A DNA stretch of 64,000 nucleotides from Asterias rubens (lineage: Eukaryota). Shown here in pieces: positions 1-64,000 of this stretch; within the stretch, counting starts at the first letter, position 1, and each line of letters starts with the position of its first letter. The stretch is from NCBI RefSeq assembly GCF_902459465.1, contig NC_047067.1, positions 18,228,001 to 18,292,000 on the forward strand, given 5' to 3'. Under the pieces are notes generated by a model. That model made no database searches. It saw only the letters and a program-made list of their open reading frames with translations, and was not told where the DNA came from. Both the position numbers and the translations under genes were made by a program.

Positions 1-24
1 AATACAAAAATTACACAAGTACAG

Positions 25-225
25 TTACTTCCTCCAAAAGTTCTGATCCTGCGCCATTTTTTTCTTGAAGTTCTGAAACCATTTATCTAGGACTGTCATG
101 GGGATCCAGCTGATGTTTGGCTGGGGTGTCATCTGCGACTGGTTTATTCCGAACGACGAGGCGTAGTTGTAGAAGTTCTCCAACATCTTCATGGAGAACT
201 CTGAGAAGCTGGTCAAAGTCGACGT
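25..225 (-). CDS. HIKESHI: Hikeshi (HSP70 nuclear import carrier, OPI10/C11orf73 family), terminal coding exon
   Basis: Translates TSTLTSFSEFSMKMLENFYNYASSFGINQSQMTPQPNISWIPMTVLDKWFQNFKKKMAQDQNFWRK*, matching the recalled Hikeshi C-terminus (KMLDNFYNFASSF...QMTP...KWYENF.RRL.QNP.FW). Acceptor tttag at 226-230, phase 0; TAA at 25-27. Confidence 0.9.
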   Translation of the reverse strand, partial: TSTLTSFSEFSMKMLENFYNYASSFGINQSQMTPQPNISWIPMTVLDKWFQNFKKKMAQDQNFWRK

Positions 226-484
226 CTAAATAAATGGAGAGAAAACAAAAAGTAAGTAAAAGGCTCTGGACCCCTTTGGTAATAGGTCGATCCATTTAGC
301 TCCGCCCCATCATTGCGTATTGACCAATCACTACTTTCTCAAAAACTACGTTACTTCAGATTCAGAGGGAGTCGTTTCTCACAATGTTTTTTACTATCAA
401 CAGCTCTCCGTTGCTCATTGTCATTACCAAGTCAGTTTTTATGTTAACAATTATTTTGAGTAATCACCAATAGTGTCCAATGCT

Positions 485-1042
485 TCTAACCAAGATGATT
501 TCTTGCTTTGCTTTAGGGAATATCTCAATAGTCTTGCTCTGGGAAAGAAGGATTGTTCCTGTAGGTTTTCCACTTAAAAGTTATAGCTAACATATGAAAC
601 CAATTTATTTTTAGTTGTTGACATGGCTACATTGCCTGGAAAACTGTAATGCGACTGACCGTAATGCGACTGACCATGGTTTTGCCATGTATACCTAAAA
701 GTTCAAGTTGCTGACCATTTATAAGTATCCTGTTGGATACTCATGTATAAGAGTTGTGTGTTACATATAGTAACACTTTCACAATCTTTTTGATAGAGGA
801 GATTTTTGAATTGTGACAAGTGTTTTTTTTACCATGTCCTTTTTGTGTAATGCGACTGACCGGTCTTTACAACGTTATAACATCCAGAGCACAAAGCCCA
901 CAACATTTCTAATAATTATCAATTCAAAGCCTTGGGTGTCAAGTACAAATCAGTCTATAAACTTAGAGGAAAGAATATCTCACACAGAACTTCTAGCACC
1001 ACGATCGAGAAATGACACTGAAAAGTGTTATGTGACTGACCG
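485..1042. mobile_element. Probable Sola1-like transposon end remnant in a Hikeshi intron
   Basis: Ends ATGTGACTGACCG (reverse complement CGGTCAGTCACAT), with subterminal copies of GTAATGCGACTGACC at about 646, 661 and 847. The CGG terminus and subterminal-repeat layout resemble the intact Sola1 at 19893. Confidence 0.4.
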
Positions 1043-1180
1043 TGGAATTGCCCATTTGCACGTACATGGACATGTAATCATAATATTTTGCGGGTGGAGA
1101 TGTGACAGTTATGCCAATAAAACGGGATATAAACACCGGCCTGATGAAACATATGGACTACATTTTTTTGTCAACCATAC

Positions 1181-1404
1181 CTTTCTTCAAAAATGGCACT
1201 TGGCTTTTCGTTGGTGATGAAACCGAGAAACATCCAGACCATTTCGCCCTCCGGTGACGGCCAACTGAAGTAGATGGCCCCGCCCATTCCCTCTGGAAAC
1301 GCTCCAGTCCCGGTCAGGAAGACAACGATGTGGTTGATGGTAGCCGCATTGAAAATGTTGAAGAGAACATGAGTGTCGTCTATCTGTTGCATGTCCGTCT
1401 GGAC
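1181..1404 (-). CDS. HIKESHI: Hikeshi internal exon (exon 2 equivalent)
   Basis: VQTDMQQIDDTHVLFNIFNAATINHIVVFLTGTGAFPEGMGGAIYFSWPSPEGEMVWMFLGFITNEKPSAIFEE matches Hikeshi INHVVVFMLG..PFPEGMGGSVYFS.P...WQLLGFVTN.KPSAIF. Acceptor ctctctag at 1405, donor GTATGG at 1180 (phase 2). Confidence 0.9.
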
Positions 1405-1451
1405 CTAGAGAGTAAATGGGTGAAACTAGTTAAGAGATGGTTGCGAGAACT

Positions 1452-1800
1452 AGATGTTAAATTTGCATTTGGGATAAAGAATTTCATATACTTTTGATTT
1501 TACCATTACACCGACGAGTAACTTTCACAAGTTCTCAGGCATACTCGATTACTTGGGTGGGATTAGAACCCAGGACCTTTGCAAATCTGTAGCAGTGTCT
1601 TACAAACTAGACCACCTAGAGTGCCTGGTAGCTAGAGGCAGTTTGAACCCTTTATTTAGGATGGTAAGAAGACACTGCTCGTTAACTGCAAGGGTCGATG
1701 GTTCGAATCCCACCCAAGTAATATGCCTGTGATTTTTTTTTCACAGAACTCGGGAAAGTACCGAGTACTAACATATCGGTGTAAAGGGTAAAACCACAAT
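1452..1800. mobile_element. Two tRNA-derived SINE fragments in inverted orientation
   Basis: B-box GGTTCGAATCC at about 1701 (+) and a reverse head at about 1545-1620. Body and tail (ctcgggaaagtac, gatgcaaatttaacatct) match the copy at 51573-51762. Confidence 0.7.
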
Positions 1801-1864
1801 TGATCTGATTGCGAGTTTAGTGTTGGGGATGGGGAACAGAGGGATCTCCCTCACTCCGAGGTCT

Positions 1865-1956
1865 CTGTAGAAAGACAACGATGTGGTTGATGCTAGCCGC
1901 ATTGTCATTGTTAGAGGATGACGTGGCGTCGTAAACCTTTGAATGTCCGTCTGGAC
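1865..1956 (-). pseudogene. Decayed duplicate of the Hikeshi exon-2 5' half (pseudoexon)
   Basis: ctcag|GTCCAGACGGACATT...AATGCGGCTAGCATCAACCACATCGTTGTCTTT aligns to 1320-1404 with frameshifting indels. The upstream intron sequence is also duplicated. Confidence 0.8.
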
Positions 1957-4428
1957 CTGAGAATAGAATGGGTGAGAATAGTTAAGAGATGATTGCGAGT
2001 GTAAAGCCCGGTTCATACTTCTTCCTGCGAAAGCGAATGTGAATGTGTTGTAATTTTGCACCCCAAATTCGCAAGGAATAGTTCACATCAGTTTGCTAAG
2101 TGCTAAACAGCCATGTGAAATCGTCACCATTTGTTCTATCGCATAATTGCATTCGCATTTGCAGGAAGTATGAACCTGACTTTACACTCGCAATCCTACT
2201 GCTACTTGCCGTCAACTCGTTTGGTGTCGTCCACTCCGTCAACACAACCAAATATCATTTTGATAAGTTATTCCCATGGCCAACAACTCAGACAAGAGAG
2301 CATTGTACTTTATATAGCCCAGGTTGGACTCCTCCGTTGCATGCAACGCGACGGAGTCCAAAGGTCCCGTACCATTGCGAAAGATTTTCAAAAATCTGTT
2401 AAAAATATTTCTACCTAAGTTGGGAGTCTGAACTTTTACTCACATGTTCCTTGTGGTTGGAACTCCAAGCCTGCGTTATTTAAAATTGTTGACTTGTCTC
2501 CTTTGGTGTTAATATTTTGTGAAAAGAAAATTGAAATTTACGTTTTCCATTCCCACGTCGTCCACTAACTTCCGTGTAAACACTTTCTTGCACTGATCAC
2601 TGGCGGCGCCATCAACCACTCACTAAGCATATGGATAATAGTCAGCGAGCAATTTACACAAAGCGCAGAACATAGTATACCGAGCATAGACGTCTTGTGC
2701 CAAGACTCCATGTGCTGGAAGCGTATCTTTTTCCCAGGACAGATGAGGCCGTTAAGTTGGCGCATGCTAAGTGGCCTCATCGGTCCTAGGAAAAAAATAT
2801 ACGCGCGCAGGAAAGCGCCCTCTGTTGTCCGTCTATATGACAAGAAGAAGCCATGTAAAAAAGCAAGATGGCGGCAGAAAAAAACTCACTTTGTAACCGA
2901 AATTCAACCTGAAACTTAAAAAAATTCTATTTGAGGTGTAGTGCTTTCCAGTTTTATGCCTCCTGGATTTTAAATGTGTATTGGAGGAGTTGAAGGCGAT
3001 TTGATGGCACCTACCCAGTTGACGGCGAATAGCGGCAAGACAACGTGCTGCACTCTAAAGCCATGCGCACTTGAGCTCACACTATCAAGTGGTATACAAT
3101 GATCAACATCGCCAGTGCAGAACTTCGACATATTTTCAGAAATAATTTCTTCCATGGATATATTTGTTAGCTGTAAACTCGTTGAAAATATAGTGAGGGA
3201 CACTATGAATATATGAACGGAATTTCAACTTCTCAAATCAGGTAAAAAATTAAGAAAATTGTAGTCAAATTTGTGTTCGCATTGTAAAGAACCTTTATAC
3301 CCAGGACGTCAGTGCAGTGGCACTCTAATCATATTTGAGTTTGTTTATTTAGTTTTTTTTATCAGGTTTATTTTTTAATTTCTTTGGGGTGTTTTAGTTT
3401 TTTTATTAATAAGTTTCAAAGATCCATTCTTTTGTGTTTAATCTGTTCTTTGTTATTTTTGTTAGTATTTTCTCTGTAATAGCGCCCAGAGCACTTTTGT
3501 GGATTTGTGCGCTCTATAAGACCTCGTTATTATTTTTATTATTATTATCGCGCCCAACAGAAACTCTGCTCATTTTTCTTGTTAACTTTACCTCTTTTCA
3601 CCAATCGAGTGCTTTCTTAATATTTTTTATTTTCAAATTTTCATCCACAGATTTCACGTTTTTCTTTTTCACTTCTCCAGAGAAACGGCACCCTCTGAAG
3701 TGCCATAGTTTCCGAGAAAGAAGTAATTTTCCACGAATTTGATTTCAAGACCTCAGATTTAGAACTTGAGGTCTCGAAATCAACCATCTAAACGCACACA
3801 CCTTCGTGTGACAAGGTTTTTTCTTTTCTTTCATTCATATCTTGCAAGTTCGATGACCGATTGAGCTCAAATTTTCACAGGTTCGTTATTGTATGCATAT
3901 GTTGAGATACACCAACTGTGAAGGCTAGTCTTTGACAATAACCAATAGTGTCCACTGCCTTAAAGGAGAATGCTGACTGGCTCATTAATGTCTCAATAAC
4001 AAACATTACACAACGTACCCATGGCTCGGTACACCGTACCGATGTTCCCGTAGGCTATGCCCAGTCCGCGATGGTTTCCCGTTTGACTGTGGACTTCCAA
4101 GCATTCCACAAGGAGCAAGATGGCCGCCTCATTGTCCTTCAGAGCCGATGATGAAGAGAAGAACAGACACAAATCAAAAATGATTTTGTTTTTCAAATAA
4201 TTATTGACTTCTTTAAAGTAATTATCCCTGGGGGTGCTATCTGATAGTGGCTTCCTTTATAGTAGCACAATAGGAAAAATATAGCTCAACTACGTCCCAT
4301 ATCCAAAGAGGTCCAAGGCCGAAGTCTTGTTGGATGTGAGATGCAGACGCACTATAGTTTTCCGTTAGCCCTATATAGAACTCTTCCTCTGTACACAGAT
4401 ACAGAGTCCTAACTATTCAGGCCTGTTA

Positions 4429-4979
4429 CTGGGGCGGAACATTTTCAAAGCTTCATAACTCAAATCTTACCTGCAACAAGCCACTAATTTCAACAGATTC
4501 ACATTCCATGGCGGCATACATTTTTCTGCGGTGGGTTTTGGTCCTCATATATTCCTCACAAATCCGTCATTTTCGTGAAATAATGCAGCTCCCAACGCTA
4601 AAAGAAATCCTGTTTTTATCGTTTTCTCACAGTGTTGTCTGTTGCCGTGAGTCTGCGTATACATTTACATGCAAGACGCATGATGCAAGACGCATGAATT
4701 CTTGGTCACCATACTGCACAGCATTAACACACAAACGCAACGCAAGATTTGCGCATCTTGCGTAAACACGGCAGACTGTGAGAGTACGAACAAAAATGGG
4801 AATTCCTTAACGTTGGGAGCTGCATTATTTCATGAAAATGACGGATTTTTGAAAAATATATGACGATCAAAACCCACCACAGAAAAATATATGCTGCCAT
4901 GGAGTGTGAATCTGTTGAAATTAGTGCTTTCTTGCAGGTAAGATTTGAGTTATGAAGCTTTGAAAATTTTCCGCCCCAG
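4429..4979. mobile_element. Foldback/MITE with inverted arms of about 240 bp
   Basis: CTGGGGCGGAACATTTTCAAAGCTTCATAACTC... at 4429 mirrors ...GAGTTATGAAGCTTTGAAAATTTTCCGCCCCAG at 4979; the arms align along their length. Confidence 0.85.
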
Positions 4980-5129
4980 AAATGTACCCTGAATCCAGGA
5001 TGTCACTGTAGTATTACGAAAGTGTAAGGCCGCCAGGGCTAATTTTTCCGTATTCCATGAGCGTGTGTGTGATAACTTATAATATTTAAAATTCAAACCT
5101 GTGTATATCTTGCCGAGGCAGTTTAAGGC

Positions 5130-6585
5130 ACGCGACTTCATCGCCAAGTACCCGATCCTGTCGGACAGCTCCAGGTGTATGGCGTGGTAGACCAAGGCCA
5201 TGTTGTAGTCCGGTGGGCTCATGGAGTAATGAGTGAAGCCAATGTTGAAGCAGGAAACCACTAAAGCTGCCTGTCACCTAGGGAAGAAGAACAAGTATGA
5301 TGTAACAGGGTCGTTCACAGTTATCAACATTTCCAATCCTGTCAGTGTCAGAAAGCTCTAGCTGTACTGCATGGTAGACCAAGGTTGAGTTGTAGTCCGG
5401 TGGGCTCATGGAGTAATGAGTGAAGCCAATGTTGAAGCAGGAAACCACTAGAGCTGCCTGTCACCTAGGGAAGAAGAACAAGTATGATGTAAGAGGGTCG
5501 TTCACAGTTATCAACATTTCCAATCCTGTCAGTGTCAGAAAGCTCTAGCTGTACTGCGTGGTAGACCAAGGCTGAGTTGTAGTCCGGTGGGCTCATGGAG
5601 TAATGAGTGAAGTCGATGTTGAAGCAGGAAACCACTAAAGCTGCATGGTCACCTAGGGAACGAGAGCAGGTATAATGTAAGAGGGTCGTTCACAGTTATC
5701 AACATTTCCAATCCTGTCCAAGAGCTCCAAGTGTACTGTGTGGTAGACCAAGGCCATGTTGTAGTCCGGTGAGCTCATGGAGTAATGAGTGAAGCCAATG
5801 TTGAAGCAGGAAACCACTACAGCTGCCTGGTCACCTAGGGAACGAGAGCAGGTATAATGTAAGAGGGTCGTACACAGTTATCAACATTTCCGATCCTGTC
5901 AGTGTCAGAAAGCTCTAGCTGCACTGCGTGGTAGACCAAGGCTGAGTTGTAGTCCGGTGGGCTCATAGAGTAATGAGTGAAGCCAATGTTGAAGCAGGAA
6001 ACCACTAGAGCTGCCTGGTCACCTAGGAAAGAAGAACACGTATAATGTAAGAGGGTCGTTCACGTTATCAACATATCCGATCCTGTCCGAGAGCTCCAAG
6101 TGTATGGCGTGGCAGACCAAGGCCATGTCGTAGTCCGGTGGGCTCATAGAGTAATGAGTGAAGCCAAGGTTGAAGCAGGAAACCACTAAAGCTGCCTGTC
6201 ACCTAGGGAAGAAGAACAGGTATAATGTAAGGGGTCGTTCACGTTATCAACATATCCGATCCTGTCCGAGAGCTCCAAGTGTATGGCGTGGCAGACCAAG
6301 GCCATGTCGTAGTCCGGTGGGCTCATAGAGTAATGAGTGAAGCCAATGTTGAAGCAGGAAACCACTAGAGCTGCCTGTCACCTAGGAAAGAAGAACAGGT
6401 ATAATGTAAGGGGTCGTTCACGTTATCAACATATCCGATCCTGTCTGAGAGCTCCAAGTGTATGGCGTGGCAGACCATGGGCCATTTCGTAGTCCGGTGG
6501 GCTCATGCAGTAATGAGTGAAGCCAATGTTGAAGCAGGAAACCACTAAAGCTGCCTGTCACCTAGGAAAGAAGAACAGGTATGAA
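5130..6585 (-). repeat. Tandem array of 8 units (179-188 bp), each a splice acceptor plus a partial TPR exon
   Basis: Acceptor AG positions at 5278, 5465, 5653, 5835, 6023, 6203, 6382 and 6562, each followed by (G)DQAALVVSCFNIGFTHYSMSPPDY-coding sequence. Confidence 0.95.
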
Positions 6586-6592
6586 CGAGAGA

Positions 6593-6870
6593 GCCCAATT
6601 TCATAGCGCTGCTTAACTGTAAGCCAATTTGCGTGCTTACTGTAGCAGAAAAATTTGCTTAAGCCTTAGCGTATTTCACAGGTTAGCAGAAAAATTGGAC
6701 GGCCATTGCGTGTTTACCATGGATTTGCATTGTGACGTCATTTATTTTCGTGCGGTAAGCACCGGAAGGTTAGCATGCCTTTTCATGTGCTTACGGTTAG
6801 CAGTGCTATGAAATAGAAATTGCACAGTAAGCACAAAATCGACTGTTAAGCAGCGCTATGAAACTGGGCC
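6593..6870. mobile_element. PIF/Harbinger-like MITE (GGCCCAATTTCAT...ATGAAATTGGGCC family)
   Basis: Terminal inverted repeats. Other copies at 7167-7378, 11839-12090, 22677-22867, 40073-40330 and 49766-50000. A CWG target duplication is clear at 11836/12091 (CAG) and 40070/40331 (CTG). Confidence 0.75.
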
Positions 6871-7794
6871 CAGGTATGAATGAGAGAGCATACTGTTCGA
6901 AACGTTGAAATAACTTGCCTCTTTGTTTTGCAAACACAAACTGTTTTTTCTGATGGGTAAGGGCATCGGTGAACCGCCCCTCCGACCGAAAAGTGGTTCC
7001 CAAGTCCCCATGGCGATCTGCCACGGCAACAGGATCTTCAAGTCGATGGCTTCTCTTAAGTACTCTTTAGCTGTTCCGAAGTCTGCTGAAGCCCTGGAAT
7101 GCAATGCAACAATCATAAATTTAGGCTGGTTTTATCCCATTGGTTGAAAAATGTCATATGACGACGTTTACCAGGGCCAAATTTTAGAGAGCTGCTTAAG
7201 CAGAAAATTGTTGCTTTTAGCATGGAGCAATACTCCATGCTTTTAGCAATTCCAAACAAGATACCAGGTACAGATAGCACACATGACAAAATATCTTGGC
7301 TGGTAAACTTATTCTGGTAAGCAATATTGTTTGGTGTTAGCTACTTTTGTGTTTTGAAAGCAGCTCTATGAAATTGGGCATCTGAATTAAAATTTTGAAG
7401 CATAAAAAAAGATCGGTGGCTTCGACAAACTTACCTACAAGCATTTTCAAATGACTGTATTAACATATGCCCCCTATTCTTGTCGCTCATATTCCGTTTC
7501 AACAGCGGCTGATCTTGTCCACGTCGCCCATCTCGACGGCCAACATCTCAGCCTCGTCAAGATACGTCTTGGCATCCTGCAAGTTGCCGAGGAAACGGTG
7601 AGCATTCCCCAAGTCCAACGCCGCCTGAAAGTGCATCTCCCTCAATGATGATTCCTGGGGAACCCTCCTTTGGTGTTGGCAGGTTGCTAGCACCCAATGG
7701 TGTAGACTTTGCTGCTTTATATTCTTGTTGAGCAGCCTCCAGGCCTTTGCTAAGTGGCCCAATGGACATGTAAACTTGGTACTTCAAGTGAAAG

Positions 7795-10240
7795 CTGGAC
7801 AAACAAAAGGCAGACGACATCCGTGTTCAGATTCATGAGGTCTTGAAACATTCTAAACCTCCTAAATCCAATCTATCGAAACGAGAATTCCAGGCTATAA
7901 ATGACCTACGCCGGGATCCCTCAATACACATCCTGAAGGCTGACAAGGGTAATGCCACTGTTGTAATGGACCGCACTGAATATGATCAAAAGGTTCAAAG
8001 CATCCTTGACACAGATACCTATGCCCGCTCAAGAAGAACCCGATCCCATCAGTTGAAAGGAAGCTCGCTGCCATGCTCCTCTCACTAAACCGTAGCACTG
8101 CCATACCCACTCCATTGTACAGACATCTCAGGCCTAAAGCATATACTCCAGCACATACCCCCCTCAAGCTATGAATATGATCAAAAGGTTCAAAGTATCC
8201 TTGACACAGATACCTATGTCCGCCTAAAGAAGAACCCGATCCCATCAGTTGAAAGGAAGCTCGCTGCCATGCTCCTCTCACTAAACCGTAGCACTGCCAT
8301 ACCCACTCCATTGTACAGACATCTCAGGCCTAAAGCATATACTCCAGCACATACCCCCCTCAAGCTATGAATATGATCAAAAGGTTCAAAGTATCCTTGA
8401 CACAGATACCTATGCCCGCTCAAGAAGAACCCGATCCCATCAGTTGAAAGGAAGCTCGCTGCCATGCTCCTCTCACTAAACCGTAGCACTGCCATACCCA
8501 CTCCATTGTACAGACATCTCAGGCCTTCGGCCTCGAAGTGCCCGAGATTCTTTGGTCAGCCAAAGATTCACAAACCAGATAAACCGCTCCGCCCTATTGT
8601 CTCCTCTCGAGGTTCCCCTACCTACAACCTCGCCCAACACTTGACTAAGCTTTTACACCCACTTGTGGGCAAAACACCTCACCATGTACCCAATTCAGCA
8701 GGGTTTATCGATATTATCAAGGGAATTGAATTACAGTCATCCGATATATTAGTGAGTTTTGATGTCAAATCTCTTTTCACTTACGTACCCACCGATGAAG
8801 CTTGCCAAATAACCAAAGCGGTACTAGAACAAGATGAAACTCTAACCGATCGAACCAGCCTAACGCCAGACCAGATTCATGATCTATTAAAATGACATGC
8901 GTGAAGTCCACATACTTCCAATGGAGAGATGGATATTACAGACAGGCTTTAGGAACTCCCATGGGGTCTCCTATTTCCCCAGTCTTAGCGAACATTTTCA
9001 TGGAAGATTTTGAACAGAAAGCCCTGGGTACCGCTCGACTCAAACCCAAACTTTGGCTCCGATATGTGGATGACACATTCATCATTTGGTCACATGGATT
9101 GGAAAACCTTGATGACTTCCTTAGTCACATTAACCGCCAACACCCTAACATTCAGTTCACCATGGAAACTGAGACATCCGATTCATAACCTTTCCTTGAT
9201 GTACTCATTTCCAAGAAGACTGATGGTTCTCTAGCACACTCCGTGTACAGAAAACCCACCCATACAGACCGCTACCTCAACACTCGGTCATTCCATCCTC
9301 CTTCTGTGAAAGCCTCAGTGAACCAGAACCTACTTCAAAGGGCACACATTATTTGTGATAAGGAACATTTACCTAATGAACTGGAGCACCTTAACACAGT
9401 GCTAAAAGAGAATGGGTATAAACCAAACAAAAGAGAGTCCCTTTCAAAACACAACTCTCAGTCTGCACAATCCAAAGATATGCCCATTGCGGTCCTTCCG
9501 TACATTGGTCATACCTCACACAAAATTCAACGGATCCTCCGTGAGGCCGAAATCAAGGTCTACTACCGAACTCGCAACAAGTTTGATACTAAGCTACACA
9601 CTCACAAAGACAAGCATGACTCTAGCAGTCAGGCAGGGGTCTATCGAATTCCTTGTACTTGTGGTAAAGTGTACATTGGCAAGACCGGTAGAGACCTAAC
9701 TACCAGGCTAAAAGAACATAAAGCACACGGCCGCAGAGGAGAATATGACAAATCTGCCATTGTCAAACACTCCACCGATTTAGACCATGTCATAGATTGG
9801 GATCAGGCTCGTATCATAGCACCTGAGAGACATTGGTATACAAGGCAAATAAGGGAAGCTATCGAAATATACAGACACGACACTGTGCCACAAGATATCA
9901 GCTATTTCATCAGCAGCATTTGGCATACTATCCTACCACCCTCCTCCTCTAACAACCCCCAACCTACTGACACGCCTCACTACACCCGAGAGGTTTCTCA
10001 CACAATGGCCAACCCTAACAATAGCCCTGAGCCCGCCAACCACACAACCAATCAGAGCATTGATTGACCTGCAGTGGATCCACTGAACCCCTATAAATAA
10101 GCCCACTCTTCTCTTACCTCTTCAGTCTCCTGACGATGACTAGAGCAAGCTAGTCGAAACGTTGAGACCAATTTCAGAACTGACTCCGCGTCTTATAAGC
10201 TAAAGTAGTAGTCCAGTCTAATTTCTATACCATCCGCCCT
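7795..10240 (+). mobile_element. Penelope-like retroelement (RT plus GIY-YIG endonuclease), 5'-truncated and disrupted
   Basis: SNLSKREFQAINDLRRDPSIHILKADKGNATVVMD; KIHKPDKPLRPIVS; SFDVKSLFT; GTPMGSPISP; LRYVDDTF; YRKPTHTDRYL; GVYRIPCTCGKVYIGKTGRDLTTRLKEH. Frameshift at about 8892, stop at 9186-9188, internal triplication at 7978-8530. Confidence 0.95.
10125..10168 (+). ncRNA. Minimal type I hammerhead ribozyme in the Penelope 3' region
   Basis: GTCTC-CTGACGA-T-GACTAG(agcaag)CTAGTC-GAAACGTT-GAGAC gives stem I GTCTC/GAGAC, an intact CUGANGA core, a 6-bp stem II, GAAA, a palindromic mini stem III and a GUU cleavage triplet. Confidence 0.85.
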
Positions 10241-10849
10241 GGTAATAGTTAAAAAGCAGGACAGTTCTTTTCAGAACTGAGAAGTCTCCCGAACCTCCGA
10301 TTATCTACTCCACGGCAGTAGAATAAAGCAAGACACCTCACCATGCAATGCCTCAAATCCTATATACTTCACTTTCTGTCAAAAAGAGAAGATAAACGCA
10401 AAATGTTAAAGGGGGGTACAGAACTGGGATCAACTAAGTGCGGAAAACTGCACTTACGGCCAATGCAACTATTGATAAAACATTGTCTTTGTGTTTAAGA
10501 GGTAATTTCTCGGTCAAATAAAAAGGCTTCATATGCATCTGAAAGCACACACTGAATGTAAATTTTTCAAAAAGGGTGTTCTTTCTTTCATTATTATCAT
10601 GAAACTTCGATGACCAATTGAGCCAAAATTTGTGCAGGTTTACTTTATGCATTTGTTGGGATACACCAAGTGAGAACACTGGTTTTCGACAATTACCAAA
10701 CACCTCCAGTGCCTTTAAACTTACCTGCTCAGTAGATATTTCTGGGAAGCTAAGCGTATCTTCAAGTAAAGTGGCCGCAGCAGGCAGATTGGTCAGAAGT
10801 AGAACTTGGGCCTCAGAAATCCTCTCATCTGTGATAGATGACAGACATT

Positions 10850-11340
10850 TTACATGGTTGGTAGTAAAGCATCTTGCTCAAGGACACAAATGTCTTGAAC
10901 AGGATTCGAACCCACACTCCAATGACTTAAGGCCGAGTCACACTGCAGCAATAACGAAAACGATAACTATCACGGCGCAAAGAGAACGCATTGTATTGGT
11001 TGAATTGCTCCACGCAGAATATGCACACTCTCATTCAACCAATGGAATGCGTTCTCTTTGTGTCGTTATCGTTATCGTTCTCGTTATCGCTGCAGTGGGA
11101 CCGGGCCTTTAACCACCAAGTTCTATAGCACATTTTACACTGACCAAATCAATGCGATTTACATTATTGCCCTTGTCATCGAGTCAATAACATTCCTATA
11201 AACTTTCTCAGCTCCCTGGGGATTTCAACCCCGAGCTGCCATGGCGCTCTAAAGGCTTTTTCACTCACAATATCAACCCCTACCCTCGCAGGTACCCATT
11301 TATACCCCTGGGTGAAGAGAACGAATTATAGTAAAGCATA
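10850..11340 (-). mobile_element. Fragmented tRNA/CORE-type SINE with a nested TTAA-flanked hairpin MITE (10931-11108)
   Basis: Reverse B-box ggattcgaaccc and SINE body agtaaagcatcttgctcaaggacaca. Nested element GGCCGAGTCACACTGCAGC...GCTGCAGTGGGACCGGGCCT lies between TTAA sites. Confidence 0.65.
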
Positions 11341-11560
11341 TACTCCAGCACATACCCCCCTCAAGCTGAGTGCAAGGCTCGAGTGGGAATCCGTCCCGGC
11401 CCAGCCTGGAAGAAACCCAGAGGGCGACCACACAACACCTGGTTGCGCCAGCTAGAAGTTGACCATGGCTCACCGGCACAGCAGCTGTGGCAGTCTAAAA
11501 CAAATCGATACGTCCCTCTTGATGGACCACAGAGAATGATGATGATGATGATGACGATGA
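11333..11560 (+). mobile_element. RTE-clade LINE 3' end with (ATG)n tail
   Basis: WKKPRGRPHNTWLRQLEVD is an RTE-type C-terminal motif, followed by a trinucleotide ATG tail at 11537-11558. Confidence 0.6.
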
Positions 11561-12624
11561 CACAAATGTCATGACTAGGGTTTGAACCCACACTCAGATG
11601 ACTTACCACCAGAACTAGAATTTGATGCTCTTAAAACTACTCGGCCATGACACCCTAAAGCGAAAGAGGCAGAATTTGAAAGCACACAGAAAAAGAAAGA
11701 GTTTTGACGAGGGGCCTCTCTCAAACCTAGGCTTTTGGGCTCCGGCTCTGCGCACTGGTACGCAGTTGAAACGCAGAGCTCAGCCTTTAAACTGCCTTTT
11801 TGGACCAGCGCGTATTTCACGTAGTGGTTAGAACATCAGGGCCCAATTTCATGGCTCTGCTTACCGTAAGCACAGAATCGGCACTCACGGAAGCAGGGAA
11901 TTCTGTGCTTACGACAAGCGTATTTCACGGGTTACGGCGAACTTTGGCTTCTGCGCGTGCGTATTCCATGTTACATACATGTAGGCATTCTACACTTACA
12001 AGGCTAGCGCAGAAATTCGGCGCTTGCACGTAAGCGGGGAATGCGGGTAAGCGCAGAATTCGGCGGTAAGCAGAGCCATGAAATTGGGCCCAGTAGATAG
12101 AGCTTGGAGCCTATAAGCCAGAGCCCAAGCCGAGGTTTGAAAAAGGGCCCAAAAGAAGTTGGAAACACAACTTCAGGCATAACTATTTATTGCAATAAGT
12201 AAACTTGACAAATATCTCTTACCGATGGTCAATGGTCTGTATGTCTCTGCCTGGTACTCTGCTAGCAGCTTTTCATGCTGGGCGCCGGAGTCCAGCAGTA
12301 TCTCCTGAATCTCTCGTCTATTGTCATTTGATAGACTTAACTTATCAATGTATTTGTACGACGTCTTGGTATCCGACAAGCCTTGAACACCTGGGTGTAT
12401 CGTAGTATGCCGAGCAGAAAATATGGACCAATGAGAACAAGGAGAGAACCAGGACAGCTGGTATCCTGGTCACTGGTAACATAGAATGACGATTATCTGT
12501 GTGGATCTGGATATGAAGAGAAATGAAAAATATTTCAGAACTAAACCTAATTTTATAAAGCCTGTAAGCAAAACAACACGTCCACTGAACACATTTTTGT
12601 CCAATCCAAAGAGTGTCCAAGGTA

Positions 12625-12705
12625 CGAAGTGTCCATAGTCACTTCGTACCTTGCAAAGGTACGAAGTGTCCAGGGTACGAAGTGGCAAAAGTACGAAGTG
12701 TCCTG
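12625..12705. repeat. Short array of TACGAAGTG(TCC) motifs
   Basis: Five copies about 21 bp apart, one of them inverted. Confidence 0.7.
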
Positions 12706-12719
12706 ACACCTAGTCGTTC

Positions 12720-12990
12720 GTCACGTGTAATCAAAGCCGACCACAGCCACATTTTAGAATCGAAACCGCAGAGGGCAAGAAAGGGCAAAGACAATCAGTT
12801 CAAAATACCCAGCATCTCATCTACCATCTACGAACAATCTTTTTTTCAAAGAACACTGAGAAATTATGGAATAATCTGCAACAATCCCTCATATATAGAT
12901 TCCAAATCCCACCAAATCTTCAAAAGTAATTACATTCACAATCTAGCTAGGCCTAAACAACAACAAAACAAATTAGACGACGCTCTCCTG
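12720..12990 (+). mobile_element. LINE 3' fragment (end of RT ORF)
   Basis: FKIPSISSTIYEQSFFQRTLRNY resembles the LINE terminal SFFPRTIR.WN motif. Confidence 0.5.
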
Positions 12991-13122
12991 ACCTCCTTTC
13001 TACTTCTACTTGTATACCCGGTAGGGTCCATAAGACAGGACGTAAAGCCGAGGGACTACTTGTCCATGAGCGGTGCAGGGGTGCGTTTGTACATGGTGCA
13101 AGTAAAAAAGACTCATTGCTGC

Positions 13123-13440
13123 TCATAGGTGAGCCAGGGTCACCACTCCCCTGAAAACCTCAACTGAAGGGGAGGTGATGATATTGCCGGGGAGTGAGTT
13201 CCACCAGATGACAGTTCTTGGGAAAAATGAGTTCGAGAATGACTGTATCCTACCTGGGATGATCTGATATATGTTTGGGTGGAATGATCTAGTATTACAT
13301 GGGATTGCTGGGTTGAGGTATAGGTCTGGATTGACTGCAATTGTTTGGTTCTGGATTTTGTAGAGGAGGGTGAGGCTGGCTGCCTGGCGTCGCCTTTCTA
13401 AGGTGTCCCATTCCAAGGTGTTCAACTATATGAAAATATA
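13123..13440 (-). mobile_element. LINE 3' fragment (CR1/L2/I-type ORF2 C-terminus)
   Basis: LEWDTLERRRQAASLTLLYKIQN...FSNSFFPRTVIWWNSLP. Confidence 0.8.
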
Positions 13441-13724
13441 GTTTCATTTGGAGGGATGACTTGAAAGCATGTCTAATCCAATCGTCAGGGTCACGTGGTT
13501 TATTGAGTGCGGGAAAGTTAAAATCAATGAAGCGTATACGCGTATATAAGGGGACAATAGGTTCGGTCAATCAGTTCAGGCCGTAACACCGCACACGGGA
13601 GTGTTAACTTGGGGTTAACAAAATTTTTTTGCCAATGGTTATCTTTCACAATCATGGCGTTTCTATATCGTTTGATAACGTTTAAACTCTTATAACTCTT
13701 CTGATTGATATATTTCTCTTTTAG

Positions 13725-14014
13725 GCTTGCCACATGCTGACATGTGCTTCAGTTGTAGAAGGCCAGGGCATTGGGCAAGAGAGTGCCCATTCTACCCCGT
13801 CGCCATCACTTCCAAGGCCAAACCAAGAGATAGAGCAATGTCGACGGCTGGATACAACCAGTTCAGTAGAACCTCACCCTGGCAGGTCCCAGTTTATCAG
13901 CGACCAAGCCCGGCTCTTATCGCCAGCACCTTCACAAATTCCAACATCCCAGTCCCCTATACGGCAACCATCAACAACGGAGCCAGCAGCACAGGATCAA
14001 GCGGGACAGCTTAA
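13725..14014 (+). CDS. DIRS gag C-terminal fragment with zinc knuckle
   Basis: CFSCRRPGHWARECP (CX2CX4HX4C). The frame is closed upstream at 13706 and preceded by an acceptor-like ttctcttttag. Confidence 0.75.
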
Positions 14015-14039
14015 AGTCACCCACCTAGAGCAGAAATTC

Positions 14040-16017
14040 GGGGATGTGTTAGAGGTACAATGTGATTTCGATAAATACATTAACAAAGAGCTAAAAACTG
14101 ATAAAACGAATGTAAAGGGAAGACTAAAGCAGTGTGCCCAATTTTGGCAAAGTATAGGTGCATCTAAAATGATCATGTCGGTAGTTACTGAAGGTTACAA
14201 AATTCCTTTTATAGAATTCCCACCACCAATGTTTTATCGGAACAACAATTCAGCATTAAACGAGATTTCCTTTGTCACTGATTCCATCCTTGAATTGTTA
14301 ACTTCAAACAGAATATCAGAGAAGCCAGACCCATCTTACACAGTTAGTCCGTTATCTGAAGCTTTTCAACCTTCAGGGAAGAAACGATTAATACTTGACT
14401 TGAGCAGAATAAATAAGTTTGTACAAAAGAATAATTTCAAAATCGATGACTGGAAAGTTGCCTTGCAGTTTTTCTCTGAAAACGCACAGCTTATCTTTTG
14501 ACCTTAAATCAGGTTATCATCACATAGACATAGCTAACGCTTATCAGAAGTATCTCGGGTTTTCACGGACAATTAATGGAGTTCAAAGATATTTCTAATT
14601 CACTGTTCTTCCTTTTGGCTTATCGTCTGCTCCACTAATTTTCACAAAAGTGCTTAAACCTTTGGTCACACATTGGAGAGCTTCTGGTATTCTAATTGCT
14701 CTATACTTGGATGATGGTTTTATTGTCATTCCAAAGTTAACGAATAATACTGAAATTGATGCAACTGAAGCTAAGAAAATATCTAAACATGTGAGAGTTG
14801 ATTTGCTAAGAGCGGGATTCATTTATAACATTGCCAAGAGCGTATGGGAGCCTTCAGAGTCAATTGAATGGTTAGGTATGCGTTGGGACACTAGAGAAGG
14901 AACACTTAGAGTACTTGACAGGCGCATAGATAAAATACAAAAAAACATTCGTGAAATTCAAGAAACGCACAACTTAACTGTTCGAAAACTACATTCCTTT
15001 GTTGGACAAATTATTTCACTTGGTCCAGTATGTGGCAATATTTCTAGGCTTATGACTAGGCATTGCCAAGTTCAGATCGCTCAAGCCAACGACGAAGCTG
15101 ATTCCATAACTTTAACTCACCAAACCAATTCTGAAGTTCAGTTCTGGTCCCGAAATGTTTCTATATTAAATGTTCGGCACGTATTTGCAAGTAGGAAAGT
15201 GAATAAGATTGTATGTTGTGATGCAAGTGCAACAGGGTCGGGTGCAATCGTTTGTAATGATGTACATACAGCCCATAAGCAATGGTCAAAAGTACAAGCA
15301 ACCAAAAGTTCCACATGGAGAGAACTTAACACCATTCTCTTCGCTATTTCTTCCTTCTTACCTATTGTTTCGGGGTCCCAGTTAAAAGTTTATACAGATA
15401 GTCAACCTGCGGCAAGGATTGTTGAAGTGGGCAGTATGAATACAGAATTACAAGGAATCGCAAATGACATATTTCAGATTTGCATGCATCACAACATTAG
15501 AATTGAAGTTGAATGGATCCCTAGGAATAAAAACGAACAAGCAGATTTCGTAAGTAGATTGGTTGACACTGATGATTGGATGATATCAACACCATTTTTT
15601 CATATTCTAACAAAGCTGTGGGGTCCATTTTCCGTAGATTGTTTCGCCTGTCATTATAATACCAAACTTCCACGTTTATTTTCGAGATTTTGGAACCCGG
15701 GCACTTCTGGAGTAGATGCCTTTGTCCAAAATTGGTCAGGAGAGAATTGTCTATTAGTACCCCCAGTAGTTTTGATTCCGAGTGTTTTACAGACACTCCT
15801 CAACTGTAAAGCTAAAGGTACTTTAGTTTTCCCACAGTGGCCTTCTTCAGTGTTTTGGCCAATTATGTGGTTACACTACAAAATATGGATAAAGGGATTT
15901 GTTTCAGTCGAAGGGGAAAATGCTTTGGAACTCGGAAGGAACAAAAATTCATTACTCGGTTCCCAGAGATTTAAAGGTGTTATTTGTGCTGTTTTCATCG
16001 ATTGCACTGCAACCTAA
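14040..16017 (+). pseudogene. DIRS pol: RT, RNase H and adenine-methyltransferase-like domain
   Basis: GRLKQCAQFWQSIGA; KKRLILDLS; (F)DLKSGYHHI; LPFGLSSAP; YLDDG; CDASATG; SSTWREL; YTDSQ; WIPRNKNEQADFVSR; VDCFA...FSRFWNPGTSGVDAF..NWSGENCLLVPP. Frameshift at about 14497, stop at 14596-14598. Confidence 0.9.
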
Positions 16018-16136
16018 CTGATTCCAAATCTTTAATGAATTATTACTTGTTCAATATATTTTATTTGTTTTTGCTTGCACTATAGATAGTATACTCACAA
16101 CCGTTTTGGACAGAATTTCCAATCCAGCTGGACAGT

Positions 16137-17108
16137 ATGAGAAGACAAATCTTCAATGAAGCTGTGTTGTCTAAGGCAGATGGCACAACTATTGCATATT
16201 TATACAAATGCAGGAAATTTTTTGCTTGGATTAAGGAAATGTGTACAGACATAAAACTTCCAATTCAAGAGGAAGTAATAGCCGCATACTTTGTTCAATT
16301 AAAGGAAAAAGCAAACTCGGATAGCGTTCTCACATCAGCTGCAGCAGCCATCAAATGGGTACATACTTTAGTTAATGCAAAAATAAACCCGGTAGATTCA
16401 CCAATAGTTCAACAGATTTTAGTAAGTGCCAGACGTCAACTTCACAAACCACCAATTCAAAAAGAACCAATAACTCTAGAGCAAGTTAAACGTATAGTTA
16501 AGACCAATTAGGAGGAGCTGATAACACATTAATGGAACTAAGAACAGCCTGCTACGTTTCCTTAAAATTTGCCCTACTTTTCAGGCACGATGAAATGGTT
16601 CAGATTAAGGCTTCTCATATTGAAGAACTTCCGAATAATAAAGGATTTAGTATTTTCATACCCAGATCCAAGACGGACATTTTTAGAGGGGGAAGGGAAT
16701 AAAGCTTATCTAGCCGATACTCACACCTCATACTCCCCCGTTGCGATATTAAGGAATTTTATGTCCAGATCTAGTGTTACAATTGGCCAAGATGTACATC
16801 TATTTACAGCACTATCATACCATCCCAGTATTAAAATGTATAAACCTCATGTGAATAAGCCCCTAAGTTATACTAGATGTCGTGAATTATTTATCGATGC
16901 TCTTAAATTAATAGGAATTCAAAACCCGAAGATATACGGTTTGCATAGTCTGAGATCGGGGGGAGCCTCCCATTTGGCAAATAAAGGAGTAGGCGAAGAA
17001 TTAATCATGCAACATGGTAGATGGAAGACAACAGTAGCAAAAAACAGATATGTGAAGAGAGACTTTGATCAGAGACTGCTTGTGTCCTCAATAATTTCCA
17101 AAGAGTAA
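16137..17108 (+). pseudogene. DIRS tyrosine recombinase (two frameshifts)
   Basis: All catalytic motifs are readable across frames: LLFRHDE (R), RSKTD (K), HSLRSGGA (HxxR), HGRWK, NRY. Frameshifts at about 16507 and 16690. Confidence 0.9.
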
Positions 17109-18074
17109 TAGCAAAATTATATAATAATGGAGAATTTTGTTTATACGTGAGAAGTATTCTCCGAAAATTATCAAGTTGTAAATCAATTAATAATCACCAT
17201 GTAAAGTTGTATCAATTTGTACACGTATAATGTTTTAAATTCTGGGAATATACACTTCCTTCGAATTGGATTTAAGTTAACACAATGTGTTTAGTATATA
17301 AAGCTTGAGTCGAGGCTCGATGGCTTGACACTGATACCTAAATATGATGAACGGTGTTTATCTAAGTGTATGCATTAACGAAAATTTTTGTAGTTGACTG
17401 TAATCCATTGTAATAAGTAAATGCGGGAGGATACTGGGCGATGCTCGAAAAGGCTTTAGATGACCGAGAATCGGCGAGTCTTGATAGTGAGGAATGGCGA
17501 TCATCCAAAATTGTATTTAAAACATAAATATAAATAATAGTAAATGTTACAGTTGACTGTACTCGATATGTAGTAAGAAGATAAAAGAGGATACCGGGCG
17601 ATGCCCGAAGGGCCGTAAGGGCAGAGACTCGATGAGTCTGGATTGAGTTATGATGGATATTTATAATTATTTTAACTAACATTAAAACCTTGTAACTAAC
17701 TAATATTAATAATATGCTACTCCTTATTGATCAATTTAACACTCACCGTTGCGCTACGGCCCAATCCCATGCTATAATACAATTATCTGAAACAAATTGT
17801 TTGTATTTTGTAGTGTGTTTTGTTTCTTGTCGTCCATAGACAATGAAACTGCTTTTCATGCGTATGAGCGTAGCGAAGTAGTATGAAAGTAGGATTACAT
17901 TATATTCAACCCTTTAAAAGGATTTGGGTACCTTTTGTAACACAAAACACAATGTCCACAAATTCACATTCATTAAACTCCGTTCGAAGATTGGTAGTAG
18001 AAAGCGAACAAAAAGTACATAGACCCTTTAAAGTTTATTAAATTTTAACCAACAACAAGCAACATTACCTCACC

Positions 18075-18880
18075 TATGGACTCGATTACACTCCAAAATG
18101 ACATCAACACCCTCAACAGATGGGAAACTGATTGGCAGCTCTGTTTCAACACCTCCAAGTGCCCCTTGCTAAGGGTTACACATAAGAAAAAAACAATTGT
18201 GTCTAGCTAACATAAATTATTGGCAACTCAAACCTTGCAGAAGTTAAACATCACCCATACCTAGGAATTGATCTCAGCCACGACCTGAAATGGTCAACAC
18301 ATATTAGTCAAATAAGCTCCAAGGCCAACAGGATGAGGGCTCCTAAAGAGGAACATCTACTACTGTAATAGCAATGTGAAATCCATAGCATACAAAACGC
18401 TAGTCAGACCACTACTCGAGTATGGCTCTACTATCTGGGATCCCCACTTCGACACAGACATTAAGAAACTTGAACAGGTCCAAAATCGGGCTGCCAGATT
18501 CACAGTTCGTGATTACAGCCGTGAATCCAGCATTACTGCAATCCTAGGAAACCTCAACTGGGAATCACCCCGGGACAGAAGGACTAAATCTCGTTTAACA
18601 TCCGTCTACAAAGAAACACATGGTTTAACATCTAACTAACAATATAAAGGAATATCTCAACTCATGCACCGGTACAACCACAAGATCATCTAGTAGCCAG
18701 CATACATGTAAACAAATCCGTGCCCACAAAGACTGTTACCGGTTCTCATTATACCCCAAGACCTTGCCAGAGTGGAACCTACTTCCCCAAGACATCCGTA
18801 CTGCACCTGACCTTAAGTCATTTAAGGCTGCGCTAGACTTCATCAACATCCACCAAGCGACAGAAAAAGCGCATTACAAC
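18075..18880 (+). mobile_element. LINE RT C-terminal fragment with disablements
   Basis: LQNDINTLNRWETDWQLCFNTSKC; HPYLGI; AYKTLVRPLLEYGSTIWDP; LEQVQNRAARF; FSLYPRTLPEWNLLP. Confidence 0.85.
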
Positions 18881-19523
18881 AACTAATGGTTTGCCAAGCT
18901 GCGTTGCGTTTAGACCCCTACCCGACGTACTACGACAACCTCACCAGGCGTTTGTACGGAGACCAATACAGATACAGATACACTGTACATTACAACAAAA
19001 CACTTTGGAAGTGAAACTAAAAGTCAGTGCCATCCGATTTGTAAAGAAAGTAATATAAATTTGACATTGCATTTTCGTACGAAAACGCTAAAAATGTAAT
19101 TGTCAATTAGTGGACACCAACTACACACTATGCACCACACACCTGCAACCTACATTGGGAGATATCCAGATCCAGAGCTGCAAAGTGAGTGAGTGTTGTT
19201 ATGTTGCATGTTGTCTTCCTCCATAAACATGTTTTACTTTTATAATCAACAATCTTACCCAACACAATTTAAGGAGCCAGTAGTAGTACTAGTTAGTCAG
19301 GTAAAATTCAAGCGAATAACCCAGGTACCTTCATGCAAATCACTTCAATTCAATAAACACTTTCCAATTTCCATAGTTGATTCCTGGGGGAGCAGAGGAG
19401 AGCACACGTTTTGCTTTTCGGGAATTCCAAAGAAAGACTTTCTCTTTAGAGTTTAGAGCACCACCTTCACAAACTCTGTAGCACGCAACATACAGGCATA
19501 AATAAATACGTCCAGGTCAAAAC

Positions 19524-19878
19524 TAGACTTGTGGACAAGTCGTTAAATCGGCCCCACGTGCTGAGATAGTGCTCCCCCGACAACACTGCTCTCGCGCGAA
19601 CTGATGGCTCCCCGAATTTGACTCCTCATTATAGGAGTCAAATTCGGGGAGCCATCAGTTCGCGCGAGAGCAGTGAGTTCGCGCGAGAGCAGTGTTGTCG
19701 GGGGAGCACTATCTCAGCACGTGGTGGGGCCGATTTAACGACTTGTCCACAAGTCTGGTCAAATTCGGGGAGCCATCAGTTCGCGCGAGAGCAGTGAGTT
19801 CGCGCGAGAGCAGTGTTGTCGGGGGAGCACTATCTCAGCACGTGGTGGGGCCGATTTAACGACTTGTCCACAAGTCTA
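19524..19878. mobile_element. Palindromic foldback MITE, TAGAC...GTCTA ends, 9-bp target duplication GGTCAAAAC (Mutator-like), right arm duplicated
   Basis: Target duplication at 19515-19523 and 19879-19887. Near-perfect palindrome centred at about 19630; the right arm is repeated from about 19758. Confidence 0.8.
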
Positions 19879-20833
19879 GGTCAAAACTAGCTCGGCCCTG
19901 TTTTGGCAAAAGGGTGTATCTCAAAAAATCATATTTTGAGATAAACGGCGCTTAAGTTCAATTACCTACCATTTATAGATATTCAATAATAAATGGTCAA
20001 ATTGTTCTTTAACTAAATGTGTGATTTATAATTTAAATAAGAGAACAAATTTCGTCCTTCTTGTAAAGTTGTTTTTTCTGTAATAACCATTTTTTAATAG
20101 TTACTCCGTTCTGACTACAAAATGTGGCTTGAAGGTTGTAATGTTTTCTAGGCAAAAGGGTGTATGTCATGTTAGTCAAATCAAGATATGTGTATTGTTT
20201 AAACAAAAGGGTGTATTTTGAGATATCTCAACTCTTTGCTAATGTTTTTCTTTGGCAAAAAGGTGTATCTCGTCATAGCTATTCCTTATTGACGTGCCTG
20301 TTTTGGCAAAAGGGTGCATCTGAAGATACTTTGTATCTTTTCCATTGAGACATTTGGCAAAAAGAAGTAAATTCAAATGTTTGTATGCAATAATGGCAAA
20401 AATCAGTACATAATTATTGTATGATTTTACTTAACATTAGAAGTCACAATATACAAAACACACAATATACACAAACTTAAATTCACGGCAATATTTGCCT
20501 ACTTCCATAACATCCATATTTAATAAATAATAACAGTAACAGGGAATTGATAACAGGGAATTGATACGGAAAATATCCACAACTTAAAAAATTTAAACCA
20601 ATTAGCAAACTAATACTTCATCAGTACCCATCAATACTTCTTTAAGGTTATGATAGAACAATTGTATTCAAACCATTTTTTCAAATAATGAAGTGTTACT
20701 GTTTACAGACATGAAATGTTGTTTCATATGTATTGCAAACCAACAAAGGGATGGCCCAACACATTTCCAGCTGAAAAGATGCTTGACTGTATTTCTGATT
20801 TTACAAATTTATCCACTCTACTCCCACTGCATT

Positions 20834-22530
20834 TTACTCCTCCCGCGATGTTTCCAGATCTACAGCCTCCTCAGTTACGACCATATTCTCGAAGAACTCC
20901 TTCTTGTAAATAGGCATTGTTGTGGTAAGCTTCAGTATTTCTTCTTTTTTTGATAACGCTACACCTCTTGGTGCTTCCATTCTTGGTACGGACGTAAGTG
21001 GATTTTCGTTGCGAGACAGTTTGTTCTCTATCTCCCGAACTTCAGCTTTCTTCAACAGCTTGATCTCTTTGAAGACACAATTTTCCTCGTGGGATTCTTT
21101 GATGTGCATGCTCAAAGAACCTCGGCGAAACTGGATTACTTTAAGGTCCTTCAAAACCAAGTTTACCTTTTTTGCACGATTTTCAAACAGGTACATTGAA
21201 CTATGGTCTATTAGTGCACATTTCATATTTTTACGAGAATTGTTGATTATGTCGACAATGTCTGTAAAATCGTATATAGCAGTTTGACGGTTCATCTTAG
21301 TTGCTATGTTTCCATGCACAGCATCTGCAGCCATGAAGGTGTGACCAGGTTCAAAGTACTTTATTGTGATACTCTGGGCTCCCACTGAAGGGTCATTTAC
21401 GATCCTTGGCATTGCTGAGAGCAAAGTCCAGTTCTTGTTTTGAGAGGAGCAGTTGTCCGCATACAATATGATTTCCTCTTTGTCCCTGTTTTGTTTGATG
21501 AAAGCAACGTACGAGCTGCAGACATTGAACGCCTTCCTACCTGCCTCCGCCTCATGCCATAGGACACATGTCGCTTGTCCGTCTTTACCGGGACATGCAA
21601 ACGTCTCATTGAAGACAACTAACTTCCGGGAGAAGAAATGATCTTTAGTTGGCACTTTTGGTATCGTTATTGCTTTTTGCATGTCTACTGTTGCCACAAT
21701 TACTTTATTGTGTTCTTCCATTTTCTTCGTATCAAGATGAAGGGCTTGTCTTGCTTGTTCAGCATCATTCTTGTGCTTTTGAAAACCAGAGCATGCAGCA
21801 CAGTCACATGTAGTACAACTATGTTCCAATTCCGAATGTGTATGATTATGTTCCATACATTTCTTGCACAAGTCATTTTCAGGTTGTGCAAATGATATGT
21901 TCATTGATTGAAAGACTCCAAAGTAGTAAGTGTAAGAGCACACTACTTCACCCTCAGTCAGGGAGTCTTTGAAATGATTGTACATAAGTGTAATCGATAG
22001 TTCAGACGGAAGGTACCTTCGGTTGGGAGCATGTTGCCTCTTATAATGGGAAACTTGAGGCCTGTATGAGTTAATGTGAGTAACAACTTTGTCATGATAC
22101 TCTTGGGAAAGTTTATTTTTCGGTTCATGATGACCCCTTTTGTCTCCTGTAGTTCCAACAATTACATCCCCGTCATTTCGAATATTGTTCAAGGCAGTAA
22201 GTACAAGTTTGTCACTTCTGTAACCTAGAGTGTGTAAAAAGAAAGTCTTACACACTACATTTGCTCCCAAGCGCCACACAAGTGTGTTAGAACGTCGTGA
22301 GTGTTTGGCAGTGTTTGTAACAGAACGCTTCTGGATTCGGTCAACATTTTGAACGAGCCAGTCTCTTTGACGGTTGTATTGAAGATCCCAAAAGTTGTTC
22401 CATATTGCTTGCCGTTGGATTTCCGGGATTAGCTCTGGACATTTTTTTGAGCACTGACAAACTGGTAGCATTGGATGCTTCCCCCGATTAGTTTCCTTCT
22501 TTTCAAAACTTGTTCGAGAGCGCTTTTTAG
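20834..22530 (-). CDS. Sola1 DDD transposase, main exon (uninterrupted, about 565 codons)
   Basis: VDMQKAITIP, FFSRKLVVFN, LYADNCSSQNKN, YFEPGHTFMAADAVHG. Acceptor ttctttgcag at 22531 (phase 1) is in frame with the ATG at 22471 (KKRSRTSFEKKETNRGKHPMLPVCQC). Confidence 0.9.
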
Positions 22531-22652
22531 CTGCAAAGAAAATAATACATCGAAAGTGTTTAAAAAGTACCCAAGATACATATAGTTAGTTCGAGAATGT
22601 TATTGGTTGGCAAGTATTCATATTGGTATGCATTAACGAGAAAATGACTCAC

Positions 22653-25247
22653 TTTTAGTGGGTAGGTATGTACCAAGGTCCAATTTCATAGAGCTGCTTA
22701 AGCAGAAAAAATGCTTGACAAATAATTACTGAAAAAAATTAAGAACGGATCCAGTCACAAATTGTGCAGATGATATGGAATTTTAGCTATAAACCTCTTT
22801 CTGCTAAGCAAAACAAATCTTGCACCGAGCTGTTTTTGTGTTTGAGAAGCTCCAAATAAATTTTCCCCAGTTGTACATCTTCATACAGATCTTTCAAGTA
22901 GTCTTGCACGTTGTTTTGTTTATGTAGGGAGCCCAAGTGCGCCCTCAGTGTTGAACTTCTAAAAAGTTTACTTTTGGGGATGTCACATGACATTCGTTCT
23001 CTTTTAACTGTTAATTACTCTACCTTTTGGGGCTTCGGCCATGACTTCATCCTCTTCAATAGGTATTGGTATCTGATCAATATCGCCTGTAAAATCAAAT
23101 ACGGGTGATTGATAATAAAATATTAAAGGAAAATGTATTTATAATTTAAATTTGTTTACATTTTTTATAATCAATTTAGTCAAAATGTTTTTGTAAGAAA
23201 TGAACCTTGCGAAAACGCAATGGTGTACGACCTCCTATAATCATTATTATTATTATTTTTTTCACTGTCATTTACTATACCTTGCGGGTCCTCGGCCATG
23301 ACTTCATCCTCTTCAACAGGTACATGTATTAGTATCTGATCAATATTGCCTGTAACAGGCATGATATTCGGTCCTTGGGAAAAAAAGTTGGAAAATGTTA
23401 TTGAGTACAAAGGCTGGCTCACATGTACATGCTGAAAATTCAAATATAGGTGAATGATTGTGTAATTTAAAAGAAAACAAATAATCATACTATACATACA
23501 CAAAATCTTGTCATACAACTTACTACTACATTTTTGAACTTACTTTCAATGTCGCCACTTATGCAGCTCATCAGCATGTCATTTATCGCAGTTTCAGCTG
23601 AAGGGCATATCATGATATCATCTATTGCAATGAGAAAAAAAACTCAATATTTCAAATAACAATTTTTTTTATTGTTTAGTTACTTTTAGTTTGATCATCC
23701 TTTACTTTTATAAAAAATAATAAAGACCACAGTTACTTACCAAATATTGTATCAGATTCATCTGATAAGCTTTGCATGTCAAAGTCCTGGTCCTCATATT
23801 GTGCTGCAGGTGCGTGGCTAGAAGATGGCAGTCCTGCGTTGGTGAAGGAGAAAGCTGGTGCAGACGGAAACAATTGTTTACGACATGATGCCTTTTTAGA
23901 TACAAGGCTGGTTGAAGCAGGCAAAAGGGGCAAGGCCGTCACTTCTGCATCTGTAACAGGCACATTGATGTCTAATACACTAGGCACATCAATGGCAAGC
24001 TTAAAGGCTTGGGGGACACACCTGGGTGAGGTTGAATCAGTCACGGTGGGTAATGCTGCTGCCTGTACATCACTAAGCACATCAGTTGCAGGTTTAAAGG
24101 CTGGGGGCACCCAAGTGGTCGAGGCAACTGTTTCTGCTGGAGTTGGTGAGGCCACTGTCGAGGGTAAACAAAAATATACAAACCTAATGTAAGGACAATA
24201 TTGTATGTAAAGCCAAGGCTAGTTTGATATAACCAGAAAATAGTTTTTAATTGAGATTTCCAAAGTTTTCTTACCTGTTTCCTCATCTGTGGGAACGAAT
24301 GATGATGGTGAATCGGTCACAGAAGGCAGTGCTGCTTCCTGCACATCACTGGGCACATCCATTGAAGGCTGAAAGACTGGGGTGACCCACATGGTTGAGG
24401 CAACTCTTTTAGACCTAGTCAAAGCAACTACGAGAGGTAATGCTCTTGCACATGACTCAGTTTGAGTTTTGGAAAGTTCAATACTACCAGTTGCAGGTAT
24501 GGCCTCATTCAGTGTAGCTGGAGCTGGTAAGGCTGCAATCGAGGGAAAAATCACATAGAGAATAACAACAAGAGAGCGCAAACAGGTTAAGAGAGTTGAG
24601 GTCTTGAGAAAGTGAATTTCTAAATACATTTGACGTTTTCTTACCTACTTGTCCTTGGTTCATTGTTTCAGTTGGGTGAGACATGTGCAGCAATGAACTT
24701 GCAGCTGATGATGGCACTTCACATGTTGGCTTGGTTCCTAGGAATAAAGTAAATAACATATTAATAGAAATTTAAGTTAAAAGTAGAGTAGTATGAAAAA
24801 GGAAGACAACAGCTTCCATAAACTGCTTCCACATCCTCAATAACTCTGATACAAGAAGTATTTTTTTACATGCCTCAATACTGAATTTTTGATCCACTTA
24901 AGGCATGTCTACTCAAAAATACTTTATTTACATTTCTAAATGTTAGTTTACCAACCTTTGCTAGTTGTAGGCACAGTAACCGTCATTGCTGCTGGGGCTG
25001 GTAAGGCAGCTGTTTAGGACAAAAACAATTAATAATAATAATAATTAAAGTGTTTTATATATGACAAAAACGTACATGTATGTAAAGCTGGTGATTTTTT
25101 GATGAAACCAGAAAACAAGATTACTTGGAATTTCCTGAGTTTGCTTACCTGCTTCCTCATCTGGGTTAGTAATTGCTGCAGTTGGATGAGGTGTGTGCAG
25201 CAATGCACATGCAGCTGATGATGGCACTTCACATTTTGGCTGGGTTG
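22653..25247 (-). CDS. Candidate upstream exons of the Sola1 gene (S/T/P/A-rich): 25149-25247, 24956-25009, 24645-24737, 24275-24532, 23741-24154, 23281-23349, plus a disrupted 22653-23086
   Basis: The first six each have AG/GT boundaries, a length divisible by 3 (99, 54, 93, 258, 414, 69 nt), phase 1-1 junctions and an open frame. The last is interrupted by a MITE and a probable 1-nt indel. Confidence 0.65.
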
Positions 25248-25792
25248 CTAGGAATGAAACAAAAAATCGAAAATAGATCCAGCCATGGTTTACAACTACA
25301 TGTAGACAATTATCTAAAAGGCAGGCATCAACATTTATTACTGTTTTCAATAAAGGCAAATGGTCTTCATGCACTTGGGGTGATAGTGTTGTCAAAAACA
25401 GCAACATGTAATTTATTGTGATTTTTGTTAATCCGTGTTAATGTTTGTTTATTATTAGTTATTGTTAGCCTTTTACCGTTCTGATGATGTTTTAAGAAAA
25501 AAAAATCGCTCATTCTAGTAAAAGCATTAGGGAGGTCTATGTACTACAAGTACATTTACAATAACATAGGCCTACGACCCAGTAACTGGGGCGCTGTACT
25601 TGTTTTTTTGAAATGTTAACATCTACGAAAAACGAGTACATCGCCACAGTTACTGGGTCTAGGCCTTTACATAACTTATTTTATCACTTATCAGTTCAAT
25701 TTTAAAACTTGTAATATTATAATCATGATAGAGGTGGGGATCAGTCTAACTCTAATCTTGACAACTTGTTTTTGACGTCTTTTGCCACTAGC

Positions 25793-26142
25793 TAGACCCA
25801 GTAACTGGGGCGCAGCTGTACTCCTTTTTTTTAAATTTTGGCATCATCGGTCGTATTAGCGCCCCAGGTTATTACTGTATGGTTCATACATGATCCTACT
25901 CTCAGCATGACCGATGGGTGCCCTGCCTCAACCGCGTAGTCGTAACGGTTGCGGCAGGGCACCCATCTAAAATTTTAGACCTGCCCTGCCTCGACAGTGA
26001 CGATTACGCGGTTTGAGGCAGGGCACCCATCAATCATGCTGAGAGTAGGAACATGTATGAACCATACATTAATAACCTGGGGCGCTAATACGACCGATGA
26101 TGCCAACATTTAAAAAAAAGGACGCCCCAGTTACTGGGTCTA
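25793..26142. mobile_element. Branched foldback MITE nested in Sola1 (TAGAC...GTCTA ends)
   Basis: Long inverted arms with an inner hairpin gatgggtgccctgcc...ggcagggcacccatc. Imperfect target duplication GCCACTAGC / GCCACT-GC. A short derivative lies at about 25575-25663. Confidence 0.75.
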
Positions 26143-26520
26143 GCCACTGCACTAGCTATTTTTTAACCATTACCATGACCATGTTATTCAATTTGCATTC
26201 GACTTCCAGTTTTTACAGCTGAAACATTTTTGGGAATATTTTGGGGTGTTAAACTTCAACGTGTATTGTAATTGTTAAAGCTTGTGATGATAATAACGAA
26301 CTAGGCCTAAAAAGAAAGTAAAACTTATTTTGTATGAACATTGATTTGATGAATATACGATAAGTGACCAAAAATACATGACCGGCAACCGTCGTGTTAG
26401 ACTGCGACGGCCAATGCATTTGATTTAGCATCAGTGATAAAACAGCATTATTGCTGAAATTATAAATATCAACCAGTAATATTCTACATACCTTTACGAT
26501 TTTTAAGCCGGGCCAATTTT

Positions 26521-26655
26521 AGGATAACTTTCCGTATGGCGCCACCACCTTTTCACTCATTTTTACAAAAAGGGATATCTCATTGAGGTTAATTAAATAC
26601 TATATTATTTAATATCGAATGAAAAAGTGGTGGCGCCATACGGAAACTTTTCCCA
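26521..26655. mobile_element. Small inverted-repeat MITE
   Basis: TTCCGTATGGCGCCACCAC...GTGGTGGCGCCATACGGAA. Confidence 0.7.
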
Positions 26656-29397
26656 ATTTTAACATCACAAGTCCTCTACTTGCCATTTTGTATTACAGCT
26701 ACTGCATGTCCAAGCAAACAACAAATTGCATGACAGCTAGCTAGCTGCAACCTCGTCCCCATGGTTTACTTTATTTCCAACCATGTTTACAATAGTCCTC
26801 GTACTGCTCGACACACCCTGGGGACGAGGTCGAGCTAGCTGTGTGTTGCCTTTAGTCTGCATGCCGCCTGCATGTACTTTCACTACATGTGCAGTCAGGG
26901 TATAAGTCAAAACTAAAATGATGGCGCCCTCTCTGTCAGGTTGTAAACAAGGCAAAAGGGCGTAACATCAGAATACACCCGCCGCCGGCTAGCAATTAAT
27001 AAACAGTCTTCAAGGCAAAAGTGTGTATCAAGAGATAAGTCTTGTTGACATAAAGCTGTTTACTATTGATCAATCTACCTTTTTGATGGTAAAACGGTGT
27101 ATGTAGAGATACGGCCCTCTGATAGAAAATAATAATTTGGGAGTAACAAACTTTAATATGGCAAAACGGTGTATCCGAGAGATACATCTTTCTGACGCAG
27201 AATTAGTCAGTGATAGCAACATACTCTTCACATAGCAGAAGAGTGTATCTATAAGATACGTCTCTCTGACATAAAACAAGTAGCTTGTAGTGCAATATTC
27301 TTTCAGGGCAAACATATTTAACACTAAGTTAGGCTGTTTTGCCTCAACATACTCATCTATAAGCGGGTGTTATCTATGAGATACACCGTTTTGCCAAAGA
27401 AATCGGAATGAAAATATGAAAAATATGTGAAGATAGCACATACTATCTTTAAAATGGTACATCGTACGGACTTGAGACTTCGTTCATTGGGAAAAGCGCC
27501 CTCACTTTCCCTAGAAATTGTATTTTCTCAAAAAGTTGAAAAATTGGGTTACACCCTTTTGCCAAAACAGGGCCGAGCTGTGGACGACGCTTTTGCGACG
27601 ACGGACGAGAGAGCATGCACTGTATGTATGTACGTTATGTATGCGTGTATGTGTATGGTATGGTGTATGCTGGTACTCAGTTATTTTTGCATTGGCTTAA
27701 CACAGCGACGTGAAGAGTACCAGTTATATAGTGAGTACAGTAGAGTAGAATCCTACTCGTACATGTACCATAGGAAATCTCTTCGCATATCTTGCACCAA
27801 TCGTGTTAAATTTACGTGTCCGTGTGAATGCTGCCCTCAAGCGGGGGTCAGAGATGCGGCGGGACACAACGAGATTCTCGACGTTCTTGATCCATGTGGT
27901 TCGCTGTTTTCTCAAAAGGCACTGTATTCAACTGAAACGAATTTTCTCGGGAATGCACACACCCAAGTTTTTGTTGATTTCCGAAAACGTCATTTGCTGT
28001 AAATTAAGATCCGATAAATGGAATTCTACATCATTTTAAGGCGAGGTTAGAGACTTGTATTTTGTCACCACCTTCATGAAGACTCTATCTATTGGGAAAT
28101 TAGTGCATCACGAAACTTCATTTTGGCCTTGGAGCCCCTCTTTGCAGACGATATGGCAACGTGGATATGCCATTTATATCAAAATAAATACCGCCATCAG
28201 ATAACCAAATTCCAGTTACAGATGAGAAGACATTTCATGTTGTTCATTATCAGTCTAATCTCTTAAGGTAAAGTATTAAATCGTACAATAGTTGCCGCGA
28301 GGCATGCCGTCTGCAAATAAAGCCAATATTGTGTCCTAAATGAACATTTCAACCAAAGGGGTGTTCACAAATTTGTGAGCAGCGAGGTGGGCTGGAATTA
28401 TGACGGAAGGCCAATAGAGGAGTTTCGGGGTACTTCCATTGTTGCTCTCTTAGTCCCCTTATGGGGTACCCTAGAATATAAAGAACATATTGTGGGGTAT
28501 TATTGTTCCATTGTTTAAAGTACCCCGTAAGTCGGCGTGTGAACGAGCACAGACACTCACATTAGTTTGTGTAAACAGCTGCAATCAGGGGACCTCACTC
28601 TTTTGTTTGTACTTCTTTTTAGCAACAGCTCCTTTTTTGGATGTGTACATACTTTCAACTGGGGACCCCATTGTCCGTTTAATTTATGTTCCCAGTTCAG
28701 GTGGTGTGATAATTCGTATGCTATTGACTTGCGGGCTCTGTAGTTTTATATTTTTTAAATTTATTTATTTATTTATTTATTTTTAGATAATAGAGCAACA
28801 TACCCCACAAGGGAATTCTTTAACCTGGACTCCACAATACATTGTTTTAGAAAAGGGCAAAATATAACATCAATAGCAGGACCCCAAACCTGACCCGTAA
28901 GGTTTTGTGTGTGTGGGGGGGGGGGGGGGGACTTTTGACCTATATTATGACGATTTAAATTAGCCTATTTGATTTTTGAAACATCTCTTTGTAGTCTCAG
29001 AATTCTCAAGCTGTACGTGGGCTTCCAAAATTCCCCATGGAGCATGCTGTATCGGCTTAATTATTTCAGTTTATCATTCTATGGCGACTTTCTTCAGGAG
29101 TCTGTCAAACGCTTCCTCTTCAAGTACTTTCTGACTCCTTGTCCTTCGTCTTAGATATCAAAGTCCATGCACAAACCCATCACCTGCTACTTGAGTAGAA
29201 CTCGTGCGTGACTAAAATGCTACAAAAGACAGGGGAAGTGTTCGGTAAGATCTATTGGAGAAACACGAAATTGTTTAAGCAATGGGCGGAAGTAATCGAA
29301 ATAAGGTGGATCAGAGAGATTTAGTGTCAAGTATTCGTCGACTGCTAATCGAAATCTTAGACAAAAAATCTCTGTCTACTAGTGGACATTAGCAAGG

Positions 29398-29648
29398 CAG
29401 GGAGATCAGTCATAATTACGTAAATATTTACGTTTTTGCCTAAATTTGAAAATATTCAGGTAAATATTTGAGATTGAGGTACATGAATAATTACGTAAAT
29501 ATTCACGGTTTGGGCCCCAACTCGCAAATATTTATACTAGTTATTCACAACTTGTTCCCAAAGTCGTGAATATTCACGTAAGTATTTACGTGAATATTCA
29601 CTTAAATTTTGCCCAATCGCAAAGTATTTACGTATCTTTGATGTCCCT
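29398..29648. repeat. Short element with repeated (T)ACGT(A/G)AATATT(C/T)ACG motifs and AGGGA.ATCA inverted ends
   Basis: Motif clusters at 29415-29431, 29489-29508 and 29565-29632; ends agggagatca / tgatgtccct. Confidence 0.45.
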
Positions 29649-31156
29649 TCATCAGGGCCACCATCGTGCCATTGATGATACAAGCGTGGAATTTGACACA
29701 CAGTCAGTGTCATGAGAAAGATATTTGGCTGATGGGTCATGATCGTTGAGTTGTCCTTAAACAAGGTGGGAGAAAACACAGGTCGGGATAACATGCAATT
29801 ACAACCCTAATTGATAGTTTGAAAATTGCTAATTAATTCTGTCAATGAACACAAATCTGCGATTGCCATACAGCCAAATCTCTATCTCCTTCATTAAAAA
29901 TGCCATGCTTGTAGAATCAAGGTTTAAAGGCACTGGACACCTTTAGTAATTGTCAAATACCAGTATTATCACTTGGTGTATCACAACGTATGCATACAAC
30001 AATATCTGTGAACATTTTTTTGACTCAGTTGGTCGTCGATGTTGCGAGGAAATAATGATGAAAGATAACACCCCTGTTGCACCAGTGCCTTTATAGGCAG
30101 AATTCCCCAAAATACATCACCCCAGCCAACTATTTGGTGATCTAAATAATCCAAAAATGTTCCTTCGCGGAGGCCTACACTACAGTTCTCAACTCACAAG
30201 GATAACCTAGATAACCCATGCTCTTTAAAAAGTAAGAAACAAAAACAAGAGGTATCCTTTGTAAAGCATTGTATTGACCTATTTGTTTCTAGCTGACTGT
30301 TAGTCGGCAAGTCAACTGTAAAATCGACCAACCCTGAATTACTCGCCCGTAATTGAGGATATTTATCATGACTATTCCCTTCCTAAAGTCTGTTTATTTT
30401 AACACTCTAAATTTCTCCTGAGTAGAGGTTTAATTCTGATTAATTGAAACGACCCCTATTATTTAAAAATAGCGCATTCCATCACGGTCGCTGAGTTTAT
30501 TTTGGTGTATTCGCTCCACTGGTTCCAGGTAGGTCAACGGCTATTCTATGTATTGATTTCTTTTTACAAAAGCATAAAGTTGATGTCATTGTGTGATTGA
30601 CTGAAATCAATAATAAGGGGGGAATAAAAGAGAGTGGTGACGAGATCTTGAATGGCCGATTAGACCTGACAAGGTCATGGCCGTGTGATAAAGGATCCGA
30701 AGGTGAAGGTTGGCCAAGACTCTGCCAGTTTGTAACGGCTGTTCTAGAAGGTCGAAGTCAATAGCCACAAAATAATAATTACACTATTATATTATTATTT
30801 GGTAATATTGTCAAAGACCAGTGTTCTCACTTGGTGCGAGAAAATGGTGAAAGAAAAACACCCTTGTTGGACGATTTTGTGTGCTTTCAGATAGGAATAA
30901 AAGACTTCTAGCTAGAAGTCTTTTATTATTACTGTGAGAAATTACCTCTTTCTCAAAAACTACGGTACTTCAGAGGGAGTCGTTTCCCACAATGTTTTAT
31001 ACTATCAACAGCTCTCCGTTGCTCGTTACCAAGCCAGTTTTAAAGTTAATACTTGTTTTGAGTGATTACCAATAATAATCTGTTTCTTTTTTTCTTTCTT
31101 TCTTATTTCCTCGGGGGGGGGGGGGGGGGGGTTAGGATACAACTAGGCCTAACTGA

Positions 31157-31203
31157 AATTGCCTTTGAGAAAGACTCTGCTATGGTCGAAACGTCAGGCC
31201 ATT
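31157..31203 (+). ncRNA. Candidate minimal hammerhead ribozyme, U3-A8 core variant
   Basis: GCCT-TTGAGAA-A-GAC(tctgctatg)GTC-GAAACGTC-AGGC gives stem I GCCT/AGGC (extendable by three pairs past one mismatch), stem II GAC/GTC, GAAA and a GUC cleavage triplet. Confidence 0.6.
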
Positions 31204-31231
31204 AACTATTTTATTTTGGTAACCGTATTAA

Positions 31232-31556
31232 AGACAATGGACACTATTAGTAATTGTAAAAGACCAGTCTTCTTACTTGGTGTATCTCAACATATGCATA
31301 AAATAACAGACCTGTGAAAATTTGAGCTCAATTGGTCGTCGATGAAAGAAAAAAACACCCTTCTCACACGAAATTGTGTGCTTTCAGGTGCTTGATTTTG
31401 AGACCTCGAATTTCTTCTTTCTCGATAACTACGTCACTTCAGAGGGAGCCGTTTCTCACAATGTTTTGTACTATCAACCTCTCCCTATAACTCGTTACCA
31501 AGTGAGGTTTTATGCCAATAATTATTTTGAGTAATTACCAATAGTGTCCACTGCCT
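31232..31556. mobile_element. TTAA-target MITE, Kolobok-like family copy
   Basis: Same TIR (GGACACTATTGGTAATT) and body as 36317-36696, in the opposite orientation. Confidence 0.8.
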
Positions 31557-32624
31557 CTAACTCTTTTTGTGTGTGAATTATACGAAAGATGTTTTACCGT
31601 AAAAATAATATATAAAAACTGCCAAAGCAACTCACTGTGTGTATTGGGCTCGGGAACCTCTTTTATAAAACCGTAAGTTCAATTTCGCAATTTGCTTACT
31701 GTATCAATGTGTCCTCAATTTTCTAAATGTTTTAGTTAGATCATGTTAGTTATTGGCAATGGAAGTATGCAATGATACTTCATCTTCCCAGTAACAAAAA
31801 TGTAAATAAATACTCTGTGTAGCCTAAATGTATACACCCCCCCCCCTTTATGAACATGTCCATTTGCGCGCATTTTATTACCCTTATTTGAAAAAGTCAG
31901 CCGCCAACACACGTCATGCAATAGCCGTCGAATCACCTTTCACGCATGGTTAAAGAACGTATGGGATCTCAGTACATGTACATTCATTTGAGTACGCAGA
32001 CTGAAGTGACGGTGGACGTGTGTCGCTGATTCGCATGCTTTTCGAGGAAGCTCAACGCTGGTTTTTTTTAAAAACGAAATCTACTGTAAATTGTCCTTGG
32101 TGAAATACGAAGGAAGGCTGGATGCAGTTATCTTGAAGAGGATTTTGTTTAACTCAATATCAACGTCAGTGGAGACTTGAAGGGCACATTCTGGCCGAGT
32201 CAAACTTGTTTGGCACTTTATGGTGTGCGAGGCTCGCCCAGCAACAATCACACGGTGTTCGTTGTTATTATTGTGCAGAACAGAAGCTGTGAACTTTTAT
32301 TGGGCTTTTATTTACGTCAGTATTTAACTGTTTAGTCAAGTACCTGATGACAGCGGATGTGCCAGCGATGCCATAAAACTCCCAATGGATTTATCTGTTT
32401 TATAGATTGATAAGCTGTCAATCAATCATCTCGCTATACCTATAACTGGAAAGGTTATTTATCTGTTAAAGCCTTCTTCATAAGATCGGTTGTTTAAAAT
32501 AAGGAAAAACTTAATGCAGAAAAAACACTGTCGGATTTTTTAGAAGACAAACCGTGACACCTCAAAATTCGGAATAGAATATATTAGTTTGGAGCCGGAA
32601 CCTGTGGACTTTCTGGTTGTCTCA

Positions 32625-32865
32625 ATGAAGACGCCGTCAATTGAAACCCCTACAAACTCGGACTCTATAACTGAGATCCGGATCGGTGAAGGAGGAGGTG
32701 GTTACTCCAGTGGGGAGATGAGGATTACCGGGCCGAGGGAATCGACCTGCAAGGGTACCCTGGTCGTCGAGTCGGCCCACGGTCACACACTCGGTCATGG
32801 TATCAATCAGGACGTTACGGACGCTAGGATCATGGTCCTGGGAGCAGAGAGCGTTGGCAAATCCG
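32625..32865 (+). CDS. Ras-like small GTPase (RERG/RASL11/RASL12-like), first coding exon
   Basis: ATG at 32625; N-terminal extension of about 65 aa, then ARIMVLGAESVGKS (G1/P-loop GxxxxGKS) and a strong phase-1 donor G|GTAAGC at 32866. GC-richer than its flanks. Downstream exons not recognised. Confidence 0.75.
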
Positions 32866-32974
32866 GTAAGCAAGTTTGTTTAGTTTTGTAAGCAAGTTTG
32901 CAATTGATTGATAGATTGTTTGTTTGATTTGGGTTTATTGCTATTTACATACAAGAATACAATCGAAATTACGC

Positions 32975-33665
32975 TGGATCTCGTGCTTAAAAAGACATTG
33001 AAATACTGGAAATATTGTAACAAAAATTAGGATTACATAATATAGACATGGTCCACCTTGGTTAATAGTTTCCGAGGATGAGTTTAATTTATAACAAATA
33101 ATTAAAATCCTTGGATTTCGTGCTTAAAAAGACATTAAAATACTGGAAATATTGTTAAAAATTAAGGAATTAAATATAAAAGACATGGTTCAACCTTGGT
33201 TAATAGTTTCCGAGGATGAGTTTGATTTATACAATATAATAAAAAATCCTTAGATCTCGTGCTTAAAAATATATTAAAATACTGGAAATAGTGTTAACAA
33301 TTAAGGAATACATATAAAAACATGGTTCAACCTTGGTTAATAGTTTCTGAGGATGAGTTTAATTTATACAAAATAATAAAAATTCTTGGATTTCGTGCTT
33401 AAAAAGACATTAAAATACTGGAAATATTGTTAAAAATTAAGGAATTACATATAAAAGACATGGTTCAACCTTGGTTAATAGTTTCCGAGGATGAGTTTAA
33501 TTTATACAAAATAATAAAAATCCTTTGGATCTCGTGCTTAAAAAAAGACATTAAAATACTGGAAATATATATTTTTTTTAAATGAGGAATACATAATATA
33601 AAGTACATAGTTCATCCTTGGTTAATAGTTTCTCAGGATGAGTTTAATTTATACAAATAATAAAA
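32975..33665. repeat. Minisatellite of about 138 bp, 5 copies, in GTPase intron 1
   Basis: Units start with ggat(c/t)tcgtgcttaaaa at about 32975, 33112, 33251, 33387 and 33526. Confidence 0.9.
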
Positions 33666-36316
33666 ATGTGGCTTACCACATGCATAATGTGCACAACCAC
33701 TCGAATTTGTGTTCTCCTTTCCGGCCATTTTTAATGAACACCAGTTTGGAAACCATTGCGGTAGCATTATCTCAAAACGTGCTGAGTTTGTCGAATACGA
33801 GATCTGCAAAGAGGTACTCAATGTGTTGTTAATTTGGTAAAGAAAAGTGTACCTATCTTTGTGTCTGTAAGTAAGTGTATACATACATTGTTGACAACAT
33901 GCCGGTTTTTTTTTTCTCAAAGATGCTAAAATTTGGGTTTTGCACGGCGGTAGATTATTGATGTAATGCTTTGAGTACAACATCGTCTGGTGAGATTGTG
34001 TTGGCTCAGACAACTTTGTTGGTTTGGTTTGCCTGAAGTTTCGATTATTGTCCTCTGTTGGTCATTAGGAGACCCTGGAAGCTGTCTTCATCAGCTGTAC
34101 TAGCTTTGAGAACCAAACTATGGTTGATAACAGAACAAGTTTATTTGTTGATGGCGTGTTCTTGAAAAATAAGCATACTAATGTATAGCGAAATAGTTGG
34201 TAGGGTTTTATGGATAACGCGTAACGGGTTCAGTTAGTTTTTGAGGTAAACAAAAAAACGCCATCATTGTGTAAGACACAATATTCTGAATAACTGTTTA
34301 TACAATTACTCGAGTCCCATGCTTCTAAATGGCAGTCATTAGTGGTTAAATTGCCTTTAAAATTAAAGCATCAACAGTAAATCCTCAACAGTTGTGTGGC
34401 CATAAAGTCGGGTCCTTTGTGCGACTAATCCGATGATGTTTAGAAAGTAATTGACCAGTTGATAGAGGGTTGGTAAAAGCCTAAACGCATTTACGGAAAA
34501 GGACAGAATAGGGGGAGGAAAAACCCGACCCTGGGAGCGATGTTTAAGGGCATTTATCGGTGGGTAAACAAACTAATTGTGATGTTAGTGGTCAGTCACT
34601 AATGAGGGAAGGCAGCTTGGAAAGGGAAAGCCTTGTGTTTGACGCAAGAGCAAACGAATGATGACAATATTTTATCTAACGGCAAGAACGTAATCGTGTA
34701 CATTAAATCCATTAAGTGGGGGCATTAACACAATATTGTTAGCCAGAGGGGGTGTATGGGTGCCTTTCGGACACCCTGTTTGAAACATGGACACCATGTT
34801 TTATCTTTCATTAACATGTAAATGTATATTGTAATGTAAATGCACAATATAGTTAATGGTCTGACGTTTCGACCTTTAAAGCAGAGTCAACAAGTGAACA
34901 ATTTTGACACCAGTTGTTTTTCCCCCAGCAAAATTTGGACACCCTTTTACAAAATTCTGGCTAGTATAGAGAATATAGGCTTGTAAGTAGAATGTAAAAT
35001 TTTACAAAGCTGATGAAGCCAATTCACTCTAAAAAAATACATTAGTCAAAACAACACTAAGTAGTCATACGAGACATGATTTTGATGTAAGTTAGTCAAA
35101 ATCATGACTAATTAGTGTTGTTTTGACTAATTTTGAGTGTTAACCCTTCCCATTTAGATAAAACAACGCAGCACTAAATTTAAACTTTATTTTATTCTCA
35201 TTGCAATATGCAACACAAACCTACAGGGGAGTGGAAAACTATAATTCAGGCATGAAATTCCTACTGCTTTTAGTCTGATTTCCGATTTGATGCCTTTAGA
35301 AAAATCTCTGAATAATATGATGTTGTGATAATAGCCTGGAACGTGTACTACGAATCTACATCATGTGTACTGTACTTAAAATAGGTCAGCTATTGTACTC
35401 ATTCAACCAAATGTTCCTACTTTTTTTCCATGCACGGCCATCATGCCTGACAATAATGTCTATACATTACGCAACAAGAATGCTCTCTTTCGTGGTAATG
35501 CAATGTTGTACACATGTACACATGCTAAGTAATGTACATACATGGCCTGCTGTGTTGACTCTTCTCCGAAATATAAATTACGAATTGTGAAACTGTAAAT
35601 CAGCGACAGTGTAATTTTGTGTCCAGAATGGTTTATAGCTTAACCCGGTCACAATAACACCACGTCCATCAGTGTGCCGTGTATGTTTATTATTTCTGGA
35701 TGGAGAAAACGCGTGGCAGACTCTGTCGACGAACGTGTCCTTAGAATAGAAATCATTCCTGGAATCTGGAGCTACCAATCGTCAGATGAATTACACACAC
35801 ACACACACACAACACACATCCCTTCACGTGGCAGTGACAAATTACTTGACTCTATTTATTAGAAACATTGAAGTCTAATTCTGGATTAGCACTGACTATC
35901 CTATAGGTAGCTATATAGATTCGTTTTACAATTGGTTCTTTCTTCCTCCTTGGTTAGACCGACTATGCACTCTACTTGTTAGATAGGCCTTTCTTGAGAT
36001 GCAGCAGAAAATGACTGGGTATAAAATGATGCAGAGTGAGGTCTAACTCTTGACTATCCTACGTGTTTAGGTTGCAGTTTAGTACAATTGGTTTACTGAG
36101 GACCCAACAAATATATGTCTATCTTTGATTTGAGATGCAGCCAGTGTTGGATAATGACTAGGTATAATTATCAGAACATTTAGGTCTAATTCTGAATTAC
36201 ACCACTGACTATCCTACAATTGTTGTAACAGTTTAAGGTTCGTTTTTTACCGAGCACACGATTTTATATACAGATTTATTTGAGAAGCAGACAGTGTTAA
36301 AATGACTGGGTATTAA

Positions 36317-36696
36317 AGGCAGTGGACACTATTGGTAATTACTCAAAATAATTATTCGCATAAAACCTTTCTTGGTGACAAGTAATGGGGAGAGGTTGGT
36401 GGTACAAAACATTGTGAGAAACAGCTCCCTCTGAAGTGCCATAGTTTTGGAGAAAGAAGTAATTTTCGACGAATTTGATTTCGAGACGTCAAGTCTAGAA
36501 CTTGAGGTCTCGAAATCAACCATCTAAACGCACACAACTTCGTGTGACAAGGGTGTTTTCTTCTTTCATTATTATCTCACAACTTTGATGACCGATTGAG
36601 CTCAAATTTTCACAGGTATGTTATTTTATGCGTAATGTTGACATGCACCAACTGTGAAGGCTAGTCTTTGACAATAACCAATAGTGTCCACTGCCT
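36317..36696. mobile_element. TTAA-target MITE (Kolobok-like, about 380 bp), representative full copy of the dominant family
   Basis: TTAA|AGGCAGTGGACACTATTGG...CCAATAGTGTCCACTGCCT|TTAA. Further full or partial copies at about 330-485, 3700-3960, 10440-10712, 29928-30085, 30800-31075, 42600-42800, 42985-43368, 43735-44020, 44123-44478, 46766-47098, 50030-50407, 55800-55927, 59117-59449, 61716-61993, 63107-63300 and 63340-63590. RR...YY ends with a TTAA duplication fit Kolobok. Confidence 0.85.
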
Positions 36697-37872
36697 TTAA
36701 TCTATCATAGGTGATTCCAAACCCACCGCTGTCGCCTCTAACAAGAACTATGTTGGATTAATATTGCCTTATCTTGATTAAAATACTGCAACGGCTAACA
36801 TGGTACTCGATCACTAGCCTATAACAAGTCTCACGAATAGGTGGAGGAAAAATACTGCAATGTTTGCAAAAATTTAGTAGAGAGAATATTGACATAACAC
36901 GAAAGACAACTTCGACGCAGTTATCGCCACGTGAAGTTCCAAGTTAACATTTGTTTATTGAAATGCTGTGCTAATTTTTGTGTTATGGTAGCGCGGCTAG
37001 TCGTTTCATTTCTTCCATTATTGCTTGTTTTGATACGTCTTGTATTTCCGTCAACTCCAACACTCCAGCTGAGCAGATATTATCCCTAGATTTACATTTG
37101 CAACAAATACTCTTTGTTGCTCTATGGTTTAACCGCTTCGTCATCATAAAATGCGGGCAGCTTGAAAAACACTTCTGCTGGAGCGACTAGTACAGCAACT
37201 TTATTAAACCCCTGTAAAATCTAAATTATTAGCTATTATGACGTAACTAACCAAGGACGGATACAAAATGTAACCGTATGCCGGAAACATCAAAATCAAA
37301 CAATTTTTGCATGCAATATGATACGGGAAGGTAATGCTGTATATTAGTGCGCGTTATATGACCGAGTGAAAGGCCATGACGACTCACATCTGCTAGCAGT
37401 AAATCAAAAAAAAAATGCAAAAAAACAAATTTTTGTGTATGATGTTGTTGACTGTCACCTAGGTTGATGTATTTATTGAGACGTGTGCGTGAGGTGAACT
37501 GAAATTTGATCCTGGGAAAAGACTCGGTGGAAGAATATTATTTTGTTGAAAGATGTTTTCAACATGCTTGCGGGTATATACATCAAATATTGCTGGGGAA
37601 GCGAACTTGTCATGTTTCTCGCGTGTGGTTTGAGCGTAAGCATGGTCTGTCTGGGTTTTGTTTCTTCCGGGTTTGGGGGTAACTCTATGGTCGGCGTGTT
37701 AGCGAAATTTTGTTTTTAGGCTATGGTTAAATCACGGTGGAAGGAAAAATAAGGGTTACATTACAGGCAAAATAGCCCCAACGTATATCACATGCAGTTG
37801 CTGTTTGCATAAAATAATATGAGTTCTAATCAGATTTTAGGACTTCAATTATTTACCAAAATTTGATTTGCC

Positions 37873-37968
37873 ATGGAAGTTGCTGTTGTTGATGTTGCTG
37901 CTGCTGTTGTTGTTGCTGTTCGCGGTTGTTGTTGCAGTGTTGGTGTTGTTGGTCTTGTTGATGTGGTT
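37873..37968. repeat. Degenerate (GTT/GCT)n trinucleotide microsatellite
   Basis: gttgctgttgttgatgttgctgctgctgttgttgttgct... Confidence 0.7.
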
Positions 37969-38201
37969 GTCATTCTTTTCCAGCTGTTCTCGATTGCATC
38001 ATTTAAAATTATGCAACGAAAATTAAAATTTATGCAATACTTGTCGAAAACTGAGTCTAAGTTCTCCCCATCGAGTCCTGAGTCACAAAAGGCACAGCTC
38101 CCAATTACTCGTCAACAAGTCACGGACTTGAAGTCAGGAGTCACTTAAACGAGTCTGGGTCATGAGTAATTTAAGTTGAGTCCGAGTCACGAATAAATTA
38201 A

Positions 38202-38572
38202 AGACAATTGACACTATTGGTTATTTGAAAGACTACTCTACACAGTTAATGTATCTCAACATATGCATACAATAACAAAGCTGTGAAAGTTTGAGCTCAA
38301 TCGGTCATCGAAGTTGCGAGATAATGATGAAAGAAAAATACACCCTTGTCACACGAAATTGTGTGCTTTCAGATGCTTGATTTCTAAATTCTAAATCTGA
38401 GGTCTCGAAATTAAATTCGTGGAAAATTACTTCTTTCTCGAAAACTACATCACTTCAGAGGGAGCCGTTTCTCACAATGTTTAATACTACCAACCTCTCC
38501 CCATTACTCGTAATCAAGTAAGGTTTTATGCTAATAAATATTTTGAATAATTACCAATAGTGTCCACTGCCT
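38202..38572. mobile_element. TTAA-target MITE, Kolobok-like family copy
   Basis: TTAA flanks, family TIRs and body; inverted relative to 36317. Confidence 0.8.
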
Positions 38573-39128
38573 TTAAGCCGAGTCAGAGTCTGAATTATAA
38601 TTGTCATAAGTTTATACATATGTATGAGCTTTCAGATGGATATATTTCGCTGGAGGACTAGTGCTGGAATAAACGTTATATTGAGTGAGCTTTCAGAATG
38701 GATCCAACCATTTTTATTTTCTTCTCCGCAAAACACCGATTTTTTACTACGTATTTAATGAACGCACAACAGATCGGTTTGGACGTAATTGCCCCTTAAT
38801 GCTTCAGCAAGTTACAGTTCAATGATGCAAAGCTGTACCTCAACACCCTTTAATAAAAACTTAAAGGCAATGTATACATTTGGTTGTTGGAACCGTCCGA
38901 TTATTTTAATCCTGTAAACAAGTAAAAACATTTCATAAATTGGAAAGCGTTTGTGGAGATGTAGTTGGAAATCTTGAACCGTTAGGCTATGTCAGCGCAT
39001 GAAGATCAATCCATAACTTGAATACACATTCTGAGAAACATTTCATGCATGACATGTTTCTCAGATTTTTGTTAAAATCCATTCCTTCTAAAGTTATACC
39101 AAAATCCTTGGAAGGAATCGTTTCTTAA

Positions 39129-39508
39129 AGGCAGTGGACACTATTGGTAATTACTCAAAATAATTATTAGCATAAAACCTTACTTGTTGACGAGTAATTG
39201 GGAGCTGTTGGTAGTATAAAACGTTGTTATAAATGGCTCCCTCTGAAGTGACATATTTTTCGAGAAAGAAGTAATTTTCCACGAATTTGATTTCAAGACC
39301 TCAAGTTTAGAATTTGAGGTCTCGAAATCAACCATCTAAACGCAGACAACTTCGTGTGACAAGGGTGTTTTTTCTTTCATTATTATCTCGCAAGTTCGAT
39401 GACCGATTGAGCTCAAATTTTCACAGGTTTGTTATTTTATGTGTATGTTGAGATACACCAAGTGAGAAGACTGGCCTTTGACAATATTACCAATAGTGTC
39501 TACTGGCT
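39129..39508. mobile_element. TTAA-target MITE, Kolobok-like family copy (380 bp)
   Basis: TTAA at 39125-39128 and 39509-39512; family TIRs. Confidence 0.85.
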
Positions 39509-42500
39509 TTAAATTGTTACACAGTATCAACAGCTGCGGTGTTTCTTACCAAATAAGTTTGAATATGGTCATAAATTTGTGGAGAAAGCTTTACCGTCCC
39601 TTTAATGGGGTCAGCTTGGAATTAAGAGGAGTTGATGGTAGGGGCGTGTCCCTGTCTGGAAGGGGGTGTCAGTGTCACTAGGATTAAGTCTCTGTCTCCG
39701 ATCATGGAGGAAGCTCTTCCTTCCTCCATGCACCGATTGAGAGTGAGACTTATTGGCCCAGATAGACTCGATCAAACATCTGTATTCCAGTCTCGAGTTG
39801 CACACGTGTTCAGTTGTTGGTAAATATAAGTGTTGGTGACATTTGTATTCATTTGTAATAATAACAATCATTTGAAGAGGCCGCGCATGGAGTATTCGAC
39901 ACTAAGTGGGGAAATTATTGACAAATAAATCGCCAGATTGCCTTTAGTATATGCTTTCTATCATATACAAAAACACCCGGCAATAAATTCAGTTAGCGGT
40001 CGCTGTGTCTGATATTGCACCAATTTATTACCCCACTTTTTTTCACTTGTGTGTCGCATCAAGATGGCACCTGGGCCCAATTTCATAGAGCTGCTAAGCA
40101 CAACAATTTGCTAAGCATGACATTTCTTCCTTGATAAAAACAGGATTACCAACCAAATTTCCATTTGTTGCATGTTGCTTGTTTCTGGTACTCAGTTGTT
40201 GTTTGTTTATCCTGAAAATCACGTGGAAATTTGGTTGGTAATCCTGTTTTTATCAAGGAAGAAATTTCATGCCAAGCAAATGTTCATGCTAAGCAAATGT
40301 TCATGCTAAGCAGCTCTATGAAATTGGGCCCTGATGTCAAATTCAATGTCGCTCAGTTTCAGCCCAAATTATATCTCGAATTAAGGTCGGGCCCGTGATC
40401 AGACCCTTGCTAGTTTTATCACATCATCCTGACTTTAGTGTGTAGAATTTGAATGTTGTGTCGAAATTAATTCGAGATGTGAAGCACATCGAACACGCAC
40501 AGATGACGGGTTCCTTTTTTTTTGTCTGCATTTGTATACGTGCTACTGAGTGTCCGCTTCGCTTCAAAGACTGGAAGATCAAATTAATTTGGACGGCGCG
40601 GGATCGGAGCGTGATTTACCGTGCTCCAGAAGCCGTAAATCTAGAAGTCGCTCCGTGCCAATAGACACTGTACATAACAACGGGCCATGGCCCAATTTCT
40701 TAAAGCTACTTAAGCTGAAAATATTGCTTACCATTTGTCTGCTTAGCAACATTTTGTACCACGTCCCTTTGATGGGCATTGTTTATGAAAATGTTTACAT
40801 TCATAAATATTTAGAACATGTATAATTCACTTCTGTATCAAATGTCATTTTGATTTAAACCGAGCACTTACTAACTTATTTAGCCGCCTTATAGCCTCCT
40901 TGGATAACCGTCCCATGAGCGAGCACCGAACATACAAACAAACACCCAAACGAACAGACAAACAATAGCAAACTTGAAAAAACGCACACACCAATTCACA
41001 CAGGCATGAAAACGCACACGCAGAACAAAAATGCATAGAGAACCCCCAACCAAATAAACACATATGTCACCATGTCGTAGCAGCTTACGTTGGTTGTCCA
41101 TAAAGGTTTTGTGCGACTCTTACCAACCATTAAAGTGCTATTCACACGACAGCAATTTAACTTGGGTCCCTCGCTTTATTTTAGCAAGGTTGTAAAATGT
41201 AGCAATGTGTGACAAGATGTTGCAAGAGAACATGGAGAGTAGAACAGTTGTTGCTCTTTCACACAAGGTACATAATATTGTAAATTTTTACAACCATGCA
41301 GATTAGCAAGGGACCCTTGCTAAACTGCTCTCGTTTGAAAGGGGCTGAGGTTGTGTCATTACAATGACCCTCCAGCACAAAGGTGTATGTCGTCCCTCAC
41401 CGTAATTGATATGTAACATACTCAGAACATTCTCATTATGACGTTATAAATCCTAGCACATTGAGACACTCAGAAGTAAACAAAAATCTCAGTATAGTTT
41501 CATGCGACACCAGCTTGTCTCGTTCGGCAAACTTTCGGGGAACGATTGTTTTGGGAACGACGCGTTGCGAACCACAGTGGACTCCAATATTAAATTGTAT
41601 AGGTCAAATCTATGATATGTCCAACAATCGGACCCAAAACACAGCACAAACTGGGGTGGTAAAGTTGACACCATGGGTGTTGATTTATATCCAAGAGAGA
41701 ATAAAAATGTACATAACAGGGCGTTAAAATAACACAAAAATGTAATAGTTTTGGCATAATTTGGTGTTTTAACACCATTATAATAGTGTCAATTATCATG
41801 TTTTTTTCGGCATTCATAATACCCATGGTGTTGGTGTCCACTTTTAAAATGTCAGAACCGAGCAATAAGTAAACACAAAAAATGGTATCGGACTTTTCCC
41901 TTTTCCTTCCCGGTGCAAGAAGTACAGGTACATGTATAGGCAAATTGTGTATAATAGCAATCAGTAATTCTGTTAGGCTCACCTGTGTTGTTTACCTAAG
42001 TCCCTTTGTGCCGACCCAAATCATGGGCCACAACACCGCTGGTCTAACTCTTGTTTGTTTTCATAGCAAAATACCTAGCGTGGCTTGCGGGCTTTCCTCT
42101 GCTTAACTGGGGTGGGTGCACGGAGCTCAGAGCCCCATGGAAGGGCAGCCAGTCTATGCCTCAGTGTTGTTGACACTTCGTAACCAACACAAACAAACAA
42201 ATACATTTACATGAAGACCGCAAGAGGCAACCAACAACCCGTCAGATTTATTTGTTGTTGACATTGTGGTGTTAAAACTTGCCCCTTTGTTTATTTTGCA
42301 ACGGGAATTAATTGGCCATTTAAATCAATCACATGAAGAGACTTTAGTTTATGCATGGGTTAAAAACACTCGTCAGGTATTTTCCGTTAATATTCTAGAT
42401 TAAAATAAAATGACTGCCCTCTGTTTTTTTCTATACAGCTGCTAGGCCGAAAATAATAAATATGATCAACGGTTAGTTGTGTTTTATGCACTGCAAAAAC

Positions 42501-45369
42501 CGGTGTCTTAGAATTGATATAATGGGTGTTGTCACATATATATTTAGGAACCGAAAAAATAATCAGATTTGACACCATATGGAGCGTTAAAATAATCGCA
42601 GTTGCAAGACAAAAATGAAAGAAAACCCCATCTTTGTTGCACGGAGTTAATGTGTGCTTTCAGATGCCTGAGAAAGACTTAAGCTATCGGATTCAAATTT
42701 GTTGGTTAAAAAAAGTGTCTCTTTCTCAAAAACTACATTACTACAGAGGATGTCGTTTCTAATAATGTTTCATCAACCTCTCTAGTGATCTTTATTATGA
42801 TGGAAGTTTGTAATGGTCATTCCCTTTTTAACCAATTACGCTCACTTAAACAGAAAGAAAGAAAGAAAGAAACTTTTTTTTTTACCCTTATTAATATCTG
42901 CATAATACGCCAATGCCAACGAAATTGTCGTGTATGAAGGCACTTATTCAAGCAATAATATTGTAATGCATGTCTTAACGGTACACGACACCTTTGGTCA
43001 TTGTCAAACACGACACCTTTGGTCATTGTCAAAGACATGTCTTCCCACTTGGTGTATCTCAACATATGCATAAAATAAAAAACCTGTGAAAATTTAAGCT
43101 CGATTGGTCGTCGGAGTTGCGAGATAACTATGAAAGAAAAAAAAAACGCCCTTGTCACACGAAGCTGTGTGCTTTCAGATGCTTGATTTCGAGACCTCAA
43201 ATTCTAAACTTGAGGTCTCGAAATCAAATTCGTGGAAAATTACTTCTTTCTCGAAAAGTACGTCACTTCAGAGAGAGCCGTTTCACACAATGTTTTGTAC
43301 TAGCAACCTCTCCCCATTACTCGTTACCAAGTGAGGTTTTATGAATTACTGATAATGTCCAGTGCCTTTACATCGAGACGACGAAGGAGCTATATAGCGA
43401 TCTTCACAATATTATCGGTTTTGCTTCCCGTTCAGTAAAAGCCTGCCTCCGGCTTCAGTATGTCCAACAAAATAGCCAGCCTCACTTTCACCTGCTGAGC
43501 TTCCTATTTATTGATTTCGACCTGTGTTAGATCCGGCTGGATGTTTTTAGCATCCTCTATCGTGAAGTTAGATCTACGGGGTGACGATTGTATCTAAAAA
43601 TGTGTGGATTGAAGGCACTGAGGTCGATTCAACAAAGAGTTAGGGACTAGTCCTATACTAAAGGAGATATTAAACTCTAAAGGCTGGTCCCAAGTTAGGA
43701 CGAGTAACTCATCCTAACTCGTGAAATCCACCCCTGGACACCTTTGGTAATTGTCAAAGACCAGTAGTCTCACTTGGTGTATCCCAACCAATGCACAACA
43801 ATGTGAACAGTTGCATACAAATAACAAATATCGTGAAAATGTGGGCTCAACTGGCCATTGAAGTTGCAAGAGAATGTAGACAAAGAAAAGCATCATCGTT
43901 GCTTACAATATTATGCTTTAAAATGCATAAAAATGCTTCAGGTCGGAAGCATTCTAACATTTGAGTGCGAAATTACATCTTTCTCAAAAACTACGGTACT
44001 TCAGAGGAAGTCCTTGTTACTGTGCAAGGGTGCCTTATGGTAATTTCGACATTATGAAAGCGAGACAAGGTGTTGTTTGGAGTTTTAGTCAATTCTCTAT
44101 ACGTCCTGTCATAGGTTGTTTTAAAGGCAGTTGACACTGTTGGTAGTTACGCAAAATTTGGTTACGATTAATAGGGATAGGTTGATATAAAACAATGTGA
44201 GAAAAGGCTCTCTCTGGAGTGACGTAGTTATCGAGAAAGAAGTAATTTCCACGAGTTTGATTTCGAGACCTCAGATTTAGAATTTGAGGTCTCGAAAACA
44301 AGCATCTGAAAGCACACAACTTCGCGAGACAAGGGTGTTTTGTCTTTTATTATTTTCTCGCAACCTCGACGACCAATTAAGCTCAAATTTTCACAGGTGT
44401 GTGATGTTATGCATATGTTGAGATACCCGAAGTGAGAAGACTGGTCTTTGACAATTACCAATAGTGTCCATTTTCTTTAATCATTTAGTTGTATACAATC
44501 AAACTAACATGTGAGATATCTCCGAAATTCCGGAGCGTAACTGTTGGTGCAAAACAATTGATATCTTTTGACATAGACACTTTACTACGAAGTGAAATGT
44601 TTCTCGATCAAAATGCTTTATACTATAGCGAAATCTGCTGTAGATTCTATAACCAAATATTGTATTGCAATTAATTTTAAGAGTGACTACCAAACGTATA
44701 CATGCCCTTCAAATTGCATACATTGAAACTGCACCGTCCACTCTTTTGTTAACCAGACCCAAATGAAGTGATTTATCTTTCCAACACAACGTGGTTGCAC
44801 AAGTACACTGACGCTAATGGCCTGCAAGACCTTGGTGTATATTCCCTTCCTCCAAATGCAAAGATAATTTTTACATCTTGCTAAATCGGGGTAAGATCAC
44901 CGCAAAACGAGATCATCACGGTGCCATAAAATTACCCAACGTCTCGCTAACTTGATTTCCCCCATAAACCCCTTCTTAGAACTGGCCTTAACATTTTTTA
45001 AATGAAGCTCTCACGATCGATTTTTTTCCTGGGAATAATCTCGCTTTGCCCTTGGTGCAGCGAGAGTATCCAGCCCGGAGCAGTCTCAGAAGCCGTAGAT
45101 ATAATCCAATAGGGACTAGACGAAGCCCTACTTGCCGAGATAATTATACACTTTTATCTGCACGCTATGAGGGTATCTTTCTTTATAGAAATCAAAGAGT
45201 CCCGATTCTGTGTCCGTCTTTGGGGAGTCTTGATTTGTGCAGGTCCGACGGGCCTTCGATGCCCAACGTCGTCACAACCCGCTCAATATTCAACACTATT
45301 ATCTGTAGATTTTGAAGGCAGATAAACAATGTCATGCGATTTTTTTTTCATGTGTGTTTTTAACGCCAC

Positions 45370-45900
45370 AATACGAAGTGTGGGTCTGAGAACCAAAAGG
45401 GGTCCATGTAACGTAGGGATTTGAAACACTCTGTGGACTTTTATACGTCCACACAGTGTTTTTGTTTACAGTGTTGAAGAATGGGGTTTTCCTTAAGTGA
45501 ACAGAAGAAAGAATTGCCACAGAGTGACTGTATGTAACGTAGAGTTGTGTTTTAAAGCTACTACGAAGTGTGGACCTGAGAACAAAAGATGCCCACAAAA
45601 AAAAGTGTAGAGATTTGAAACACTATGTGGACTTACACACGTCCACACAGTGTTTTTACAGTGTTGAAGAATATGATTTGCTTAAGCGTATATAACAAAG
45701 GATTGTCCTCAGAGTGACTGCAACACAGAGCTGTGTTTTAACGAAGTGTGGATCTGAGAACTAAAAGAGGTCCACGTATTGTATAGGGGCTTGCAACACT
45801 CTGTGGACTTACACACGTTCGACACAGTGGTGAAGAATATGATTTGCTTATACAGAACTATGTAGGGAATGTCCACAGAGTGACTGCTACACAGAGCTGG
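45370..45900. repeat. Degenerate tandem repeat of about 185 bp (3 units); related inverted copy at 53520-53710
   Basis: Recurrent ctgagaac.aaaag...cact.tgtggactt...cacagtg...tgaagaat...cagagtgactg. Confidence 0.65.
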
Positions 45901-47679
45901 GTGTGTGGATACACACGAACACTCAAACCGGCGCTGTTTAACAAAAAAGGCCAACAGCGTCCCCTTGAATGAAGGTCCCCAGTTGGAAAGTGTGTACAAA
46001 ACCAACATGAGCTGTTGCCAACGAAATACAAACAAAAGAGGGACAATATGAGGTCGTGTATGATCTGAATCGAGTTTGATACTTCCTATTCTCGACAATA
46101 TTTCTAGTGCCTTTTGTTGTATGAATTTAAGATTGTATGCTGATTATAAATGCAGGGAACACTTCAAAGATCGACTGTGCAACAGCCATATAGATTTGGT
46201 TGAGATAATAAAAAGTCAGGTTATTATGTAAATCAATAAGGACCTACACTTGAGCGACCTACAATTCAAATAACCATTCAAAATATCTACTCGTACATGT
46301 TGATTTTAAATATAGACCATTTCCAAAAAACTATCCTGAGGTATTTTTCGTCAGCACAAACAAGTGTTCAATACCGATATGGTGTCCATAAGCTGGACAT
46401 CATTTCGCCTTTCCCGAAGTGAAACGCAGAAACAAAACGACAGCCTTGATGGTTGAGGCTTTATGAATATTCATAAGACGCGTATATAGTTTCAAATCAG
46501 CAAGGGAACTCTAGCATCTTCTTGCAGTCTCTTTGATCCGGTCCCAATCTGTGGCTGTGTTGCCATAGGCGAGGGCCCAGTGCCCAGGGTTATATGTTTC
46601 TTCAATCAGAATTTCCAATATCAGACGATTATTTTATGAACAATGTTTCACCTGCGTTGCGTGTTGTATTTCGAGCAGATTGCTATACACGGCGTGTATG
46701 TATTATGTCAGGATGTGTATACACCTGGTCAGAGCAGTGTGTTTATTTCGTTGAATCCGGGCTTTAAAGGCTAGTTACTCAAAATAATTATTATCATAAA
46801 ACCTTTCATGATTACGAGTAATGGGGAGAGGTTGATAGTATAAAACATTGTGAGAAACAGCTCTCTCTGAAGTGATGTAGTTTTCGAGAAAGAAGTAATT
46901 TCCCACGAATTTGATTTCGAGACCTCAGATTTAGAATTTGAGGTCTCGAAATCAAGCATCTGAAAGCACACAACTTCATGTGACAAGTGGTTTTTTTTTC
47001 TCGCAACTTCGACGACCAATTGTTGTTTTATGCATATGTTTAGATACACCAAGTGAGAAGACTGGTCTTTGACAATTACCAATAGTGTCCAGTGTCTTTA
47101 AAGCCATTGGACACTCAGCTTTGAATAGAACAACAAATAAAAGTTCACAGATTTACAAATAACTTACAGGGTTTACAGAAGGTAATGATGAAAGACTTCT
47201 CTTGAAATATTATTCCATGAAATGCTTTACTTTTTGAGAAAACATTAAAACAATTATCAATTCTCGATATTGAGAATAACGGATTTATTTTAAACACATG
47301 TCATGATACGACGATTTATACCGTTGAACGGTTCCAAAAACCAAAGATAGCTTTAATGAAAGAGATATATACGGGACGTGTGACAGAGCAAGGACGTCTT
47401 TGCTTCGCTTTCCCGTCCAAAATCAACTTGGGGTGTTGCTGAAACAAACTTTATAAAACCAAGTCCAAATAACTGGATAACAATGAGACGTTCTCGATTT
47501 ACCTGTCGACAAACACGTGTGCTCTTTGCGAACTATCAAAGGTCTAGTTATGTAAATATTCTAATATAGACCTGTGTGATATTCAAAACGCTGGAAAATG
47601 TAGTCTGGAGCTCCCCAAATCGATTTGGAAATTTCAGATGGCAAAGAAAGCTCATTTAAAGGGAAGGTATCGAGTTTAA

Positions 47680-48074
47680 AGCCAGTGGACACTTTCGGTA
47701 AACAGTATTGTCCAAGGCCCAAACTTCGTGTATAACAACTTAAATATAAAATAACAAACCTGTGAAAATTTAGGCTCAATCGGTCATCGGAGTCAGGAGA
47801 AAATAACGGGAAAACCCACCCTTGTTTTCGCACGTTACGCTGTGTCACGACATGTGTTTACTATAAATCCGTAATTCTCGATGTCGAGAATTGATAAAAC
47901 AAATTATGTTTTCTCAAAAAGTAAAGCATTTCATGGAATCATATTTCAAGAGAAGTCTTTTACCATTACCTTCTGTAAACCATGTAAGTTATTTGTAAAT
48001 CTGTGAACTTTTTTTTTTTGTTCTATTCAAAGCTGAGTGTCCAATTTTTTCTGTTCCGAAAGTGTATAATGGCT
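47680..48074. mobile_element. Second TTAA-target MITE family (AGCC...GGCT ends); other copies at 56477-56834 and 47101-47310
   Basis: TTAA|AGCCAGTGGACACTTTCGG...CCGAAAGTGTATAATGGCT|TTAA. Confidence 0.8.
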
Positions 48075-48914
48075 TTAATCCGTTTAGTAATCACTCATAA
48101 ATAAAACTAATGGCATCGTAAACTTTTGGTGAGAAACCTATCAGCTTTCGATAGTATGTTTTATAAAGCGTTTTGAGAAGTTCACTTCAGTGTTAGGCGG
48201 TCAGGCAAAAAGATATCAGTTTTTATCCCCCAAATTTGAATCTGAGAATCGTTACTGCAGTAACTCTTCTCAAATTGTGTATTCCTCGCCCTCAGGGATT
48301 ATTCTTCATGCGTGGACATATTCGCCCTGGATTTTTGGCGATATCTCAGAAACGGGACGTCCTTTTGAAAGTAAATGTTCATATGTATGTTTAATTGTGT
48401 ATAGCTACATTTTATATAAGAAAAGCACAGTTCCCCTCTAAATTATCAACAGGTCGAATTGTCCATACAATATTGTGAAACCGTTTTGTATATTGTTCCA
48501 GAATTGTATTGCACAATCATGGAAAACACCTAATGAAGGATTATGGGGGGAGAATCGCCTTTCGTAGTAAAACAATATTTTAGTCGAACCCTTTTTACAA
48601 TATATAAAGAGGATGTTTTCCAGTCTGTAGTTTTGCACAATATTTTATGTAAGTTTACAATAGACTTGTATAAATTGCGTTGCTGTGACCGCCTCCACAA
48701 ACAAGAAGTAGAGAGTAAGTTAAAGCCGATAATGGACCCTCAAATTCAAAGAACAAAATTAGCATAAAGTAGTGTGCATTTCAACCTGTATCTGCGGTTT
48801 CTATACGTGCACTGTTGGATATTGCGAAAGCTCCTTTTCCTATAAACGGATTTCATGAAATGTGTAATTTATTCTCACTGTTTCGAAATATGTTGTTTGT
48901 GGGTGCAGGTTTAA

Positions 48915-49252
48915 AGGATGTATGTACAATGTCCACAAATGTACACTAAACTTACACAGTTTGAAGATAATGATAGTAGAAAGCTTCCCTGAAATATTAC
49001 GTGCTGAGGTGCTGTAGTTTTTTGGAAATGAGTAAAACAATGTCATGAAAAGAATTTTGGTCTCATGAGACCAAAATTATGTTAAGCATTTACAAAACGT
49101 ATTTTCATTCCTTTTTTTATACTCATTTCTCAAAAACTACAGCACCTCAGTAAGTAATATTTGAAGGGAAGCTTTCCACTATCATTATCTTCGAACCCTG
49201 TAAGTTTAATGTAAATCTATATGGACATTTTGAAAAAGTACCCAAATCCTTT
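48915..49252. mobile_element. Third TTAA-target MITE family (AGGAT...ATCCT ends)
   Basis: ttaaaggatgtatgtac...gtacccaaatcctttaa; a related end lies at about 17917. Confidence 0.6.
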
Positions 49253-50996
49253 AAAACTTAATCTGAAGTTGTTGATTACTGTTTTAGCTGTTTATTGTCC
49301 AGTTACAAGAAAAACCATGTTCTGCTGTATCCTGTTAACCTTCCGCAATGTGCATCATTGACATGAACTCTTTGTTTACAAGAAGAGTGGTTTCATGGGT
49401 TGTACATTCCATGGCCTTTCTGACCGGCAAGATTCTACACTACACGTGAACAGTTTTCCATTGTATATCATAGTTTCCATGCTGACAAACTGGAGTTACA
49501 AAAATTAACCAAAAATGTGCCTCTTTCTTCATATCAAAAGTTAGTAAAATACAGACGGTACAATCTCCACGAAATATAAGGTTTAATTTTGTATTGCATT
49601 GAGCTGTATACAAATCATGCCTGCAAGAAGTCATCAAGGCTCGGGTAACGTTGGTCACTACTTGAGTGTTATTTTGTTACCTTTGCCGAACGCTGTGACA
49701 TTTTGTTCTTTTGGTTGTTGCTTATTAGTCAAGGCTAACCATAATCTTCAACCATTTGCAACCTGGGTCCAATTTCATAGAGCTTGCTTAGCGGCCATTT
49801 TGTGTTTACTGTGCGATTAACATTTCATATCGCTGCTAACTGTAAGCGTACGAAAAGGTGCGCCAACCTTTCGGTGGTTACTGCACGAAAATAAATGACG
49901 TCACAATGCGATCCATAATGAGTGATTGTGCAATATTGCTGCCTAATTTTTCTGCTAACCTGTGAAATACGCTTGCACCTTATAGCAAATGTTTCTGCTA
50001 CAGAAAGCACAAAAATTTGTTTACCGTTAAAGGCAAAGTACACTTACTATTGGTTATTACAAAAAACAAAATATTAGCATAAAACCTTATTTGGTAACGA
50101 GTAACGGGTTGGAAGTATAACATATTGTGAGAAACGGCTCCCTCTGAAGTGGAGTAGTTTCGAGAAAGAAGTAATTTTCCACGATGATTTGATTTCGAGA
50201 CCTCCGATTTAGAATTTGAGGTCTCGAAGTAAAGCATCTGAAAGCACACAACTTCGTGTGACAAGGGTGCCTTTTTTTTCATTATTGTCTCGCAACTTCG
50301 ATGACCGATTGAGCTTAAGTTTTCACATGTTTGTTATTTTGTGCACAATTATGTTGAGATACAGCAAGTGAGAAGACTGGTCTTTAACAATAACCAATAG
50401 TGTCTTTAAGCGGCCTCATGAAACTGGGCACTGAATGTGCTATACTGTGCGTAAATCCTACAACGCCGTCAACTATGTGGAATTTGACTTTTACAAGTGG
50501 AGCACAAAAAACTAAAGGTCTCAGACTGTCTCAGGCTTAGACTTGATTTCAAGTCTGAGACTGCGGTTATTTCTCTGCATCAGCCACCCAGAGTTCCCCC
50601 ACAATAATGTATCGGCTATCAGGACGACTGAAAACCACGATCACAGACTTGGAACCAAGTATAGCTCTGGCTTTGCCGTAGGCTCTTATGTGTGATCCAA
50701 GGTGGACATAATTCATGCGCTAGACGGAATCTTTTTTCTCGAAATACCGAATGGATAATTGTCTTCATTTCTTTATGTCATGATGTGGCAATCTTTTCAT
50801 CTGATCGCCCGGGGTGTCGTCGCAAGGTGTCGGATGACCATCTGGCAAGAATTGACATAGAAATTGGATCGACGGATTGTATATCTCGTTGCTGCCGCAC
50901 TGAGAGTACGGTAGCTAGCTGTGAGAAGAACTCTGAAGCAATGCCAATATAAGATATCTGACGTGGAAATAAAGATGAAGGCTTGCTAAGGGTTTA

Positions 50997-51365
50997 GTGT
51001 CGGGGCCGAGCGGTTAAGAGCATTGAATTCAGACTCTGGTGTTTCTAATCAGCATGAGTGTGGGTTCGAATCCCCAGCCGTGTTACTTGTGTCCTTAAGC
51101 AAGACACTAAACCATTGCTTCGTCCTTCGGATGGGACGTAAAGCCGTTGGTCTTTTCGAAAAGAGAGGGGGATCGCCCAGGTGTTCCTGGCTGTGGCTGC
51201 TGTATGCGCCGTCGTAGCACCTTGTAAACCCTTACAATGTGCTAAATAATTGGGTCTCAGAATTCATCACTGCAATTACCTATCTTTCTGAAAGTTTGTA
51301 TATGATCAGCGCCTTGAGTACCTTGTTTTGTAGATACGTGTGCTATATAAGACTTCGATCATTAT
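50997..51365 (+). mobile_element. Near full-length tRNA-derived SINE with CORE-like domain and LINE-like tail
   Basis: A-box GGCCGAGCGG, B-box GGTTCGAATCC, CORE-like tgtgtccttaagcaagacactaaacc, tail agcgccttgagtac...gtgctatataaga. A reverse head copy lies at 11565-11652. Confidence 0.75.
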
Positions 51366-51572
51366 TAAGTTTAAATTCACAAGAAGGTCCGGCTTCTTGT
51401 TGGTCACATCCCACAATAAGAAAAGATAGTTTCATTTTGTTTCTTCTTTCTTTTCAGAACACGAGAAGTCTCCCAAATTCCATAAATCTAATTCGCGGTA
51501 GTATAATTTATATACATAGCAAGACAATTTCTCAAAAGAGCATAGTCTACCTTAGGATTCGAACTGCCTCTA

Positions 51573-51762
51573 GCAACCTCGGTAGTCTAGTTGGTAAGAC
51601 ACTGCTCTAGAATTGCAAGGGTCGTGGGTTCGAATCCCACTCGAGTAAGATTTGTTTTCACAGGACTCGGGAAAGTACTGAGTATACAGTGCTAACACAC
51701 ATCGGTGTATGGGTAAAAATCAAAATTATTATTCTTGATCCCCGATGCAAATTTAACATCTC
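51573..51762 (+). mobile_element. tRNA-derived SINE (same family as 1452-1800)
   Basis: A-box TAGTCTAGTTGG, B-box GGTTCGAATCC, family tail gatgcaaatttaacatct. Confidence 0.75.
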
Positions 51763-52444
51763 TTATAGTCTACCTTGCCAGTAGATACATAGTGTGTAAT
51801 ACCGCAAACCAAAGAAATAAATATTGAAACCTCACCATGCCATGCCTCAAATCCCATCTAAGAAAGCTCAAGCAGTATCATACATATCGTATAACAAAAT
51901 GATGTTTAAGTTTCAATATTGTTGTTTTCCTGTTGGGCTGAAATGTTGGTAAACATGCCAATCTCTTCTTAAAATAACAACTGACACGAGTTTAAAGTAA
52001 ATCTTCCCTTCCAATTTCTTTGCGAATTCTGTCGGTGTAGACACATGGTAGACACCATAATTTAACTTGTAGACTGGATACGAGTTGCACTATACGTGAC
52101 TCGACTGGCATCAAGGCATTTTCCTCGCAAACAGCAGAGACATTAAAACAAATTATTTAAAAAAAAATTCCTGGTCATATCTATCTGACTCGGATTCCAG
52201 GTCTCAGGGGGCTGAGACTAATATTCCGGGTCAGGGTGACCCGGAAAGTAGTTAAACGCATGGGATTCCTACTCAAATTTGCGTAACTTTGACCGATTTC
52301 TTGGTAATTTTGACACAGATTACGGGTCATACTGACCCAGTTCTACTGACCCAGAAGTGGGTCAGGCCCCGCGGGATCCAGATCCGGTTCAATTTTGACT
52401 CGGAAATGTTATAGGGTGTACGTCACGAGGAGCCGGTATAAGTT

Positions 52445-52595
52445 TTAATTACAAGTTGATACGACTGTTTACTGTAACTGTTTAAGATGGGTAACTGCTT
52501 AAGATGGAAACCCAGACAACTGTTTACTGTATCTGTTTGAGATGGAAACCTAGACGACTGTTTACTGTAACTGTTTAATATTGAAACCCAGACAG
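52445..52595. repeat. Minisatellite of about 35 bp, 4 copies
   Basis: (g)actgtttactgta(a/t)ctgttt...gatgg(a/g)aac repeated. Confidence 0.75.
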
Positions 52596-53379
52596 TGTTG
52601 ATGGCGCATGACTTGACATGAAGGCGGAAACCTGATAGCATAATGATCATCAGTGAACGGCCGTTTTTTGTTTGAGTCTCCTCCACAAAATGTCTTCCTT
52701 AGTGCTTTGATCCTTGTCTGTTTCCACACCTTCCACTTATGATCGTCATGCGCTGCGAAAGCAGAGAGCCAGACTACTCGAGCGGGAAAATGAAGAGTAA
52801 TTTGAGAATATATTTAATTTCGTCTGTTTGCGATTGGAAGCGCCCATCTAATTCCCCAATTTCCTCCGTCGGTTCGTCGGTAATGTTCCGTTTACCGAAC
52901 CTTTGTTTGGTTATTCATGGTTGATTCTTCCTCTGCTATCATCAGTTCCTTTCCAAAATGGTCATCAATTCCATCCCGAGATGTTTTAATTATTTTGTTA
53001 TTTCTCGATCGAAGAAAACGTTTGGATTAAAGGTTGCATGAAATTTGATTCTACGGTTGGGTTTTCGTGAAAGACGCGTTTAGAATTGCTGCAGCTTGTA
53101 TTGGGTTATTGGTGCCATGTCTTCGGACTATGACATGATGTACGAATATACAAGCCAAGTTTGTATAGTGGATATAAGCTTGGAGGTGGCCCATTGGAGA
53201 AAATTCCCGTAATGAATTGATCGGTACGTAAAAAAGCCTTTCCAAATTATTGATTTGCCCCAACACCAAATGACTGTCCCACCACATGTCACACACACAA
53301 CCTTACGGATCCGGTTTGTGGGTGTTCTATTTTTCCCTTTTCCAAATAATTATCTTATGGGGTACAGGTTGAACACAAT

Positions 53380-53495
53380 TGTTTTCCCCTTGTGGGGTCC
53401 ATCGGTAAAAATATTTCCCTTTCGGGGTCCATTGGTAAAAATATTGTCCTTGTGGGGTCCGTTGGTAAAACTATTGCCCTTGTGGGGTCCATTGG
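53380..53495. repeat. 30-bp minisatellite, about 4 copies
   Basis: cccttgtggggtcc(a/g)t(c/t)ggtaaaa repeated at 30-bp spacing. Confidence 0.85.
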
Positions 53496-54248
53496 GGGTG
53501 TAATAGACCACACGATGGCCCTTCCGTAAGCACACACCTCTGTGTTGCAGACACTGTTTGGAAATCCATGTGTTCTGTACACTTAAGGGGAATCATATTC
53601 TGCAACACAGTATAAACAACACTGTGTGGACGTGTGTAAGTCCACACTGTTTCTACATTGTGTGGACTTCTTTTGTTCAAAGGTCCAGGTCGTATACAGC
53701 GTTAAAACATGGTGTGATTATTATTGTCTTTCTGTCATGAAACCACCATCAGACTTTAAAAGAGACAACCACTATCACCCTGTGCCGAGGATGCATTTCG
53801 GATGTGGGAGGAAAAACCACAAGAACAACCTACGCAATGCGGTCATTTCTTTCTTTTCCTTCGTGGCGGGTTGTTGAGATTCAAACCCACGGTGCGGTTT
53901 TACCCACTCCCCATTTTGATTGCAATCAAAATATGATGCTGTTTTGATATAATATGGAAACACAATGATAAAACTACTTGCGTGGAATCTAATTTGTATA
54001 GCGAGGAGGGGACGACCACAAAGGAAGTTTATGTTGTAAAGATACAGCCTCTTGACAGGTGTTTCACACCTACACTAAGGTATACAACCTCTTACACATT
54101 AGCTAAACTTTACTCAGGATTTACGTCGGTGAGTTGCCACCCCCGGATTTGCCTGAAAGGTTTTTTTATGCACAGACAAATGAACTTTTGAGAGATTAAG
54201 TTGAGTGTTGTGCAGTCTCGCGTCTCTTCAGCTTCCGTAATGTCTTAA

Positions 54249-54630
54249 AGACAATGGACACCTTTGGTAATTGTCAAAGATCTTCTCACTTGGTGTATCT
54301 CAACTTAACATATGCATAAAATAACCAACCTGTGAAAATTTGAGCTGAATTGGTCGTCGAAGTTGCGAGATAAATGAAAGAAAAAAGCACCGTTGTCTCA
54401 CGAAGTTGTGTGCGTTCAGATGCTTGATTTCGAGACCTTAAATTCTAAATCTGAGGTCTCGAAATCAAATTCGTTGAAAATTACTTCTTTCTCGAAAACT
54501 ACGTTACTTCAGAGGGAGCCGTTTCTCATAATGTTTTATACTACCAACAGCTTTCCATTACTCATTATCAAGTAAGTTTTTATGCTAAACATTATTTTGA
54601 GTAATTACCATGCAATAGTGTCCACTGCCT
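54249..54630. mobile_element. TTAA-target MITE, Kolobok-like family copy
   Basis: TTAA at 54245-54248 and 54631-54634; family body. Confidence 0.8.
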
Positions 54631-57600
54631 TTAACAGTCGGGTTTAAATGTTATTGATAAACAAAAACAGAAACTCTCCTGACAGTTACTCATCAAAATA
54701 ATACTGATTTCACTTTCCTTTGTGATAATCTTATGTGGGTTTTAATAGTAAAAAGTTACTATTAAACCATAAAATTAGTGTGCTGTTGAAACTATTATTT
54801 ATATTACCAAGTGAAACATGGAAGTGGCTTGCGAATCATGAACATACATAATTATTCAAATATTTTTTGTTTTTTTTTTGGGGGGGGGTATTCACAGATA
54901 AAGTGACCAGCAGCAGTAGTTGAAAGGGTTACTTAACAACGATAAAAGTATGTAAAAAATAAATGCGAACACTAAAAGGCCAAATTGTAAATGATATTTC
55001 GCTGGTAGGCCTACTATAATGATTTGTGTATGTTACAAAGTGAAACAAGGAAGTGGCATTTGATGCATGAATATGCAAATTTGATATCCCAACCAACCCC
55101 ATCCTTACACCCGCTCTCTTTAACACATGTTTTATCAAAAATACAGGTTTTGGGGTTTCAGATGTGTGTATTATTTTCGAGTGACTTAAAAACCTTTATC
55201 ATAGTGCAGTCATCGTGAATTTATTCCTATTGATATCATTGTTACCAAACCGAGGCTGGAGGAACAAAATAGTCTGGTTCCTATTTGCAAAATGATTATT
55301 ATCATTCATTATTGTTACTTGATACGAGGAGCATGACCAAGATGGAGACAGCATGGTAATTGAAGGGTCCACACTGTCTGATAACATAGCCAGCGTAGTG
55401 TCCTCTCAAAGCCACAATCCCGTAACCATTTTGCCGTGAGGTTGTTTTCATAATATTTGTGTTCCAATTCCTGCGAGAATAGCTGCAAGTTCTGCTGTGT
55501 AGTAGTAGTAATGGTATGCACAGCAAGCTTTATTTCCCACAAGGGCGAGACTGATTGAGGGAGAATGGTGCGACGGAGCGTGCCTGGCAACTCTGCGCCT
55601 TTATGGGCTAATCCAATAAGGCCCGTGCAAACACACCGCGTGCATCTTCGCGCCATAATGGATGTTGTTTAATAGTCGGGAACGTTTTCCGTTTTCACAA
55701 GTGTGGCACTCCGTAACTGCTATAAGACCAAAGTACCAAGGAACACTCTGTTCAGATTTGTTTTAGCTGATGTTTTTACGAAAAGGAAATGTTTTTCGGT
55801 TATGTCACTTTAGAGGGAGCCGTTTCTCACAACATTTTATACCATCAACCTCTCCCCGTTACTCGTAACCAAGTAAAGTTTAATGCTAATCATTATTTTG
55901 AGTAATTACGAATAGGGCCCACTGCCTTTAAAGGAAAAGTATACCTTTGGTTTTTGGATCCGTTCGATTGTTTTAGTCTTATATAAATGTAGATGTGTAC
56001 AATAGAACCAACATGTCCATCTTAAACTTTAAAAGGTGCTCGCACTGTTGATATATCTCCGAAAATTCGATGCAAATATGTCTACGCATTAGGTGGAATA
56101 ATCCGAAATACACAACGCTTTTCAGATTCAATTTTTGGGGGCATAACAACTGTTATACGTAGCACATATTTTTAAATAACCACATTACTTCGAATTGAAA
56201 TGTTTCGAAAGCTGATGTATGCTTCATAACCAAAACTTTTTAACGCCATACATTTAAGACTGTATAATACCAAACGTGTAATATACCTTTCCCTTTGGAG
56301 GGTGACGTGTTTTTTTCCTCGGCAATTTTGTTTTTGTTTTCATTACATCGTGATAAGAGTGTCATTATAAACCCTGGTCAGTTTGTTTAGTCTTTCCTCG
56401 AGTAGGAATGTATCCACAGGAAAATGTTCTAAGGGGAAAAATATATTTGTTTACTTTTGGATCCAAAGTTTGTCATTATTGGACACTTTCGGTAAACAGG
56501 TCCAAGGCCCACTTTTCGTGTATCACAACTTCTGTATAAGATAACAAACCTGTGGAAATTTAGGCTCAATCGGCCATCGGAGTCGGGAGAAAATAACGGG
56601 AAAACCCACCCTTGTTTCCGCACGTTTCGCCGTGTCATGACATGTGTTTGAAATAAATCCGTAACTCTGGATATCGAGAAATGATACTGTTTTAATGTTT
56701 TCTCAAAAAGTATAGCATTTCATGGAATAATATTTCAAGAGAATCTTTCACCATTACCTTCTGTAAACCCTGTAAGTTATTTGTAAATCTGTGAACTTTA
56801 AAATAAGATTCTGTACCGAAAGTGTCCAATGGCTTTAAAGGTATACATGAAAAGGAAAGAAAGCATAATGACTAGAAGCTTATTTGATTACGAAGTTCAG
56901 TTAGAAGTATTTTTCTGCGGAACATTTTCCACTGAAATGTAGCAAAATTCTAAAGAACTGTTTCTGAAAATCTTTTTTTTTTAAGCGCAACAGCTGATAT
57001 TGATTGTTACAACCCTTTACAACCAAAAGTAATGACAATTCAAAAATGAATTGTTGATATAGGTCTTGTTCCTAGACGTTCACCTTGCCAATTCTTTCAA
57101 GGATGTTTAATTGTGTCTTCCAATGGCTCTTGGGGCACGTGATTGGAGGCTGAAGAAGAAGAAAAAAAAAAGAAATGTGTATAGCTGCAGGGGAGAGCTA
57201 AAAATAAACAAGAATTGCGGATGGCTTGGTTGGCCTTAAAGACAAAATTACTTTAACACGTGCGCAACATTACACTTGGGTATTGTGCTAATCGTGGTGT
57301 CCACATTCATATATACTAGGGCGTTCAATATTGCATTCGAGCACAACAGGACTTCGCGTTTTTCCAGATTTTAATTTCGAACTCAAGAAAATGCATTCAA
57401 TTTGGTGGTTGGTTGTTTTTCCTCCAGAATACACCATTAAAGAATTATTCATAATACCGTACATAATTGATACACTTTTTTGATGTAGATGTATGCAGAA
57501 TAGAGCGGCTATTTTGGCCATCAACAACCTAATACTGGTTGGCAGTTTCATTGCTGTTTTTCCCATTTATCAATAGTAGTATATGTTGCCAATACGTAAA

Positions 57601-57669
57601 GTTATTGGTTTGTAATGACAGGATGACGAAAGAAGGATGCTCTTTGACCCATCTTGCGCGCAAAGTGCG

Positions 57670-58035
57670 TTTCTTGCATTGCACGTGACGTCATTGACCG
57701 CCATCTTTGATTATGAACAACGGAAAAGTGCACGTGTGTAGGCGCTGTGCACGACTCTTATAGGTGGCTACAGCTACGGCTCATAGATGTAGAATGTTAT
57801 ATTATATTCTATACCTATGCCACGGCTACGGTTAGATTTCCGTGTCATTATGCCTTGCAGTATAGGACGTCCTCATCAACGCACTATAGTAACAGTCGTA
57901 GCCTTAGCCGGATACGGCCTTAGCCAATGATATCCTTCACACGTGCACGTTTCACTAACGATGGCAGACAATGCAATTGTTTCGTCATCGCTTTAACTCC
58001 AAGATGGCGGCATGATGACGTCAATGCACAAGGTC
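57670..58035. repeat. Imperfect inverted repeat pair, each arm carrying TGACGTCA plus CGCCATCTT
   Basis: gtgacgtcattgaccgccatcttt (57685-57708) versus aagatggcggcatgatgacgtca (58001-58023). Confidence 0.55.
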
Positions 58036-58713
58036 TGTTTCGATCAGACTAAACAATCTTATTCACCGAAAAGAGGCTTGGGGGCTCATAACGATTACAG
58101 CTTGTTTTAACATAAGCAGTCAGGGAGCTAGACATGCAATCGTTTAAGATTTACAAAATTCTTCATAACGGAAAAAGATACCCTTGAGGCCCAGGTCTTC
58201 AACCATAAAGAGCGCTCACTTACAATACAAAAGGGACGGATCGGCTGGGACTAAATTGTGCAGTATGGAATCTGCAGCAGGCAGAATCAATCTTAACGAA
58301 CCTGGTGCTTCCAGGTCTTAGGCAGACACCTGAACTTTTTGCTTTCTTATACAAGCTGACGATATCAGTATAATAATTTGCAAAAATACAGCCGAGTTTC
58401 GTCATGCATTGAAGATACCATCGATGTTTTACAAATCAATTCATCTCTTTTCTTCGTGCAAAACGTAAACCCTCCATTTTTTTTTGGGGGGGGGAGGGGG
58501 GGGTGGGGGGGGGGGGTTGAAAATCTATCTCCGATTCTGTAAAGGATATTTGATGGTTTCTTTTCGGCCAAGGTATTAGGTGTATACGTTGTGTGAGGGT
58601 GATCATTTTAACATTAATTTGAGCATTTAAAAAAATCCTGAGAAAATAGTTGTTGCAAACTGCTTACCAACCAAAAGGACCTATGGTATAAATGCAAACA
58701 ATAGTTAAATTAA

Positions 58714-59065
58714 ACGCAGTGGACACTATTGGTAATTACTCAAAATATTTATTAGCATTTCTTTCTTGGGAAGGAGTAATTGGGAGAGTTTGGTAGTATA
58801 AAACGTTGTTAGAAACGGCTCCCTCTGAGTTTTCGAGAAAGAAGTAATTTTCCACGAATTTGATTTCGAGACCTCAGATTTAGAATTTGAGGTCAAGCGT
58901 CTGAACGCACACAACTTCGTGTGACAAGGTTTTTTTTTCTTTCATCTCGCAACTTCGACGAACGATTGAGCTCAAATTTTCACAGGTTTGTTATTTTATG
59001 CATATGTTGAGATACAGCAAGTGAGAAGACTCGTCTTTGGCAATTACCAATAGTGTCCAGTGTCT
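58714..59065. mobile_element. TTAA-target MITE, Kolobok-like family copy
   Basis: TTAA flanks; family TIRs and body with small deletions. Confidence 0.8.
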
Positions 59066-62000
59066 TTAATGGTCTGGTATTTCGACCTTGGCCAAGTCTT
59101 TCTGGTAAGACTCTGAAGGCACTGGATTCTATTGGTTATTACTCCCCAAAATTGTTAGCATAAAAACTTACTTGATAACGAGCAATGGAAAGCTGTTGAT
59201 AGTATAACACATTGTGAGAAACAGCTTCCTCTGAAGTAACGTAGTTTTTGAGAAAGAGGTAATTTATCTCTCAAATATTAAGTGACCTCAGTCCTGAAGC
59301 CTTTATATTAATTTCTCTTTCATTATTCTCTTGCAACTTCAATGACCAATTAAGTCCAAATTTTCACAGATTTGTTATTCTATGCATATGTTGAGATACA
59401 CCAAGTGAGAAGATTGGTCTTTGACAATTACCAAAGATGTCCAGTGCCTTTAATGTCAATAAACCCTATCACAAAGAGGTTACACTGGTATCCTGCCCGT
59501 TGTCAAACCATTATCATATCATCTTCTACGCATAAATTCACCTTTCATCTCACACACTACACAAAGACCTATAGACCTTGTTCCGGCCAATTCGCCGTGA
59601 AAATTGTCTCGTTATTAAAATGCAATAGGCTCGCTGAGATTTTTTAATCAAATTATTTCCAGCAATAACAATTCCCCGAACAATAAGATATATATAAAGA
59701 GAGAGAGAGAAGAATGAGGAATTTAATTTTGCAAGGTCCGCCTGCTGAGTGACGGCATATGCCAGTACCATGCACCAGTGGTGATTCCGTGCATTAGCAT
59801 TTTGTGATCCTGCACGCCGCGTTGAGTGTCATCATCCCTTGCCATCTTGCAAGTTTTTTTTTCAATTGTAAATTAAAGGGATATTTAAAGGAACATTACA
59901 GAATTGTTTTCTGCTATAAAAAAACATTTGCTGGCAGTGTAAGCTCTTTATGTTATTCACTATATTATACATAAACGGACAAACCTGTAGAAGTTTGAGA
60001 TCGATCGGCTATCTGGGTCACGAGAAAATAGTGAAAAACTGATTACACATTTGCATGACATCAATGTAAACGGGAAATTTCTTATAAAATATCGTATCTC
60101 AGACAGGAATATTTCAAGAGATGTTTTCTACTATAATCATCATTAGGCCGTGAAAAGTTTTATGTAAATCTGCGATCTTAGACGATTTTTTTCTTACAAA
60201 TTCTGTAATGTTCCTTTAACTTGATGTGTAGCCTTTGAAACCCATGTGCGTCGTCAAATTATTAATTTCAATCTCAAACACAAAAAGTATTGACTAAACT
60301 GGTATGCTCAGCTGTAAGCATTTTACCTGTAATTTGAACTTACAGTTCGATCCTTATTTCAACATAAGGATATTTGAGTGTACTTTCCATATGTTTGTGT
60401 CTAAGATCTGACAGTTGTAAGAAAACAGTGCGATAACACTTTCTGAGACAACTTCCATTCTTGAGCAATATTTGCTTGTGATATTGATCTTGTACTGGTG
60501 AGGTTGGTTTCCAATAAGACCGTGGTCTAAAACCTTCCCGTATACCTCTTTAATTGCACAACCATGGAGAGGTTCTTTTTCTTGTTTAAACAACGCACTA
60601 TTTATCATGAAGCACTCGACATTGACAAGCAGTTCTCCAGGCTGGACAGTGAGAACGAGTGAGGATAAACTTTGGAACACATTCTTCCGATTGCCTCGGT
60701 TTACAGACAAATTCTTTATCATCTCAGCCATCTATGTACCCCAACCCTGACAACATCACTATCTTGCGGGGCGGCAGTATTATATAGGGCTAAGACACTG
60801 TCGTGATCTCTACTGCAGATACACGGGTCGCCTTGGTGAGGGATTTTCGTCTTCTATTTGGGTTATATTGTCCCTTCGCTCTCAAAGCCCCCCTAAGGCA
60901 CTGTCGCGCAAACTGATATTGAACACATTCACTTTCTTCTCAAACCCCGCTCTTAGCGACTCTCTGAGAAGTGCTCATCCCCGGTCCGATGCGTTGCCAC
61001 GGCAACAACCTCTTATCATCGCTGCTCGCCATGCACTTGTGTAAAAGCAAGTGTACGGTTTGACTTGGTAGTGAGATGCACATCCGCGGGCTTTATAGAT
61101 GAATGTTTCTCTCAAATTTCCTCGAGATTGCAACGAAGGGTTTTATGTGTGTGTAATGCGGTAGATGGTCCAGGACCAATGTTCGTATATTACCTACAGT
61201 GGCACTACTAGCATGGTTCAATTAAAAACCTACTTGCAGATACATACAGAGATGTCCAAATCCCGCGTGTCTTAACCCCTTGTAGCTGTAATCAACTGAA
61301 TAGGATGATGTGAATGCACTGTATTGCACTTGTAAAGGATAATGTCCAACACAGTTATAAATGACATGTGTATAAAAAGGATCTTGTCTCATGCAGTTTG
61401 TAATTTCCCCCTCCATTCATTTCGGTCCACTAATTCTAAATGCAAAACGCCAATCAGTGACTCGGTGAGTATACTTTTGGGAAGATTAAGAAATGGCATT
61501 TACATCTTCAAATCTGTTTGGGGTTGTTGAGGTTTTTTTCAATTTGACTGTAGCCTGTTTATATTCCATGCAAAGAATGGGCCTATACCTACTTGTTCAA
61601 AGTAGAAATCATCTGTCAGATAAAGACGGTTAAAACAGCGAGTTACATTGGTGACTTCTAGAATATCCATCATACTGTTATTTTCTAAAATACAAATTTA
61701 TTTTACATGCACTGGCCACCTTTGGTAATTGTCAAAGACCAGTATTCTTCTTACTTGGTGTATCCCAACATATGCATTAAATATTATTGTGTGCTTTCAG
61801 GCCTGTGGAAGTCTTTTAATATTTGAGTGAGAAATTACCTTTTTCTAAACAACTATATTACTTCAGAGGGAGCCGTTTCTGACAATGTTTTAGGTCTATA
61901 CTATCAACAGCTCTCCATTGTTCGTTATCAAGTAGGTTTTTATACTAAGTAGGGTTTTTTTCTTTGACAATTATAGCAATAGTGTCAGTGTCTTTAAAAG

Positions 62001-62109
62001 ATACCAAACCGAAGTGTATCGACTTTTAAATGAGGCAGTATGGACACTTTACTGCACTTATAGATCAATGAGGCCATTCGATGTTTTTTCACGCTGAATC
62101 AAGTCCTAT

Positions 62110-62760
62110 GTGGGCATATAAAATGAACATCGAAACCATTTAATTTTACACAATTTCTGCTTGTTGGTTGCGTGATTCTTTTGTCTTAAACTTGACAGAT
62201 TCACTCTCTTGAAAGAAAGCAGGACAAAAGGCTTTTTAATGAAGCAGGATGAAAACTTAACTCCAAAGTGCTCAGAATATTCCAACAAAAAAGAGGACAT
62301 TCGATGTTTTATTGCCCAAAGCAGGACCATTGGAGCATATAAAATGAACATAGAAACAATAAACCCGGTTTACACAACTTCTGCTTGTTGCTTGCGTGAT
62401 TGTTTTGTCTCAAACTACAGATTCGCTCACTTGAAAAAATATATATATAAAAAATGAAGCAATTTAGATGTTTTATTGCCCAAAGCAGGCACATTGGAGC
62501 ATATAAAATGAACATGGAAACAGATTTTACCAATTTACACAATTTCTGTTTGTTGGTTGGGTGATTGTTTTGTCTCAAATTACAGATTCGCTCTCTTGAA
62601 AAAAAAAACCCAGATAGGGTCTTTAATGAAGCAAGATGAAAACATAACTCCACTATGTGACTTCGACGATGCCATTAACAATGAGGCCATTTGTTACTTT
62701 TATTGCCAAAATAAGTCCCTCTGGGCATATAAAAATAACATAGGAAACCAATCACCCAGT
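62110..62760. repeat. Degenerate tandem repeat of about 160-225 bp, 3-4 units
   Basis: Units are anchored on gcatataaaatgaacat at about 62113, 62335, 62499 and 62725. Confidence 0.75.
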
Positions 62761-64000
62761 TTTATGATTTATAATGTTTCTAACATTAGCAAATCCCAAA
62801 TGATCTCGTCGGACATTTACGATTGCTTACGAGTCGCCTTCCAAACGTTGCAAAGGAAGAAAACTATTAATAATGTTGGGAATTTAATTTTGGCCCATCT
62901 CCCAACGGCATACCGTGACTGCTAGGAATAGCAAGGGTTGTATACAGAACGAAAGCAGATGTCCACGCAGGTGTACTTTTTTGACAAGCGAGACGAAAGG
63001 CTTGTGACCCCAACATTTCAAAAACTCAACCTTCCTCCTACGTCACATTACGCGGTGACGTCACAAGTTATGGTCTTATGTTTGCCATGACAGTCAGGAT
63101 TCTTAAGGGCAGTGGACACTATTGGCAATTGTCAAAGACGAGCCTTCTCACTTGGTGTATATCAACATATGCATAAAATAACAAACCTGTGAAAATGTGA
63201 GCTCGATAGGTCGTCGAAGTTGCGAGATAATAATGAAAGAAAAAACACCATTGTCAGGTGAAGTTGTGTGCGTTCAGATGCTTGATTTCGAGACCTCAAA
63301 ATGACGAAAAGAATGCTTTGTTGTTGGGTGGGCTTTTTTAGGCACTGGACACTATTGGTAATTACTCAAAATAAATGTTAGCATAAAAACTTACTTGGTA
63401 ACGAGCAATGAAGAGCTGTTGATAGTAAAACATTGTGAGAAACGGCTCCCTCTAGTAACGTAGTTTTTGAGAAAGAAGTAATTTCTCACTCAAGACCTAA
63501 AACCTTTTTTAGGCATCTGAAGGTACAAAAATGTGTTTCTTCAATGGCCAATTGAGTAGACATTCCATGTAGACAATTGCCAAAGGTATACTACATCAGT
63601 GTAGGTGCAGTAAAAACAATATACTGATAATAAAATGATAAATTGCTGAAATTTGAGCTTTGAACAGCTCTCGTATCACTAATTACTACTTCAAGTTGAA
63701 TGAGTGAAATTCGTCAAATACAAATGCGATTGAAAAAACACAATAATGTTCCCCAGTCTGTTCCCATGCCTCTGATTGCGTTTGAAAAATGTGTTGTTTG
63801 TTTAGCTTTACACTTCGCAAAAAGAGAGGTTTTTAAGAAGTATGAAAACCCCTCAATGGTGAGGTGCAGCAAGGTCGTGTCACCAATCGTGCAAACTTTT
63901 CCTCTCAGTGGTTTACAACACGTACTTCGTATTTATGATTGATACCTGCCAATTACATACGTAATCATGTTTAATCATCCTCTGCGGTGGCAATTTCCCG

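Follow-up and report, generated by a model that had tools for sequence, protein, structure and literature searches.

A probable Sola1-type transposon of the starfish Asterias rubens with a ten-exon transposase gene and a long, predicted disordered N-terminal arm

Does the transposase of a putative Sola1 transposon in the starfish Asterias rubens begin at its catalytic exon, or is it spliced to a series of low-complexity exons that lie upstream on the same strand and within the same terminal inverted repeats (TIRs)? The question is raised by a stretch of 64,000 nucleotides (RefSeq assembly GCF_902459465.1, contig NC_047067.1, positions 18,228,001 to 18,292,000 of the forward strand), hereafter called the window. 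The Sola1 group of the Sola superfamily reportedly goes back to Bao, Jurka and Kapitonov in 2009, and to our knowledge there is neither biochemistry nor a structure of Sola transposition. In this study, we conclude that the element is probably an autonomous Sola1-type cut-and-paste transposon with a ten-exon gene, whose N-terminal arm, predicted to be disordered, would be non-catalytic and was built by duplication.

The whole transposon extends from 19893 to 27575, which is 7,683 bp in the window copy and 7,543 bp without a nested MITE. A repeat scan of the window pairs 19889-19937 with 27531-27579 in inverted orientation (49 nt, 84%), and direct reading gives a perfect 26-nt TIR (19893-19918 and 27550-27575) with AGCT on both sides, as the preliminary description of this DNA had claimed (Table 1). 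The 4-bp duplications at the other three genomic copies are CAAT, CGCG and an imperfect CACA/CACT, and metagenome contigs carrying the element have the one-sided flanks TTCT and TGCG. A subterminal motif, TTGGCAAAAGGGTGTATC, is matched 8 times in the window, always within the element ends, where 0.1 matches are expected by chance; these copies are likely binding sites of the transposase.

Table 1. Features of the element in the window copy. Positions are those of the window.
Feature	Positions	Strand	Basis
Left target-site duplication, AGCT	19889-19892		Identical tetranucleotide at 27576-27579
Left TIR (3' end of gene); first 26 nt perfectly inverted relative to right end	19893-19937	+	
Four subterminal TTGGCAAAAGGGTGTATC motif copies, putative transposase binding sites	19903-20320	+	
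Exon 10: KKRSR basic stretch, KHP-Cys motif, winged-helix-like domain, RNase H-like core, stop codon	20834-22530	-	
Exon 9, acidic EEDEVMAE module, paralogue of exon 8	23024-23086	-	
Intron-8 sequence translated in arm-only RefSeq models; tail GIVNDSEKNNNNNDYRR...TKTF, then stop	23183-23280	-	
Exon 8	23281-23373	-	RefSeq mapping, internal duplication comparison
Exon 7	23544-23621	-	RefSeq protein mapping, splice sites
Exon 6, WVPPAFKP..DV.SDVQ.AALP.VTDS repeat twice, acidic Ser-rich patch	23741-24154	-	
Exon 5, single copy of 35-aa repeat	24275-24532	-	RefSeq mapping, internal duplication comparison
Exon 4, paralogue of exon 2	24645-24737	-	RefSeq mapping, internal duplication comparison
Exon 3	24956-25009	-	RefSeq protein mapping, splice sites
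Exon 2	25149-25247	-	RefSeq protein mapping, splice sites
Alternative start, RefSeq isoform X1: ATG 25407 within intron 1, reads through exon-2 acceptor	25248-25407	-	
Exon 1, 3' part (ARLKNRK and first base of split codon)	26492-26513	-	RefSeq protein mapping
140-nt insertion splitting exon 1: MITE of about 132 nt and duplicated target TAAAATTG; frame broken; window copy only	26514-26653		
Exon 1, 5' part, ATG at 26686 (MASRGLVMLKL)	26654-26686	-	RefSeq protein mapping
Four subterminal motif copies, 5' end of gene	27012-27565		
Right TIR	27531-27575	-	
Right target-site duplication, AGCT	27576-27579		

The catalytic open reading frame (ORF; 20834-22471, minus strand) is unbroken, and its frame continues open upstream for another 19 codons, as far as the AG acceptor at 22531/22530, so that exon 10 comprises 565 codons. 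The residues D685, D761 and D805 (numbering of the 967-aa protein) are invariant in 60/60 sequences, which bears out the uninterrupted catalytic exon with three acidic motifs of the preliminary description; two candidates for the third catalytic residue are present, E796 and D805. That description had counted six upstream exons and a disrupted one, with about 330 codons. The upstream exons exist and RefSeq proteins match them residue for residue, but the internal exons are eight, with 384 codons in sum, and the supposedly disrupted linker is open once the acceptor 23375/23374 is used. The start exon, missed before, was located at 26686-26492, where the MITE splits it in the window copy. Together exons 1 to 9, hereafter the arm, add about 402 residues to the transposase. 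The upstream exons are indeed frame-symmetric: all nine introns are GT-AG and of phase 1, and the length of every internal exon is a multiple of 3.

Splicing of exons 1 to 10 into one transposase transcript is supported by gene models, by homology across the exon 9/10 junction and by the logic of the frames. The RefSeq models XP_033629274/XP_033646690 (967 aa) and XP_033629273/XP_033646689 (1002 aa) join the arm exons to the transposase, in line with the protein of about 1000 aa first proposed, and the junction of exon 9 to exon 10 lies within an ungapped BLASTP alignment with a single-ORF relative (P0029). One 967-aa model lies on contig C6, which holds the window copy, a placement that we infer; there it requires a non-canonical gap of 140 nt, the same size as the MITE insertion, which suggests that transcripts of MITE-free copies were aligned to build the model.

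Alternatively, the locus could make two separate products, the arm exons being an accessory gene (414/449 aa) and the transposase starting at the ATG at 22471 from unspliced or internally initiated transcripts. This we regard as unlikely. It draws on two arm-only RefSeq models of 414 and 449 aa, named 'PRRC2C-like' and located on the C124 copy, in which the exon-8 donor is read through, as well as on the 545-aa ORF with its own ATG and on the C15 copy, which lacks the exon-10 acceptor and whose ORF is still open. However, the methionine at 22471 sits within a conserved KHP(M/L)xPxC motif and is not a conserved start, and initiation there would drop the basic KKRSR stretch upstream. Relatives conserve the region from KKRSR to KHP and have it inside longer ORFs; since in the starfish gene this region precedes the first ATG of exon 10, a functional protein should need the upstream exons. 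Moreover, relatives hold arm, acidic patch, basic stretch and core within a single ORF, and phase and frame fit at 9/9 junctions. The second, alternatively spliced product of the preliminary description has a counterpart in the arm-only models, while its regulatory role would follow by analogy. We prefer the reading of one spliced transposase transcript. The A. rubens genes annotated 'uncharacterized protein' and 'PRRC2C-like' are both products of the Sola1-type transposon.

Exon 10 encodes a basic nuclear-localisation-like stretch, a predicted DNA-binding part that is Cys-rich and of winged-helix type, and the RNase H-like core. In a wide structural search, residues 650-838 approximately resembled the catalytic cores of integrase, Mos1, Metnase and Sleeping Beauty (Z 7-9); this result was clearer than that of Foldseek against the PDB, which gave only weak transposase and integrase matches. 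The sole Pfam match is DUF7869 (E 5e-7), a name of which our literature search found no mention. Relatives of the transposase occur in Lepidoptera, Hydra, sea urchin and molluscs. The starfish element shares with Sola1 the 4-bp target duplication (perfect for AGCT, CAAT and CGCG) and an RNase H-like core with three invariant acidic residues. Its TIR agrees in register with that of Bombyx Sola1_NA_BM at 19/36 positions (PMC3845634, Table 1; P about 0.0015 before correction for four offsets) and is identical at 18 of 30 positions to the TIR of a relative's element (L074). PMC3845634 names, after Bao et al. 2009, an AWWT/AWDT target preference as a hallmark of Sola1. This preference is not matched by the handful of sites at hand, namely AGCT, CAAT, CGCG, CACA/CACT and the one-sided TTCT and TGCG. 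With 7.5 kb and ten exons, the starfish element also differs in size from compact single-ORF relatives such as L074 (3.4 kb, 724-aa ORF).

The genome holds four copies of the element with at least 99.6% identity. No break was seen in the C38 and C124 copies, and the MITE in exon 1 is confined to the window copy. With exon 1 split by the MITE, translation from the first ATG of the window copy cannot give the full protein; the ends of this copy are intact, so that it could still be mobilised by transposase supplied by other copies. For one insertion carried by a metagenome contig, the corresponding reference site is empty and shows a single AGCT, so the element has moved recently. Intact ends, unbroken gene copies and this insertion polymorphism together point to an element that is autonomous and currently or recently active. 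It seems to be among the few Sola-type transposons found in a still mobile state. Since its host, an echinoderm, serves as a laboratory model, the element is a candidate for work on Sola transposition.

Concerning the arm itself, AlphaFold2 gives residues 1-400 a pLDDT of 32-48 without secondary structure and residues 410-960 high confidence, so that the long disordered N-terminus initially proposed is matched by the prediction. The arm is acidic and rich in S/T/P/A/V, and it carries acidic Ser/Thr clusters, e.g. QSLSDESDT. Its internal duplications extend into the intron flanks. The arm grew inside the element through repeated duplication of exon-plus-intron units, and it shows clearly how part of a protein can expand in this way within a mobile element.

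Is the arm then of any use, or is it non-functional filler, low-complexity sequence that was exonised, is neutrally carried and is over-interpreted by gene models built on spurious transcripts? Predicted disorder would suit filler, and so would the orphan status of the arm: an exhaustive HMMER search and two word searches, covering 1.84 billion representatives and 5.8 billion clusters, found no arm homologue outside the element. The queries were the database proteins P0122, P0001:1-402 and P0001 region 19-402. The exhaustive search covers representatives of 50% clusters, among which the representative of the element's own cluster is evidently armless, so that close arm-bearing orthologues could be hidden. 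The dN/dS analysis of the upstream exons, proposed earlier as a check, gave a divided answer. For the pair of 35-aa repeats dN/dS is 0.27 (P=0.012), and for all four repeat pairs pooled it is 0.58 (P=0.03), whereas exon 2 versus exon 4 lies above 1; the genomic copies are too similar for the purpose. The intron flanks of the duplicates, moreover, resemble each other about as closely as the exons do, so that much of the arm is under weak constraint. Nevertheless, we consider filler quite unlikely, given a 402-codon frame that is open across nine phase-matched junctions, the low ratio of the 35-aa repeat and the independent recurrence of the same compositional type of arm among relatives as well as in a second family of this genome.

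Capture of the arm exons as a fragment of a host gene, in the manner of Pack-MULE transduplication, is very improbable: the automatic RefSeq name 'PRRC2C-like' speaks for it but is most likely a low-complexity match, and when the whole genome was searched in six frames with the arm, the four element copies and nothing else were recovered, which, with the lack of homologues in the databases, led us to reject a host origin.

The architecture had been held to be undescribed for Sola1. It is less exceptional than that, since transposases of this family often carry long N-terminal arms of low complexity: among 120 relatives, N-terminal extensions reach at least 100 aa in 56 and at least 200 aa in 19, several of them being tandem repeats, and in the second family of the A. 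rubens genome the core is preceded by a 29-aa repeat in about 13 copies. On the contig of the nearest relative (P0002, 64% identity), an ORF of 296 aa lies upstream in the same orientation. No arm was seen at a frameshifted 48% paralogue (C15:13618283-13619930). The occurrence of unrelated arms of similar composition across the family suggests a general, so far undescribed regulatory feature.

Exon 10 would encode all that a transposase needs, and the arm would stand outside catalysis as a fast-evolving regulatory appendage. By analogy, a regulatory role of the arm may be inferred; it could act through self-limiting phosphorylation or turnover, or through multivalent contacts with host factors, as is the case for the disordered N-termini of piggyBac transposases. 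Read-through of the exon-8 donor would yield an arm-only protein that could modulate activity. A broader reading, to which we give a small chance, is that DUF7869/Sola1-type transposases as a rule carry a self-limiting, repeat-built arm of fast turnover. The starfish arm, being broken into symmetric phase-1 exons, could in that case grow by exon duplication and, when intron 8 is retained, be released alone to regulate transposition in trans.

Among known systems, the transposase gene of the Drosophila P element has several exons, and a transcript that keeps one of its introns yields a truncated protein that regulates transposition. The starfish element is alike in its multi-exon gene and in a truncated product predicted from intron retention. 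The P repressor retains the DNA-binding domain, whereas an arm-only starfish product would have no folded domain. Spliced transposase genes are also found in maize Ac, which has a short Pro-Gln repeat near its N-terminus, and in En/Spm, which makes two proteins through alternative splicing; both belong to other superfamilies and are without a disordered arm of 400 residues. In piggyBac/piggyBat, casein-kinase-II sites in the N-terminal region inhibit transposition and their removal raises activity (PMC11707139). This region is non-conserved and predicted to be disordered, like the starfish arm. Yet piggyBac/piggyBat belong to another superfamily, and the arm of the starfish transposase is 3-4 times longer, built from repeats and distributed over nine exons.

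A minus-strand open reading frame (ORF) of 545 aa lies at 20834-22471 of the window (contig C6:18228001-18292000), and its sole Pfam match is DUF7869 (E 5e-7). Since the frame stays open for 19 codons upstream of the ATG at 22471, up to an AG acceptor behind a pyrimidine tract, we place the start of the last exon, exon 10, at 22530. Used as a query in a word search, this stretch of 564 aa retrieved with 100% identity a RefSeq protein of 967 aa, 'uncharacterized protein LOC117305910 isoform X2 [Asterias rubens]'. The same cluster includes isoform X1 (1002 aa) and two models called 'PRRC2C-like' (414 and 449 aa), which cover only the arm, i.e. the part N-terminal to exon 10. The RefSeq proteins were placed residue for residue on the window and the borders were then checked, which gave ten coding exons (see table) and nine introns, all GT-AG and all of phase 1. 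In the X1 model translation starts at ATG 25407 within intron 1 and continues across the exon-2 acceptor; both arm-only models ignore the exon-8 donor, run on into intron 8 and end at 23183. The ten-exon gene is a real and well delimited feature, and its joining to the transposase is supported. A preliminary description had listed six open upstream exons and a disrupted one; upstream exons are indeed present, but the internal ones number eight, and the supposedly disrupted linker is open if splicing uses the acceptor at 23375/23374. The start exon missing from that account is exon 1, which is broken in the window copy.

Coding exons of the transposase gene in the window
Feature	Position	Strand	Length	Basis
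Exon 1	26686-26492	minus		RefSeq protein mapping
Exon 2	25247-25149	minus	99 nt	RefSeq protein mapping
Exon 3	25009-24956	minus	54 nt	RefSeq protein mapping
Exon 4	24737-24645	minus	93 nt	RefSeq protein mapping
Exon 5	24532-24275	minus	258 nt	RefSeq protein mapping
Exon 6	24154-23741	minus	414 nt	RefSeq protein mapping
Exon 7	23621-23544	minus	78 nt	RefSeq protein mapping
Exon 8	23373-23281	minus	93 nt	RefSeq protein mapping
Exon 9	23086-23024	minus	63 nt	RefSeq protein mapping
Exon 10	22530-20834	minus		RefSeq protein mapping; AG acceptor

Several lines of evidence support that the arm exons belong to the transposase gene. The RefSeq gene models join them to exon 10, so that the proposed splicing of the transposase to a long low-complexity N-terminus appears right in substance. 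The stretch KKRSRTSFEKKETNRGKHP ahead of the ATG at 22471 is conserved (consensus KRxR...KHPxLPPC in an alignment of 60 sequences) and lies internal to longer ORFs in relatives; the methionine at 22471 is part of the KHP motif and no conserved start. In BLASTP, residues 300-520 align with P0029, a related protein of 804 aa whose near relative P0026 comes from the moth Heliothis virescens; the alignment passes from 'PIPIEEDEVMAEAPK' (exon 9) to 'AKKRSR' (exon 10) without a gap. Frame and phase are consistent at 9 of 9 junctions, leaving 402 open codons. The dN/dS check proposed for the upstream exons was made on internal repeat pairs and gave a divided answer: 0.27 for the 35-aa repeat unit of exons 5 and 6 (P=0.012) and 0.58 for all four arm repeat pairs pooled (P=0.03), but a value above 1 for exon 2 versus exon 4. 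The arm is thus under genuine but uneven constraint.

In the window copy an insert of 140 nt (26653-26514) separates codons 11 and 12 of exon 1 and shifts its frame. It consists of a MITE of about 132 nt, which has inverted repeats (about 50 nt) of its own, and the duplicated 8-bp target TAAAATTG; dozens of copies of this MITE (93-100% identity), some in tandem or nested pairs, are found on most chromosomes. None of the three other genomic copies of the element carries this insertion. No break was seen in C38:170509-178050 or in C124:7145-14686, the latter with one Met-to-Val change in exon 9, while in C15:13870160-13877675 a 25-nt deletion (equivalent to window 22546-22522) removes the exon-10 acceptor. 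As the 967-aa RefSeq model sits on a contig whose 22,587,610 bases equal the length of C6, the contig of the MITE-bearing copy, the MITE must have been skipped there as a gap of 140 nt that lacks canonical splice sites. We infer that transcript alignments from MITE-free copies underlie the model, in which case transcription of exon 1 would be indirectly supported. Intron 1 holds a large foldback (25576-26149) with 110-nt arms at 25822-25931 and 26013-26122 (95% complementarity) and outer repeats GACCCAGTAACTGGGGCG. It is common to all element copies, has short matches elsewhere in the genome and may be an older nested MITE.

The arm abounds in A, P, S, T and V. Acidic residues outnumber basic ones (51 to 23), and the final 120 residues of the arm are strongly acidic. 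AlphaFold2, run with the 60-sequence alignment, predicts no secondary structure for residues 1-400 (pLDDT 32-48), in agreement with the disordered arm anticipated earlier, and models residues 410-960 with high confidence. Foldseek by itself gave weak matches. In a wide structural search residues 538-623 matched winged-helix domains and residues ~650-838 the catalytic cores of retroviral integrases, Mos1, Metnase and Sleeping Beauty (Z 7-9, rmsd 3-4 Å over 130-160 residues). Three acidic residues, D685, D761 and D805, are invariant in all 60 aligned sequences; E796 is kept in every relative inspected by eye, and E796 and D805 are both candidates for the third catalytic residue.

Self-comparison of the arm region revealed paralogous pairs that extend into introns: exon 2 together with 29 nt of adjoining intron resembles exon 4 (80%), and the 3' end of exon 2 plus 72 nt of intron 2 resembles the 3' end of exon 5 plus 73 nt of intron 5 (76%). 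Exons 8 and 9 share 82%, and a 107-nt unit is repeated between exons 5 and 6 (78%). The arm has therefore grown by DNA-level duplication of exon-plus-intron units, which the uniform phase 1 of the introns permits without a break of frame. Capture of the arm from a host gene is unlikely, because it has no relatives in protein or genome searches: there was no match among proteins of 228-724 aa, none but itself among those of 532-1692 aa, only three ORF fragments, each a single exon of the same element, in an exhaustive HMMER scan covering 1.84 billion representatives, and no locus outside the element copies in the whole genome.

The element (19893-27575) is bounded by inverted repeats, 19889-19937 pairing with 27531-27579 (49 nt, 84%). 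Direct reading bears out the perfect terminal inverted repeats (TIRs) and target duplication described beforehand, the outer 26 nt being perfect and AGCT standing on either flank. All eight copies of TTGGCAAAAGGGTGTATC in the window (0.1 expected by chance) lie within about 560 nt of the element ends, the usual pattern of transposase binding sites, and are putative sites of this kind. At the left end the element adjoins a GC-rich segment (19522-19885, ~50%, compared with its surroundings) with two copies of a 121-nt unit (99% identical) and inverted repeats of 57 and 35 nt; it seems to have landed next to or inside another repeat.

Four genomic copies in the 417.6-Mb assembly and seven metagenome contigs share at least 99.6% identity over stretches of up to 6.6 kb, and the insertions occupy different sites, each with its own 4-bp duplication. 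The flank of the copy on contig L035 is 100% identical to C15:13787843-13788488, where the reference site is empty and AGCT stands only once, which makes this an insertion polymorphism. On a further contig, L037, the element is 99.98% identical and the flank (7638-8254) matches C12:4011345-4011942 at 96%, which could be due to haplotype divergence or to a host of a closely related species. More than half of the 23 genomic transposase matches fall in the last 3 Mb of C15 (11.4-14.1 Mb of 14.67 Mb), among them decayed copies with stop codons, one full copy, the polymorphic site at 13787843 and a 48% paralogue with a frameshift (C15:13618283-13619930). This may be a transposon-rich region or trap.

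Assignment to Sola1 is probable on account of the 4-bp target duplications, as for Sola1, the partial match of the TIR to that of Bombyx Sola1_NA in Table 1 of PMC3845634 (19 of 36 positions, in register), the three invariant acidic residues and the occurrence of relatives in Lepidoptera, Hydra, sea urchin and molluscs. It is short of proven, since the AWWT/AWDT target preference, called a Sola1 hallmark in PMC3845634, was not seen among the few insertion sites available.

In this family, long arms of low complexity are common and no singularity of the starfish element. Among the 120 relatives listed, 56 have at least 100 residues ahead of the basic stretch and 19 at least 200, and the order is arm, acidic patch, basic stretch, core. 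Tandem-repeat arms rich in P, A, S, T, D and V occur in the related proteins P0015, P0016, P0030, P0037, P0052 and P0054. A distant second family in the same genome (29-30% identity; C3:17178545-17179717, C5:3471839-3473011, C12:5157897 and C15:11463988; L053, L056) consists of single ORFs of at least 1006 aa, the core being preceded by about 13 tandem copies of a 29-aa S/T/P/G-rich repeat whose number varies between copies. The starfish arm is the longest within the length range searched and the only one found divided over many exons; a relative's element (L074) of 3.4 kb has a single 724-aa ORF instead of ten exons. The closest relative outside Asterias, P0002 (ENA ERZ26222911; 64% identity), is a 514-aa ORF; some 2.2 kb upstream of it, in the same orientation, lies a 296-aa ORF that could be an arm exon of that element. 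We found no paper describing long low-complexity arms in DUF7869 transposases, and none of the papers searched mentions DUF7869. The architecture is nevertheless less novel than it might seem, because such arms are common and the spliced models, though unnamed, are already in RefSeq.

The arm would most likely have a self-limiting or host-contact role; a modulator function of the arm-only isoform is less likely. Among documented cases the closest is the N-terminus of piggyBac and piggyBat, which is non-conserved and disordered; casein-kinase-II sites there inhibit transposition, and deletion of the region raises activity (PMC11707139). The starfish arm, too, has acidic Ser/Thr clusters, and its lysines and arginines are few.
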